Shown here: in pieces, positions 1-42,016 of the stretch | How the letters are laid out: each line of letters starts with the position of its first letter | How positions within the stretch are numbered: position 1 is the first letter of the stretch | Assembly (NCBI GenBank): GCA_035514415.1 | Contig: DATKBC010000009.1 | Coordinates: 1-42,016 of the forward strand | DNA length: 42,016 bases | Origin: Pleomorphomonadaceae bacterium | GTDB lineage: Bacteria > Chloroflexota > Limnocylindria > QHBO01 | Reading direction: 5' to 3' | The notes under the pieces: model-generated | Database searches by the model: none | What the model was told of the DNA's origin: nothing | Seen by the model: only the letters and a program-made list of their open reading frames with translations | Translations under genes and position numbers: made by a program

Positions 1-163
1 AACAAAGATTGAGAGGCGCATGGCGCGTGACATGCGACATTTGTACACCAGATTGTTGGGACTGGCTATGGGAATGGTGTCCCTCCGCAACGCCTATGTG
101 GTGCAGCCGCGTTAGTACTGTCGGGCCGTGGCCCATGGGAAGCGCAGCGGGTAGCGTCAGGGG

Positions 164-718
164 GTGACCTTCTGGAACTGGCGCCGCGGTGGTGGCTCGG
201 CGACCTCGGGCAGCGCCGCCATGGACAGTGGAACCGATCTGGCGCCCATCGAGCTGTACACCGCCGACACCCGCATGGTGGGCTGGATCGCGTCGAAGGG
301 GCAGCGCGTCACCGACCTCCTGCTGGCCAGCGAGGAGCTGCGCCTATGGCAGCCGCGCGCGGGCGGGGAGGACATGACCGTTCGTCCAGTCCTGGACAAG
401 AACGGGGAGTGGCGGACCGTGGCGACCGCCGACGTCGTCCTCATCATGCCGCCGGAGTGGCGGACCAACCGCCAGCTGCGCCTGCATCGGCGCATCCAGC
501 GTGTCGCGGCCGACGCCGGGCCCTTCACGGTGACCGGTAACCTGCACCTCTCGCCCGGAACGACATTCCCGGACGCGTTCCAGCTGCCTGACTTCGTCCC
601 GCTCACGGAGGCCCACCTCCTCCACCATGGTGACCCGGCATTCGAGCACGTCGTCTCGGTGGTCATCGTCAACACGACCCACGTCAGCCGGCTCGTCCCC
701 CTCGTCAGCCTGGCCTGA
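164..718 (+). CDS. hypothetical protein, no family recognised
   Basis: ORF with balanced, protein-like composition. The overlapping ORFs (157-723 minus, 189-377, 346-540) are Arg/Pro/Ser/Trp-rich shadows. Start is uncertain: GTG at 164 or ATG at 221. Confidence 0.4.
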   Translation: MTFWNWRRGGGSATSGSAAMDSGTDLAPIELYTADTRMVGWIASKGQRVTDLLLASEELRLWQPRAGGEDMTVRPVLDKNGEWRTVATADVVLIMPPEWRTNRQLRLHRRIQRVAADAGPFTVTGNLHLSPGTTFPDAFQLPDFVPLTEAHLLHHGDPAFEHVVSVVIVNTTHVSRLVPLVSLA

Positions 719-779
719 CCCATAGCGCCGACCGCCAGGCGGCCGGCGGGGGGAGATCGCGGGCCATAATCGGCCGGTC

Positions 780-2378
780 ATGGCCGTCCTCCGCTCCGCG
801 GTCGATCCCTCAGCCCCCAGCTTCGCCGCCAACGCGGACGCCATGCGGGCCCTGGTCGCCGAGCTGCGTGATCGGACAGCCCGGGTCACGGTCAACGGAG
901 CCGGCGGCGACGAACGCGCCATCGCCCGCCATCGGGAGCGGGGCAAGCTCCTGGTCCGCGAGCGGGTGGACCGGCTCATCGATCCGGGGAGCGCGTTCCT
1001 GGAGCTGTCCACCCTCGCCGCCACCGGGCTGTACGACGCTGAGGCGCCGGGCGCGGGGATGGTGACGGGCATCGGTCGGGTCGAAGGCGTCGAGTGCGTG
1101 ATCGTGGCCAACGACGCCACGGTCAAGGGCGGCACGTACTATCCGATGACCGTCAAGCAGCACCTGCGCGCGCAGGAGATTGCGCTCGACAACCGTCTGC
1201 CGTGCCTGTACCTGGTCGACTCGGGCGGGGCGTTCCTTCCCCTCCAGGACGAGGTCTTCCCCGACCGCGACCACTTCGGCCGGATCTTCTACCACCAGGC
1301 GCAGCTGTCGGCCCGCGGCGTGCCGCAGATCGCGATCGTGATGGGGCAGTCGACCGCCGGCGGCGCCTACGTGCCGGCGATGAGCGACGAGACGGTGATC
1401 GTGCGCGGCACGGGGGCCATCTTCATCGGCGGCCCGCCACTGGTACAGGCGGCCACCGGGGAGCAGGTCAGCGCCGAGGAGCTGGGCGGGGCGGAGGTCC
1501 ACACCGCCATCAGCGGCGTGGCCGACCACTACGCCCTGTCGGACGAGCACGCGCTGGCCATTGCCCGCTCCATCGTCCGCAACCTGGCCTGGCGCAAGCC
1601 GGACCCGCCCTGGGAGGTGGCCGCCGCGCGGCCACCATCGGTCAATGCCGATGACCTGTATGGCGTCGTCCCGGCCGACCCGCGGCTGGCCTACGACGTG
1701 CGCGAGGTCATCGCCCGACTGGTCGACGAGTCGGAGTTCCACGAGTTCAAGGAACGATACGGAGAGACCCTGGTCTGCGGATTCGCGCGGCTGGAGGGCT
1801 ACCCGGTCGGGATCCTGGCCAACAACGGCGTCCTGTTCAGCGCCTCGGCGCTCAAGGGCGCGCACTTCATCGAGCTTGCATCCCAGCGCCGGATCCCGCT
1901 CGTCTTCCTCCAGAACATCACTGGCTTCATGGTCGGCCGCGAGTACGAGGCGGGCGGGATCGCGAAGGACGGGGCCAAGCTGGTGACCGCGGTGTCGACC
2001 ACGGCAGTGCCGAAGTTCACGGTCATCATCGGCGGCTCGTTCGGAGCCGGCAATTACGGGATGGCGGGCCGGGCCTATGGGCCCCGGCAGCTGTGGATGT
2101 GGCCCAATGCCCGGATCAGCGTCATGGGCGGCGCACAGGCGGCCCGGGTCCTGTCCACCGTGCGCGGCGGGCTTCAGACCGATGCCGAACGCGACGCGTT
2201 CGAGGCGCCGATCCTGGACGAGTACGAGCGCCAGGGCTCACCGTATTACTCGACCGCGCGGCTATGGGACGACGGGGTGATCGATCCCATGGCCACGCGG
2301 CGGGTGCTGGCCATGGGCATCAACGCCGCGTTGAACGCCTCAATCGGGGAGACGCGCTTCGGCGTGTTCCGGATGTAG
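780..2378 (+). CDS. mccB: 3-methylcrotonyl-CoA carboxylase beta subunit (carboxyltransferase)
   Basis: 532 aa. Typical acyl-CoA carboxyltransferase layout and blocks ([61 protein letters not shown], ending FGVFRM). Lies in a cluster with the biotin carboxylase, enoyl-CoA hydratase and HMG-CoA lyase. Confidence 0.9.
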
Positions 2379-2473
2379 AGCCGGCTCCGAACCGATTTCG
2401 CCAGTCACGCTGAGAACCGGGACGGCTAGACTTCGGTCCGGCTACGCCCTAAGCCACACGGAGGGACAACACG

Positions 2474-2785
2474 ATGATCAGCCTGGGTGTCTTCCTCGTC
2501 ATCCTCGGAGTCGGCTCGCTGGCGCTGCCCAGCCTGGGTTTCCAGTTCAGCGTGATGGAATTGGTGGATCCCTATCAGCCGTGGGCCGGCATCATCGTCG
2601 CCGCGGTTGGATTGATCACGGTCCTCTTCGGTGCGCAGCGGCGTGGACGCGCGGCGGCACCGGTGGCCTCGGCGACGGCTCAGGCAGCTCCGCCGCCGCA
2701 GGCATCGGCGACTGACGCCCCGCCGGCAGCCCCGGCTGGCGAGAGAGACAGACCGACGGAGCCGCGCGAGCGTTCGGAGGACTAA
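2474..2785 (+). CDS. small membrane protein (two hydrophobic helices plus a Pro/Ala-rich tail)
   Basis: GGAGGG at 2460-2465 lies 8 nt upstream of the ATG. The N-terminus MISLGVFLVILGVGSLALPSLGF and the segment AGIIVAAVGLITVLFG are hydrophobic. Confidence 0.55.
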   Translation: MISLGVFLVILGVGSLALPSLGFQFSVMELVDPYQPWAGIIVAAVGLITVLFGAQRRGRAAAPVASATAQAAPPPQASATDAPPAAPAGERDRPTEPRERSED

Positions 2786-2822
2786 CCCCGACCCACCGCC
2801 CACCTACGCTAGGCTGGTGGGG

Positions 2823-3629
2823 ATGACCGAGCATCCGGCAGAGGAGCGGCCACAGCCCGGCTCCCACGCCCGCGGCGTCCCCAGCGGGACGCTGGAAGAG
2901 AGTTCGGCCGCCCTGTACGAAGCGGCCATTGCGGCCCGGGACGCGGAGGGCGGTGACGATCCGGCCCCGCTCAATGCGTTCTACCGCGCGATCGGAGCCG
3001 CCACGCTGCTCCTCCCCGTGCCACCCGGCGCCGAGAACGAGGCCCGCGAGGCGGTGGAGCAGGTGGTCGACGACGAGGAAGAGGTGGAGGTCGGCGTCCT
3101 CCTGGCTCGCGCCCCGGACGGCTCGTCGGTGAGCGTGGCATTCGGCTCCCACGCGGCGATGGCCGCCTGGTCGCCGCTGGGTTCGAGCTCCCTGGCGCTG
3201 CCGGCGCGGATCGCCCTTTCCAACCTGGCTGCAGCCGGGCTGCCGGTGATTCTCGATCCTGCGGGGCCGATTCCCTACCGCTTCGAACCGGAGGAGATCG
3301 CCGATCTGGCCGCCGGCCGCCTGCCCGGCAGCGACGAACCGCTCGCCTCGGCCGACGGCGGACATTCGATCCGGGTGCGCCTACCGGGGACCGAGGCGCG
3401 CGAGGCCGAACGTCGGCTGGCGGCGGACCTGGCCGGCTGGCCGGGCATCCGTGAGGCCTACCTGATCGAGACCGACACCGGGGCCGGGTGGGGCCTGCTA
3501 GTGGGCCTGGTGGGTGGCGGCGGCCCATTGCCTCCGCTCCCGGATGAGGTAGAGGCCCGCTGGCTGGCCGAACCCCTGCTCGGCAGCGTCCGGGCAGTGG
3601 CGGACCCGTTCCATCGCGGCCACGGATGA
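2823..3629 (+). CDS. SseB-like protein (putative, uncharacterised)
   Basis: The ATG at 2823 is in frame with track ORF 2631-3629, whose upstream part is Arg-rich junk that overlaps the previous gene. The segment LNAFYRAIGAATLLLPVPPG...VGVLLARAPDGSSVSVAFGSHAAM resembles the SseB N-terminal domain pattern. The stop overlaps the next gene's start (ATGA at 3626-3629). Confidence 0.45.
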   Translation: MTEHPAEERPQPGSHARGVPSGTLEESSAALYEAAIAARDAEGGDDPAPLNAFYRAIGAATLLLPVPPGAENEAREAVEQVVDDEEEVEVGVLLARAPDGSSVSVAFGSHAAMAAWSPLGSSSLALPARIALSNLAAAGLPVILDPAGPIPYRFEPEEIADLAAGRLPGSDEPLASADGGHSIRVRLPGTEAREAERRLAADLAGWPGIREAYLIETDTGAGWGLLVGLVGGGGPLPPLPDEVEARWLAEPLLGSVRAVADPFHRGHG

Positions 3630-4423
3630 GTGGGCCGCTGCGCGTCGAGCGCTCCGGTTCGATAGCGCGCGTCGTGTTGGCCCGGCCGGAGGTCCGGAAT
3701 GCCTTCAATGCCGACCTCATCGCGGCGCTGACCGATGCCTTCGCGTCATTGGCCGCCGAGCCCCTGGAGAACCTGCGGGCCGTCGTGCTGGCCGGAGACG
3801 GTTCAGTGTTCTGTGCCGGTGCCGACGTCGCGTGGCTGCGCGCCGCGGCCGACATGGACGTCGCCGCCAACGAGGCCGACGCGGGCCGGCTGGCCACCAT
3901 GCTCGAGACGATCGACACCTCCCCGGTCCCAGTCATTACCCGCGTTCAGGGCGCGGCATTGGGCGGCGGCATGGGCCTGTGCGCGGTGTCCGACATCGTG
4001 GTCTCGACCGCGGACGCGACCTTCGGATTCACCGAGACCCGGCTGGGGATCCTGCCGGCAGTCATCGGCCCCTACGCGGTCGCCAAGATCGGCGAGAGCC
4101 AGGCGCGTGCGCTGTTCCTGCCGGGGAGCCGATTCGGCGCCGAGCGAGCGCGGGAGATCGGCCTGGTGCACGAGGTGGTGGCCGATGAAGCCGCCCTCGA
4201 CCGGCGGCTGGGGGAGCTGGTGGACGAGATCCTGGCCGCCGGACCGACCGCGGTTCGCGAGGCGAAGGCACTCCTGCGGCGGCTCCGCGGCCAGCCGACG
4301 GCTCAGGCCCGGGCCCTGACCGTGGCCGCCATCGCGCGGCAGCGCACCAGCCCGGAGGGCCAGGAGGGCTTGTCCGCGTTCCTCGACAAGCGCGACCCGT
4401 CATGGAGGACGCGGCCCGGCTGA
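3626..4423 (+). CDS. enoyl-CoA hydratase/isomerase family, probably methylglutaconyl-CoA hydratase
   Basis: Crotonase-fold blocks (VVLARPEVRNAFN, FCAGADV, RVQGAALGGGMGLCAVSDIVV, EGQEGLSAFLDKR). Positioned between the mcc carboxylase subunits. Confidence 0.8.
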   Translation: MSGPLRVERSGSIARVVLARPEVRNAFNADLIAALTDAFASLAAEPLENLRAVVLAGDGSVFCAGADVAWLRAAADMDVAANEADAGRLATMLETIDTSPVPVITRVQGAALGGGMGLCAVSDIVVSTADATFGFTETRLGILPAVIGPYAVAKIGESQARALFLPGSRFGAERAREIGLVHEVVADEAALDRRLGELVDEILAAGPTAVREAKALLRRLRGQPTAQARALTVAAIARQRTSPEGQEGLSAFLDKRDPSWRTRPG

Positions 4424-4494
4424 TGCGGCCTCGGCTGATGCAGCCCGACTGAGGCGGCCCGACCGACGCGACGGGCGCCTGCGACAATCGCGAC

Positions 4495-6489
4495 GTGCGC
4501 GACGAGCTGACGCCCCGCGAGGTCGCCCAGGAGCTCGGAGTCACGGTCCGCACCGTCCAACGCTGGATCGCCGGCGGGCGGCTTCCCGGGACCCGGGTCG
4601 GCGGCCGAATGCGGATCCCTCGCAGCGCTCTGGAAGCGGTCACCGGCACGACGACTGGCCGCCCGCATCACATCGGCGCCGTCCTGATCGCCAACCGGGG
4701 CGAGATCGCGGAGCGGATCGCGCGGACGGTCCACCGGCTCGGGATGCGCGTGGTCCGCGTTCACGAGCTCGACGAGCCGCCGCCGGAGGGCGGCGACCTT
4801 GCGCTGCCCATCAGCTCCTACCTCGACGCCGACGCGCTGCTCGACGCCGCCCATCGGGCAGGCGCGGATGCGATCCATCCCGGGTACGGCTTCCTGGCCG
4901 AGAACCCCGACTTCGCCGCGGCCGTCGCCGCAACCGGCCTGATCTGGATCGGTCCCCCGCCGGATGCCATCCGAGCCTTGGGCGACAAGGCCGCGGCGCG
5001 CCGGCTCGCCGTCAACCACGGCGTGGCGGTGGTGCCCGGCTACGACGGCGCGGCGCAGGACGATGGCGCCCTGGCCGAGGCGGCGCTGGACGTCGGCTTC
5101 CCGCTCCTCATCAAGCCCGCCGCAGGCGGGGGCGGCAAGGGGATGCGCGCCGCCCGTACGGCGGAGCAGCTGGCCGAGCAGCTGGCGGCCAGCCGGCGCG
5201 AGGCGAAAGCGGCCTTCGGGGACGATCGGCTCATCCTCGAGCGTCTGCTGGAGGGTCCACGGCACGTGGAGGTCCAGGTCCTGTTCGACGCCCATGGCAG
5301 CGGCGTCCACCTGGGAGAGCGCGACTGCAGCGCCCAGCGGCGCCAGCAAAAGATCGTGGAGGAAACGCCCGCGCCATCGGTGAGGCGGGAGCTGCGTGAG
5401 GCCCTGGGGGCAGCGGCCGTGACGGTGGCTGGCGCAGCAGGCTATGTCGGAGCGGGCACGGTCGAGTTCCTGCTGACCGATGACGGCGGCTTTTACTTCC
5501 TGGAGATGAATGCCCGACTCCAGGTCGAGCACCCGGTCACCGAGGCGGTAACGGGGCGCGACCTGGTCGAGGACCAGCTGCGGATCGCGGCCGGCCAGCG
5601 GCTGGGATTCGAACAGTCCGCGGTCCGCCCGCGGGGGCACGCGATCGAGGCCCGCCTGTATGCCGAGGACCCCGAGCACGGATTCCTGCCCGCCAGCGGC
5701 CGGGTAGTCGCGCTGCACTGGCCGGCGGGGGAGGGCATCCGGGTTGACGCGGGGATTCGCGAGGGCGACCTGGTCACGGACCGATACGACCCGCTGCTGG
5801 CCAAGATCATCGTCCATGCCCCCACTCGAGCGGCGGCCGTCCGGCGGCTCCGCGACGCCCTGGCCGAGACGCGCCTGCTGGGTGTCCGAACCAATCTGCG
5901 CTTCCTGCGCTGGCTCGCCGACCAGCCAGCCTTCACGGCCGGGGAGATGCGAACCGACACCCTCACCAAGCTCGCCCTGCCCGGGCCGGTCGCGCCGCCG
6001 GAGACCGCGTGGCAGACCGCGGCCGCGATCCTCGTGACGGCAGACGCCGGCCCATGGGGCGGGGCGTGGCGGATCAACGCCCCGGCCGCTGTGCGCCTTG
6101 TCCACGGCGATGAGACACGCACCGTGGAGCCGGCGGATCCTCAGGCAGGCGGGCCGGCCATGGCCCGGCATGGCGCGGTCGCCTACGTCGAGGTCGAGGG
6201 CCAGTCGCTCGAATTCGGCCTGGCCCGCCCGCCGGCGATCGAGGAGGCTGTCCGCCATGCGCATGGCGAGGGGACGGCCGTGCTCAACTCGCCGATGCCG
6301 GGACGCGTGCTCGCCGTCCGGCAGCGGACCGGAGCCCGCGTAGCGGCGCACGAAACGGTGATCGTGATCGAGGCCATGAAGATGGAACATGCGGTCAGCT
6401 CACCGCTGGCCGGGACGGTGACGGCGGTCCACGTCCACGAAGGGGACCAGGTCCAGCGCGGCGACCTGCTGGCTGAAGTGTCGGCGTAG
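4495..6489 (+). CDS. mccA: methylcrotonyl-CoA (acyl-CoA) carboxylase alpha subunit: biotin carboxylase plus biotinyl (BCCP) domain, with an extra N-terminal excisionase-type HTH
   Basis: GTG start. Residues 1-50 (LTPREVAQELGVTVRTVQRWIAGGRLPGTRVGGRMRIPRSALEAV) match the HTH_17/excisionase pattern. These are followed by VLIANRGEIAERIARTVHRLG, the ATP-grasp GGGGKGMR, EMNARLQVEHPVTE and the C-terminal biotinylation motif EAMKMEH. Confidence 0.9.
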   Translation: MRDELTPREVAQELGVTVRTVQRWIAGGRLPGTRVGGRMRIPRSALEAVTGTTTGRPHHIGAVLIANRGEIAERIARTVHRLGMRVVRVHELDEPPPEGGDLALPISSYLDADALLDAAHRAGADAIHPGYGFLAENPDFAAAVAATGLIWIGPPPDAIRALGDKAAARRLAVNHGVAVVPGYDGAAQDDGALAEAALDVGFPLLIKPAAGGGGKGMRAARTAEQLAEQLAASRREAKAAFGDDRLILERLLEGPRHVEVQVLFDAHGSGVHLGERDCSAQRRQQKIVEETPAPSVRRELREALGAAAVTVAGAAGYVGAGTVEFLLTDDGGFYFLEMNARLQVEHPVTEAVTGRDLVEDQLRIAAGQRLGFEQSAVRPRGHAIEARLYAEDPEHGFLPASGRVVALHWPAGEGIRVDAGIREGDLVTDRYDPLLAKIIVHAPTRAAAVRRLRDALAETRLLGVRTNLRFLRWLADQPAFTAGEMRTDTLTKLALPGPVAPPETAWQTAAAILVTADAGPWGGAWRINAPAAVRLVHGDETRTVEPADPQAGGPAMARHGAVAYVEVEGQSLEFGLARPPAIEEAVRHAHGEGTAVLNSPMPGRVLAVRQRTGARVAAHETVIVIEAMKMEHAVSSPLAGTVTAVHVHEGDQVQRGDLLAEVSA

Positions 6490-6501
6490 GATGCCCCGGC
6501 C

Positions 6502-7404
6502 ATGACCCACGTCGACGTGCGGATCTACGAGGTGGGACCGCGGGACGGGCTCCAGAACGAGGCGCAGCCGATCCCGATCGACACCAAGCTCCGCTTCATC
6601 GACTTGCTTGCCGAGGCCGGTCTGCGCGAGATCGAGGCCACCTCGTTCGTGGCACCCGACGCCATCCCGCAGCTGGCCGACGCCGACGATCTGCTGCCCC
6701 GCCTGCAACGACGGCCAGGAGTCCGCTACCCGGTCCTGGTGCCCAACGCCCGTGGCCTGGAACGCGCCATCGCGGCCGGGGCCGACGCGGTGTGCGTGTT
6801 CACGGCGGCTTCCGAATCGTTCACCCGCCAAAACATCGGGATGTCCATTGCCGAGTCGCTCGACGCGTTCCGGCCCGTGATCGACCACGCGCGCCGAGCG
6901 GGCTGGTGGACGCGCGGCTATCTGTCCACCGCCTTCGGCTGCCCATACGAGGGACCCATCCCCGAGAGCGCGGTGGTGGACGTCGCGCAGCGCCTGCTCG
7001 AGCTGGGTGTGGACGAGCTGAGCATCGGAGACACGATCGGGGTGGCCGGGCCGGCAGACGTGCGACGCGTGACCGGCGCCCTGGCAGGCGCCGGCATCGG
7101 TCCTGACCGGGTGGCGATGCACTTCCAAGACACCCGTGGCACCGCGGTCGCCAACGTGGCGACCGCGATCGGACTGGGCATCCGCTGCTTCGATGCCAGC
7201 ACGGGCGGCACCGGGGGCTGCCCCTACGCACCGGGCGCCGCGGGCAACCTGGCGACCGAGGACCTCGTCTACCTGCTCGAACGCGAAGGCCTGCGTCATG
7301 GCGTGGACCTGGATGGCGTCCTGTCCGCGGCCCGCTTCATCAGCCAGGCGCTCGGCCGGCCGCTGGCCTCCAAGGTGGGCCAGGCCGGGGGTTGGCCGGC
7401 GTAG
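6502..7404 (+). CDS. hydroxymethylglutaryl-CoA lyase
   Basis: 300 aa. Blocks VRIYEVGPRDGLQNE, IEATSFV, HFQDTRGTAVANV, GGCPYAPGAAGNLATEDLVYLL. Confidence 0.9.
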   Translation: MTHVDVRIYEVGPRDGLQNEAQPIPIDTKLRFIDLLAEAGLREIEATSFVAPDAIPQLADADDLLPRLQRRPGVRYPVLVPNARGLERAIAAGADAVCVFTAASESFTRQNIGMSIAESLDAFRPVIDHARRAGWWTRGYLSTAFGCPYEGPIPESAVVDVAQRLLELGVDELSIGDTIGVAGPADVRRVTGALAGAGIGPDRVAMHFQDTRGTAVANVATAIGLGIRCFDASTGGTGGCPYAPGAAGNLATEDLVYLLEREGLRHGVDLDGVLSAARFISQALGRPLASKVGQAGGWPA

Positions 7405-7405
7405 G

Positions 7406-8380
7406 ATGCGGCCGATGCCCGAGGCCTCCGCAGATCGGCGCCAAGTGATCCTGGACGTGGACACCGGGGTCGACGACATGGTGGCGCTGCTCATCGCGGC
7501 CACCGCCCCCGAGCTGGCACTGCGTGGCGTGACCTGCGTGGCCGGCAACGTCGAGCTCCAGCACGTTGCCCGCAACACCGGCACCCTGCTCCAGCTGGTG
7601 GGCCGCGGCGACGTGCCGGTTTCGATCGGGGCGGCGCGTCCCCTGACCCGGCGCTTGCGCACCGCTCCCGAGACCCACGGGCCGACCGGAACCGGATATG
7701 CCGAGCTGCGGGGCGAGCAGCGGGCGCTGGAGACGACTGACTTCACGGCCGTGCCGGCCGCCCGCTACCTCGAGGCGCATCTGAAGCGCCACCCGGGCCA
7801 GATGACGATCGTGGCCACCGGTCCGTTGACCAACATCGCGTCGGCCGCCCAGAACGGGGTCGACCTGGCAGGCGGGGCACGGGAGGTGGTCTGGATGGGA
7901 GGCGCCCTGCGGGTTCGGGGCAACACGACCGAGACCGGCGAGTGGAACGCGTGCGTGGATCCGGAGGCGGCCGAGATCTGCTTGTCCAGCGGGTCGCTGG
8001 ACCGCATCTTCCCGCTGGACGCCACCCAGCAGGCGATCTTCACCCTCGACGACCTCGATCGGCTGCCGGAGAGCGACCTGGCCGGCGTCGTGCGCGACGC
8101 GATCCGCTTCTATGTCGGCTACCACCGGGTGGCCGACGGCATCGACGGGTGCTACCTGCACGACGCGGTCACCCTGGTCGGAGCCCTGCTGCGGCCGGAC
8201 CTGGTGACCGACACGCGCGACCGCCGACTCGTGTGCGACACCTCGGCCGAGCTGTCGACCGCAGGTACGATCCGTCCCGCCGACGACGACCCGCGGCCGA
8301 TGCTGAACGTGGCCATGGGCATCGATGCCCCGGCCATGCGCGAGGAGATCCTGGAACGCCTGGCGCAGGCGGTTGCCTGA
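7406..8380 (+). CDS. nucleoside hydrolase (IUNH family)
   Basis: The ATG at 7406 is in frame with track ORF 7136-8380, whose upstream part overlaps the lyase. Contains the N-terminal aspartate fingerprint VILDVDTGVDDMVALL and the later block LHDAVTL. Confidence 0.85.
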   Translation: MRPMPEASADRRQVILDVDTGVDDMVALLIAATAPELALRGVTCVAGNVELQHVARNTGTLLQLVGRGDVPVSIGAARPLTRRLRTAPETHGPTGTGYAELRGEQRALETTDFTAVPAARYLEAHLKRHPGQMTIVATGPLTNIASAAQNGVDLAGGAREVVWMGGALRVRGNTTETGEWNACVDPEAAEICLSSGSLDRIFPLDATQQAIFTLDDLDRLPESDLAGVVRDAIRFYVGYHRVADGIDGCYLHDAVTLVGALLRPDLVTDTRDRRLVCDTSAELSTAGTIRPADDDPRPMLNVAMGIDAPAMREEILERLAQAVA

Positions 8381-8414
8381 CGCTGAAGCTCAATCACCGA
8401 GGAGGAGGAGACCG

Positions 8415-9545
8415 ATGACCAGCATGGATAGCCAAGCGCGGGCAGGTGGGTCGGGTGGGCTTCGCGTGGCCGCCGGGGTGGCGGCGTTCGTGATTGCCAC
8501 CCTGGCCGGGATCGTGGCCTTCGGCCAGTTCGGCGACCCAACAGTGGACCCGAATACGTTTGCCCGCCCAACAGCCGCGAACTCGTTCGCGCTCATCCTG
8601 GCCGTGGCCCTGCTCGTTGGCGCGGCGGTGACCTTCGCGCTGGAGAAGATCCAGACCGGCCGCCTGGAGTCATTGTCCCGCCAGTTCACGCTGCGGGTGA
8701 TCGTGCTCATGCCGTTCGCGATCGCGATCAACATCGCGCTCGGCCAGACGGTCGCGGCGGCGCTGAAGATCCCGATCTATCTCGACTCCATCGGCACAAT
8801 CCTGGTCGGGGTCCTTGCGGGGCCGGTGGCGGGAGCAGCGACCGGGTTCTTGGCCAACATCCTGTGGTCGTACGTCATCCCGCCGCCGTTCCAGTACCCG
8901 CCCGCGGCCGCGTTCGCGGTTGTCGCGGCGGTAATCGGCATTGCGGCCGGCCTGGCCGGACGTTGGGGGCTCATGCGGCCCCGGACCAACCGCTCCACCG
9001 GCCAGCTGGTGATCGCCGGATTGCTGGTGGGCGCCATCATCATCGGCCTGGCATGGCTGGCCTCGGTCGGCTACACGCTCATCTTTCAGCAGGACATCAA
9101 CCTCCTGCCGGAAACCGACAACCAGCTGTTCCTGGTCCTGGGCTACGTGGCGATCCTGCTGGTCGTGGTCGCCGTCCTGGGGGTCTTCGCGCTGCTCTTC
9201 GGGCGGCGTGACCTGACCGCCGCCTATGCGGTGGTGTTCGGTGTCGCGACCGGGATCGTGGCCGCCCTCATCAGCGCGCCCATCGCGGCGGGTGTGTTCG
9301 GCGGGGTGACCGGCGCGGGCACCGACTTCCTGGTGGCCGCCTTCCGCCAGGCGGGGGTGGACATCTACGCCGCGACCACCGGGCAGGGGCTCATCAGCGA
9401 CCCGATCGACAAGGCCACGACCTTCGTCATCGTGTACCTGATCGTGGTGGCCATGGCCGTCCGCCTCAAGGCCCGCTTCCCGCAGGGCGAGCAGCTGATC
9501 GAGGAAAGCGCGCCACCCGCGGGTAGCAGGGAGGCGCCGGGCTGA
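8415..9545 (+). CDS. polytopic membrane protein, ECF-transporter S-component-like (substrate capture)
   Basis: Strong SD (GAGGAGGAGGAG at 8400-8411) before the ATG at 8415. About nine hydrophobic segments. The block IPIYLDSIGTILVGVLAGPVAGAATG resembles S-component signatures. Immediately followed by the T and A/A' components. Confidence 0.55.
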   Translation: MTSMDSQARAGGSGGLRVAAGVAAFVIATLAGIVAFGQFGDPTVDPNTFARPTAANSFALILAVALLVGAAVTFALEKIQTGRLESLSRQFTLRVIVLMPFAIAINIALGQTVAAALKIPIYLDSIGTILVGVLAGPVAGAATGFLANILWSYVIPPPFQYPPAAAFAVVAAVIGIAAGLAGRWGLMRPRTNRSTGQLVIAGLLVGAIIIGLAWLASVGYTLIFQQDINLLPETDNQLFLVLGYVAILLVVVAVLGVFALLFGRRDLTAAYAVVFGVATGIVAALISAPIAAGVFGGVTGAGTDFLVAAFRQAGVDIYAATTGQGLISDPIDKATTFVIVYLIVVAMAVRLKARFPQGEQLIEESAPPAGSREAPG

Positions 9546-9631
9546 GCGTCGCCGCCGAGCCGGCGGCGCCGGCGTACCTGGTCCCTCCCGCGCCGACGGC
9601 CTGGCATCGGCTCAACCCGCTGACCCGGCTG

Positions 9632-10345
9632 GTGGCGGCCACCGTCACCGCCGTCAGTGCCACCCTGCTGGGCGGCGTTCTGGGTCCGGTGGCGCTCACC
9701 CTGGTCGCGGTCGTGCTGCCCGCTGCCGTGGCCGGGATCCTGCCGCGGCTGCTGCGCGTGGGGCTGGTCGTGGCGCTGCCGCTGGCGATCAGCGTCCTGG
9801 TGGTCAACCTGTTCTTCTTCCCGTCGGGTGCCAGCGTCCTGTTCCGGATCGGCCCGGTCACAGCGACCGCCGAGGGCCTGGCCTACGCGATCGAGACCCT
9901 AGTCCGCCTGGTCGCCATCACCGGGGCCCTGGTCCTGTTCTACCTCACCACCCCCATCGGATCGCTGGTCGTTGACCTCGAGCGACGGGGCGTGAGCGCC
10001 CGAGTCGCATTCGTCATAAGCGCGTCGGTGCGGACCGTGCCGGCCGTCATCGAGCGCGCCGGGCAGATCGCGGAGGCGCAGCGGGCGCGCGGCCTCGACA
10101 CCCAGGGCAGCCTGTGGCGGCGCGTCCGGGGCCTCGTCCCGCTGGTCGGGCCCGTGCTGCTGGGCTCGATCGGAGAGGTCGAGGAACGGGCCATGGCCCT
10201 CGAGGCGCGTGGCTTCTCACGCCCCGGAAGCCGGTCGCTGTTGTGGGTCCCCGCAGATAGCGACGCCGAACGGATCGCACGCTGGCTCATGGTCCTCAGC
10301 GTTCCGCTGCTGGTGGTGGCGGGCCTGACCGGGTGGCTGGCGTGA
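9632..10345 (+). CDS. energy-coupling factor transporter transmembrane (T, CbiQ-family) component
   Basis: Hydrophobic 237 aa with the conserved cytoplasmic coupling region AEAQRARGLD...VGPVLLGSIGEVEERAMALEARGF. GTG start; the true start could lie upstream (86-nt gap). Confidence 0.75.
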   Translation: MAATVTAVSATLLGGVLGPVALTLVAVVLPAAVAGILPRLLRVGLVVALPLAISVLVVNLFFFPSGASVLFRIGPVTATAEGLAYAIETLVRLVAITGALVLFYLTTPIGSLVVDLERRGVSARVAFVISASVRTVPAVIERAGQIAEAQRARGLDTQGSLWRRVRGLVPLVGPVLLGSIGEVEERAMALEARGFSRPGSRSLLWVPADSDAERIARWLMVLSVPLLVVAGLTGWLA

Positions 10346-10351
10346 GCCAGG

Positions 10352-11185
10352 GTGAGCTGGCGTGACCCGGCCCGGAGACGGTGCGCCGTGTTGAGCCTTG
10401 AGGCGGTCAGCTACCGCTATGCCGGGGCGCATGCGCCGTCGCTCTTCGAGGTCTCGCTGGTGCTGGGTCCGGGCGAGGTGGTGGGCCTGGTGGGTGCCAA
10501 TGAGGCCGGAAAGACCACCACGTGCCTGGTCGCGGCCGGCCTTGCGCCACGAGCCATGGGCGGAGCCCTGAGCGGGCAGGTGACCGTGGGGGGCCGGCGG
10601 CTGGCCGACCTGCCTCCCGGTGACGTGGCGGCTGTGGTGGGAATCGCGTTTGCCAGCGCCCAGCTCAGCGGGATCTGCTCGACGGTCTACGAGGAGGTCG
10701 CGTTCGGACCGATGAACCTGGGCCTGCCCCGGAACGAGGTCATGGCCCGCACCGTGCGGGCCCTGGAGGCCGTGGCCATCCCCGACCTTGCTGCCCGCGA
10801 CCCGGCGCATCTGTCCGGCGGCCAGCGGCAGCTGGTCGTCCTGGCCGGCCTGCTGGCGATGGAACCCCAGCACCTGGTGCTGGACGAGCCGACCGCGCAC
10901 CTCGACCCGGCGGGCACGGGCCTGGTGGGCGCGGCCATCACCCGCCTGGCGGCGGGCGGCGCCTCCATCCTGATCGCCGAGCAGAAGACCGATCTGCTGG
11001 CCGCGATCTGCGGGCGAGTGGTCGCCCTGGAACAGGGCCGGGTGGCGCTGGAGGGTCCGGCGGAGTCGGTGCTCGCGGATCCGCAGCTCGAGCGCCTGGG
11101 GGTGGATCCTCCGACATCGGTCAGGCTTCGACGGCTGGCTGCGGCGGCCGGCGTGGACCCGAGCCGGTTGGAGGTGGCGGCGTGA
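10352..11185 (+). CDS. ECF/ABC transporter ATP-binding protein (A component)
   Basis: Walker A GANEAGKTT, signature LSGGQRQ, Walker B LVLDEPTAHLD. An alternative GTG start at 10388 gives VLSLEAVSY. Confidence 0.85.
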   Translation: MSWRDPARRRCAVLSLEAVSYRYAGAHAPSLFEVSLVLGPGEVVGLVGANEAGKTTTCLVAAGLAPRAMGGALSGQVTVGGRRLADLPPGDVAAVVGIAFASAQLSGICSTVYEEVAFGPMNLGLPRNEVMARTVRALEAVAIPDLAARDPAHLSGGQRQLVVLAGLLAMEPQHLVLDEPTAHLDPAGTGLVGAAITRLAAGGASILIAEQKTDLLAAICGRVVALEQGRVALEGPAESVLADPQLERLGVDPPTSVRLRRLAAAAGVDPSRLEVAA

Positions 11186-11994
11186 TCGAGATGGCGGTTG
11201 AGGAGCTCGTCCACACCTACCCAGGTGGGGTGCGCGCCCTGGACGGCGTCACGCTGAAGGTCGAAGCCGGCGAGTCAGTGGCCCTGGTGGGCCAGAACGG
11301 GTCCGGAAAGACGACCCTGGTTCGCCACCTGAACGGGTTGCTGCGTCCGACCTCCGGCCACGTGCGCGTGGGCGGGACCGACACGTCGGGCCGTCGCGTC
11401 GCTGAGCTTGCGTCGCAGGTGGGCCTCGTCTTCCAGGAGCCCGACCGCCAGATCTTCGCGGCCAGCGTCCGGGGCGAGGTGGAGTTCGGGCCGCGCAACA
11501 TCGGGCTCCGCGGCGAGGCGCTCGAAGCCGCCGTCCGAGCAGCCCTGGAGGCGGTTGGCCTGGCCGGCGAGGAGGCCACCAATCCGTACGACCTGGGCGC
11601 GTCGCGCCGAAAGCTGCTGGCCGTCGCGTCAGTGCTCGCCATGGACACCCCGGTCCTGGTCCTGGATGAGCCGACCACCGGCCAGGACCGGGTCGGCGTG
11701 GCGCGCATCCGCCAGGTCGTGGCCGACGCCCGCGCGGCGGGGCGAACGGTGATCGCGGTCAGCCACGACCTGCGTTTCGTAGCGGATACGTTCGAGCGGG
11801 TCGTCGTCCTGAGAGCTGGCCGGGTCGTGCTGGATGCCGCGCCCGGGCGCGCCTTCGCGGCCGAGAACTGGGAGACGCTGCGCGGGACCGGACTCGAACC
11901 GCCCATGGCAGCCGTCATCGCCAACCGGTTGGGCCTGGATTCGGTCGCAACCGAGGATGCCCTGGTGGCGGCCCTTGCCTCTCAGGCGGCCTAG
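11182..11994 (+). CDS. ECF/ABC transporter ATP-binding protein (A' component)
   Basis: Walker A GQNGSGKTT, Walker B LVLDEPTTGQD, H-loop VSHD. The start overlaps the upstream stop (GTGA at 11182-11185). Confidence 0.85.
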   Translation: MIEMAVEELVHTYPGGVRALDGVTLKVEAGESVALVGQNGSGKTTLVRHLNGLLRPTSGHVRVGGTDTSGRRVAELASQVGLVFQEPDRQIFAASVRGEVEFGPRNIGLRGEALEAAVRAALEAVGLAGEEATNPYDLGASRRKLLAVASVLAMDTPVLVLDEPTTGQDRVGVARIRQVVADARAAGRTVIAVSHDLRFVADTFERVVVLRAGRVVLDAAPGRAFAAENWETLRGTGLEPPMAAVIANRLGLDSVATEDALVAALASQAA

Positions 11995-12005
11995 GAACCC
12001 GAAAG

Positions 12006-12443
12006 TCAGGGGGCTTTCGGCGGCGGGAGCAGACGCCCCAACGCGTCGACGCGCTCCTCGGCGGGCAATTCGTCTCGGTGGCGGCGTCCACGCGTGGGAC
12101 CAGGGATCGGCTGGGCCATGACCGAGTGGGGAACTTCGTCCAGGCGCTGCTGCACGCCGCGCAGACCCAGCTCGCGCAACGCCGGGGCAAAGCGCTCGGC
12201 GATGGCCCGCTCGCGGAGTAGCCCGAACAGCAGCGACGGGTGGGCCCGATTCAGGAGCTCCAGCGCGCGCGCCGTGTCGGTCGCGTTCACCTGGTTGCGC
12301 CCAAGCTGCGCTTCCAGGGTGTCGAGGGCCCGGTTCACCTCGCGGCGGGTGCCGCTGCTGAACGTGACCCGGTTGGCGACAATGCGGGTCTGACGGAGCG
12401 CGGCGCGTGCCGCCTTGTCGCGACTGCCGGGCGCGGAGGTCAT
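12006..12443 (-). CDS. hypothetical helical protein
   Basis: The C-terminal 145 aa of track ORF 12006-12650 have normal composition (NRALDTLEAQLGRNQVNATDTARALELLNRAHPSLLFGLLRERAI), whereas the upstream part is Arg/Ser/Gly junk. Start taken as the ATG at 12443 (or the ATG at 12455). Confidence 0.4.
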   Translation of the reverse strand: MTSAPGSRDKAARAALRQTRIVANRVTFSSGTRREVNRALDTLEAQLGRNQVNATDTARALELLNRAHPSLLFGLLRERAIAERFAPALRELGLRGVQQRLDEVPHSVMAQPIPGPTRGRRHRDELPAEERVDALGRLLPPPKAP

Positions 12444-13131
12444 GGTGATTGGCATCTTAGGGGCTGAGGGGGACTGGCAGGCAGTCATCGCCTCGGCCCT
12501 GGCGATCGTCCCGCGCCCGATCGCGGTGGACCCGCGGCTGGCGCCCCGTCGGGTCGTGCCCGATCCGGCCGACCCCGCCCTGGACGACCCGCGGCGCTGG
12601 GACCGCAGCCGCTTCCCGACCGCCCGCCAGGCGGCGACCCTGCTGCTCATCTACCCCCACCACGGGGAGCTGCTCATCCCGCTCACCGTCCGGCACGACG
12701 GGCTCCCCGATCACCCGGGCGAGATCAGCCTGCCCGGCGGGGCCGTCGATCCAGGCGACGCGTCGCTGGAGGCCACGGCCCTGCGCGAGGCGGCCGAAGA
12801 AGTCGGCCTGGATCCCGGTCCGGTGCGCGTGGTCGGTCGCCTCGACCCGGTCTGGATCCCGATCTCGAACTTCGAGCTGACCCCGGTGGTGGCCGTGACC
12901 AGCACCCGCCCCAATCTGACCCCGCGCGAGGCGGAAGTCTCCGCACTGATCGAATTCCCGGTTCGACTCCTGATCGAGGGCGCCGTCAACCTGGAGGAGA
13001 TCAGCGTGCCAGGCGCCGTGATCCAGACCGGCGTGTACCGATGGGAGGGCCACCGGGTGTGGGGCGCCACCGCCCGCACCTTGTCCATGCTGGGAGCGGT
13101 GCTGGGCACTCGTTCGGCCCCTTCCCCGTAG
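12442..13131 (+). CDS. NUDIX hydrolase, CoA pyrophosphatase type
   Basis: Nudix box GGAVDPGDASLEATALREAAEEVGL preceded by LLIPLTVRHDGLPDHPGEISLPGG, the NudL/CoA-pyrophosphatase upstream motif. Start is ambiguous: TTG at 12415 or ATG at 12442. Confidence 0.8.
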   Translation: MVIGILGAEGDWQAVIASALAIVPRPIAVDPRLAPRRVVPDPADPALDDPRRWDRSRFPTARQAATLLLIYPHHGELLIPLTVRHDGLPDHPGEISLPGGAVDPGDASLEATALREAAEEVGLDPGPVRVVGRLDPVWIPISNFELTPVVAVTSTRPNLTPREAEVSALIEFPVRLLIEGAVNLEEISVPGAVIQTGVYRWEGHRVWGATARTLSMLGAVLGTRSAPSP

Positions 13132-13137
13132 CGCGGG

Positions 13138-13776
13138 CTATTCCGGAGGCGCCTCGTCGGCGAGGTACCAGATCACGGGGTCCGGACAAGGGAGCGTGGG
13201 GCTGTGGATGCACCGGCCTGCAACATCTCCCGGCTCGCGATCCTCGCGCAATCGCATTCGCCCCTCGGCGTCCCATTCGATCAGCATCGGCATGGCGCTG
13301 AACTCGCCGAAGGCGAATCGCGCGTCCTGGAAAACCATGATGACCTCGAATTCGATCCTGAAGTCGGAGCCCACGCGGCCGTTGAGGTTGGTGAGGCTCG
13401 CCTCAGGCTCTATGTCCTCCACGAACGCACCACCCAGGACCGATCCGAACACACAATCACCGATCTGGTTCAGCCAGGCCTGCTCGAATCGATTGGCCAG
13501 CTCGCCATCACCCACCCACACACCGGTCAGGTCGACCCGTTCTCCGGTGGGACTGCGCAGGTCGATCGTCTCGCAGCCGGGCGGCAGTCCAAGCGCTGCA
13601 TCCGACGATGCAAGAGGTCCCGCATCGGTCGGGCTGGAATCCGGAGCTGCCGGGGACGACGCGCAAGCCGAGAGCACTGCCATGGCGGCGGCCACGAGCA
13701 GACATCTCGGCATCGCGTTCACGGCGGCTACAACCAATCTCCGTGGCATCAACCTCAGCCTGCCCCTCGACGGCAT
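13138..13776 (-). CDS. lipoprotein, uncharacterised four-Cys family (paralog A)
   Basis: Only the C-terminal part of track ORF 13138-14343 is credible. Signal and lipobox are RRLVVAAVNAMPRCLLVAAAMAVLSAC. Candidate ATG starts at 13776, 13749 and 13713. Conserved blocks are shared with 15376-15960 and 17199-17828. Confidence 0.65.
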   Translation of the reverse strand: MPSRGRLRLMPRRLVVAAVNAMPRCLLVAAAMAVLSACASSPAAPDSSPTDAGPLASSDAALGLPPGCETIDLRSPTGERVDLTGVWVGDGELANRFEQAWLNQIGDCVFGSVLGGAFVEDIEPEASLTNLNGRVGSDFRIEFEVIMVFQDARFAFGEFSAMPMLIEWDAEGRMRLREDREPGDVAGRCIHSPTLPCPDPVIWYLADEAPPE

Positions 13777-14594
13777 CAGCGGCGGGAGTTCACGTGAGTC
13801 TTCGCCGCGGCCAGCAGGCGCAGCAGCTCCCCGTGGTGCGGCTCCGGAGCGGCCACCACGTTCAGGGTCGGTCCCAGTCGGTCCGGGTCCCACCACGGCC
13901 CGCCAGCCAGGTTGGTCACCACCGCCCCGCCGCGCTCGGCGATGAGCCCGGCCGCGGCCACGTCCCAGCGCGACAGGCCCCCGTTCTGGACGAACGCATC
14001 GAAGCGCCCGGCGCCCACCGATGCCAGCGACAGCGCCGCGCTCCCCATCCGACGGTGAATCCGGATTACCGGCGCGATCCGTCGCTCGCGAGCTAGACCG
14101 CCCCGCCCCAGGATCGCCAGGCTCACGACGCAGTCCCCCAGCGCGTCCTTGGTCGACGCCCGCGCCAGGCTGCCGTTCAGGCGGGCGGCGCTGCGCGCGG
14201 TGGCGGTGTACAGGTCGCCGCGCAGCGGGTCGAACACGACCCCGAGCACCGGCACTCCGTCCTCGACCAGCGCCGCCGAGACGCAGAAATACGGGATCCC
14301 GTTGGCGTAGTTGACCGTGCCATCCAGCGGGTCGATGGCCCACCAGCGCCGCGCGCCATCGGGTCCGCCCACGCGGTCCGCACCGGCTTCCTCGGCCAGG
14401 ATCCCATCCTCTGGGAAGCGGCGCCGGATCCGCTTCGCGATCAGGGCCTCGGACCGAAAGTCCACCTCGGTCACGACGTCGCGGCGGCTCTTGTGGCGCA
14501 CCCGGCCCACCCGCCCGTACCGCTCCAGCACGAGCGTCCCGGCGCTGCGGACCAGCCGAACCGCGAACTCCAGCTCATCGGCGTACCGGTTCAC
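13776..14594 (-). CDS. inositol monophosphatase family protein
   Basis: Blocks VVTEVDFRSE, WWAIDPLDGTVNYANG, WDVAAAGLIAERGGAVV. GTG start at 14594. Confidence 0.85.
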   Translation of the reverse strand: MNRYADELEFAVRLVRSAGTLVLERYGRVGRVRHKSRRDVVTEVDFRSEALIAKRIRRRFPEDGILAEEAGADRVGGPDGARRWWAIDPLDGTVNYANGIPYFCVSAALVEDGVPVLGVVFDPLRGDLYTATARSAARLNGSLARASTKDALGDCVVSLAILGRGGLARERRIAPVIRIHRRMGSAALSLASVGAGRFDAFVQNGGLSRWDVAAAGLIAERGGAVVTNLAGGPWWDPDRLGPTLNVVAAPEPHHGELLRLLAAAKTHVNSRR

Positions 14595-14636
14595 CCCGGC
14601 ATGCTAGCCGAGGCGCCGACCGGCTAGGCTACGCTC

Positions 14637-15365
14637 ATGCCGCAGCTCCACCTTCACGCCGAGCCGGGCGACTACGCCCCGCTGGTCCTGCTGCCCGGCG
14701 ATCCGAATCGGGCCACGACCATCGCCTCCCGCTTCGACGGCGGCCTGGAGGGCGCTCGACTGGTCAACCAGAACCGCCTGCTGCTGGGCTACACGGGCAC
14801 CGTGAGCGGGCGCCCGGTGAGCGTCCAGTCGAGCGGTATCGGCACGCCGTCGTTCTCGATCGTGGTCGAGGAGCTGCTGCGCCTGGGAGCCCGGCAGCTG
14901 GTCCGGGTGGGGACCTGCGGCGGCATCGGTCCGGGCGTCAAAACCGGCGACCTGGTCATCGCCACCGCGGCCTGCCCGGTGGACGGTGCGACCCGCACCT
15001 ACCTCCACGGGGAGCCGTACGCGCCGGCGGCCGACTTTCGGCTGACCCACGCGCTGGTGCACGCCGCCGAGACGTTGGGGATTGCGGCCCACATCGGCCT
15101 GGTGGCATCGGTCGACGTGTTCTACAACCCGGATGACGACTATGCGCAGCGCTGGCGCGACCGCGGGGTGCTGGCCTTCGAGATGGAGGCCAGCGCGCTG
15201 TTCTTCCTGGCCGCCCGGTCCCATGTCCAGGCGGCGTGCGCGTTGGTCGTGAGCGACGTCCTGTCGGAGACCGATACCTCCGAGGAGACCTACGTCAGCA
15301 CCGAGCAGCTGGCCGCCGCGGTCGACCGCATGACCGACCTGGTGCTCGCCGCGGACTTCGCCTAG
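14637..15365 (+). CDS. purine/uridine nucleoside phosphorylase (NP-I family, DeoD-like)
   Basis: 242 aa. Blocks LLPGDPNRATTIA, GRPVSVQSSGIGTPSFSIVVEEL, VRVGTCGG, AFEMEASALF. Confidence 0.8.
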   Translation: MPQLHLHAEPGDYAPLVLLPGDPNRATTIASRFDGGLEGARLVNQNRLLLGYTGTVSGRPVSVQSSGIGTPSFSIVVEELLRLGARQLVRVGTCGGIGPGVKTGDLVIATAACPVDGATRTYLHGEPYAPAADFRLTHALVHAAETLGIAAHIGLVASVDVFYNPDDDYAQRWRDRGVLAFEMEASALFFLAARSHVQAACALVVSDVLSETDTSEETYVSTEQLAAAVDRMTDLVLAADFA

Positions 15366-15375
15366 GTGAGGGGAG

Positions 15376-15960
15376 TCAGCGGCTGGGTCTGAGGAGGAGC
15401 GGCGACGCGCAGAAGTTCGACGGATCCGGGCAGCGGGGGCCCTGAACGCCGGGAGTGCGGTCCTCACGGAGCGTGATATCGCCCGCCGAGTTGAACTCGA
15501 TGAGCAGTCGGACCTCGGCGAGGTATTGCGGGAGATGGAAGGTGGGGTGTGGACCGAGAAGGACGATCGTCCCATCGATCACGAAATTGTTGCCCACCCT
15601 GCCCTGAAGTACCTGCACGGACTCCCCGCGGGGCAGGAATTCGTCTCGGGTGTAGTCATCGTAAATGCCGGTGCCCCAGATGCAATCCCCGAGCGTCCGG
15701 ATCCACCATTTCGCTGGTAGACGGCCCTCGGTTCCATCCTGGATCCAGATCCCGTTGAGATCGACGGCGACCCCGGCGGGCGACCGCAGGTCGATCGGCT
15801 CGCAGCCGGAGGGCAGATTGCTAACCCCTGCTGCCTCGCTTTCGGTCGGAGACGCGGACGTCGGAGGCGCGGAACTGGGCGTACAGGCGGAGACCACCAA
15901 CGCGGCACTGATGAGTGCTCGACGCAGCCGCGGCGTTTGAGTGGCCATGCGATCGAGCAT
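15376..15960 (-). CDS. lipoprotein, uncharacterised four-Cys family (paralog B)
   Basis: Signal and lipobox RLRRALISAALVVSAC, followed by LPSGCEPIDLRSPAGVAVDLNGIW, LGDCIWG, LLIEFNSAGDITLREDRTPGVQGPRC...FC. Confidence 0.7.
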   Translation of the reverse strand: MLDRMATQTPRLRRALISAALVVSACTPSSAPPTSASPTESEAAGVSNLPSGCEPIDLRSPAGVAVDLNGIWIQDGTEGRLPAKWWIRTLGDCIWGTGIYDDYTRDEFLPRGESVQVLQGRVGNNFVIDGTIVLLGPHPTFHLPQYLAEVRLLIEFNSAGDITLREDRTPGVQGPRCPDPSNFCASPLLLRPSR

Positions 15961-16037
15961 AGGCCAGTCCCGATCGGTCGTGGAACGTCACTCGACTGAC
16001 GGCGTACCATCGACCCGCGCATGAGGCACTCGTACCG

Positions 16038-17165
16038 ATGACCACCACCCAGCCGGCCCCAGTCACCGAGGCCACCGACTTCCTCCCGCTGAAGGGCATT
16101 GACCACGTCGAGTTCTGGGTCGGCAACGCGAAGCAGGCCGCCCACTACTACCGGACCTTGTGGGGCTTCACCCCGGTCGCCTATGCGGGACTGGAGACGG
16201 GGGTCAGGGACCGGGCCAGCTACGTCCTGGTGCAGAACGACATTCGCTTCGTGTTCACGGCCCCCATCGGTCCCGACGGTGAGGTCGCCGAGCACGTCCG
16301 GAAGCACGGCGACGGGGTCAAGGACATCGCATTCGCCGTCGACGACGCGGAGTCTGCGTGGCGCGAGACGACCACTCGCGGGGCTCGCTCAGCGCAGCCT
16401 TTGACCGAGGCGACCGGCGACAAAGGTGTCCTCCGCACGTCGGCGATCCACACTTACGGGGAGGTGGTCCACACCTTCGTCGACCGCCGCGATTACGCGG
16501 GAACCTACGCCCCCGGCTATCACCGGATCAAGGCCCCCGGCGCGCCGGGAAAGGGCCAGACCTTGCTCAACATCGACCATTGCGTGGGCAACGTGGCGCT
16601 GGGCGACATGAACAAGTTCGTCGACTTCTACCGCGAGGTGCTGGGGTTCAGCCAGCTCGTCCACTTCGACGACAAGGTCATCCACACCGAGTACAGCGCC
16701 CTGATGAGCAAGGTCATGCAGAACGGGGACGGGCGGATCAAGTTCCCGATCAACGAGCCGGCCGCGGGCAAGCGCAAGAGCCAGATCCAGGAGTTCATCG
16801 ACTACTACCTCGACGCCGGCACCCAGCACATTGCGCTCCTTACGACCGACATCGCCAGCACGGTGCGTGTGTTGCGAGGCAGGGGGGTCGAGTTCCTGGG
16901 CCTGCCCCACGAGTACTTCGCGGCGCTGCCGGATCGGGTGGGCGACGTGGGCATACCGATCGACACGCTGGAGGAGCTGGGGATCGAGGCCGACCGCGAC
17001 GAGGAGGGCTACCTGCTCCAGATCTTCACCAAGCCGATCCAGGATCGGCCGACGTTCTTCTTCGAGATCATCGAGCGCCACGGCTCGCGCGGGTTCGGGC
17101 TGGGCAACTTCAAGGCCCTGTTCGAGGCCATCGAGCTGGAGCAGGAGAAGCGCGGCAACCTCTAG
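16038..17165 (+). CDS. hppD: 4-hydroxyphenylpyruvate dioxygenase
   Basis: 375 aa. Blocks IDHVEFWVGNAKQAAHYY, IDHCVGNV, QHIALLTTDI, YLLQIFTKP, FFEIIERHGSRGFGLGNFKALFEAIELEQEKRGNL. Confidence 0.92.
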   Translation: MTTTQPAPVTEATDFLPLKGIDHVEFWVGNAKQAAHYYRTLWGFTPVAYAGLETGVRDRASYVLVQNDIRFVFTAPIGPDGEVAEHVRKHGDGVKDIAFAVDDAESAWRETTTRGARSAQPLTEATGDKGVLRTSAIHTYGEVVHTFVDRRDYAGTYAPGYHRIKAPGAPGKGQTLLNIDHCVGNVALGDMNKFVDFYREVLGFSQLVHFDDKVIHTEYSALMSKVMQNGDGRIKFPINEPAAGKRKSQIQEFIDYYLDAGTQHIALLTTDIASTVRVLRGRGVEFLGLPHEYFAALPDRVGDVGIPIDTLEELGIEADRDEEGYLLQIFTKPIQDRPTFFFEIIERHGSRGFGLGNFKALFEAIELEQEKRGNL

Positions 17166-17198
17166 CTCCATCGGCGCGCTGGTGGCGCCCGTTCCCGA

Positions 17199-17828
17199 CT
17201 AGGTCGGCGACGGGGCGGGGGCGGGAAGGTCGTCCACGCGATACAGAATCACCGGGATCGGACAGAAGAGCTCTCCTCCGGGAACGGAATAGCATCGAGG
17301 CCCCACGCCCGGGATGCGATCTTCGCGCAGCAGGATCCGGCCGTCTTTGTCGAACTCAATGAGCAGCCTGACCTGGACGAACACGGCCGGCGGCAGGGGG
17401 GATCCGAACCGTATCGAGACCAACTCGCCTTCAATCAGGAAATCGGTGGTGACCTGCCCGCGCAAGGTGCCGAGGTTGCCGCCCGGTAGCTCAAAGTCTC
17501 CGACGTAGTTCGGGTCGGATCGGAACTCCTCGTCCATGATGGCGGCCCACACGCAATCGCCGACCTGACGGATAAAGGTGGTCTCGGTCGGGCTCTGGAA
17601 AAAGCCCGCCGACTGGCGACCGGTCCAGGCGCCGGTGAGGTCTATGGGCTGACCGTCCGGGCCTCGCAGATTGATCGGCTCACACCCCGGCGGGAGATCG
17701 CCGCTGATTGGCCGGGTTGAGGTCGGCGACGTGCTTGGGGATGGCGAGCCGACGGGCTCTCCGACGCACCCGGCGAGAACTATGGTCGCCAGAACGGCGG
17801 CGAGAAGCCCACGCGGCCGTGTGAGCAT
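17199..17828 (-). CDS. lipoprotein, uncharacterised four-Cys family (paralog C)
   Basis: The ATG at 17828 is preceded by GGGAGGGAGGA. Signal and lipobox MLTRPRGLLAAVLATIVLAGC, followed by LPPGCEPINLRGPDGQPIDLTGAW, VGDCVWA, LLIEFDKDGRILLREDRIPGVGPRC...FC. The upstream part of track ORF 17199-18053 is discarded. Confidence 0.7.
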   Translation of the reverse strand: MLTRPRGLLAAVLATIVLAGCVGEPVGSPSPSTSPTSTRPISGDLPPGCEPINLRGPDGQPIDLTGAWTGRQSAGFFQSPTETTFIRQVGDCVWAAIMDEEFRSDPNYVGDFELPGGNLGTLRGQVTTDFLIEGELVSIRFGSPLPPAVFVQVRLLIEFDKDGRILLREDRIPGVGPRCYSVPGGELFCPIPVILYRVDDLPAPAPSPT

Positions 17829-17901
17829 CGGTGGAAGCGTCCTCCCTCCCCGCGGTGGGTGAGAATGGGGCCCAGCATACGCGCGGGGTTTCCGCTGATC
17901 C

Positions 17902-18870
17902 ATGCCTGACACCCAGACCGCACTTGTCACCCTGGAGCGCATTCGGTTTGCCGCCCAGCAGATCCGGGGCGTGGCGGTCCGCACCCCGTTGCTGCCCTGG
18001 GAGGACGGCGTGTGGCTCAAGCCGGAGAGCCTGCAACCGGTGGGCGCATTCAAGATGCGCGGCGCCTACTTCCGCCTTTCCACGCTGACCGATGATGAGC
18101 GCTCCGCCGGCGTGATCACGTACTCCTCGGGCAACCATGCGCAGGCGGTGGCGCGCGCGGCGCGGCTGCTGGGCATCCACGCCGTGATCGTCATGCCCGA
18201 CGATGCGCCGGCTCTCAAAGTCGATCGGGTGCGTGCCGACGGGGCAGAGCTCATCCTGGCCGCTCCGGGAAACGACGCTCGACGAGCACTGGCCGAGAAC
18301 CTGGCGGCGGAGCGCGGCCTGACCCTGGTCCCGCCATATGACGACCCCGAGATCATCGCCGGCCAGGGAACCTGCGGGCTGGAGATCGTCGAGGACCTGC
18401 CCGACGTCGGCGAGGTGCTGGTCCCGGTCAGCGGCGGAGGCCTCATCAGCGGCATCGCGGCAGCGGTCAAGGCGCTGGCACCCATGGCCCGGATCGTCGG
18501 CGTCGAGCCCGAAGATGCCGCCGATGCACGCGAGTCCCTGGCCGCGCGCGAGCTCCGCGCCTGGCCGACCGAGCGCACGCACGAGACGATTGCGGATGGC
18601 CTGCGCGTGAACCGGCTCGGGAACCTGCCGTGGGCCCACATCCAGGCCCTCGTCGACGATATCGTCACCGTCTCGGACGACGACATGCGCGAGGCCATGC
18701 GTCAGCTGGCCCTCCGGGCTCGACTGGTGGTGGAGCCGTCGGGCGCGGCCAGCATGGCCGCCCACCTGACCAGCGCGGCGGGGCCGGTCCATGCACCGAG
18801 GGTCATCGTGCTCAGTGGCGGCAACGTCGATCCCGAGCAATACCGGTCCATCCTGGCCGGAGGCCAGTAG
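17902..18870 (+). CDS. PLP-dependent threonine/serine dehydratase
   Basis: PLP lysine motif PVGAFKMRGA, then YSSGNHAQAVA and the glycine loop PVSGGGLISG. 322 aa with no ACT regulatory domain, so the short catabolic type. Confidence 0.85.
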   Translation: MPDTQTALVTLERIRFAAQQIRGVAVRTPLLPWEDGVWLKPESLQPVGAFKMRGAYFRLSTLTDDERSAGVITYSSGNHAQAVARAARLLGIHAVIVMPDDAPALKVDRVRADGAELILAAPGNDARRALAENLAAERGLTLVPPYDDPEIIAGQGTCGLEIVEDLPDVGEVLVPVSGGGLISGIAAAVKALAPMARIVGVEPEDAADARESLAARELRAWPTERTHETIADGLRVNRLGNLPWAHIQALVDDIVTVSDDDMREAMRQLALRARLVVEPSGAASMAAHLTSAAGPVHAPRVIVLSGGNVDPEQYRSILAGGQ

Positions 18871-18873
18871 GGC

Positions 18874-20904
18874 ATGCCCGCCGATCAGCTTCGGCCCATC
18901 ACCGCCCTCTTTGCCGACATCACCGGATCCACCGGCCTCGGCGAGCGCCTGGCACCGGACGAGGTCAAGGCGCTCATTGGGGAGTGCGTCACCCGCATGA
19001 GCGGCGCGGTCGAGGACTTCGGGGGCACGGTGCAGGCCTACCAGGGCGACGGCATCTGCGCCTACTTCGGCGTCCCCACCGCCCACGAGGACGACCCCGA
19101 GCGCGCCGCACGGGCGGCACTGCGAATCGTCGACCTGATGGCGGCGTATGGCCGAGAAGTGGAGGCCGCCTGGGGCATCGCGGGCCTGGGAGTGCGGGTG
19201 GGGGTGAACAGCGGTCAGGCGGGGGTGGGGACGGTCGGGGCAGCAGACCCGCAGACCGTGGCGCTGGGAGACGCGACGAACATCGCCGCGCGGCTGGAGG
19301 CCGCCGCCGAGCCCGGAACGATCGCGGTCGGGGAGGCTACCGCACGACGTCTCGCCGGCCGGTTCATCACCCAGCCTCTCGGACCGCTGCACGTCAAGGG
19401 CCGCGAGGAGCCGGTCAAGGCCTGGAGGCTGATCGGCCCGCAATCGGCGACCCCGGCAGCCGGCGCCCCTGCGACTGGCGAGCCAGCAGCGCACCGCCCG
19501 TTGGTCGGGCGCGATCTCGAGCTCGGACGGCTGAAGACGACCCTCGACCAGTTGGCGGATGGCCAAGGCCAGGTTGTGCTCATGGTGGGCGAAGCCGGGA
19601 TTGGCAAGACGCACCTCCTGGCCGAGATGCGAAGCATCGGCGGTGGACGGGTAACCTGGCTCGAGGGGCACTGCCTGTCGTATGGCGCCCGCTCCCCCTT
19701 CGGACCATTCGTCGAGATGCTGCGCAGTTGGTTGGGCATTCCTGACGGAGAGCCCGATCTGGCCGTCCGGACCCGTCTCCGGGCTCGACTGGGTGCTGAT
19801 GGCGCGAATTGGCTCCCGGAGCTGGCCCGCCTCTTGGGCATCCGCCTGGATGCCGATGCCGAGGGCGCGCTGGCGGCGCTGTCCCCGCCCGAGCTGGGCG
19901 CCCAGTTGCGTGCCGCCTACATCGAATGGTTGCGGTCGGTGGCCGCGAATGGGCCACTGGCCGTGGCGCTGGAGGACGTGAACTGGGCCGACGAGTCATC
20001 CGCCGAGCTAGCGGCCGACGTGATGGCCCTAACCGATCGGTCGCCGATCGGCGTGGTCCTGACCCTGCGGCCCGAAACGGGGACGGCTGGCTGGGGCCTG
20101 CGCACCCACGCCCTGAGCGACTTCAGCCATCGGTTGACGAGCATCGACCTGCCGCCCCTCGACCTGGCGTCCGCCGAAGAGCTGGCGACCCAACTCGTGC
20201 CGGGCGACGGTTTGGATCCCGGGACGCGCCGCACGCTGGCCGAGGTCAGCGAGGGCAATCCGCTGTTCCTCGAGGAGCTGCTGGCGCGCCTGCAGGAGAC
20301 CGGTGCGCTGGCCCATCACGAAGCGTGGACCCTGACCGTGCCCCGCAATGTCCTGCCGCCCGCGCTCGAGGGGTTGCTGGTGGCCCGGATCGACCATCTC
20401 CCGGCCGAGGTGCGGAGTGTGAGCGAAGCAGCGGCGGTGATTGGCCGCCAGTTCAGCCGCACGATCCTGGAAGGTGTGGTCGACGAGCCCGATGCCGCTC
20501 TGGAGGCGCTCCTGCGCGCCGGGATCATCGTCGAGCGTGGACGGTACCCGGACCAGATCTACGAATTCCGCCACGGCTTGCTGCACGAGGCCGTCCTGGG
20601 CACTCTGACCGATGCCCGCCGCGCCGAGCTGCACCTGGCCACCGCCCGCGCCTGCGAAGCGAGATATGCGGCAGCCCTGGACAGCCACCTGGAGGAAGTA
20701 GCCCACCACTACGCACGGGCCCATGACCTCGGCAAAGCGCTCGAATATCTTGAACGTGGCGCGGAACGGGCCGCCGAGCTGGGCGCCAACGACGAGGCCG
20801 GTCGGCTCTGGCTACGCGCCTTGCGCGCCGCCAATCGGCTGAACGACGAGCCCGCCGCGGAGCGCATTCGCGACCACATGACGGCGGTCGCGCCCGACAC
20901 CTAG
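18874..20904 (+). CDS. class III adenylate/guanylate cyclase domain fused to a STAND/AAA ATPase and a helical (TPR-like) C-terminus
   Basis: Cyclase blocks ALFADITGSTGL, GDGICAYFG, RVGVNSGQAGVG, GDATNIAARLE. P-loop MVGEAGIGKTHLL. The C-terminal helical repeats include HHYARAHDLGKALEYLERGAERA. Starts 3 nt after the dehydratase stop. Confidence 0.85.
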   Translation: MPADQLRPITALFADITGSTGLGERLAPDEVKALIGECVTRMSGAVEDFGGTVQAYQGDGICAYFGVPTAHEDDPERAARAALRIVDLMAAYGREVEAAWGIAGLGVRVGVNSGQAGVGTVGAADPQTVALGDATNIAARLEAAAEPGTIAVGEATARRLAGRFITQPLGPLHVKGREEPVKAWRLIGPQSATPAAGAPATGEPAAHRPLVGRDLELGRLKTTLDQLADGQGQVVLMVGEAGIGKTHLLAEMRSIGGGRVTWLEGHCLSYGARSPFGPFVEMLRSWLGIPDGEPDLAVRTRLRARLGADGANWLPELARLLGIRLDADAEGALAALSPPELGAQLRAAYIEWLRSVAANGPLAVALEDVNWADESSAELAADVMALTDRSPIGVVLTLRPETGTAGWGLRTHALSDFSHRLTSIDLPPLDLASAEELATQLVPGDGLDPGTRRTLAEVSEGNPLFLEELLARLQETGALAHHEAWTLTVPRNVLPPALEGLLVARIDHLPAEVRSVSEAAAVIGRQFSRTILEGVVDEPDAALEALLRAGIIVERGRYPDQIYEFRHGLLHEAVLGTLTDARRAELHLATARACEARYAAALDSHLEEVAHHYARAHDLGKALEYLERGAERAAELGANDEAGRLWLRALRAANRLNDEPAAERIRDHMTAVAPDT

Positions 20905-20940
20905 TCGCGAGCTGAGATCCGGACCTGGAGCCTTGACCAC

Positions 20941-22824
20941 TCAGCGCTCCGCCACGGCGACCCAGACCGTTTCGCCCGACACGGCAATCCCGACCGGCGC
21001 GCCTCCCACTGTGATCGTGACCACGACCTCGTTGGTCGCAGAGTCGATGCGGGTCACGGTTCCGTCGCCTCCGTTGGCAACCCAAACCCCGCCGGCCCCG
21101 ATCGCGATGCCGGCCGGCCGGGATCCTACCGGCACCCGCACCTGGTCACGCGACCTGGTGTCGTAACGGACCACGGCATTCCCGGCCCGGTCAACGATCC
21201 ATAGCGCTCCGGCGTCCACGTCGAGTGCGAGGGCACCCGGCGTGAAGCCGAGGGCGATGGGAGCGTCGGCGCTGGTCAGGCCAATCGCCAAGCGCGACAG
21301 GCTCTGGTCCAGGCTGTTCGCAACCCACACCACGCCGCCCCCGGCTGCCACCGCAACCGGCTCGGCTCCGACGTTGATCGGGTCATTCTCCAAACGCAAC
21401 CTTCCAGCATCGATCTGGGCCACGCTGTCGGTCTGGGTAATGACCCACAGGAACGAGTCACCCAGGGCCAGAGCTCCAGGTCGGAAGAGAAGGGCCAGCG
21501 TGGTGGGTCCGCGGCTTGGGTTCTCAGCGTCGATCTCGGACAGCGTCTCGGCCGTCGTATTGGCGACCCAAACCAGACCCTCAGCCGCGCCCGCCACCAC
21601 GGCCCCGGGCCCGGCCCCGACCGGGATGGACGTGACCTCGTGGGCCTCCGTCGCGGCCACCCGCGAGACGCTGCCAGCTGAGAAATGAGTCACCCAGGCC
21701 GCGGTCGCATCCGCGGCGATCGCCGTCGGCTCGTTCGCGAGCCCAGCGCCCAGGGATGCCTGGTTGGTCGTGGTGTCGATGATCGCCACCCCGTTACCGG
21801 CGACCACCGGAGCCGCGGACTGGTTGCTCAGCCAGAGGACGTAGCCCCCAATCGCCAGAGCCGCGACCGCCCCGGCGGAACCGAAGCCAATTAGCAGCAG
21901 CCGGCGGCGGGATTGAGCCGCGGAGCGGGCGCGGCGGACGGCGACCGGCTGCGACCCGGTTCCCATAGTCGCGCCCGTGGTTCGAACCAGATCCTCGGCA
22001 AGGTCGCCGCACGAGTCATAGCGGTCTGCGGGCTTCTTGGCCGCCGCCCGGGCCAGGGCCGCGTCCAGCTCGGATCGCAGATTCGGATCCACCGCCTCGC
22101 CGACCGACGGGAACGGGTCGCGCAGGTGCGCATACAGGGTCGCGACATCCGTTTCGCGCTCGAATGGCCGATGCCCGGTCAGGCACTCGTAGACGAGGCA
22201 CGCCAACGAGTACTGGTCCGCACGGGCATCCACCGGGCGGCCCTCGATCTGCTCGGGCGCAACGTACGCGATGGTCCCCAGGAAGGCTGACGATCCGGTC
22301 ACGCCCGATTCGGACAGGACCCGCTTGGTGAGGCCGAAGTCGCCCAGGTAGGCGTGCTCGCCACGGCCGGCGCCACGGGCCGGGAGCAGGACGTTGCTGG
22401 GCTTGACGTCGCGGTGGACGAGACCAGCCTCGTGCGCCGCGTCCAACGCGCTGGCGACCTGGGCCACGATGCGGGCCGTGCGTGCCGGCTCCAGCCGCCC
22501 GTCGCGGGCGATCATGGTCGCCAGGTCCACGCCATCCACGAACCGCATGGCGATGTACAGAACGCCGTCCGCCTCCCCGGCGTCGTAGATCGGGACAACG
22601 TTCGGGTGGTCCAGCGAACCGGCCGTGCGGGACTCCCGCAGGAAGCGCTCCCGGAACTTCGGCTCGCGCGCGATCTGGGGCGCGACGACCTTGAGCGCCA
22701 CCTTGCGCCCCAGGCGCAGGTGCTCGGCCCGGTACACGACGCCCATTCCGCCCCGGCCGATGACCTCCTCGACCTGGTAGCCGGCGACCTCGCGCCCGAG
22801 GTAGCTGTCCGGGTCGACGGTCAT
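20941..22824 (-). CDS. Ser/Thr protein kinase with one TM helix and an extracytoplasmic beta-propeller repeat domain
   Basis: Kinase blocks GRGGMGVVYRAEH, VALKV, HRDVKPSNVLL, DFGLTK, APEQ. TM segment LLLIGFGSAGAVAALAIGGYVLW. The C-terminus has repeated V-W-V-A-N / G-x-V-x-R-I-D units of YVTN/NHL type. Confidence 0.9.
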   Translation of the reverse strand: MTVDPDSYLGREVAGYQVEEVIGRGGMGVVYRAEHLRLGRKVALKVVAPQIAREPKFRERFLRESRTAGSLDHPNVVPIYDAGEADGVLYIAMRFVDGVDLATMIARDGRLEPARTARIVAQVASALDAAHEAGLVHRDVKPSNVLLPARGAGRGEHAYLGDFGLTKRVLSESGVTGSSAFLGTIAYVAPEQIEGRPVDARADQYSLACLVYECLTGHRPFERETDVATLYAHLRDPFPSVGEAVDPNLRSELDAALARAAAKKPADRYDSCGDLAEDLVRTTGATMGTGSQPVAVRRARSAAQSRRRLLLIGFGSAGAVAALAIGGYVLWLSNQSAAPVVAGNGVAIIDTTTNQASLGAGLANEPTAIAADATAAWVTHFSAGSVSRVAATEAHEVTSIPVGAGPGAVVAGAAEGLVWVANTTAETLSEIDAENPSRGPTTLALLFRPGALALGDSFLWVITQTDSVAQIDAGRLRLENDPINVGAEPVAVAAGGGVVWVANSLDQSLSRLAIGLTSADAPIALGFTPGALALDVDAGALWIVDRAGNAVVRYDTRSRDQVRVPVGSRPAGIAIGAGGVWVANGGDGTVTRIDSATNEVVVTITVGGAPVGIAVSGETVWVAVAER

Positions 22825-22832
22825 CGCGGCGC

Positions 22833-23894
22833 TTAGCCTTCCTGGCCCTGGAGCCCGGCCAGGAAGCTGACCGCGTTGGCACCGATGGCGTCCAGTGCGT
22901 AGCCACCTTCCTGGAGAGCGATCACCGGCAGGTCCAGCGCGCCGATGGCGGCCCCGATTCGGCGGTAGTCATCGGTGGTGATCGCGAAATCGGCAATCGG
23001 GTCGCGATAGAACGTGTCGAAACCCAACGACAGGACCACGGGCGCATCGGGGTCGTGGTCGCGGATGGCCTTCAGACCCACGTCCAGAGCGGCCAGGTAG
23101 GTGGCTATGTCGGTTCCCTCGGGAAGCGGCAAGTTGAGGTTCATGCCCTCTCCCGCTCCGAACCCGATCTCGTCGGCGTATCCGGAGTAGTACGGGTAGG
23201 CGCGGGCCGGGTCGCCATGCAGGGAGGCGTACAGCACGTCGTGCCGATCCCAGAACAGCTGCTGGGTGCCGTTGCCGTGGTGGTAGTCGATATCCAGGAT
23301 GGCGATCCGGGACGCTCCGCCACGGGACAGGGCCTGGGCCACGATGGCCGCGTTGTTGAAAAAGCAGTAGCCGCCGTACAGGGCGCGCCCCGCATGGTGG
23401 CCCGGGGGCCGGCACAGACCGTAGGCCAGGTGCGCCCCGCCCAGGGCCCGGTCCAATGCGGTCAGGGCCACGTCGACCGCCACTCGCGCCGCGTGATAGG
23501 TGCCGGCCACGATGGGCGTCGCGGTATCAAACGTGTAGGAGAACACCCGACGGCCTGGTCCGGGCAGACCCGTCGCATGACCGGCGGCGAACCCGGTCGT
23601 CAGAAACGTGTCCGGGAGGAGCGGCTGGGTTCCGTCCGTGAGGCCGGCCGCCAGGGCCTCATCCCAGGCCACCGCCAGCACATCCAGCAGCTCGCGATCG
23701 TGCACGGCCAGGATCGGCTCCTCGCCATGCTCGGTCGGGTCCTCGAACCGGTACCCGCCCGCCTCCACCAGCGCCTGCTCGATCTCGACCGCGCGGGCCG
23801 GCACCTCGTAGCCGGGTATGGGGCGGCCGCGCTCGACCTCGACCAGGTCATCGTGGGCGAGATGGGCGTCCGATCGGATGACAGGGACCGGCAT
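22833..23894 (-). CDS. histone deacetylase / acetoin-utilisation / acetylpolyamine amidohydrolase family protein
   Basis: Blocks RPPGHHA, YCFFNNAAI, ILDIDYHHGNGTQ, GFDTFYRDP. Lies 8 nt upstream of the kinase gene on the same strand. Confidence 0.85.
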   Translation of the reverse strand: MPVPVIRSDAHLAHDDLVEVERGRPIPGYEVPARAVEIEQALVEAGGYRFEDPTEHGEEPILAVHDRELLDVLAVAWDEALAAGLTDGTQPLLPDTFLTTGFAAGHATGLPGPGRRVFSYTFDTATPIVAGTYHAARVAVDVALTALDRALGGAHLAYGLCRPPGHHAGRALYGGYCFFNNAAIVAQALSRGGASRIAILDIDYHHGNGTQQLFWDRHDVLYASLHGDPARAYPYYSGYADEIGFGAGEGMNLNLPLPEGTDIATYLAALDVGLKAIRDHDPDAPVVLSLGFDTFYRDPIADFAITTDDYRRIGAAIGALDLPVIALQEGGYALDAIGANAVSFLAGLQGQEG

Positions 23895-23931
23895 GGGCGC
23901 CTCGGAGTGTACGGGTAGACTGCCCGGACCG

Positions 23932-25590
23932 ATGGGCAGCCTCGCCAGTTACCGGCGCGTCTTCGCCAACCCCGCCCTGGCGCGTCTCATGATCGGGGAG
24001 TTCGTGTCCTCCATCGGGGATTGGCTGTACCTGGTCGCGCTGCTGGTCGTGGTCTACAACTCCGGCGCCTCGCCAGTCGTGCTGGGGATCGTGGGCGCAG
24101 CCCGCATCGTCCCCTACATCCTGCTGTCGGTCCCGGCCGGGATCGTGGCCGATCGGTACGACCGGCGCCTGATCCTGATCGGCACCGACCTCGCCCGCGG
24201 GATCATCATGCTGGCGCTCACTGCGCTCATCCTGGTCGACGGGCCGATCATCGCGGTCGTTGTCCTCAGCCTGCTGGCTGCCTGCTTCTCGGCCTTCTTC
24301 AGCCCGGCCATCGGCTCGCTCATCCCGAGCCTGGTGGCCGATGAGCGGGAACTGGGGCCCGCCAATGCCGCCTGGTCGAGCCTGGACAACCTGGCGTTCA
24401 TCATCGGTCCGGCGGTGGCGGCCATCCTCATCACAGTCGGCAGCATCCCGCTGGCCTTCTTCCTGAACGCCGTGACGTTCGTGATCATCGCCGCCGTCCT
24501 GTGGCGGCTGCCAAAGGATCGGGGACGCGCCGTGGTGGCGCGCGCCGCCTCGACCGAGGCGAGCCCGGTCGGGTTCCGGGATTTGGTCCGGCCGGTGATC
24601 CGACCCCTGTCCGGCCTGGGCGTGATCAACCTGGTCGACGGCTTCGTGTCCGGCGGGCTGGCCGTGCTCACCGTCGTGATCGCGGTCGAGGTGCTCGGGG
24701 CAGGCGACGCGGGAACGGGCTGGCTGAACGCCGCCATCGGGCTCGGCGGACTCATCGGCGCCTTCATCGCCGGGCCCATGACACTCCGTCGGCGACTCGA
24801 CATCCCGCTGGCGGTGGGCGGGGTGACGCTCGGCGTGGGAGTCATCCTGGTTGGGCAGTCGACGGTCCTGCTGGCGGCGATTGCCGCGATGGCGGTTGCC
24901 ACCGCCGGTATGCTGCTGCTCGAGGTAGTGGCGACCACGATCTTCCAGCGGGCGGTCCCCGACTCGATCCGGGGGCGAACCATCGGCGCCATGGACACCG
25001 TGACCGTATCGGCCTATGCGCTGGGTGCGTTCCTGGCGCCCATCCTGGCCGCCGCGATCGGCCCGGTCGTGGTCCTGCTCGGGTTCGGGATCGCCATGGT
25101 TGCCGCCACCCTGGTCGGGACGATCCTGGTGGGGAGGTCCGCGGTGTCGGAGATGGACCCGGGCGCGGAGCGGTTCGTCCGCATACCGCTGTTCGATGGG
25201 CTGGCCCCCGCCGCGCTGGAGCAGGCCGCCCGCCACCTGAACCGCGTGCGCGTGACGCCAGGCCAGGTCGTGGTGCGCCAGGGCGACCCGGCCGATCGCT
25301 TCTTCCACGTCCTGGACGGGACGTTCGAGGTAGCCCAGACCAAGGACCCGGGAGGTGCTCCCCGGTTCCTGCGGACGCTGGGCCCGGACGACGTGTTCGG
25401 CGAGATCGGGCTGCTGCGTGGCGTGCCGCGGACGGCCACGGTCACTGCAACCGGCGACGGAACCCTGCTCGCCCTGGACGGGGGTCGCTTCCTGGAGCTG
25501 GTCGGCGCCGGACCCGGACTGACCTCGCGGCTGCTGGACGTGCACCGCGGGGCGTCGGCCCGCTTGGACGGATCTCGGACTGATGGCTGA
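23932..25590 (+). CDS. MFS transporter fused to a C-terminal cyclic-nucleotide-binding domain
   Basis: The ATG at 23932 is in frame with track ORF 23818-25590. About 12 hydrophobic segments with an MFS signature (GIVADRYDRRLILIG). The C-terminal CNB domain reads IPLFDGLAPAALEQAARHL...GDPADRFFHVLDGTFEV...FGEIGLLRGVPRTATVTA. Confidence 0.85.
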   Translation: MGSLASYRRVFANPALARLMIGEFVSSIGDWLYLVALLVVVYNSGASPVVLGIVGAARIVPYILLSVPAGIVADRYDRRLILIGTDLARGIIMLALTALILVDGPIIAVVVLSLLAACFSAFFSPAIGSLIPSLVADERELGPANAAWSSLDNLAFIIGPAVAAILITVGSIPLAFFLNAVTFVIIAAVLWRLPKDRGRAVVARAASTEASPVGFRDLVRPVIRPLSGLGVINLVDGFVSGGLAVLTVVIAVEVLGAGDAGTGWLNAAIGLGGLIGAFIAGPMTLRRRLDIPLAVGGVTLGVGVILVGQSTVLLAAIAAMAVATAGMLLLEVVATTIFQRAVPDSIRGRTIGAMDTVTVSAYALGAFLAPILAAAIGPVVVLLGFGIAMVAATLVGTILVGRSAVSEMDPGAERFVRIPLFDGLAPAALEQAARHLNRVRVTPGQVVVRQGDPADRFFHVLDGTFEVAQTKDPGGAPRFLRTLGPDDVFGEIGLLRGVPRTATVTATGDGTLLALDGGRFLELVGAGPGLTSRLLDVHRGASARLDGSRTDG

Positions 25591-26293
25591 CGATTCGGGC
25601 CTCAAGTTGCTGGCCCGGTGCCCGCTCTTTGCGGGCGTCCTGCCGGACGACCTCCATGAAGTGGCCCGTCACCTGCGCCGCCGTCGCTTCCGCCGGGGAG
25701 AGGTGATCTTCCACCAGGGAGATCCCGGTGACGCGCTGCACATCGTGGCATCGGGATCGGTGAAGATCGTGCTGCCCTCGGCCGAAGGGGAAGAAGCAAT
25801 CATCGCCACGGTGCACACCGGCGACTTCTTCGGTGAGCTGGCCCTGCTCGACGGGGCACCCCGCTCGGCGACCGCCGCAGCGGTGGAGGTCACCGAGACC
25901 CTGAGCCTGCCCCGCGAGACGTTCCTCGAGGAGATCGGTCGCAGCGCGAGCCTGCGGGACGTCCTGCTCCGATCGCTGGCCGGCGAGCTGCGTCGATTGA
26001 CCAGCCACGTCGAAGAGCTGCACTTCCTGGATCTCGCCGGCCGTCTGGCCAGCCGATTGTTGAGCCTGGCCCGCGAGGCGGAACCTGGACCCCAACGAAC
26101 GCCGCAGGGAACGTTGGAGGCAACGCTCGACTGGCCCTTCACACAGTCCGATCTGGCTGCCATGATTGGGGCAACGCGGCAGAGCGTGAACCGGCTCCTC
26201 AGCGACCTCGTCGAACGGGGGCTGATTCGCATCGATCGCGACACGTTGGTCATCACCGATCTCGAACGGCTGGAGCGGCAAGTCGCCCGCTGA
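25583..26293 (+). CDS. Crp/Fnr family transcriptional regulator
   Basis: CNB domain (CPLFAGVLPDDL, GDPGDALHIVASGSVKI, FFGELALLDGAPRSATAAA) plus a C-terminal HTH (TQSDLAAMIGATRQSVNRLLSDLVERGLI). The start overlaps the MFS stop by 8 nt (ATGGCTGA). Confidence 0.9.
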   Translation: MADDSGLKLLARCPLFAGVLPDDLHEVARHLRRRRFRRGEVIFHQGDPGDALHIVASGSVKIVLPSAEGEEAIIATVHTGDFFGELALLDGAPRSATAAAVEVTETLSLPRETFLEEIGRSASLRDVLLRSLAGELRRLTSHVEELHFLDLAGRLASRLLSLAREAEPGPQRTPQGTLEATLDWPFTQSDLAAMIGATRQSVNRLLSDLVERGLIRIDRDTLVITDLERLERQVAR

Positions 26294-26308
26294 AATCTGG
26301 TCGGCCCG

Positions 26309-26324
26309 TGTCACCCAGTTGACA
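26309..26324. promoter_or_regulatory. Crp/Fnr-like palindrome TGTCA-N6-TGACA, overlapping a perfect TTGACA -35-like hexamer (26319-26324)
   Basis: Read directly: tgtcacccagttgaca. It lies 16 nt after the crp-family stop and 111 nt before the ATG at 26435. Confidence 0.4.
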
Positions 26325-26434
26325 GCCGGACTGTCGCCCGGGTGATCGTGAGGTCGGGGAAAGCTAACCTAACGTCAGGCCCGAGATTCCGGGCCATTCG
26401 GTCCGGGAAGAGTATCGGGAGGCACCAGTCAACA

Positions 26435-26839
26435 ATGGACAAGAACATCAGAGTCCGGGGCAAGATCTCCGGGGACGACGACGTCGAGGGCCACGCCCAT
26501 ACGCGGGCAGCCGCCGAGGCCGTCACGCGGGTCAACACCAAGGCCCGCAAGCGCGAGACCGGTGACGACACCGAGGGCCACGCCCACAAGCGGGCCAACG
26601 TGAAGGCCGTCACGCGGGTCAACACCAAGGCGCGCAAGCGCGAGACCGATGACGACACCGAGGGTCACGCGCGCAAGCGGGCCAACGTCAAGGCCGTCAC
26701 GCGGGTCAACACCAAGGCGCGCAAGCGCGAGACCGATGACGACACCGAGGGCCACGCGCGCAAGCGAGCCAACCTGAAGGCCGCAGCGGCCCCCAATGCC
26801 GCGGCAGCCGCGGCAGCCGCGGCAGCCAAGAAGCGGTAA
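26435..26839 (+). CDS. small (134 aa) highly charged tandem-repeat protein with a poly-Ala/Lys tail, function unknown
   Basis: The ATG at 26435 has GGGAGG 12 nt upstream. There are 3.5 in-frame 29-aa repeats of D-D-[TV]-E-G-H-A-[HR]-K-R-A-N-V-K-A-V-T-R-V-N-T-K-A-R-K-R-E-T, and the tail is AAAPNAAAAAAAAAAKKR. A strong hairpin follows the gene. Confidence 0.7.
   Translation: MDKNIRVRGKISGDDDVEGHAHTRAAAEAVTRVNTKARKRETGDDTEGHAHKRANVKAVTRVNTKARKRETDDDTEGHARKRANVKAVTRVNTKARKRETDDDTEGHARKRANLKAAAAPNAAAAAAAAAAKKR
26474..26782 (+). repeat. 87-bp tandem repeat, 3.5 copies (26474, 26561, 26648, partial from 26735); followed by a 9-bp GCCGCGGCA x3 microrepeat at 26798-26824
   Basis: Copies 2 and 3 differ at only about six positions by eye. 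Copy 1 diverges in its middle. The period is an exact multiple of 3 and is in frame with the CDS. Confidence 0.9.
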
Positions 26840-26857
26840 CGCAAGCTTCCCGAGCAG

Positions 26858-26889
26858 GTAAGGCGGCGGGGCTCTCCCCGCCGCCTTAC
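26858..26889 (+). terminator. perfect 14-bp GC-rich hairpin with a 4-nt loop (intrinsic-terminator-like, no U tract)
   Basis: gtaaggcggcgggg-ctct-ccccgccgccttac, starting 19 nt after the stop of the repeat-protein gene. Confidence 0.6.
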
Positions 26890-26900
26890 GCTATGCCCCG

Positions 26901-27695
26901 ATGACCAGGGAGCCCGCTCCGGAGTCGCTCGCGCAGGCCCTGGCCATCGTCCGCGCCGGGGCGGAACGCGCCGCAGTTGCAGGACGGTTGCACCCCGACG
27001 GGGAGCAGCGACTTCTGCAGTCGATCGTCGACGCCACGGTTCGACTCTTCGACGCGGAGGCGGCATCCATCGCCCTCTTCGAGCGCGATCCGGATCGGCT
27101 CGAATTTCGGGTTGCGGCCGGTCCGCAGGGGGCGGGCGCCGTCGGCAAGAGCGTCAAACCCAGCCAGGGCGTCGCCGGGTTCGTGTTCTCGACCGGGCAG
27201 GCGCTGGCCCTCTCCGACGTGGCCTCGGATCCGCGCTTCGATCGCAAGACCGCCGAGAAGACCGGCTACGTGCCGCGCTCGATCGCCGCAGTCCCGCTCA
27301 GCGACGATGAGGGCACACACGGCGTGCTGCAGGTCCTCGACAAGCGGGGCTCGGCGACGTTCGACCTGCGCGACATGGAGCTGCTGGGGGTCTTCGCCTC
27401 CCAGGCCGCAACCGCCATCGCCGTCACGCGCGCCCAGCGCGAACTGCCACGTCTCCTGCGCTCCGCGTTCGACCGCGCCGGCAGCGGAGGGCTGAGCGAG
27501 GAGCAGCTCGCGGCCCTGGTGAGTGCCGCGTCAGCCGACCTGGACCTGGAGGACGACTCGCCGTACTGGCGCCTGGCGGACCAGGTGGCCCGGCTGCGTC
27601 AGCTCGGCGGGCCGGAGATGAGCCTGGTCAGCGACATCCTGGCCGCGGTCGCGGCCCACGCCGCCGCCAGCCGCGGACGCTCTCGCCGGCGGTAG
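26901..27695 (+). CDS. GAF domain-containing protein with a helical C-terminal extension
   Basis: GAF-type blocks LLQSIVDATVRLFDAEAASIALFE, GVAGFVFSTGQALALSDVASDPRF, RSIAAVPLSDDEGTHGVLQVLDKR. No signal peptide or TM segment. Confidence 0.8.
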   Translation: MTREPAPESLAQALAIVRAGAERAAVAGRLHPDGEQRLLQSIVDATVRLFDAEAASIALFERDPDRLEFRVAAGPQGAGAVGKSVKPSQGVAGFVFSTGQALALSDVASDPRFDRKTAEKTGYVPRSIAAVPLSDDEGTHGVLQVLDKRGSATFDLRDMELLGVFASQAATAIAVTRAQRELPRLLRSAFDRAGSGGLSEEQLAALVSAASADLDLEDDSPYWRLADQVARLRQLGGPEMSLVSDILAAVAAHAAASRGRSRRR

Positions 27696-27702
27696 CCGGA
27701 AG

Positions 27703-28554
27703 ATGTCAGTCGACCTGGAGGACCTCCCCGCCTGGGCCGAGCCCTTCGCGGCGGCCGACCGGCTCGCCCGCCGCGCCGGCCTGCGGCGCATCGACCGGGC
27801 GTGGGCCTGGGGCGGGGCCACCGGCAAGGGTGTCCGGGTGGCCATCATCGACAGCGGCGTCGAGGGCGACCATCCGTGGGTCGAGGGCCGGCTGGTCGAG
27901 AGCGTGGCGGTTCGCATCGACAAGAGCGGGGATGCGGAGATCGTGCCCGACGAACCCACCGACCTGTACGGCCATGGGACCGCGTGCGCGGGCATCATCG
28001 TCGGCCTCGCGCCCCAGGTCGAGATCGTCTCGGTCCGGGTCCTGAACGAGGAGCTGAAGGGCAAGGGGGCCGCGTTCGTGGAAGGCCTGTCGTGGGCCAT
28101 CGAGCGCGGAGTGCAGGTCGCGAACCTGAGTCTGTCCTCCAAGAGCGAGGCGCTGTACCCGGTCTTCCACGAGCTGGCGGACGAGGCCTATTTCCGCAAC
28201 GTCATGCTGGTCAGCGCCGCCAACAACGTGAACGTGGCGTCGTACCCGTCGCTGTTCAGCAGTGTCGTCTCGGTGGCCGCACATGGCGAGCCCGACCCGT
28301 GGCGCCTGTACTACAACCCGAAGCCGCCGGTCGAGTTCGGAGCCTGGGGCGTGGATGTCCCGATCGCGTGGAAGGACGGGACCGAGACGGTGGCCACCGG
28401 CAACTCCTTCGCTGCTCCCCACGTGGCGGCCATGGCGGCCCTCATCGTGTCCAAGCACCCGCGGCTGACCCCGTTCGAGCTGAAGGCCATCCTGGCCGCC
28501 GTAGCCGATAACCCGCGTCCCGCAGCGCGCCGCACGCGCCGGACGCCCGGCTAG
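27703..28554 (+). CDS. S8 (subtilisin-family) serine peptidase, minimal and apparently cytoplasmic
   Basis: Triad blocks in D-H-S order: VAIIDSGV, HGTACAGII, GNSFAAPHVAAMAALI. Oxyanion-region SAANN. 283 aa with an acidic N-terminus and no signal peptide or propeptide. Lies 7 nt after the GAF gene. Confidence 0.85.
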   Translation: MSVDLEDLPAWAEPFAAADRLARRAGLRRIDRAWAWGGATGKGVRVAIIDSGVEGDHPWVEGRLVESVAVRIDKSGDAEIVPDEPTDLYGHGTACAGIIVGLAPQVEIVSVRVLNEELKGKGAAFVEGLSWAIERGVQVANLSLSSKSEALYPVFHELADEAYFRNVMLVSAANNVNVASYPSLFSSVVSVAAHGEPDPWRLYYNPKPPVEFGAWGVDVPIAWKDGTETVATGNSFAAPHVAAMAALIVSKHPRLTPFELKAILAAVADNPRPAARRTRRTPG

Positions 28555-28569
28555 CGACCGCCCTGGCGG

Positions 28570-28597
28570 TATCGGTCAGGCCATCGTCGGACCGATA
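28570..28597. promoter_or_regulatory. 8-bp perfect inverted repeat TATCGGTC-N12-GACCGATA overlapping a TAGAAT -10-like hexamer (28596-28601)
   Basis: Read directly. It lies 40 nt upstream of the GTG start of the homogentisate dioxygenase gene. Confidence 0.35.
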
Positions 28598-28636
28598 GAA
28601 TGACCGGGCCCACCCTGCCAGCCAGGAGCCCGGCCC

Positions 28637-29854
28637 GTGTTCTACGTCCAGCGCGGCCAGGTGCCGCCCAAGCGCCACACCCAGTTCCGCAAGCCGGACG
28701 GCACGCTGTACGCCGAGGAGCTGTTCGGGGTGGAGGGCTTCACCGGGCGGGCGTCGCTCCTGTACCACCACACGCCGCCCACCCGCACGCACCGGATGGA
28801 GAAGGTGCGCGACGTCGCGCTGGAAGCGTGGGAGGACGCCCCACATCGCCACCACCTGGTCAACACCAAGGACGTCGAGCCGGGCGGGGACGCCGTTTCG
28901 GGTCGACTCCCACTGTTCTTCAACGCCGACGTCGTGTTTGGGGTGGTTCGTCCCGCCGAGCCGATGACCCGCTTCTACCGCAACGGGGAGGCGGACGAGA
29001 TGCTGTTCGTGCACGAGGGGCACGGCACCCTGGAGACCATCTTCGGCCCCATCCCCTACCGGCCCGGCGACTACCTCGTCATTCCCATCGGGACCACCTA
29101 CCGTGTCGTCCCCGCCCAGGACGAGGCCCAGCGCATGCTGTGGCTCGAGTGCCCGACCAACCTCGAGCCGCCGAGACGGTATCGGAACGAGTACGGGCAG
29201 CTGCTCGAGCACTCGCCGTATGCGGAGCGCGACATCCGACCCCCGGCCGAGATGGATGCCAACACCGAGAGCGGCGAGTTCGTGGTCGAGGTCAAGACTC
29301 GCGGCCGGGTCACCGCCTACCACTTCACCCACCACCCGTTCGACCTGGTCGGCTGGGACGGGTTCCTCTACCCGTACGCCTTCAACATCGAGGACTTCGA
29401 GCCCATCACCGGGCGCATCCACCAGCCGCCGCCGGTGCACCAGACCTTCCAGGCCCGGAACTTCGTGGTGTGCTCGTTCGTGCCGCGCAAGTTCGACTAT
29501 CACCCGCTCGCCATCCCGGCTCCCTACAACCACTCGAACATCAACTCCGATGAGGTCATCTATTACGTGGCCGGCAACTTCATGAGTCGTCGGGGCGTGG
29601 ACATCAGCTCGTTCACGGTCCATCCGGCGGGAATCCCCCACGGGCCGCACCCGGGGACCGTGGAGGCGTCCATCGGCAAGGAAGCCACCGAGGAGCTGGC
29701 GGTCATGATCGACACCTTCCACCCGCTCCATCTCTCGCGGCAGGCGGCTGCGCTCGACGACCCCGCCTACCCGTTCAGCTGGCTGCCGCCCAAGGATGCC
29801 GAGGCCGAAGCCCGCGAGCTGGCGGACCGGGGCCCCGAGGCGTTCCCGGACTGA
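28637..29854 (+). CDS. hmgA: homogentisate 1,2-dioxygenase
   Basis: 405 aa. Blocks YVQRGQVPPKRHTQF, EELFGVEGFTGRASLLYH, NSDEVIYYVAGNFMSRRG, HPAGIPHGPHPG (short bacterial HGD type). Confidence 0.85.
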   Translation: MFYVQRGQVPPKRHTQFRKPDGTLYAEELFGVEGFTGRASLLYHHTPPTRTHRMEKVRDVALEAWEDAPHRHHLVNTKDVEPGGDAVSGRLPLFFNADVVFGVVRPAEPMTRFYRNGEADEMLFVHEGHGTLETIFGPIPYRPGDYLVIPIGTTYRVVPAQDEAQRMLWLECPTNLEPPRRYRNEYGQLLEHSPYAERDIRPPAEMDANTESGEFVVEVKTRGRVTAYHFTHHPFDLVGWDGFLYPYAFNIEDFEPITGRIHQPPPVHQTFQARNFVVCSFVPRKFDYHPLAIPAPYNHSNINSDEVIYYVAGNFMSRRGVDISSFTVHPAGIPHGPHPGTVEASIGKEATEELAVMIDTFHPLHLSRQAAALDDPAYPFSWLPPKDAEAEARELADRGPEAFPD

Positions 29855-29880
29855 GCCGGCGGCCCCACGAGCCCCGCGCC

Positions 29881-30363
29881 GTGATCCTGTATTTCTTGCG
29901 CCACGGCAAGGCCGGGGAGTACCGAGCTGGCGATCCGACCGACGACGCCCGCGAGCTGACCGATGCCGGGGTAGCCGAGCTTCAGGCCGCCGCACCCCTC
30001 TGGCGCCGGCTGAACCTGCGCCCGGATCTGGTTCTCAGCTCCCCGCTGCCGCGCGCGCTCCAGACCGCGGACCTGTTCGTCGAGGGCGTCGGCCTGACCA
30101 GACGGCCGTTGGCCGATGACCGGCTGCGGCCGGGGGCCGAATGGCCCGACATGGCGCGCGCCATGACCGCTGACCGCGATGCACGGCGGGTGATGTTCGT
30201 GGGACACGAACCAGACCTCTCGGCGGCGGTAACGCTGCTCACCGGCGCGCGGGCAGTCCGCCTGCGCACGGGTGGCGTCGCCTGCGTCGAATTCCCGGGC
30301 ATCCCGGAGCCAGCGGCCGGTGAGCTGGCCTGGTTGCTCGACCCGGACCTGTACGTGGAATGA
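29881..30363 (+). CDS. sixA: histidine phosphatase family protein, SixA-like
   Basis: N-terminal RHG motif (ILYFLRHGKAG), later VGHEPDL, about 160 aa. GTG start. Confidence 0.7.
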   Translation: MILYFLRHGKAGEYRAGDPTDDARELTDAGVAELQAAAPLWRRLNLRPDLVLSSPLPRALQTADLFVEGVGLTRRPLADDRLRPGAEWPDMARAMTADRDARRVMFVGHEPDLSAAVTLLTGARAVRLRTGGVACVEFPGIPEPAAGELAWLLDPDLYVE

Positions 30364-30376
30364 GCTGAGGAACGGC

Positions 30377-30733
30377 ATGAACGGCATCCAGATCTATCGC
30401 TTCGACGACGCGGACGAGGCGCGCGTCTTTGACCTCGGCCGGTTCGACCTGATCCGCGCAGCGGGGGTGACCATCGGCCGCGCCGAATACGAGCCCGGGT
30501 GGCGATGGTCCGAGCATGTCGGCAAGGCAATCGGTCAGAGCCTTTGTCCTACCCCGCATTTTGGGATGGTGCTGTCCGGCCGCAACCGCGTCGAGATGGC
30601 AGACGGCACCTTCGTCGACCTTGGGCCGGGCGACATTTTCGAAATCGGCCCCGGGCACGACAGCTGGGTGCTCGGAGACGAGACGTATGTCTCGCTGCAC
30701 TTCCTCGGCGCGGAGGCCTACGGCACCCGCTGA
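30377..30733 (+). CDS. cupin domain protein
   Basis: The ATG at 30377 is in frame with track ORF 30272-30733 and is preceded by GAGGAA. The beta-barrel style sequence includes GRAEYEPGWRWSEH, PHFGMVLSGR and GDIFEIGPGHDSWV. Confidence 0.6.
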   Translation: MNGIQIYRFDDADEARVFDLGRFDLIRAAGVTIGRAEYEPGWRWSEHVGKAIGQSLCPTPHFGMVLSGRNRVEMADGTFVDLGPGDIFEIGPGHDSWVLGDETYVSLHFLGAEAYGTR

Positions 30734-30752
30734 CCGACGTGGGTCGTCGGGC

Positions 30753-31787
30753 CTAGCCCGGGACGACCACCACTTTGCCGAAGGCTCGGCGCGCATCCAG
30801 GTGCTCCTGCGCGGCCCGCGTCTCGGCCAGCGGGAACGTGCGGTCGATGACCGCCTCCACCCGACCTGCCTGGATGAGGTCCAGCACGCCCGCCATATCG
30901 GATCGTGTTGCGCCCATGGAACCCAGGATCGTGAACTGGCGCCAGAACAGGTTCCACAGGTCGGTTTCGGCCATCCGCCCCGTCAGCCCACCGCAGGTCA
31001 CGACCCGGCCCCCGGTTCGGAGGCTGGCCAGGCTGTGGCGCCAGGTTGCCGGACCGATGTGCTCGAACACGACGTCCACCCCGCGGCCGTCGGTGATGCG
31101 CATCACCTCCAGCTCGAACCGGGGTTTCTCGGCATGGTTGATGACGTGGGTCGCACCCAGTTCGCGCGCCTTGGCCAGCTTGTCGGCCGAGCCGGCGGTC
31201 GCGATCACCGTGAGGCCCAACTCACGGGCGATCTGGATTGCCGCGCTCCCGATTCCCGAGCCGGCGGCCAGGACCAGCACCCATTCACCGGGCTGGACCT
31301 GGGCACGGCTGACGAGCATGTGCCAGGCGGTGCCGAAGGCGGCGGGCAGGGCGGCGGCCTGGGCATCGTTGATCCGATCCGGGGTCCGCACCAGGCAGCT
31401 GGCCGGCGCGGTCACGTACTCGGCGAAGCCGCCGTCGCGACTGAGCCCGATGATCTGGCGGTTCTCACACAGGTTTTCGCGGCCATCGCGGCAGTACGAG
31501 CACGTCCCGTCCGCGGTGAAGGCCAGCACGATGACCCGCTCCCCGACCGTCCAGCCGCTGACCGCCGAACCGAGGGCGGCGATCTCCCCGGCCGGCTCCA
31601 ACCCTCCGATGTGCGGGAGGGGGGCGCGCATGCCGTTGCTGCCCTCGCGGACGTGCAGGTCGAGATGGTTGAGCCCGCAGGCGCCGACCCGCACCAGGAT
31701 CTCGTCGGGCCCCGGGACCGGATCCGGCACGTCCTCGTAAGACAGGACCTCAGGACCCCCACGCCGGCGGAAGATGACTGCTTTCAT
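30753..31787 (-). CDS. zinc-type alcohol dehydrogenase / quinone oxidoreductase (MDR superfamily)
   Basis: Starts at MKAVIFRRRGGPEVL (ATG at 31787). Contains GLEPAGEI, the CSYCRDGRENLC structural-zinc style motif and the Rossmann LVLAAGSGIGSAAIQ. The rest of track ORF 30753-32723 is antisense to fabF. Confidence 0.85.
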   Translation of the reverse strand: MKAVIFRRRGGPEVLSYEDVPDPVPGPDEILVRVGACGLNHLDLHVREGSNGMRAPLPHIGGLEPAGEIAALGSAVSGWTVGERVIVLAFTADGTCSYCRDGRENLCENRQIIGLSRDGGFAEYVTAPASCLVRTPDRINDAQAAALPAAFGTAWHMLVSRAQVQPGEWVLVLAAGSGIGSAAIQIARELGLTVIATAGSADKLAKARELGATHVINHAEKPRFELEVMRITDGRGVDVVFEHIGPATWRHSLASLRTGGRVVTCGGLTGRMAETDLWNLFWRQFTILGSMGATRSDMAGVLDLIQAGRVEAVIDRTFPLAETRAAQEHLDARRAFGKVVVVPG

Positions 31788-31815
31788 CGGTCTCGCTCCA
31801 TAATCGGGCCCGAGT

Positions 31816-33072
31816 ATGCCAGCCGAGTCGTCCAGCGCACCGCGGATCGTCATCACCGGGATGGGTGCCATCACCCCGCTCGGCAACGATGTGGCCAGCC
31901 TCTGGCGCAACCTGCTGGCGGGAACATCGGTCGCCCGCGCCATCGACCGATTCGACACGTCCCGCTTCCGCACCCGCTTCGCGGCCGAGGTCGTCGACTT
32001 CGACCCCACCGCCTGGATGGATCCCAAGGACGCCCGGCGCGCTGACCGCGTCATCCAGTTTGCGATGGCCACCTCCGCCCAGGCCCTTGAGCAGGCCGGG
32101 CTTCGCGCGGAGGGTGACCTGGCCGATGAGGTCGGGGTCCTGATCGGGACAGGGATCGGCGGGCTGACCAGCCTGGACGAAGCCGCCCGCGTCATGCGTG
32201 AGGACGGGCCCGATCGGGTCACCCCCATGACCGCCGTCAACATGCTGCCCGACATGGCGTCAGGACAGGTGGCCATCCAGTTCGGGCTGCGCGGGGTGAA
32301 CTTCTGCGTCGTCTCGGCGTGCGCCACCGGCACCAACGCGGTCGGGGAGGCGGCCGAGATCATCAAGCGTGGCGACGCGGTGGCCATGGTGGTGGGCGGC
32401 ACCGAGGCGCCGGTCACTCCGCTGGCCCTGGCCGCGTTCCACCGCACCGGATCGCTGTCCACCCGCAATGACGACCCGACCCACGCCTCACGGCCGTTCG
32501 ACCGGGACCGCGACGGGTTCGTGGTCGGCGAGGGCGCAGGCGGCCTGGTGCTGGAACGCCTCGACTTCGCGCTGGAGCGCGGGGCAATCCCACTGGCCGA
32601 GGTGGTCGGGTACGGCAACGCGGCCGATGCATTCCACGTCAGCGCCCCGGAGCCGGAAGGCCGGGGAGCCGCGCGCTCGATGTCGCGCGCCATGGCCAAG
32701 GCGGGCCTCGCGCCGGAGGACATCGACTACATCAACGCCCACGGCACCGGCACGCCCCTCAACGACCGCAGCGAGACGAGGGCCATCAAGCTGGCCATGG
32801 GCGACCACGCCTATCGGGTGCCGATCAGCTCAACCAAGTCCATGACCGGGCACATGCTGGGGGCGGCCGGGGTGGTGGAGGCGGTCGTCTGCGTGCAGGC
32901 CATGAAGGAGGGAGTCATTCCTCCCACCATCAACTACGAGAACCCCGATCCCGACTGTGACCTCGACTACGTCCCCAACCAGGCACGCAAGGTCCCGGTC
33001 CGGACCGCGATGTCGAACTCATTCGGTTTCGGCGGGCACAACGCCACGATCATCCTGCGCGACTACCCCTGA
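31816..33072 (+). CDS. fabF: beta-ketoacyl-ACP synthase II
   Basis: 418 aa. Blocks RIVITGMGAITPLG, active-site VVSACATG, INAHGTGTPLND, NSFGFGGHNATI. Confidence 0.92.
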   Translation: MPAESSSAPRIVITGMGAITPLGNDVASLWRNLLAGTSVARAIDRFDTSRFRTRFAAEVVDFDPTAWMDPKDARRADRVIQFAMATSAQALEQAGLRAEGDLADEVGVLIGTGIGGLTSLDEAARVMREDGPDRVTPMTAVNMLPDMASGQVAIQFGLRGVNFCVVSACATGTNAVGEAAEIIKRGDAVAMVVGGTEAPVTPLALAAFHRTGSLSTRNDDPTHASRPFDRDRDGFVVGEGAGGLVLERLDFALERGAIPLAEVVGYGNAADAFHVSAPEPEGRGAARSMSRAMAKAGLAPEDIDYINAHGTGTPLNDRSETRAIKLAMGDHAYRVPISSTKSMTGHMLGAAGVVEAVVCVQAMKEGVIPPTINYENPDPDCDLDYVPNQARKVPVRTAMSNSFGFGGHNATIILRDYP

Positions 33073-33074
33073 CC

Positions 33075-33890
33075 CTAGCCGGCTGGTTCCTGGGCGGAGC
33101 TCTCTCCGGCGCCGATGCCCAGGGCGTGGAACCCGCCGTCCACGTGGATCAGCTCCCCGGTAGTGAGGGGTGCCCAGTCGCTGAGCAGGAAGCAGACCAT
33201 GCGCCCGACGGGCATGGAGTCGTTCACGTCCCAGCCCAACGGGGCGCGGTCGCCCCATCGCCCGGCGATGAGGTCAAAGCCGGGGATGTTCTTGCCGGCC
33301 ATGGAGCGGATTGGGCCCGCGGACACGGTGTTGACCCGGATGTGGTGTTGGCCCAAGTCGCGGGCCAGGTAGCGGGTGATCGATTCCAGGGCGGCCTTGG
33401 CCACGCCCATCCAGTCGTAGATCGGCCACGCAAACCGGGCGTCGAAGTCCAGGCTCACGACCGATGCCCCGCCGGACGCCCCGGAGACCTTCAGCAGGGG
33501 CAGCATCCCGGCGGTCAGGGCCTTCAACGAGAACGCGCTGGTCTGAAAGGTGATCGCGGCGCTCTCCCAAGGCGTGTCCAGGAACCCACCCCCCATCGCA
33601 TCCTGGGGCGCATACCCGATGGCGTGCAACAGACCGTCCAGCCGCCCCCAGCGGCGCTCCAGGTCGGCAGCCACGGCCGCGATATGAGCGTCGTCGTTGA
33701 CGTCCATCTCGAGCACGTCCGGCACCGGGTCGAGCCGGCGCGCGATCCGCTGGGTCAGGCTCATGGCCCGCCCCACCCCGGTCAGCACGATCTCGGCCCC
33801 CGCCTCCTGGGCAACCCGTGCACAGGAGAACGCGATCGAGTCATCGGTCAGCACGCCGGTCACCAGGATCTTCTTGCCCGCCAGCAGCAT
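33075..33890 (-). CDS. fabI: enoyl-ACP reductase (NADH), FabI/InhA type
   Basis: Blocks LAGKKILVTGV..DSIAF, YDWMGVAKAALES, RVNTVSAGPIRSMA. Convergent with fabF, with a 2-nt gap. Confidence 0.88.
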   Translation of the reverse strand: MLLAGKKILVTGVLTDDSIAFSCARVAQEAGAEIVLTGVGRAMSLTQRIARRLDPVPDVLEMDVNDDAHIAAVAADLERRWGRLDGLLHAIGYAPQDAMGGGFLDTPWESAAITFQTSAFSLKALTAGMLPLLKVSGASGGASVVSLDFDARFAWPIYDWMGVAKAALESITRYLARDLGQHHIRVNTVSAGPIRSMAGKNIPGFDLIAGRWGDRAPLGWDVNDSMPVGRMVCFLLSDWAPLTTGELIHVDGGFHALGIGAGESSAQEPAG

Positions 33891-33936
33891 GCGGCGGATT
33901 GTACCGGCCGCCGGAACGGCTACCCTGACCCGACCG

Positions 33937-34392
33937 ATGATGGTGCGGCTGTTCGATTACACGGTCCCCGTGGCGGACCCGGCGGGAGGGATCCCGAACC
34001 TCCGGGACGCCCTGGCCGAACTCAATACGGCCGAACGCAAGACCCTCCTGACCAGCCTGTTCAAGCCCGAGCGGATGCCCGGATCCATGGAGCGCCTGAC
34101 CACCCTGGTGGTCGACGTGGACGCCAGCTTCGGGGACCTGCTGACCGTTCTCGACAACGGGTCCCGGGCCCGGACGTTCGTCGCCATCGACGAAGCTCGG
34201 CCGATCCTGGACCACTACCTCCCCCCGTCCGTTGTGGCCGGGATCCGCGAATGGGACGTCGCCCGCCTCCACGAGCCGTACGGGGACGGCACGTACCACG
34301 GGCGCCTCCTGAAGCGGGTCCGCAAGCAGCTCCGATCGGTCGGCAGCCGCGAGGCCCTCACCACGCCGTTCCTGTTCCGACGGGAGTGGTGA
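33937..34392 (+). CDS. hypothetical protein
   Basis: The ATG at 33937 is in frame with track ORF 33697-34392, whose upstream part is antisense to fabI. Composition is normal (LRDALAELNTAERKTLLTSLFKPERMPGSMERL). No family recognised. Confidence 0.45.
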   Translation: MMVRLFDYTVPVADPAGGIPNLRDALAELNTAERKTLLTSLFKPERMPGSMERLTTLVVDVDASFGDLLTVLDNGSRARTFVAIDEARPILDHYLPPSVVAGIREWDVARLHEPYGDGTYHGRLLKRVRKQLRSVGSREALTTPFLFRREW

Positions 34393-34396
34393 CGTC

Positions 34397-34531
34397 GTGA
34401 CACGACGTCGTGGCCGCGGGCGACCCTACCAGCCGCTGCCCAAGCGCCCGAATCGGACCTACGCCATCGCGGTGATCCTGATCGGCCTGATCCTGATCGT
34501 GGGTTTCGGGATCCTCAGCTCCGTCCGCTAG
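34397..34531 (+). CDS. possible 44-aa single-TM mini-protein (not in the ORF track)
   Basis: A GTG at 34397 gives VTRRRGRGRPYQPLPKRPNRTYAIAVILIGLILIVGFGILSSVR, ending at the TAG at 34529-34531. It has a basic N-terminus followed by one clean hydrophobic helix. Confidence 0.3.
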   Translation: MTRRRGRGRPYQPLPKRPNRTYAIAVILIGLILIVGFGILSSVR

Positions 34532-34544
34532 CCCGAATCTGCCG

Positions 34545-35777
34545 TCAGAGCGTTTCCTCGGCGACGTCGCGCAGGTACCAGAACAGCTTCCACAGCTCTG
34601 GGGCGGCGGCCACCAGGTCCCTGGTATCGGGCTGGACGTGGTTGAACAGCCGGAACTCGCCGAGCCGGACGTCGACGCCCGCAGCCTCCATGGCCGCCGC
34701 CAATTCGCGCGAGTTCGAGTACGGGATGTGCTGGTCGCCGGTGTCGTGCATCAGATACACGCGAGCCCGGATGCCGCTCACGTAACCGAGCGGGCTAATG
34801 CCGCCGAGAATCGTTCGCACGTCGGGCGGCGCCGCGGCGAGCGCGGACTCTGCCTCGGGCAGCGTGTCAGACAGCAGGATTGCTTCCGCGGCGAGTCCCT
34901 CGGCGGTGCGAAGCGGCAGGTCCGCGTCGGGCAAGGGGTGGACGTTCTGGTTGTTCAGCTCGTCGTATGCGCCATACAGGTAGCCATGGTCTCGTCCATC
35001 GGTGACACGCTCGGTTACCAGCCCGAACACGACCTGCCGCACCAGCAGGGTCGGCTCCCAGTCGATCAGCTCGCCGTCCAGCCGGTACTGGTGGCTGATC
35101 ACGCTGACCATGATCTCGCCGGCATCGGCGTATGCGCCGAAGGCACCTACCCAGTCGAGCTGGTCGGCGATCTGGGGATCGGCCGCCGCGATCAGCGACA
35201 GGCTGCCCCCCACCGAGATGCCCATGATCCCGATCCGATCTGGATCGACCTCCGGCCGGCGGGCCAGGGCCTGGAAGGCGGCCACGATGCGTCCCACCTC
35301 GCCGGCCTCCACGCGCACGTCGAAAAAGATGGGCAGCTCGGGGATGTACACCGCGGCGCCGGCGCGGGCGAGGGCTTCGGCGATCCGAGCCAGGGCCGGG
35401 TGGGCCCGCCCCTGATCGTTGATCCCCGACACGAAGATGATCGCCCCGACCGGGTGCTCCCCTGAAGCGGTGGCCGGCAGCCACAGGTCGGCGGGCAGCG
35501 ACGTACCGTCCGGGGAGCGATAGGTCACCAGGTGGTGGTGTGGAGCGGGCGCCAGGGCCAGGGGTTGCGGCCCCAGCTCGATCAGGGAAGGGATGAGAGC
35601 CAGGGTCTGGAGCGTGACCCGCGACGGTGGCCACGCGATCAACGCGACCAGGACCGCCACCAGTCCCACCCCGAGCCATCGCCAGCGGCGCCCGCGTCGG
35701 GGCGCAGGCGTATCGGCCTGGCTCAATCCAGGCGCAGAGGCTTGACCGTCATGACCTCGGCGACCCGCCCCTCCCAT
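34545..35777 (-). CDS. membrane-anchored alpha/beta hydrolase (dienelactone hydrolase / S9-like)
   Basis: N-terminal TM WRWLGVGLVAVLVALIAW, nucleophile elbow GISVGGS, late HD pair (LMHDTGDQHIP). The annotated start overlaps the upstream gene by 55 nt, so the true start may be internal. Confidence 0.7.
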   Translation of the reverse strand: MGGAGRRGHDGQASAPGLSQADTPAPRRGRRWRWLGVGLVAVLVALIAWPPSRVTLQTLALIPSLIELGPQPLALAPAPHHHLVTYRSPDGTSLPADLWLPATASGEHPVGAIIFVSGINDQGRAHPALARIAEALARAGAAVYIPELPIFFDVRVEAGEVGRIVAAFQALARRPEVDPDRIGIMGISVGGSLSLIAAADPQIADQLDWVGAFGAYADAGEIMVSVISHQYRLDGELIDWEPTLLVRQVVFGLVTERVTDGRDHGYLYGAYDELNNQNVHPLPDADLPLRTAEGLAAEAILLSDTLPEAESALAAAPPDVRTILGGISPLGYVSGIRARVYLMHDTGDQHIPYSNSRELAAAMEAAGVDVRLGEFRLFNHVQPDTRDLVAAAPELWKLFWYLRDVAEETL

Positions 35778-36166
35778 TCGTCGCGCGGGGCATCGCAGTA
35801 CAGCTCGATCTCGTTCCCATCGGGGTCGACGGTGTACAGGCTCTTGCTCACCCCGTGGTCGGACGCCCCGCGCAGGAGGCCGCGCTCGGTCAGTAGTCGA
35901 TGGGCCTTCTTGACCGCCTCGAGGTCGGCCAGCCGGATGGCGACGTGGTACAGGCCAACCGCCATGGGGACCGGGGAAGGAGCCTGGTCACCGACGCGCA
36001 CCAGCCCCAGGTCGTGGTGGTTCTCGCCGGTGGCAGTCAGGAAGACCATCACGTTGGTCATCTCGCCAGACACCTGGAATCCCAGCAGGTCGCGGTAGAA
36101 CGCCAACGACCGATCAAGGTCGCGGACCTTGAGCACGACGTGACCGACTCCCATCGGCTGCAGCAC
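35723..36166 (-). CDS. VOC (glyoxalase/bleomycin resistance/extradiol dioxygenase) family protein
   Basis: Blocks GVGHVVLKVRDLDRSLAFYRDLLGF, HHDLGL, LYHVAIR, SLYTVDPDGNEIELY. Confidence 0.8.
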   Translation of the reverse strand: MLQPMGVGHVVLKVRDLDRSLAFYRDLLGFQVSGEMTNVMVFLTATGENHHDLGLVRVGDQAPSPVPMAVGLYHVAIRLADLEAVKKAHRLLTERGLLRGASDHGVSKSLYTVDPDGNEIELYCDAPRDEWEGRVAEVMTVKPLRLD

Positions 36167-36176
36167 GGGACGGATG

Positions 36177-36812
36177 CTAGTCGAGATAGACGGTGACGTT
36201 CACGACCCCGTAGACCCAGCGATCCTTGTCGGTGATGGCCGCCCACGCGGCCGGCGACAGGTCGACCACCTTCTGACCGGCCTCGCCCCAATAGCAGGCG
36301 CAGGCGTCACCGACCGGTAGCAGCGCGCACCGCTCGGCGCACACGACGACCGAAAAGATCGCCGGGGGAGTTGTCCAGTGGCCGCCGAGCGCGATCGGAA
36401 GGGCCACTACGGCGGCGTCATCCCAGCCGCGCGTGCAGCAGTACCAGCTCGCCTTGCCGCTGATGGTGCGCCCTCCGCCCGGCTGGCTGACCACCTGGGC
36501 GGCCACCTGGGCGGCCACGCTGACGAGGGTCGGGGACGTGGCCACGCTGGGGGGCACCGCAACGCCATTCGGGTGAATCCGCTCCGCGCCAAGAGGGACG
36601 CTGTCGGACGCCGGGGCGAACGCCGCGAGCGTGCGCTGCGAGGTGGATCCGCGAGCAGAGATCAGTGACGCCGGCGAGGCCTCGACGGCGTCCAGCAGCT
36701 GCTGCGTGACGTGATCCGGTGGAGTGGCGGCCAAGGCCTGGGGGGCTAAGGCGGCAACGATGAGCGCAACAACGATGACGTGGACGGCTCCGCGTCGAAG
36801 AAGGTCCGGCAA
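36177..36812 (-). CDS. secreted RlpA-like double-psi beta-barrel protein, Cys-rich
   Basis: Signal-like VHVIVVALIVAALAPQALAA, a GKASWY motif and VVDLSPAAWAAI. Seven Cys residues lie in the barrel region. Confidence 0.55.
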   Translation of the reverse strand: MPDLLRRGAVHVIVVALIVAALAPQALAATPPDHVTQQLLDAVEASPASLISARGSTSQRTLAAFAPASDSVPLGAERIHPNGVAVPPSVATSPTLVSVAAQVAAQVVSQPGGGRTISGKASWYCCTRGWDDAAVVALPIALGGHWTTPPAIFSVVVCAERCALLPVGDACACYWGEAGQKVVDLSPAAWAAITDKDRWVYGVVNVTVYLD

Positions 36813-36976
36813 ATTGTCCCTCGGGCACGGTGACGGGATCCGGCTCGCCGCTGCCGGTCACATCGGGGCACCCGGGGGGCGCCGCGCGACGACGACGTCG
36901 AGCGGCACCGTACCATGATCAATGGCGCTTTGCCGGGCTTCCAGCCAGGACGAACGGCTCGCCAGCGAGGTGACGA

Positions 36977-37759
36977 ATGGCGAAGCAGGACCATCCGAGA
37001 CGCAGTGGGGCGCTGGTCATGCGGGGACCCGTGCGGCGCCCCACCGAGGACCAGGAGCTCCTTCAGCGACGGGTCAGCGCCGACTTCCAGGCCACCGATA
37101 CCTGGCGCTCGCTGCGCATCCTGGGGGAGTTCGTCGAGGGGTTCGACGCCCTCGCCGGGATCGGCCCCGCGGTCAGCATCTTCGGCTCGGCCCGGGTCCG
37201 CCGCAGCGACCGGCACTACCGGCTGGCTCGGCGGTTGGCCGCCCGCCTGGTCAAGGAGGGCTTCGCGGTCATCACCGGGGGCGGCCCAGGAATCATGGAG
37301 GCCGCCAACCGGGGCGCCCAGGAGGCCGGCGGCCTGTCCATCGGCTTGAACATCGAGCTTCCGTTCGAGCAGGACGCCAACCCCTACGTCGACCTGGGGA
37401 TCGAGTTCCGCTATTTCTTCGTGCGCAAGACGATGTTCGTGAAGTACGCGGAGGCGTTCGTCATCTTTCCCGGCGGCCTGGGCACCATGGATGAGCTGTT
37501 CGAGGCGCTGACGTTGATCCAGACCCACAAGATCGAGGACTTCCCGGTCGTCCTGATTGGGCGCGAGTACTGGCGCGGGCTCCTGGGCTGGTTGACCAAG
37601 ACGGTCCTGGAGGAACGCAAGATCAGCCCAGAAGACCTCAGCCTGGCCACCATCACCGACGACCTGGACGAAGTGGTGCGGGTGATCGTGGAACGCCACC
37701 AGACCCGCCAGAATCCGCTCGAGAATCGGCTCGGCGATGACCTCATCCGGGGAGGCTGA
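36977..37759 (+). CDS. LOG family / TIGR00730 Rossmann-fold nucleotide-binding protein
   Basis: Blocks VSIFGSAR, VITGGGPGIMEAANRGA, PGGLGTMDELFEALTLIQT. Confidence 0.85.
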   Translation: MAKQDHPRRSGALVMRGPVRRPTEDQELLQRRVSADFQATDTWRSLRILGEFVEGFDALAGIGPAVSIFGSARVRRSDRHYRLARRLAARLVKEGFAVITGGGPGIMEAANRGAQEAGGLSIGLNIELPFEQDANPYVDLGIEFRYFFVRKTMFVKYAEAFVIFPGGLGTMDELFEALTLIQTHKIEDFPVVLIGREYWRGLLGWLTKTVLEERKISPEDLSLATITDDLDEVVRVIVERHQTRQNPLENRLGDDLIRGG

Positions 37760-37783
37760 GTCAGGAGACGGCGCTACGCTCAA

Positions 37784-37860
37784 TGGCGGGCCCGACCGGA
37801 TTCGAACCGGCGATCTCCAGCGTGACAGGCTGGCATGTTGGGCCGCTACACCACGGGCCC
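37784..37860 (-). tRNA. tRNA-Asp: tRNA-Asp (anticodon GTC), CCA encoded
   Basis: The reverse complement is GGGCCCGTGGTGTAGCGGCCCAACATGCCAGCCTGTCACGCTGGAGATCGCCGGTTCGAATCCGGTCGGGCCCGCCA. It folds as a 77-nt cloverleaf: 7-bp acceptor, anticodon stem CCAGC/GCTGG with loop CTGTCAC, and T-loop TTCGAAT. Confidence 0.93.
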
Positions 37861-37876
37861 GCAGCGGCGGGGGCGG

Positions 37877-37885
37877 AGTATACCA
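37877..37885 (-). promoter_or_regulatory. extended -10-like element TGGTATACT upstream of tRNA-Asp
   Basis: The reverse complement of 37877-37885 reads TGGTATACT. It ends 16 nt before the mature tRNA 5' end. Confidence 0.35.
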
Positions 37886-37903
37886 AGCCCCTTCCGGGCA
37901 CCC

Positions 37904-38419
37904 TCAGCCGCGGGCGACCTCGAGGTCGCGGCGCCCAGCGGCGGCCAACGCGGCGATCGCCCCGTACAGGGCGGCGACCCCGCCGAGCCCGATGGCGCCA
38001 ACCGTGAGCAGGGTCGCGGCCTGGGGCTGTGCCGATCGCGCCGCGATCATGAAGATGGCAGTGGCTCCGGTGGTGAACGCCACGAACAGGCCCCCCATGA
38101 CGGCGGCCGCGTAGGACCACCGCGCCCCGCGGCGGAGGCCGGCCGCCGTGGCCAGCTGCCCGAGCCCGAGGAGCGCAAAGCCGGCGGCAAGGGCGAACGC
38201 GGCGCGCTGGACGGTGGCTGCGGTCAGGAAGTCGGCTGGCAGTCCGGCCAGGGTCTCGGCATCGATCTCGGCCAGGAGTCGGGCCAACAGGCGCTCGGCG
38301 ATGTCCTCAGCCGCAACGACGCCGGCGACGGCGCAGGCCACGGCAGCGGCGAAGAGTGGCCCCGACAGGAGAAACAGGAAACGGGACGCCAGCAGCAGGC
38401 GGCGGGGCAGGAGATCCAC
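37904..38419 (-). CDS. small polytopic membrane protein
   Basis: Four hydrophobic segments. Shares AGFAL-x-LG and GxR blocks with the gene immediately upstream. Confidence 0.5.
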   Translation of the reverse strand: MDLLPRRLLLASRFLFLLSGPLFAAAVACAVAGVVAAEDIAERLLARLLAEIDAETLAGLPADFLTAATVQRAAFALAAGFALLGLGQLATAAGLRRGARWSYAAAVMGGLFVAFTTGATAIFMIAARSAQPQAATLLTVGAIGLGGVAALYGAIAALAAAGRRDLEVARG

Positions 38420-38430
38420 CGCCCCGGCCG

Positions 38431-38901
38431 TCAGCGGCGCGGGCGGAGCAACAGCAGGCCGGAGCCCCCCAGCCCAAGGCCCGCGCCAAGCAATGACAGG
38501 GCCAGGATGAGGTCGGAGGGGCCTCGGACGATGATCCAGACTGCCCCCGCCAGCGCGGCCAGGGCCGCCGCCACGGCCAGGATCGCGGTCGGGATCCGGG
38601 CTCGCTGACTCCCGGCCAGCATTCCGAGCGCCCCGCCAGCCAGCGCCACCCCGAGGACGAACAGGGCAAAGCCGGCGGTGACCTGGCCCGCTCCCAACGC
38701 GTTGGCATTGGGGGGGAGGTTGGCGGGGTCGTAGCCACTCGATGCGGTCAGCCCGGCGACCACGATCCCAACCCCGGCGATGAACACGGCAACTCCGAGC
38801 ACCGCCACAGCCAGGGCGGCGCCGGCACGTGCCTCACCCAGGTGAGCAGGAGCCAGCGAATGGGGTCGACCTGCCGAATCAGGGCCGGCGCCGGTCGTCA
38901 T
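38431..38901 (-). CDS. small polytopic membrane protein (paralog of 37904-38419)
   Basis: The ATG at 38901 has GGAGG 8 nt upstream. The upstream part of track ORF 38431-39066 is discarded. Confidence 0.55.
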   Translation of the reverse strand: MTTGAGPDSAGRPHSLAPAHLGEARAGAALAVAVLGVAVFIAGVGIVVAGLTASSGYDPANLPPNANALGAGQVTAGFALFVLGVALAGGALGMLAGSQRARIPTAILAVAAALAALAGAVWIIVRGPSDLILALSLLGAGLGLGGSGLLLLRPRR

Positions 38902-38980
38902 CGAGCGGTCCTCCGGGGAGCGGCGCGCATTGTAGGCGACAGCCGACCCCGGGGCCAGCCCGCCTATACTCGGCCCCGGT

Positions 38981-40015
38981 ATGGCGTTCGAGATGCCAGT
39001 CGAGCCTCGCGAAGCGCGCCGCGCACGCATGGTGGGCTGGGCCACGTTCCTCCTGGTAGCGGTCATGATCGGGCTACTGGCCTACCTCGGCTACGCCGCC
39101 TTCGAGGGATCGGATCAGCTCGTCCATCCCGACCACAGCCGAGTTTGTCGCCTCCCGTCCGCCCTGGGGTGGGAGTACCAGGCCATCAACTACGATCAGG
39201 CCTCCGACGCGGCGCTGGCCGCGGAGGCCGATCCGCTCGCTTGCGCCTCGGTCGGCGAGCCGGCGGGCACCGATCTGATGGCCGCCGATGGCACTCGCCT
39301 GGCCGGCTGGTACATCCCAGCCGCCGCTCCGATTGGCGCGCAGGGCCCGACGGTGGTGCTGGTCCACGGCCACGGGACGAACAAGAACGGCATTCTCCCG
39401 TGGGCCGAAGTGCTCCACGCGGACTACAACCTGGTCCTGTTCGACCAGCGCAACCATGGGCAGAGCTTTGGTACCGAGACCACGGTGGGTGTGCGCGAGC
39501 GCACGGACCTCGAGGCGGTGGTCGCGTGGCTCCGCACCACGCATGCGCCGACCAATGTTGCGGTTCTGGGGAACAGCATGGGCGCGATCACGGCCACCAA
39601 CGCCGTCGCGTTGGGCCTCCCGGTGCAGGCCCTGGTCCTGGACTCCTCTCCGTTGAGCGTGGCCAGCTCGGCCCAGCGCCGGATCGAGAGCCAGAACTTT
39701 CCGCTGGCCCTCCCCGCCTCGTGGGCGGTCGTCCTGGGTGCGCTGTTCCGGACCGGTGTGGACGTGACCGCGGCCGATCCAATCATCAACATCGACGATG
39801 TCGGGAGCGTCCCGGTCCTCATCCTCCAGGGCGATGCCGACCTGGCCATCGACCCCACCAGCGCCGATCAGCTGGCGGCGGCGGCCACGGAGGCTGGCGT
39901 TCGGGCGGAGGTTCACATCTGCGCCGGCGCCGGGCACTCCCGGTTGCTCGAGGTGTGCCCGGATGACTACCGCGCCTGGGTGCTAGGCTTCCTCGCCCAA
40001 ACGCTGAGCCCCTGA
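38981..40015 (+). CDS. membrane-anchored alpha/beta hydrolase
   Basis: N-terminal TM WATFLLVAVMIGLLAYLGYAAF, HG box VVLVHGHG, nucleophile elbow GNSMGA, late Asp/His (LQGDAD, GAGHS). Confidence 0.8.
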   Translation: MAFEMPVEPREARRARMVGWATFLLVAVMIGLLAYLGYAAFEGSDQLVHPDHSRVCRLPSALGWEYQAINYDQASDAALAAEADPLACASVGEPAGTDLMAADGTRLAGWYIPAAAPIGAQGPTVVLVHGHGTNKNGILPWAEVLHADYNLVLFDQRNHGQSFGTETTVGVRERTDLEAVVAWLRTTHAPTNVAVLGNSMGAITATNAVALGLPVQALVLDSSPLSVASSAQRRIESQNFPLALPASWAVVLGALFRTGVDVTAADPIINIDDVGSVPVLILQGDADLAIDPTSADQLAAAATEAGVRAEVHICAGAGHSRLLEVCPDDYRAWVLGFLAQTLSP

Positions 40016-40056
40016 CGACGATGAGCCGCTGAGCCTGATGAGGCCGTTTTAGACCG

Positions 40057-41700
40057 ATGACCACCATCGCCCGACCGGATGCGACCCTGAGCGTCGACGA
40101 CACCCGGTTCGACGAGGCAATCGAGCGCTGGTTCCGGCAGCGCCTGGAGCTTCAGCCGGAGTGGGCGACCTACCTCGGGATCCACGAGCATGACCACCGC
40201 CTTTCGCCCGGGGGCCGTGACGGGATCGAGCAGGACATCGCCTTCACCAACGCCGCCGTGGCGGCCATGGAGACCTTCGACGCGGCCACGCTGTCCCCGA
40301 ACCGCGCCCTGGACCGCAACCTCGTCCTCCACGAGGCACGTTTGAACCTGTTCGAGCTGACACAGCGGCGCTCCTGGCAGGGGCGATCCGATGCCGCCGA
40401 GGCCATCGGCGGCGCCCTCTTCCCGCTCTTCACCCGCGACTTCGCGCCCCTGGCCGATCGCCTGGAGAGCATCGCCGCCCGCCTGGAGGCCGCTCCCCGT
40501 TTCCTGGCCGAGACCCACGACCGCGTGGATCGACCGGTGGAGCTGTGGACGGAGATCGACCTTCAGTCCGGAGAGAGCCTGCCCTCGTTCCTGGACACCA
40601 TCCTGGACGCGGCGCGCACCCAAGACACGCCGACGGCGATCGTCAGCCGCCTGGAGCATGCCATCGCGTCGGCGGTCAGCGCCCTCGAGGCCCACCAGGC
40701 ATGGCTCCGCGACGACGTCCTGCCGCGGGCAACCGCCGACTGGGTCACCGGCCCCGAGCTGTTCGCCGAGCTGGTCCGCCTCCGCGCCCTGGAGGCCACC
40801 GGCGACGAGATCCTGGAGGTGGGCGAGCACATGCTCGCCGAGTCCCACGCCCAGCGGGACGCGGTGTGCGCCGAGATCGACGCCAGCCTGACCCCGGCCC
40901 AGGTCGCCGACCAGGTCAAGGGCGACTACCCCGCCACCTTCACCGAAGCGCTGGACGAGTACCGGCGGGCCATGGATCGGGCCCGCGCCTTCGTGGTCGA
41001 GCACGATCTCGCCACCCTTCCCCCCAACGACACCCTGGTCGTGATCGAGACCCCCAGCTTCATCCGGCACCTGGTTCCGTTCGCCGCCTACTTCGAACCC
41101 GCTCGCTTCGACCCCATCCCGCAGGGCACCTACATCGTCACACCGCCGGAGACGCCGGAGATGATGCGGGAGCACAACTACGCCTCCATCTCCAACACAT
41201 CGGTCCACGAGGCCTACCCGGGTCATCACCAGCAGCTATCGGCAGCCATCACCAACCCGAGCCTGGTGCGCCTCTTCTCCGGCTCCCCCGAGTTCGCGGA
41301 GGGGTGGGCCTTCTACACCGAGCGGATGATGAAGGAGGCCGGCTTCGACGACACGCCCACCCACCGGTACATCCAGCTCACGGACGTCATCTGGCGCGCC
41401 ACCCGGATCGTCCTCGACGTCCGGCTGCACCGCGGCGAGATCGGCTTCGAGGAGGCGGTCGAGCGGCTGGTGGCTGAAACCGGGTTCGAGCATCCCGCCG
41501 CCCTGGCCGAGGTCAAGCGCTACACCAGCACCCCCACCTACCAGCTGTCGTACCTCTACGGACGGCACATGATCGAGACCCTGCGCCGCGACGTCGAACG
41601 CCGGCAGGGCCCCGATTTCAGCCTGAAGGGCTTCCACGACACCCTTCTCTATGGCGGCACGATGCCCGTCTCCTACGCGCGGCGCCTGTTCGACCTTTGA
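40057..41700 (+). CDS. DUF885 family protein (putative metallopeptidase-like)
   Basis: 547 aa containing the characteristic HEAYPGHHQQ block and EGWAFYTERMM. Confidence 0.8.
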   Translation: MTTIARPDATLSVDDTRFDEAIERWFRQRLELQPEWATYLGIHEHDHRLSPGGRDGIEQDIAFTNAAVAAMETFDAATLSPNRALDRNLVLHEARLNLFELTQRRSWQGRSDAAEAIGGALFPLFTRDFAPLADRLESIAARLEAAPRFLAETHDRVDRPVELWTEIDLQSGESLPSFLDTILDAARTQDTPTAIVSRLEHAIASAVSALEAHQAWLRDDVLPRATADWVTGPELFAELVRLRALEATGDEILEVGEHMLAESHAQRDAVCAEIDASLTPAQVADQVKGDYPATFTEALDEYRRAMDRARAFVVEHDLATLPPNDTLVVIETPSFIRHLVPFAAYFEPARFDPIPQGTYIVTPPETPEMMREHNYASISNTSVHEAYPGHHQQLSAAITNPSLVRLFSGSPEFAEGWAFYTERMMKEAGFDDTPTHRYIQLTDVIWRATRIVLDVRLHRGEIGFEEAVERLVAETGFEHPAALAEVKRYTSTPTYQLSYLYGRHMIETLRRDVERRQGPDFSLKGFHDTLLYGGTMPVSYARRLFDL

Positions 41701-42016
41701 TGCGACCGATGCGCGCCGTCCGGCGCGGGATGCGAGCCGGTTCGGCGGCACTGCTGGGGTTCGCGGTTGCCTGCCAGGGCGTGATCCCCGGCGTGGAGCC
41801 AACCGCGTGCCCGACGGCCGCGCCGACCGCGACCGAAGCGGCCGACATCCTGGCCGACACCGCCGATACCGCGAGCTTCGACACGACCCTGGGCAGCTTC
41901 ACTGTGGAGCTCTATGGCGACGTGGCGCCCATCGCCACGGCCAACTTCGTGGCCCTGGCCCGTTGCGGCTTCTATGAGGGCCTTACCTTCCACCGCGTCC
42001 TGGCCGGCCCGCCACC
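41700..42016 (+). CDS. cyclophilin-type peptidyl-prolyl isomerase with lipoprotein signal (3' truncated by the window edge; not in the ORF track)
   Basis: The ATG at 41700 overlaps the DUF885 stop (TGATG). Translation reads MRPMRAVRRGMRAGSAALLGFAVACQG...FDTTLGSFTVELYGDVAPIATANFVALARCGFYEGLTFHRV, the classic cyclophilin N-terminal core. Confidence 0.8.
   Translation, partial: MRPMRAVRRGMRAGSAALLGFAVACQGVIPGVEPTACPTAAPTATEAADILADTADTASFDTTLGSFTVELYGDVAPIATANFVALARCGFYEGLTFHRVLAGPP

Follow-up and report, generated by a model that had tools for sequence, protein, structure and literature searches.

The closest described counterparts of the proteins reported here are small β-barrel proteins of the calycin type. 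YxeF of Bacillus subtilis (PF11631) is a 'slim' calycin lipoprotein of a monoderm: it is secreted, its eight strands form an up-and-down barrel whose strand A bears Gly-x-Trp (the opening half of the calycin signature), and it lacks the long C-terminal lipocalin helix, has a narrow taxonomic range and has no assigned ligand (PMC3367933). TP0751 of Treponema pallidum is bipartite, with a lipoprotein anchor and an intrinsically disordered region preceding a lipocalin-fold domain (PMC7521688); it is the product of a single-copy gene of a diderm pathogen and is discussed as an adhesin. Blc of E. coli and the kernel lipocalins (RBP, ApoD, bilin-binding protein) are lipid-anchored or extracellular, have one conserved barrel end and one with variable loops, and in many cases contain disulfides. 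Avidin and streptavidin are eight-stranded barrels similar in size to the present proteins.

We analyzed a stretch of 42,016 nucleotides (the window) from an uncultured soil Chloroflexota bacterium, in which three paralogous genes, A, B, and C, are interspersed among housekeeping genes as follows.

12415..13131, plus strand: NUDIX hydrolase gene (PF00293, conserved synteny), outer boundary of slot A
13138..13776, minus strand: paralog A, 212 aa as given; lipobox LSAC, P/S/A linker, predicted calycin-like barrel, four Cys
13776..14594, minus strand: inositol-monophosphatase-family (IMPase) gene (PF00459, synteny), on the same strand and upstream of A, slot A boundary
14637..15365, plus strand: PNP/UDP-family nucleoside phosphorylase gene (PF01048, synteny), convergent with B, slot B boundary
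15376..15960, minus strand: paralog B, 194 aa; lipobox VSAC, P/S/T linker, predicted calycin-like barrel, four Cys
16038..17165, plus strand: 4-hydroxyphenylpyruvate dioxygenase-like (HppD) gene (PF00903 and PF14696, synteny), between slots B and C
17199..17828, minus strand: paralog C, 209 aa; lipobox LAGC, P/S/T linker, predicted calycin-like barrel, four Cys
17902..18870, plus strand: PLP-dependent (threonine dehydratase-like; PALP) gene (PF00291, synteny), slot C boundary

The three reading frames had been proposed in an earlier note on this DNA, and all are present at these coordinates on the minus strand. The layout described there was also found: A follows the IMPase gene downstream, the PNP-family gene and B meet tail-to-tail across a 10-nt gap, and C is tail-to-tail with the HppD gene across 33 nt. 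B is divergent from the HppD gene (78 nt) and C from the PLP-dependent gene (74 nt). The start of A at 13776 is doubtful because the orthologues of A have short signals of 17-18 residues and because a stretch is duplicated in the window copy (MPRRLVVAAVNA / MPRCLLVAAAMAVLSAC). Met22 (13713, 191 aa) is probably the likelier start, and the TGATG-coupled start proposed earlier for A is without support from the orthologues. Gene callers place the start of B at Met5 (15948, 190 aa).

The pairwise identity of A, B, and C is 37-43%, and their alignment contains 52 invariant columns, among which is every conserved block listed in the earlier note. This degree of similarity is far beyond chance on the sequence comparison. 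A profile built from the three copies retrieved 187 homologues, with E-values as low as 1e-88, and 229 family representatives were found among 1.84 billion proteins. Wherever an organism is named, it belongs to Limnocylindria/Chloroflexota, and every homologue bearing a name is called 'hypothetical protein' in the source databases. The family had been described as unrecognised, and no match was obtained in Pfam, NCBIfam, PADLOC, PHROGs, or the PDB sequences; the searches of the first four returned just sub-threshold noise on the signal peptide and nothing above a curated threshold. A confident match to a characterised domain family, which the earlier note had named as a refuting outcome, was not obtained. 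The three genes are genuine and paralogous and match no known sequence family. The novelty lies in the sequence family; a calycin-like binding lipoprotein is of a known kind. YxeF has no detectable sequence similarity to this family, and TP0751 is likewise unrelated in sequence.

The GC content by codon position in A, B, and C is ~0.66/0.53/0.77. Their dN/dS against orthologues is 0.28-0.72 versus 0.07-0.21 for the flanking genes, indicating that the three proteins evolve faster than their neighbours. GC3 is 0.76-0.79 in the three genes and 0.84-0.93 in the neighbouring genes. The lower GC3 could reflect low expression, and it would also fit the view that the genes are unexpressed, either as chance ORFs in GC-rich DNA or as decaying pseudogenes. 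The probability of this view is close to negligible, since there are hundreds of intact homologues with conserved motifs, dN/dS outside the loops stays below 1, the codon positions show GC periodicity, the architecture of signal, linker, and domain is conserved, and AF2 models from the family alignment are confident. Judged from the sequences, conservation has already effectively refuted it.

All three paralogs have the lipoprotein layout noticed earlier, a lipobox signal followed by a Pro/Ser/Thr linker; LSAC (A), VSAC (B), and LAGC (C), which fit the pattern [LVI][ASTVI][GAS]C, are each preceded by an Arg-containing n-region. Of the 122 aligned family members, 109 have a lipobox; the remaining 13 are gene calls truncated at the N-terminus. 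Lgt (PF01790) and LspA (PF01252) were detected above the cut-offs in the window's genome and three relatives (G000, G012, G090, G138). Omp85 was not found in the genus genomes searched, which makes a single membrane probable, as in the host of YxeF. The proteins would be exported, lipidated by Lgt and LspA at the lipobox Cys, and tethered on the outer face of the cytoplasmic membrane, with a disordered Pro/Ser/Thr linker of ~25 residues joining the anchor to the folded domain.

Structure prediction and a Foldseek search, also suggested in the earlier note, placed the domain as calycin-like at the level of models. The AF2 model of the mature A domain (window:13141-13596) showed eight strands with pLDDT 92.4 and pTM 0.86, and that of B eight strands with pLDDT 82 and pTM 0.70, most of its barrel part exceeding 90. 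The AlphaFold models thus predict a barrel confidently, and the domain would be an eight-stranded up-and-down β-barrel of the calycin type; calycins, among them lipocalin, avidin, FABP, and nitrobindin, have eight or ten antiparallel strands. The top Foldseek matches of both models were almost solely calycins (lipocalins, avidins, nitrobindin), all with E-values of at least 0.01; none for either model reached E < 0.001. They included lipocalin DigA16 (E 0.012), nitrobindin, nitrophorin, avidins, RBP, ApoD, and APCDD1, with TM-scores of 0.45-0.58 and rmsd of 6-9 Å. Since these E-values, TM-scores, and rmsd values are weak, they support the fold class but not homology to calycins, and from the models we infer that the family may belong to the calycin superfamily. 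Gly70-x-Trp72 (B numbering) is invariant in 122 sequences and falls within the first predicted strand (residues 70-74). R168 is invariant and R165 near-invariant (at least 90%), both on or after strand 7. In calycins the signature Trp is packed against an Arg or Lys from the last strand; here, ~60-90% of members have a candidate Arg where that strand ends.

Blc and the kernel lipocalins were among the best Foldseek matches (1lke, 1kt3, 2hzr, 1bbp), but with E-values of just 0.01-0.1. Paralog A does not have this candidate signature Arg, and the A and B models lack the flanking C-terminal α-helix. The lipocalin family proper was rejected: no lipocalin Pfam match was found in the 122 members at E ≤ 1, and DSSP assigned no helix of at least four residues in either AF2 model. 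The avidins gave the highest TM-scores normalised to target length (0.53-0.58, with Foldseek probability up to 1.0) and share a first strand reading L-T-G-x-W, but the present family is lipid-anchored and has no avidin match in the Pfam or PDB sequence searches, and the avidin family was also rejected. YxeF shares the barrel, predicted here, with Gly-x-Trp on its first strand and without the long helix; it differs in having no disulfides, which are predicted for the present family, and no long P/S/T linker, conserved N-terminal extension, or REDR loop, and it is not expanded into arrays.

Judged by the homologues with an organism name, the family was detected solely in Candidatus Limnocylindria. 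It is present in seven of nine sampled genomes of the window's genus, with 8-15 matches per genome in this genus, and is sparse elsewhere in the class. Across the genus, the genes follow the order NUDIX-[A]-IMPase-PNP-[B]-HppD-[C]-PALP, each slot having 1-4 copies. This arrangement was seen in seven further genus genomes and in several Limnocylindria MAG contigs; the interleaving with housekeeping genes is genuine and conserved. Copy C and its counterpart in the relative genome G012 are identical at 90% of amino acids and 94.7% of nucleotides. The slot copies from eight genomes formed slot-specific clades (A 100/99, B 99/98, C 88/80), in agreement with the earlier proposal of old duplications, and these clades show that an ancient triplication preceded the gain and loss of copies in tandem. 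Between copies there are duplicated pieces of HppD and of the 3' end of the IMPase gene, and the family would turn over by segmental tandem duplication and loss within three fixed chromosomal slots. Dispersed family copies have unrelated contexts, and no ligand-related partner gene was found near A, B, or C.

Conservation is distributed unevenly over the predicted barrel. L1, L3, and L5, which lie at one end in the model, have indels and a column entropy of 2.2-2.55 bits, versus 0.24 in L2, 1.03 in L4, and 0.83 in the N-terminal extension, and the pooled dN/dS is 0.81 in L1/L3/L5 versus 0.35 elsewhere. The L3 loop and the C-terminal tail are longer in paralog C. The conserved end would comprise the N-terminal extension LPxGCExIDLRxPxG, the GDC hairpin (L2), L4, and the Gly-x-Trp of strand 1, with a Cys1-Cys2 disulfide as its probable staple. 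At the opposite end, hypervariable, indel-rich L1, L3, and L5 would adjoin the conserved charged L7 (LREDRxPG) closed by Cys3-Cys4. This variable end would be the open one, and it may form the binding site, as in lipocalins. The strongest conservation is in the N-terminal extension and L7, i.e., in surface segments rather than the barrel strands. This would also be expected of structural or adhesive envelope proteins, in which a linker-tethered barrel scaffold without a ligand pocket touches external surfaces, the S-layer, or the cell wall. A role of this type has been proposed for TP0751, whose layout the present proteins share (PMC7521688). We consider such a role improbable, since it does not predict the 1-4 copies per slot, the patchy presence, or the hypervariable loops.

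Every one of the 122 aligned members has the four domain Cys, so the designation as a four-cysteine family holds for the genus-level subfamily, but wider relatives keep only two Cys. In these relatives Cys3 and Cys4 are lost jointly and Cys1 and Cys2 retained, which suggests, from the sequences, two disulfides paired Cys1-Cys2 and Cys3-Cys4. DsbA, Thioredoxin_4, and VKOR were not found in the four genomes searched, and DsbB was found in one of the four; the predicted disulfides are thus without an obvious catalyst. The scarcity of these enzymes and the strict invariance of all four Cys would also be compatible with free thiols serving metal (e.g. Cu or Zn) or redox chemistry instead of structural disulfides. 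This is very improbable. The Cys3-Cys4 spacing differs among the paralogs (6, 7, and 9 residues), which is tolerable for a disulfide-closed loop but not for a precise metal site; no His or Met is invariant; and the paired loss fits two independent pairs.

It is rather probable that A, B, and C, which are Limnocylindria-specific and anciently diverged from one another, are calycin-like proteins that are lipid-anchored outside the cytoplasm and bind ligands with diversifying specificity. By analogy, they would be tethered at the surface and bind small molecules, probably hydrophobic or amphipathic ones, for scavenging or sequestration, and the paralogs would differ in specificity. Turnover of copy number by tandem duplication and fast protein evolution, with loop dN/dS near 1 and above 1 in several close pairs, would also suit proteinaceous inhibitors or immunity proteins, that is, barrel lipoproteins neutralising secreted enzymes or toxins of competitors (lysozymes, peptidoglycan hydrolases, proteases), in the manner of MliC/PliC, the serralysin inhibitor Inh, staphostatins, or orphan immunity gene arrays. 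The conserved charged surface motif REDR and the anchoring outside the membrane, where such attacks arrive, agree with this function. We nevertheless regard it as unlikely, since neither the slots nor the dispersed copies have a toxin or hydrolase gene next to them, and there was no PADLOC match. MliC/PliC-type lysozyme-inhibitor lipoproteins were rejected as a candidate: neither MliC nor a related inhibitor family matched in Pfam, and these inhibitor folds were absent from the 50 best Foldseek matches of either model.

If A, B, and C are binding proteins, they may go further and form a natural 'anticalin-like' recognition repertoire, in which a disulfide-stapled barrel presents three hypervariable loops under diversifying selection and new specificities arise by tandem duplication, loss, and strain-to-strain exchange in the three fixed slots. 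This is quite unlikely, and we know of no described counterpart of such a mechanism among bacterial lipoproteins. If true, small-genome soil Chloroflexota would have tunable surface binders, for example for capturing scarce metabolites or neutralising antimicrobial compounds or phage receptor-binding proteins.

A two-Cys sister family, uncharacterised like the present one, occurs in other Limnocylindria genera (e.g. L013 1447-2040). It shares the lipobox, the linker, Cys1, LTGxW, and IRQxGDCxW(W), and hhalign related it to the A/B/C family over the N-terminal half with a probability of 98% (E 2e-13). It differs in lacking the LREDR...C...C loop and in having usually one to three copies, patchily distributed across genera. 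It adjoins an ECF-sigma-like gene at two of the examined loci (L013, L014).

The three paralogous lipoprotein genes A, B, and C are located on the minus strand of the window, each in its own slot between housekeeping genes, as follows:

12415-13131, plus strand: NUDIX gene
13138-13776, minus strand: paralog A, 212 aa as annotated, lipobox LSAC
13776-14594, minus strand: IMPase family gene
14637-15365, plus strand: PNP/UDP phosphorylase gene
15376-15960, minus strand: paralog B, 194 aa, lipobox VSAC
16038-17165, plus strand: HppD-like dioxygenase gene
17199-17828, minus strand: paralog C, 209 aa, lipobox LAGC
17902-18870, plus strand: PLP-dependent threonine-dehydratase-like enzyme (PALP) gene

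The three open reading frames and the identities of the neighbouring NUDIX, IMPase, PNP, HppD, and PALP genes agreed with the earlier note, as did the common layout of the proteins: an Arg-containing n-region, a hydrophobic stretch and the lipobox, followed by a Pro/Ser/Thr/Ala-rich linker of ~20-30 residues and a ~145-residue domain with four Cys. Pairwise identity is 37-43%, and the alignment of the three proteins contains 52 invariant columns and every conserved block that had been listed. GC by codon position is ~0.66/0.53/0.77, a normal coding periodicity for a genome of 70% GC, with GC3 below the 0.84-0.93 of the neighbours. The convergent pairs PNP/B and HppD/C are separated by 10 nt (15365-15376) and 33 nt (17165-17199), respectively. 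No terminator-like hairpin was found between the genes of either pair, and 3'-end overlap of their transcripts is probable. A promoter and terminator scan of 13000-18000 gave nothing above chance.

The family had been described as unrecognised, and this held: the A, B, and C proteins gave nothing above noise in Pfam-A, NCBIfam, PADLOC, and PHROGs, all 122 aligned homologues had no match in Pfam, and a profile search of PDB sequences returned noise only. The proposed search with a profile of the three copies matched 187 proteins in a collection of 5.8 billion; every named one is a 'hypothetical protein', and the organism labels are Chloroflexota or Candidatus Limnocylindria. When 1.84 billion cluster representatives were searched exhaustively with HMMER, only 229 passed E <= 0.001, of which 43 had E <= 1e-30. 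A sequence pattern applied to 185,579 species genomes hit 13 loci, each in a MAG labelled Limnocylindria or 'uncultured Chloroflexia'. These searches therefore point to a real but uncharacterised family of narrow distribution. Across the 122 aligned sequences, no variation was seen at the four domain Cys, G70, W72, G91, F126, E166, and R168 (B numbering), and at least 90% of members keep the lipobox Cys. The lipobox can be recognised in 109 of these members, the other 13 being N-terminally truncated gene calls. That the open reading frames are not expressed is effectively excluded, since such conservation argues against it. A deep-search match to a 3413-aa cadherin-repeat protein (P0247), in which a short stretch was matched six times, was judged spurious, and longer 'fusion' homologues of 266-370 aa contain no informative extra domain. 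These several hundred 'hypothetical proteins' belong to one lineage-specific family, a candidate for deposition as a domain of unknown function.

Structure prediction and Foldseek comparison, also proposed earlier, gave confident barrel models and weak calycin matches (E >= 0.01). The AlphaFold2 model of B, built on the family alignment, had a mean pLDDT of 82 and a pTM of 0.70, with 51-66 in the signal and linker and at least 90 in most of the domain; the model of the mature domain of A reached a pLDDT of 92.4 and a pTM of 0.86. Each comprises eight beta-strands, and any helix is shorter than four residues. Neither model had a PDB match at E <= 0.001, and no confident match to a characterised domain family emerged from the sequence or Foldseek searches. 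The top of both Foldseek lists was almost purely calycin, including 1lke, an engineered bilin-binding-protein lipocalin (E 0.012), and numerous avidins (probability 0.9-1.0, TM 0.53-0.58 on target length) as well as nitrobindin, nitrophorin 2, RBP, ApoD, lipocalin HP1028, CRBP, and the nitrobindin-like domains of APCDD1. The calycin signature consists of Gly-X-Trp on strand A and an Arg on strand H (PMC3367933). The Gly-X-Trp of the family is invariant and lies in the first predicted strand. An Arg is present at the end of the last strand in most members and absent from paralog A, and its equivalence to the strand-H Arg is uncertain; R168, which is invariant, and R165, which is nearly so, are on or just past strand 7 of the model. 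As modelled, the domain appears calycin-like by fold, without demonstrated membership in the lipocalin or avidin family. Heme binding as in nitrobindin or nitrophorin was rejected because the family has no invariant His.

Conservation was then mapped on the loops (L1-L7), with strand boundaries taken from model B. Mean column entropy is 2.2-2.55 bits in L1, L3, and L5, and most indels fall in L1 and L3. L2, the GDC hairpin (0.24 bits), L4 (1.03 bits), and the N-terminal extension LPxGCExIDLRxPxG (0.83 bits) contain no indels, and L7 is long and partly conserved (REDRxPG...RC...C). In an up-and-down barrel, odd loops are at one end and even loops at the other. This topology suggests that the conserved end is closed and that the variable one is open and defines the ligand, as in the lipocalin pattern. 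Pooled pairwise Nei-Gojobori estimates over within-clade pairs (dS 0.02-0.8) gave a dN/dS of 0.81 in L1/L3/L5 (34 codons, imperfect loop alignment, non-independent pairs), whereas the rest of the domain gave 0.35; loop dN/dS exceeded 1 in several of the closest pairs. These values are suggestive, though not proof, of relaxed or diversifying selection on the three loops.

The designation as a four-cysteine family applies to the genus-level subfamily and not to the wider relatives, which mostly have two Cys. The lipobox, linker, Cys1, the LTGxW motif, and Cys2 in GDC/GSC are shared by a deeper clade of the genus and by a sister family from other genera of Limnocylindria (at least 467 members, all uncharacterised). 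Most of these relatives are without Cys3, Cys4, and the LREDR loop. The sister profile aligned to the family over its N-terminal half (hhalign probability 98%, E 2e-13). Because Cys3 and Cys4 disappear together while Cys1 and Cys2 stay, the likely pairing in the two putative disulfides is Cys1-Cys2, which would join the N-terminal extension to the hairpin between strands 2 and 3, and Cys3-Cys4, which would close a 6-9-residue loop in L7. A metal- or thiol-based role for the Cys is less likely. The distribution of the sister family is patchy. At two of its loci (L013 720-2040 and L014 1453-2772) the lipoprotein gene adjoins an ECF-type sigma-factor-like gene, assigned by sequence motifs only, and nearby genes encode proteins with a conserved 'DRLIHxFLxEG...' N-terminus. 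The latter could be anti-sigma factors, and there may be a regulatory link between the sigma-factor-like gene and the sister lipoprotein.

The MAG of the window contains three copies, A, B, and C only. Among 150 further genomes sampled from the class, full-length matches were confined to the same genus, where seven of nine other genomes have 8-15 each, mostly within one region of ~15 kb; outside the genus, only weak N-terminal matches were found. The interleaving with housekeeping genes recurs in seven other members of the genus (G012, G084, G090, G099, G114, G117, and G138) and several other Limnocylindria MAG contigs, in the order ABC-ATPase, NUDIX, A copies, IMPase, PNP, B copies, HppD, C copies, PALP, cyclase, with 1-4 copies per slot. 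In a maximum-likelihood tree of 48 copies, all A-slot copies form one clade (100/99), the core B-slot copies another (99/98), which includes two dispersed off-locus G117 copies, and the core C-slot copies a third (88/80). A fourth, deeper clade (96/98) contains two-Cys-like copies adjoining HppD or in slot C. The triplication is therefore older than the genus, in line with the old duplications previously proposed, and what followed was tandem gain and loss of copies inside slots. Tandem copies are separated in places by pieces of neighbouring genes (IMPase 3' end, L022 1523-1630; HppD 5' part, L016 10223-10604; HppD 3' fragment, L015 8692-8772), which mark segmental duplication units. In the comparison with G012, identity is 90-97% and dN/dS 0.07-0.21 for the flanking enzymes but only 67-76% and 0.37-0.50 for A and B, at similar dS. 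Birth-and-death evolution is clearly exemplified at this locus, where turnover is restricted to three fixed slots among housekeeping genes.

Paralog C (over 17210-17807) and one copy in G012 (L015 8842-9442), which is preceded by the duplicated HppD 3' fragment, share 94.7% nucleotide identity (dS 0.07), whereas the flanking housekeeping genes share 80-90% (dS 0.41-0.46). This difference suggests recent exchange or gene conversion of the C cassette between lineages. Collapse of tandem copies in the window assembly was considered unlikely because tandem copies in relatives share just 55-75% identity. In L017 (G084:C5:90000-109000), from a MAG with long contigs, HppD, PALP, cyclase, PNP, NUDIX, and a number of lipoprotein copies are all broken into two frames, which looks like frameshift sequencing errors and not true pseudogenes.

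Lgt (PF01790) and signal peptidase II (PF01252) scored above cut-offs in the window's MAG (1.29 Mb, 57% complete) and three relatives. A search for Omp85/BamA in these four genomes (G000, the window's own, and G012, G090, and G138) was negative, in keeping with an envelope of one membrane; the proteins would then lie on the outer side of the cytoplasmic membrane. Tat export, considered for the RR pairs in A and B, was rejected, as RR is absent from C and not conserved in the family consensus. VKOR, DsbA, and Thioredoxin_4 were not found in the same four genomes and DsbB was found in just one, although exported proteins with invariant Cys pairs are numerous in the genus.

Neither the slots nor the dispersed copies, including those in a closed relative genome, showed a partner gene that recurs beside them, so function rests on the fold and the evolutionary pattern. 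The model with the most support is a lipid-tethered, extracytoplasmic, calycin-like binder whose variable open end would set specificity for small molecules, probably hydrophobic or amphipathic; specificity would vary among the paralogs and among the tandem copies of relatives. The leading alternative is that the proteins act as protein-binding inhibitors or in immunity, which copy turnover and fast loop evolution favour, but no adjacent toxin or enzyme gene at the copies backs it and the Foldseek matches include no inhibitor folds. A structural or adhesive role is less likely. A real lipoprotein family with a calycin-like barrel is highly probable, small-molecule binding by itself is a tentative reading of the model, and we favour the combined statement with moderate confidence. 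With YxeF, Blc, and TP0751 as examples of the same kind, this is a new sequence family among known bacterial calycin-fold lipoproteins and nothing categorically new so far. It adds a well-documented pattern of slot-confined birth and death in an uncultured lineage, with a confidently predicted fold and a functional model of conserved closed and variable binding ends, and merits annotation and structure determination. Candidatus Limnocylindria is an abundant, uncultured Chloroflexota lineage of soil and freshwater, and to our knowledge its envelope biology is essentially unknown. If the variable loops set ligand specificity, the domains would be compact, disulfide-stabilised natural scaffolds of interest for envelope physiology and binder engineering; if they are ordinary lipid binders, several hundred 'hypothetical proteins' would gain a solid annotation.

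The signal region of A in the window (13713-13776) reads MPRRLVVAAVNA then MPRCLLVAAAMAVLSAC, whereas its orthologues have a single short, canonical signal (MPRSLVVATMMAALTAC in G012 and MTRRRLVAALIGVVVVGC in G090). The region appears to contain a 12-residue tandem duplication, MPRRLVVAAVNA followed by MPRCLLVAAAMA..., and offers three possible in-frame Met starts (13776, 13749, and 13713). The ATG at 13776 overlaps the IMPase stop and has no Met counterpart in G012, and TGATG translational coupling to the IMPase gene is not supported. A metagenomic homologue 95% identical to A is called as 191 aa, and Met22 (13713) is the likelier start. Co-transcription of A with the IMPase gene is plausible.

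What the first reader, a model, noticed from the sequence alone, without database searches (positions are those of the whole stretch)
26435..26839. Small hyper-charged protein built from 3.5 in-frame 87-bp tandem repeats with an Ala/Lys tail
The 134-aa product has no hydrophobic core. It consists of alternating acidic His-containing patches (DDDVEGHAH / DDTEGHA[HR]) and basic patches (KRANVKAVTRVNTKARKRET), followed by AAAPNAAAAAAAAAAKKR.

Copies 2 and 3 are nearly identical at the DNA level, so the array is recent or homogenised. The period is kept at exactly 29 codons, which argues that the reading frame is under selection.

The gene has its own SD, a Crp-like site upstream and a strong hairpin downstream, which is the profile of a highly expressed, regulated small gene. 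Possible roles:
- a nucleic-acid or ribosome-binding disordered protein (the tail resembles the Ala/Lys tails of actinobacterial HU-like proteins)
- a metal-binding stress protein (HxH patches)
- a multi-copy precursor cut at its KR dibasic sites by the neighbouring S8 protease

I do not recognise a named family.
Basis: partly seen in the sequence, partly recalled or inferred. Interest (0 to 1): 0.7.

Follow-up and report, generated by a model that had tools for sequence, protein, structure and literature searches.

The report
Repeat protein of a cAMP-linked protease cassette
The small repeat gene is real. It belongs to a large, unnamed family of proteins built from a repeated acidic "DD-T/V-E-G-H" motif, and these genes almost always sit beside a cyclic-nucleotide regulator, a GAF-plus-subtilisin protease pair and a transporter, which suggests an undescribed regulated peptide-processing system in soil Chloroflexota and Actinomycetota.

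Summary
An 87-bp x 3.5 in-frame tandem array (26477-26783) lies inside a 134-aa ORF (26435-26839). The ORF has coding-type GC3, a Shine-Dalgarno (SD) sequence, an upstream palindrome and a strong downstream hairpin.

It is one member of a large unannotated family: at least 390 clusters at 50% identity, with no Pfam or NCBIfam model. The only invariant feature is [DE]2-3-D-[TV]-E-G-H followed by a short basic patch. This unit is repeated 2-13 times with variable spacers.

In Chloroflexota (Limnocylindria) and Actinomycetota the gene sits in a conserved cassette:
- a Crp-family regulator, usually directly upstream
- a GAF protein followed directly by an S8 protease that shows no signal peptide or propeptide
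- an MFS_3 transporter fused to a cNMP-binding domain
- often a class III cyclase

A TGTCA-N6-TGACA operator upstream of the repeat gene is conserved across loci, including unlinked paralogs.

Close relatives carry 2-6 repeats, always in frame. Most family members are acidic, so the basic, HU-like character of this copy is specific to its lineage.

Best reading (inferred, about 0.4): a Crp-controlled multi-copy substrate or precursor that the GAF-regulated subtilase cuts into per-repeat peptides, which the MFS may export. No cleavage, binding or export has been shown.

The parts
18874..20904 (+). Class III nucleotidyl cyclase fused to an AAA_16 ATPase. It belongs to the extended neighbourhood and is a possible source of the cyclic nucleotide.
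   Evidence: Pfam Guanylate_cyc 2.7e-20 and AAA_16 1.4e-22. Homologous cyclases lie next to the cassette in L004 and L008/9 and occur in 11 related loci.
23818..25590 (+). MFS_3-type transporter with a C-terminal cyclic-nucleotide-binding domain. Its start codon is uncertain, and its stop overlaps the Crp start.
   Evidence: Pfam MFS_1 3e-32, MFS_3 5.7e-24, cNMP_binding 5e-20. The same architecture occurs in L001, L004, L006 and L008. A homolog of at least 100 bits is present in 41 of 87 genome chunks that carry a repeat gene.
25583..26293 (+). Crp/Fnr-family regulator (cNMP-binding domain + HTH_Crp_2) directly upstream of the repeat gene.
   Evidence: Pfam hits 2.7e-27 and 3e-19. Annotated as HUG94596.1, a Crp/Fnr family regulator. 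A Crp homolog lies on the same strand, less than 400 nt upstream of the repeat gene, in 32 of 49 loci where it is seen.
26309..26324 (.). Perfect palindromic operator TGTCA-N6-TGACA, the presumed binding site of the adjacent Crp paralog. Its right half is TTGACA, which resembles a -35 promoter hexamer.
   Evidence: It is the only match in the window. TGTNA-N6-TNACA occurs 8 times in 1.0 Mb of related loci, and all 8 lie within 450 nt upstream of a repeat gene. A match of at least 9/10 to the consensus is found in 29 of 94 upstream regions versus 12 of 470 control segments. The site is conserved in the alignment of relatives.
26332..26347 (.). Second, degenerate operator-like site TGTCGCCCGGGTGATC (8/10), 23 nt downstream of the first.
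   Evidence: Read from the sequence. The block CTGTCGCC.GGGTGATCG is invariant in 5 relatives, including the divergent L003. Function is inferred only.
26378..26395 (+). Conserved 5'-UTR stem-loop GGCCCG-AGATTC-CGGGCC.
   Evidence: Invariant block in alignment A2, including L003. There is no Rfam family in 26000-27100. Function unknown.
26417..26422 (+). Shine-Dalgarno GGGAGG, 12 nt before the ATG.
   Evidence: Sequence. Invariant in all 5 aligned relatives.
26435..26839 (+). The repeat-protein gene: 134 aa with four DD[VT]EGH motifs.
   Evidence: ORF. GC3 of 0.90. Homologs found.
26477..26783 (+). 87-bp x 3.5 tandem array, i.e. 29-codon units.
   Evidence: Tandem Repeats Finder score 474, 0% indels. 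Unit comparison.
26798..26827 (+). 9-bp x 3.3 micro-repeat that encodes the poly-Ala tail.
   Evidence: Tandem Repeats Finder, 100% matches. The tail length and sequence vary among close relatives.
26858..26889 (+). 14-bp GC-rich hairpin between the repeat gene and the GAF gene, likely a terminator or attenuator.
   Evidence: -34.1 kcal/mol, z = -3.2. Identical in 6 close relatives. There is no T-tract, so the simple terminator scan does not call it.
26901..27695 (+). GAF-domain protein (264 aa) of the cyclic-nucleotide-type GAF group. It is always directly upstream of the S8 gene.
   Evidence: Pfam GAF_2 9.5e-18. Its nearest solved relatives are the GAF domains of PDE2/5/10 and CyaB2 and of the HD-GYP protein 4mcw. 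GAF precedes S8 on the same strand in 53 of 55 loci and is never fused to it.
27703..28554 (+). Compact subtilisin-like S8 serine protease (283 aa) with no signal peptide and no I9 propeptide.
   Evidence: Pfam Peptidase_S8 3.9e-29. It aligns to mature subtilisin Carlsberg/KerA from residue ~29. The D/H/S motifs IIDSG, HGT and GNSFAAP are visible in the sequence, and the triad motifs are kept in 46 of 58 orthologs. NCBIfam scores for mycosin (125 bits) and QhpE (106 bits) are both below their cut-offs.

Best explanation
Shown:
- 26435-26839 is a real protein-coding gene.
- It belongs to a widespread, unannotated family of small proteins without a globular fold. They are made of 2-13 copies of the unit [acidic run]-D-[T/V]-E-G-H-[short basic patch].
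- The family is a fixed component of a conserved cyclic-nucleotide-linked cassette in Chloroflexota (Limnocylindria) and Actinomycetota: a Crp-family regulator, a GAF protein followed directly by an S8 protease that shows no signal peptide or propeptide, an MFS_3 transporter with a cNMP-binding domain, and often a class III cyclase.
- A conserved TGTCA-N6-TGACA palindrome lies upstream of the repeat gene.

Inferred mechanism:
1. Cyclic nucleotide made by the nearby cyclase acts on the Crp paralog, which binds the palindrome and switches the repeat gene on or off. The strong hairpin after the gene lets it be expressed at a different level from GAF-S8.
2. The repeat protein is the dedicated substrate of the GAF-regulated intracellular subtilase. 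The protease recognises each DD[TV]EGH-plus-basic unit and cuts the polyprotein into one peptide per repeat. Repeat number therefore sets the yield.
3. The cNMP-gated MFS may export the peptides or a shorter fragment of them.

The basic 20-residue spacers and the Ala/Lys tail of this particular copy are lineage-specific decoration, not the conserved function.
For: Real gene:
- Tandem array with no indels.
- GC3 of 0.90.
- Motif conserved at the amino-acid level in at least 390 clusters at 50% identity.
- Close relatives have 2, 3, 4, 5 or 6 units, always in frame.

Cassette:
- The same five gene types occur around homologs that are only 34-42% identical, in different gene orders.
- 66 of 87 uncentred 8-kb genome chunks with a repeat gene carry an S8, GAF or Crp homolog, against 2 of 20 chunks with only chance pattern hits.
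- GAF directly precedes S8 in 53 of 55 loci.

Regulation:
- All 8 occurrences of TGTNA-N6-TNACA in 1.0 Mb of loci lie upstream of repeat genes.
- 29 of 94 upstream regions match the consensus at 9/10 or better, against 12 of 470 controls. This includes paralogs not linked to the cassette.
- The operator, SD and hairpin are conserved in relatives.

Substrate/precursor reading:
- The S8 keeps its catalytic motifs in 46 of 58 orthologs.
- It starts about 18 residues before the mature-subtilisin core, so it has no propeptide, and its N-terminus shows no signal-like hydrophobic stretch.
- Among characterised families, one of its two best NCBIfam matches is QhpE, a cytoplasmic subtilase that removes a leader from a co-encoded peptide before export (PMC7876137).
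- The repeat protein has no fold of its own.
- The invariant part is a short linear motif and the spacers vary freely.
- 52 of 75 family proteins stop 3-8 residues after the last GH, exactly where the basic patch ends. In internal units the K/R frequency is 0.31-0.41 up to that position and 0.12, 0.04 and 0.02 just after it. In 10 proteins the terminal tail is identical to the internal post-GH segments. The natural C-terminus therefore coincides with a unit boundary, as in polyprotein precursors.
- Subfamilies have conserved leader-like N-termini, and several loci carry two precursor-like paralogs.
- An exporter-type MFS is part of the cassette.
Against: - No cleavage, binding, export or expression has been observed. 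Every mechanistic step rests on gene neighbourhood and sequence pattern.
- No single position after GH is strictly basic, so a defined cleavage site cannot be named.
- MFS transporters normally move small molecules. Export of highly charged 15-29-residue peptides would be unusual.
- The near-invariance of DD[TV]EGH across two phyla is atypical for signalling peptides and for RiPP (ribosomally made, modified peptide) cores. It would equally fit a docking or metal-binding motif.
- The cassette contains no modifying enzyme.
- 21 of 87 repeat genes showed no cassette gene within their 8-kb chunk. One relative (L005) sits beside an HD_5 phosphohydrolase instead.
- The GAF ligand is unknown.
Confidence: 0.4

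Rival explanations
1. The repeat protein is not cut into products. It is a multivalent partner of the cassette proteins: each DD[TV]EGH unit is a docking motif or pseudo-substrate for the propeptide-less S8 or its GAF partner. In this reading it acts as an inhibitor, buffer or scaffold, or as a short-lived regulator whose level is set by cNMP-controlled transcription and proteolysis.
For: It uses the same synteny evidence as the main model. A short invariant linear motif with free spacers and freely varying copy number is typical of multivalent docking proteins. The same motif occurs in a separate family of membrane proteins, sometimes next to the S8. There it precedes segments with alternating hydrophobic residues, so it looks like a recognised element rather than a released product. 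The S8 lacks an inhibitory propeptide of its own.
Against: This model gives no role to the conserved MFS exporter. The coincidence of the natural C-terminus with the unit boundary and the leader-like N-termini fit a precursor better. No interaction data exist.
Confidence: 0.2
2. The conserved unit is a metal-binding site made of carboxylates plus a Gly-His. The protein, or peptides derived from it, would buffer, chaperone or carry a divalent metal, as a stress protein or a ribosomally made metallophore. This can coexist with proteolytic processing.
For: The only invariant residues are Asp, Glu, Gly and His: D100, E93, G100 and H100, preceded by 2-3 further D/E. Most members are strongly acidic with about 6% His. 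From general knowledge, Gly-His and X-X-His peptides such as GHK and the albumin N-terminus DAHK bind Cu(II) and Ni(II). This is a recalled resemblance, not a test.
Against: No metal transporter, metal-sensing regulator or metalloenzyme recurs in the neighbourhoods inspected. All the regulatory parts point to cyclic nucleotides, not metals. The 3D arrangement could not be examined.
Confidence: 0.15
3. It is a nucleic-acid- or ribosome-binding basic disordered protein, related in function to the Ala/Lys tails of actinobacterial HU-like proteins.
For: The window protein is very basic (net +14, pI 10.5) and ends in an Ala/Lys-rich tail. AlphaFold2 predicts long charged helices.
Against: 72 of 79 family members are net negative, with a median charge of -16 and median pI of 4.5. 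The tail is absent or different in relatives that are more than 80% identical. There is no HU or other DNA-binding domain. This model does not explain the conserved link to a protease and a transporter.
Confidence: 0.05
4. It is not a functional protein gene. The array would be non-coding repetitive DNA, an opposite-strand gene or an assembly artefact.
For: ORFs of 108 and 115 aa exist on the opposite strand. The exact 134-aa and 165-aa products are not in the protein collection.
Against: Only the + frame has coding-type GC3. Hundreds of homologs conserve the amino-acid motif while DNA, spacers and copy number vary. Independent contigs carry the same gene with conserved SD, operator and hairpin.
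Confidence: 0.01

Closest known systems
Tandemly duplicated Phr pheromone propeptides of Bacillus Rap-Phr systems, matured by the subtilisin-family proteases subtilisin, Epr and Vpr (PMC11343458)
   Same: A small, unstructured ribosomal propeptide carries several tandem copies of a short unit. S8-family proteases mature it. It is encoded next to its regulator.
   Different: Phr propeptides have Sec signal peptides and are cut outside the cell by housekeeping proteases, and their receptor is a TPR Rap protein. Here there is no signal peptide and the dedicated protease appears cytoplasmic. The regulator is a Crp paralog, and the motif is nearly invariant across phyla rather than strain-specific. 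No homology was detected.
QhpE/QhpC of quinohemoprotein amine dehydrogenase (PMC7876137)
   Same: A compact cytoplasmic subtilisin-like protease without a propeptide is encoded with its single peptide substrate and an exporter. QhpE is the second-best NCBIfam match of the window S8 (106 bits).
   Different: The score is below the 165-bit cut-off. The cassette has no radical-SAM enzyme (QhpD) and no flavoprotein (QhpG). QhpC is not repetitive, and its exporter is an ABC transporter, not an MFS.
Cyanobactin pathways: the PatE multi-core precursor with the PatA/PatG S8 proteases
   Same: One precursor carries several cassettes flanked by conserved recognition sequences, and dedicated S8 proteases excise them.
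   Different: The PatA-family match is only 23.8 bits against a cut-off of 421. There is no heterocyclase, macrocyclase domain or DUF. In cyanobactins the cores are hypervariable and the flanks are conserved, and which part would be the product here is unknown.
Eukaryotic polyprotein peptide precursors cut by kexin/furin-type S8 proteases, such as yeast alpha-factor, fungal Kex2-processed repeat proteins and the TRH precursor (from general knowledge)
   Same: The precursor carries tandem identical short units separated by basic residues, copy number varies, and a subtilase does the cutting. The last unit ends at or near the natural C-terminus.
   Different: Those are processed in the secretory pathway at strict KR/RR sites. 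Here the system is bacterial, apparently cytoplasmic and GAF-associated, and has only a loosely basic patch.
Bacillus-type intracellular subtilisin proteases (ISPs)
   Same: The S8 has no signal peptide and no classical propeptide, with a short N-terminal extension of about 18 residues before the catalytic Asp region. A PDB 'intracellular serine protease' (7y6m) is among the hits.
   Different: ISPs are general proteases that are not encoded with a GAF partner or a dedicated repeat protein. Whether the extension is inhibitory here is untested.
Ala/Lys-rich C-terminal tails of actinobacterial HU-like proteins (Hlp/MDP1)
   Same: The Ala/Lys-rich, low-complexity composition of residues ~108-134.
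   Different: There is no HU domain. The tail arises from a local 9-bp repeat and is not conserved in close relatives.

Membership tests
Any curated protein family (Pfam-A, NCBIfam, PADLOC) | The profile HMM match reaches the family cut-off. | tested here: not met
   The window protein's best Pfam hit has E = 0.52, and it has no NCBIfam or PADLOC hit. Ten diverse relatives give nothing significant. Every source name seen is 'hypothetical protein'.
DD[TV]EGH-repeat small-protein family (defined here) | At least 2 copies of [DE]2-3-D-[TV]-E-G-H followed by a basic patch, in a small protein without a hydrophobic core. | tested here: met
   The window protein has four motifs. Profile A1 retrieves 235 and 390 relatives in the two databases. 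The motif logo comes from 277 sequence contexts.
DD[TV]EGH-repeat small-protein family (defined here) | The gene is encoded in or near the Crp / GAF-S8 / MFS-cNMP cassette and has the TGTCA-N6-TGACA operator upstream. | tested here: met
   All four partner genes flank it in the window, and the perfect operator lies at 26309-26324.
Cyanobactin (PatE-type) precursor system | A PatA/PatG-family protease above the family cut-off, and a heterocyclase or oxidase/DUF partner in the cluster. | tested here: not met
   TIGR03895 scores 23.8 bits against a cut-off of 421. Pfam of the neighbours shows only MFS, Crp, GAF and S8.
RRNPPA (Rap-Phr-type) pheromone propeptide | An N-terminal Sec signal peptide on the propeptide and an adjacent TPR-type receptor. 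| tested here: not met
   The N-terminus MDKNIRVRGKISGDDD has no hydrophobic segment, and the protein is only 10% hydrophobic overall. The adjacent regulator is a Crp/Fnr protein, not a TPR protein.
QhpE-type leader peptidase system | A QhpE equivalog score of at least 165 bits, with radical-SAM QhpD and the QhpC substrate in the operon. | tested here: not met
   NF049966 scores 106.1 bits, below the cut-off of 165. No radical-SAM gene is present in the cassettes inspected.
Type VII secretion mycosin | An equivalog score of at least 278.75 bits, a signal peptide plus a C-terminal membrane anchor, and ESX genes nearby. | tested here: not met
   TIGR03921 scores 125.1 bits, below the cut-off. 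The 283-aa protein ends right after the catalytic domain and has no hydrophobic N- or C-terminus. No Ecc genes appear in the neighbourhoods.
HU / Hlp-type nucleoid proteins | A Bac_DNA_binding (HU) fold domain, and a basic tail conserved among orthologs. | tested here: not met
   There is no such Pfam hit. The tail is variable, and the family is mostly acidic.
Crp/Fnr regulon member (target gene of the adjacent regulator) | A 16-bp palindromic Crp/Fnr-type operator in the promoter region, conserved among orthologous promoters. | tested here: met
   Searches show the site and its conservation. The conservation of the site is shown, but binding by this Crp paralog is not.
Crp/Fnr regulon member (target gene of the adjacent regulator) | Demonstrated binding of the regulator and cNMP-dependent transcription. 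| not testable with these tools
   This needs EMSA or ChIP, plus reporter or RNA-seq experiments.
cNMP-binding GAF domains | Sequence membership in the GAF fold, with cyclic-nucleotide-binding GAFs as the closest solved relatives. | tested here: met
   Pfam GAF/GAF_2/GAF_3 hits. The top PDB matches are the GAFs of 4mcw, 5w10, CyaB2 (1ykd), PDE10A, PDE2A and PDE5.
cNMP-binding GAF domains | Actual binding of cAMP or cGMP. | not testable with these tools
   Ligand specificity cannot be read reliably from the sequence.

The most novel reading that the evidence does not exclude
The cassette is a previously unrecognised cyclic-nucleotide-gated peptide factory shared by Actinomycetota and Chloroflexota. 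The proposed steps are:
1. A class III cyclase raises cNMP.
2. A dedicated Crp paralog turns on a polyprotein gene.
3. A GAF-controlled intracellular subtilase chops the polyprotein into many identical, unmodified acidic Gly-His peptides.
4. A cNMP-gated MFS exports the peptides, which act outside the cell as a metal-binding or signalling agent.

This would be a new class of multi-copy ribosomal peptide whose production is licensed at three levels by one second messenger.
Probability: 0.2. Interest if true: 0.85.

Novelty: new variant of a known kind. Interest (0 to 1): 0.64.

Why it matters
Cyclic-nucleotide signalling in Actinomycetota and Chloroflexota involves many cyclases and cNMP-binding proteins whose outputs are mostly unknown. 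This cassette links three different cNMP-type sensor modules (Crp, an MFS-cNMP fusion and a GAF protein) to a protease and to one small, hyper-repetitive protein. That gives a concrete, testable output module.

The repeat family is large: at least 390 clusters at 50% identity, in two phyla. It has no Pfam or NCBIfam model, and the copy in this window and three Geodermatophilus copies were not found in the protein collection under the starts tried. It is the kind of small protein that standard annotation leaves unnamed.

If the protease does process the repeats, this would be a bacterial counterpart of eukaryotic kexin-cut polyprotein precursors. It would also be a new source of unmodified ribosomal peptides in abundant soil lineages. 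Cultured carriers (Geodermatophilus spp., Intrasporangium oryzae) make experiments feasible.

Tried and rejected
Searches that found nothing:
- Pfam, NCBIfam and PADLOC on the window protein and on 10 diverse relatives.
- Full-text literature search for the motif strings DTEGH, DVEGH, DDTEGH and DDVEGH: only chance hits.
- Literature searches combining GAF, subtilase, Crp, MFS and cNMP, or tandem-repeat precursor with subtilisin and actinobacteria: nothing relevant (one search failed on term length).
- Rfam on 26000-27100: nothing near any gathering score.
- tblastn against plasmids: no match.
- Exact-sequence look-ups of the 134-aa and 165-aa products: not on record. The accession gap between HUG94596 (Crp) and HUG94598 (GAF) suggests that something is annotated there, but I could not see what.

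Limited results:
- The simple promoter/terminator scan missed the hairpin because it lacks a T-tract, and it found no convincing sigma-70 promoter for the gene.
- AlphaFold2 on the single sequence gave only long helices with pTM 0.32. I treat this as 'no globular fold', not as evidence for a helical structure.

Checked and rejected:
- GAF-S8 fusions as a Rosetta-stone link: none in 58 loci.
- HU-like or nucleic-acid binding as the family function, rejected on charge statistics.
- A mycosin/T7SS link, rejected on score, missing anchors and context.
- A defence-system (Pycsar-like) link. The PADLOC hits come only from the generic cNMP-binding and subtilase domains.
- The frameshifted homolog P0004 as evidence against coding. 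Its contig (L003) also has split MFS and Crp genes.

Full report
**1. The observation**

Tandem Repeats Finder reports one outstanding array in the window: 26477-26783, period 87 bp, 3.5 copies, 90% matches, no indels, score 474. A 9-bp x 3.3 repeat at 26798-26827 follows it and encodes the Ala run.

Units 2 and 3 differ at 4 of 87 positions, and 3 of those changes are synonymous. GC by codon position (0.69/0.52/0.90) matches the flanking genes, whereas the overlapping minus-strand ORFs do not show this pattern.

The protein has 34 K+R, 20 D+E, 30 Ala and 10% hydrophobic residues. AlphaFold2 on the single sequence returns only long helices with pTM 0.32, which means no globular fold.

The gene's signals are all present:
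- the Shine-Dalgarno (SD) sequence GGGAGG (26417-26422)
- a perfect palindrome TGTCACCCAGTTGACA (26309-26324), unique in the window
- a 14-bp hairpin (26858-26889; -34 kcal/mol, z = -3.2)

The description is therefore confirmed. Two details do not hold as general features. 'HxH' is present only in the first two units, and the Ala/Lys tail differs among close relatives.

**2. It belongs to a large unannotated family**

Neither Pfam, NCBIfam nor PADLOC recognises the protein. A first homology search gave 7 relatives. They showed that what is conserved is not the 29-residue unit but a short motif. I built a profile from motif-spacer-motif segments (A1). It retrieved 235 proteins from the word-indexed database and 390 representative clusters at E <= 0.001 in the exhaustive scan of 1.84 billion representatives. 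All of them are unnamed or 'hypothetical'.

A motif logo from 277 non-identical contexts in 77 proteins reads [DE]-[DE]-[DE]-D(100%)-V/T(97%)-E(93%)-G(100%)-H(100%), followed by 3-6 loosely basic residues. Key numbers:
- Spacing between motifs is mostly 14-20 residues, so the window's 29 is at the long end.
- Copy number ranges from 2 to 13.
- 72 of 79 members are net acidic, with median charge -16 and median pI 4.5. The window protein (+14, pI 10.5) is an outlier.

Ten diverse members again hit no curated family.

**3. Close relatives and the reading frame**

The 'MDKNIRVRGK(I/V)SG...' subfamily, at 75-89% identity, occurs with 2 motifs (63-64 aa), 3 (93-95 aa), 4 (window 134 aa; L130 122 aa), 5 (155-157 aa) and 6 (181 aa). 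It is always in frame, and the tail is either ASPAKKR or Ala-rich.

The flanking non-coding DNA is much more conserved than the array. The operator, a second conserved block, a 5'-UTR stem-loop and the SD are invariant, and the downstream hairpin region is 98% identical.

The only out-of-frame copy (P0004) is on a long-read contig whose MFS and Crp genes are also fragmented, so I treat it as sequencing error.

**4. Genomic context**

In the window the gene is flanked on the same strand by four partners:
- an MFS_3 transporter with a C-terminal cNMP-binding domain (23818-25590)
- a Crp/Fnr regulator (25583-26293)
- a GAF protein (26901-27695)
- an S8 protease (27703-28554)

A class III cyclase-AAA_16 gene lies 3 kb further upstream (18874-20904).

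The same set recurs around homologs that share only the motif. In L001 the order is Crp, repeat, GAF, S8, MFS-cNMP. In L004, L006/7 and L008/9 it is GAF, S8, Crp, repeat, then a stand-alone cNMP-binding protein or cyclase, then MFS-cNMP. One relative (L005) lacks the cassette.

It returned mostly Chloroflexota (Limnocylindria and 'Chloroflexia' MAGs) and Actinomycetota: Geodermatophilus, Nocardioides, Intrasporangium, Naasia, Acidimicrobiia, Thermoleophilia/Gaiellaceae and Frankiaceae. These loci are 8-kb chunks that are not centred on the hit. Even so:
- 66 of 87 chunks with a multi-motif small ORF also contained a homolog of the window's S8, GAF or Crp (55, 55 and 49 chunks respectively; MFS in 41).
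- Only 2 of 20 chunks with merely chance pattern hits did so.
- Crp is on the same strand and within 400 nt upstream of the repeat gene in 32 of 49 cases.
- GAF directly precedes S8 in 53 of 55 loci and is never fused to it.
- Cyclase homologs occur in 11 loci.

**5. Regulation**

The palindrome is not a one-off. The pattern TGTNA-N6-TNACA occurs 8 times in 1.0 Mb of collected loci, and all 8 lie within 450 nt upstream of a repeat gene. A match of at least 9/10 to TGTCA-N6-TGACA is found in 29 of 94 upstream regions against 12 of 470 random segments of the same loci. A match of at least 8/10 is found in 73 of 94 against 49 of 470.

Paralogs that are not next to a cassette (L057, L063, L087, L102, L106) carry the site too, so they appear to belong to the same regulon. 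That the adjacent Crp paralog binds this site is an inference from its type and position.

**6. The protease and the GAF protein**

The S8 aligns to mature subtilisin Carlsberg/BPN' from about residue 29. It therefore has only an extension of about 18 residues and no I9 propeptide. Its N-terminus has no signal-like hydrophobic stretch, and the protein ends right after the catalytic domain.

The Asp, His and Ser motifs are present, and simple patterns find them in 46 of 58 orthologs. Its best curated matches are mycosin (125 bits) and QhpE (106 bits), both below their cut-offs. QhpE is a cytoplasmic subtilase that removes the leader from its co-encoded peptide substrate before export (PMC7876137).

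The GAF domain's nearest solved relatives are cyclic-nucleotide-type GAFs: PDE2/5/10, CyaB2 and the GAF of an HD-GYP protein. Its ligand is unknown.

**7. What it most likely does**

The firm facts are these:
- The protein is small, has no globular fold, and consists of a repeated short linear motif.
- Repeat number changes quickly while the frame is kept.
- Its own operator and a strong hairpin set it apart transcriptionally.
- It is tightly linked over evolution to a regulated intracellular protease and an exporter-type transporter, in a module full of cyclic-nucleotide sensors.

One extra pattern fits a modular polyprotein. 52 of 75 family proteins stop 3-8 residues after the last Gly-His, exactly where the basic patch ends. 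In internal units the K/R frequency is 0.31-0.41 up to that position and then falls to 0.12, 0.04 and 0.02. In 10 proteins the terminal tail is identical to the internal post-GH segments, for example AKQR, KQTR, VSRPR and LRAPGR. Subfamilies also share leader-like N-termini such as MDNYRRRPPMEGFSRPGQLGGEA in Limnocylindria, and several loci hold two paralogs.

I therefore favour, at about 0.4, the following model. The repeat protein is the dedicated, Crp-controlled substrate of the GAF-regulated subtilase. It is cut once per unit, and the MFS is a possible exporter of the products. Every step after 'conserved neighbourhood and operator' is inference.

The main rivals are:
- An uncut multivalent docking, pseudo-substrate or regulator role (about 0.2).
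- A metal-binding role for the carboxylate + Gly-His unit (about 0.15). This could coexist with processing.
- A nucleic-acid-binding role (about 0.05). It is disfavoured because the family is acidic.

**8. Comparison with known systems**

The functional analogues are:
- tandemly duplicated Phr propeptides matured by subtilisin-family proteases (PMC11343458)
- QhpC/QhpE
- cyanobactin PatE with PatA/PatG
- eukaryotic kexin-cut polyproteins

None is a homolog, and each membership test fails on a defining feature: signal peptide and TPR receptor, radical-SAM partner and score cut-off, heterocyclase and PatA score, or the secretory pathway. I found no description of the motif or of this cassette in the paper library.

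I rate the finding as a new variant of a known kind, namely a dedicated protease paired with a repeat precursor or substrate. It is carried by a protein family and a gene cassette that appear undescribed.

**9. Provenance**

The window is a 42,016-bp NCBI MAG contig labelled 'Pleomorphomonadaceae bacterium' (Crp HUG94596.1, GAF HUG94598.1, S8 HUG94599.1). The members of the 90%-identity clusters of its proteins come from Chloroflexota / Candidatus Limnocylindria, and 70% GC fits that lineage. The label is probably a binning error.

Noticed in passing
L118:1725-2456 (+), L125:5699-6322 (+), L001:5761-6234 (-), L069, L114, L035 and 9 other loci: A second, unrelated-looking family carries the same motif. 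These are single-pass membrane proteins of 130-380 aa. Their N-terminal ~100-aa domain holds 2-3 DD[TV]EGH motifs, each followed by a segment with alternating hydrophobic residues. The last reads '...DDDTEGHAISLHFPxxxEADAFRRRLL', followed by a TM helix and low-complexity repeats. The gene lies next to the cassette S8 in L069, L118 and L125 and 1 kb from Crp in L001. It has no Pfam hit and no copy in the window.
   Followed up: partly
whole window: The contig is deposited as 'Pleomorphomonadaceae bacterium' (an alphaproteobacterial family). This is probably a mis-binned contig.
   Followed up: partly
window 26332-26347 and 26378-26395: Two further conserved elements lie in the leader region. 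One is a second, degenerate operator-like site TGTCGCCCGGGTGATC, 23 nt after the perfect palindrome. The other is a stem-loop GGCCCG-AGATTC-CGGGCC. Both are invariant in relatives, including the divergent L003. There is no Rfam match.
   Followed up: partly
window 18874-20904 (+); also 20941-22824 (-) and 22833-23894 (-): A class III cyclase-AAA_16 protein lies 3 kb upstream of the cassette. A Ser/Thr protein kinase with a beta-propeller-like C-terminus and a histone-deacetylase-family gene, both on the opposite strand, separate it from the cassette. Cyclase-AAA_16 genes also flank the cassette in actinobacterial loci, and L003 also has a Pkinase gene nearby.
   Followed up: partly
L003:5384-5785: A homolog (P0004) whose reading frame shifts after 2.5 repeats. 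The contig is a long-read 'tig' assembly in which the MFS and Crp genes are also split into pieces, so this is most likely sequencing error rather than a true frameshift.
   Followed up: yes
L005:6001-6231: A motif-bearing small protein (P0104, 4 x DTEGH) that is not in the cassette. It sits directly downstream of an HD_5/HD phosphohydrolase gene, possibly another nucleotide-signalling link.
   Followed up: no
L016, L027, L071, L087; also L015 versus L112 in Geodermatophilus amargosae: Several genomes carry two or more repeat-protein paralogs. Some flank the cassette on both sides and some are unlinked. The unlinked copies L057, L063, L087, L102 and L106 still have the TGTC-N8-GACA operator.
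   Followed up: partly
window 25583-25590: The MFS-cNMP ORF stop overlaps the Crp start codon by 8 nt, which suggests translational coupling of transporter and regulator. GAF and S8 are 7 nt apart in the window and overlap by 4 nt in L001.
   Followed up: no
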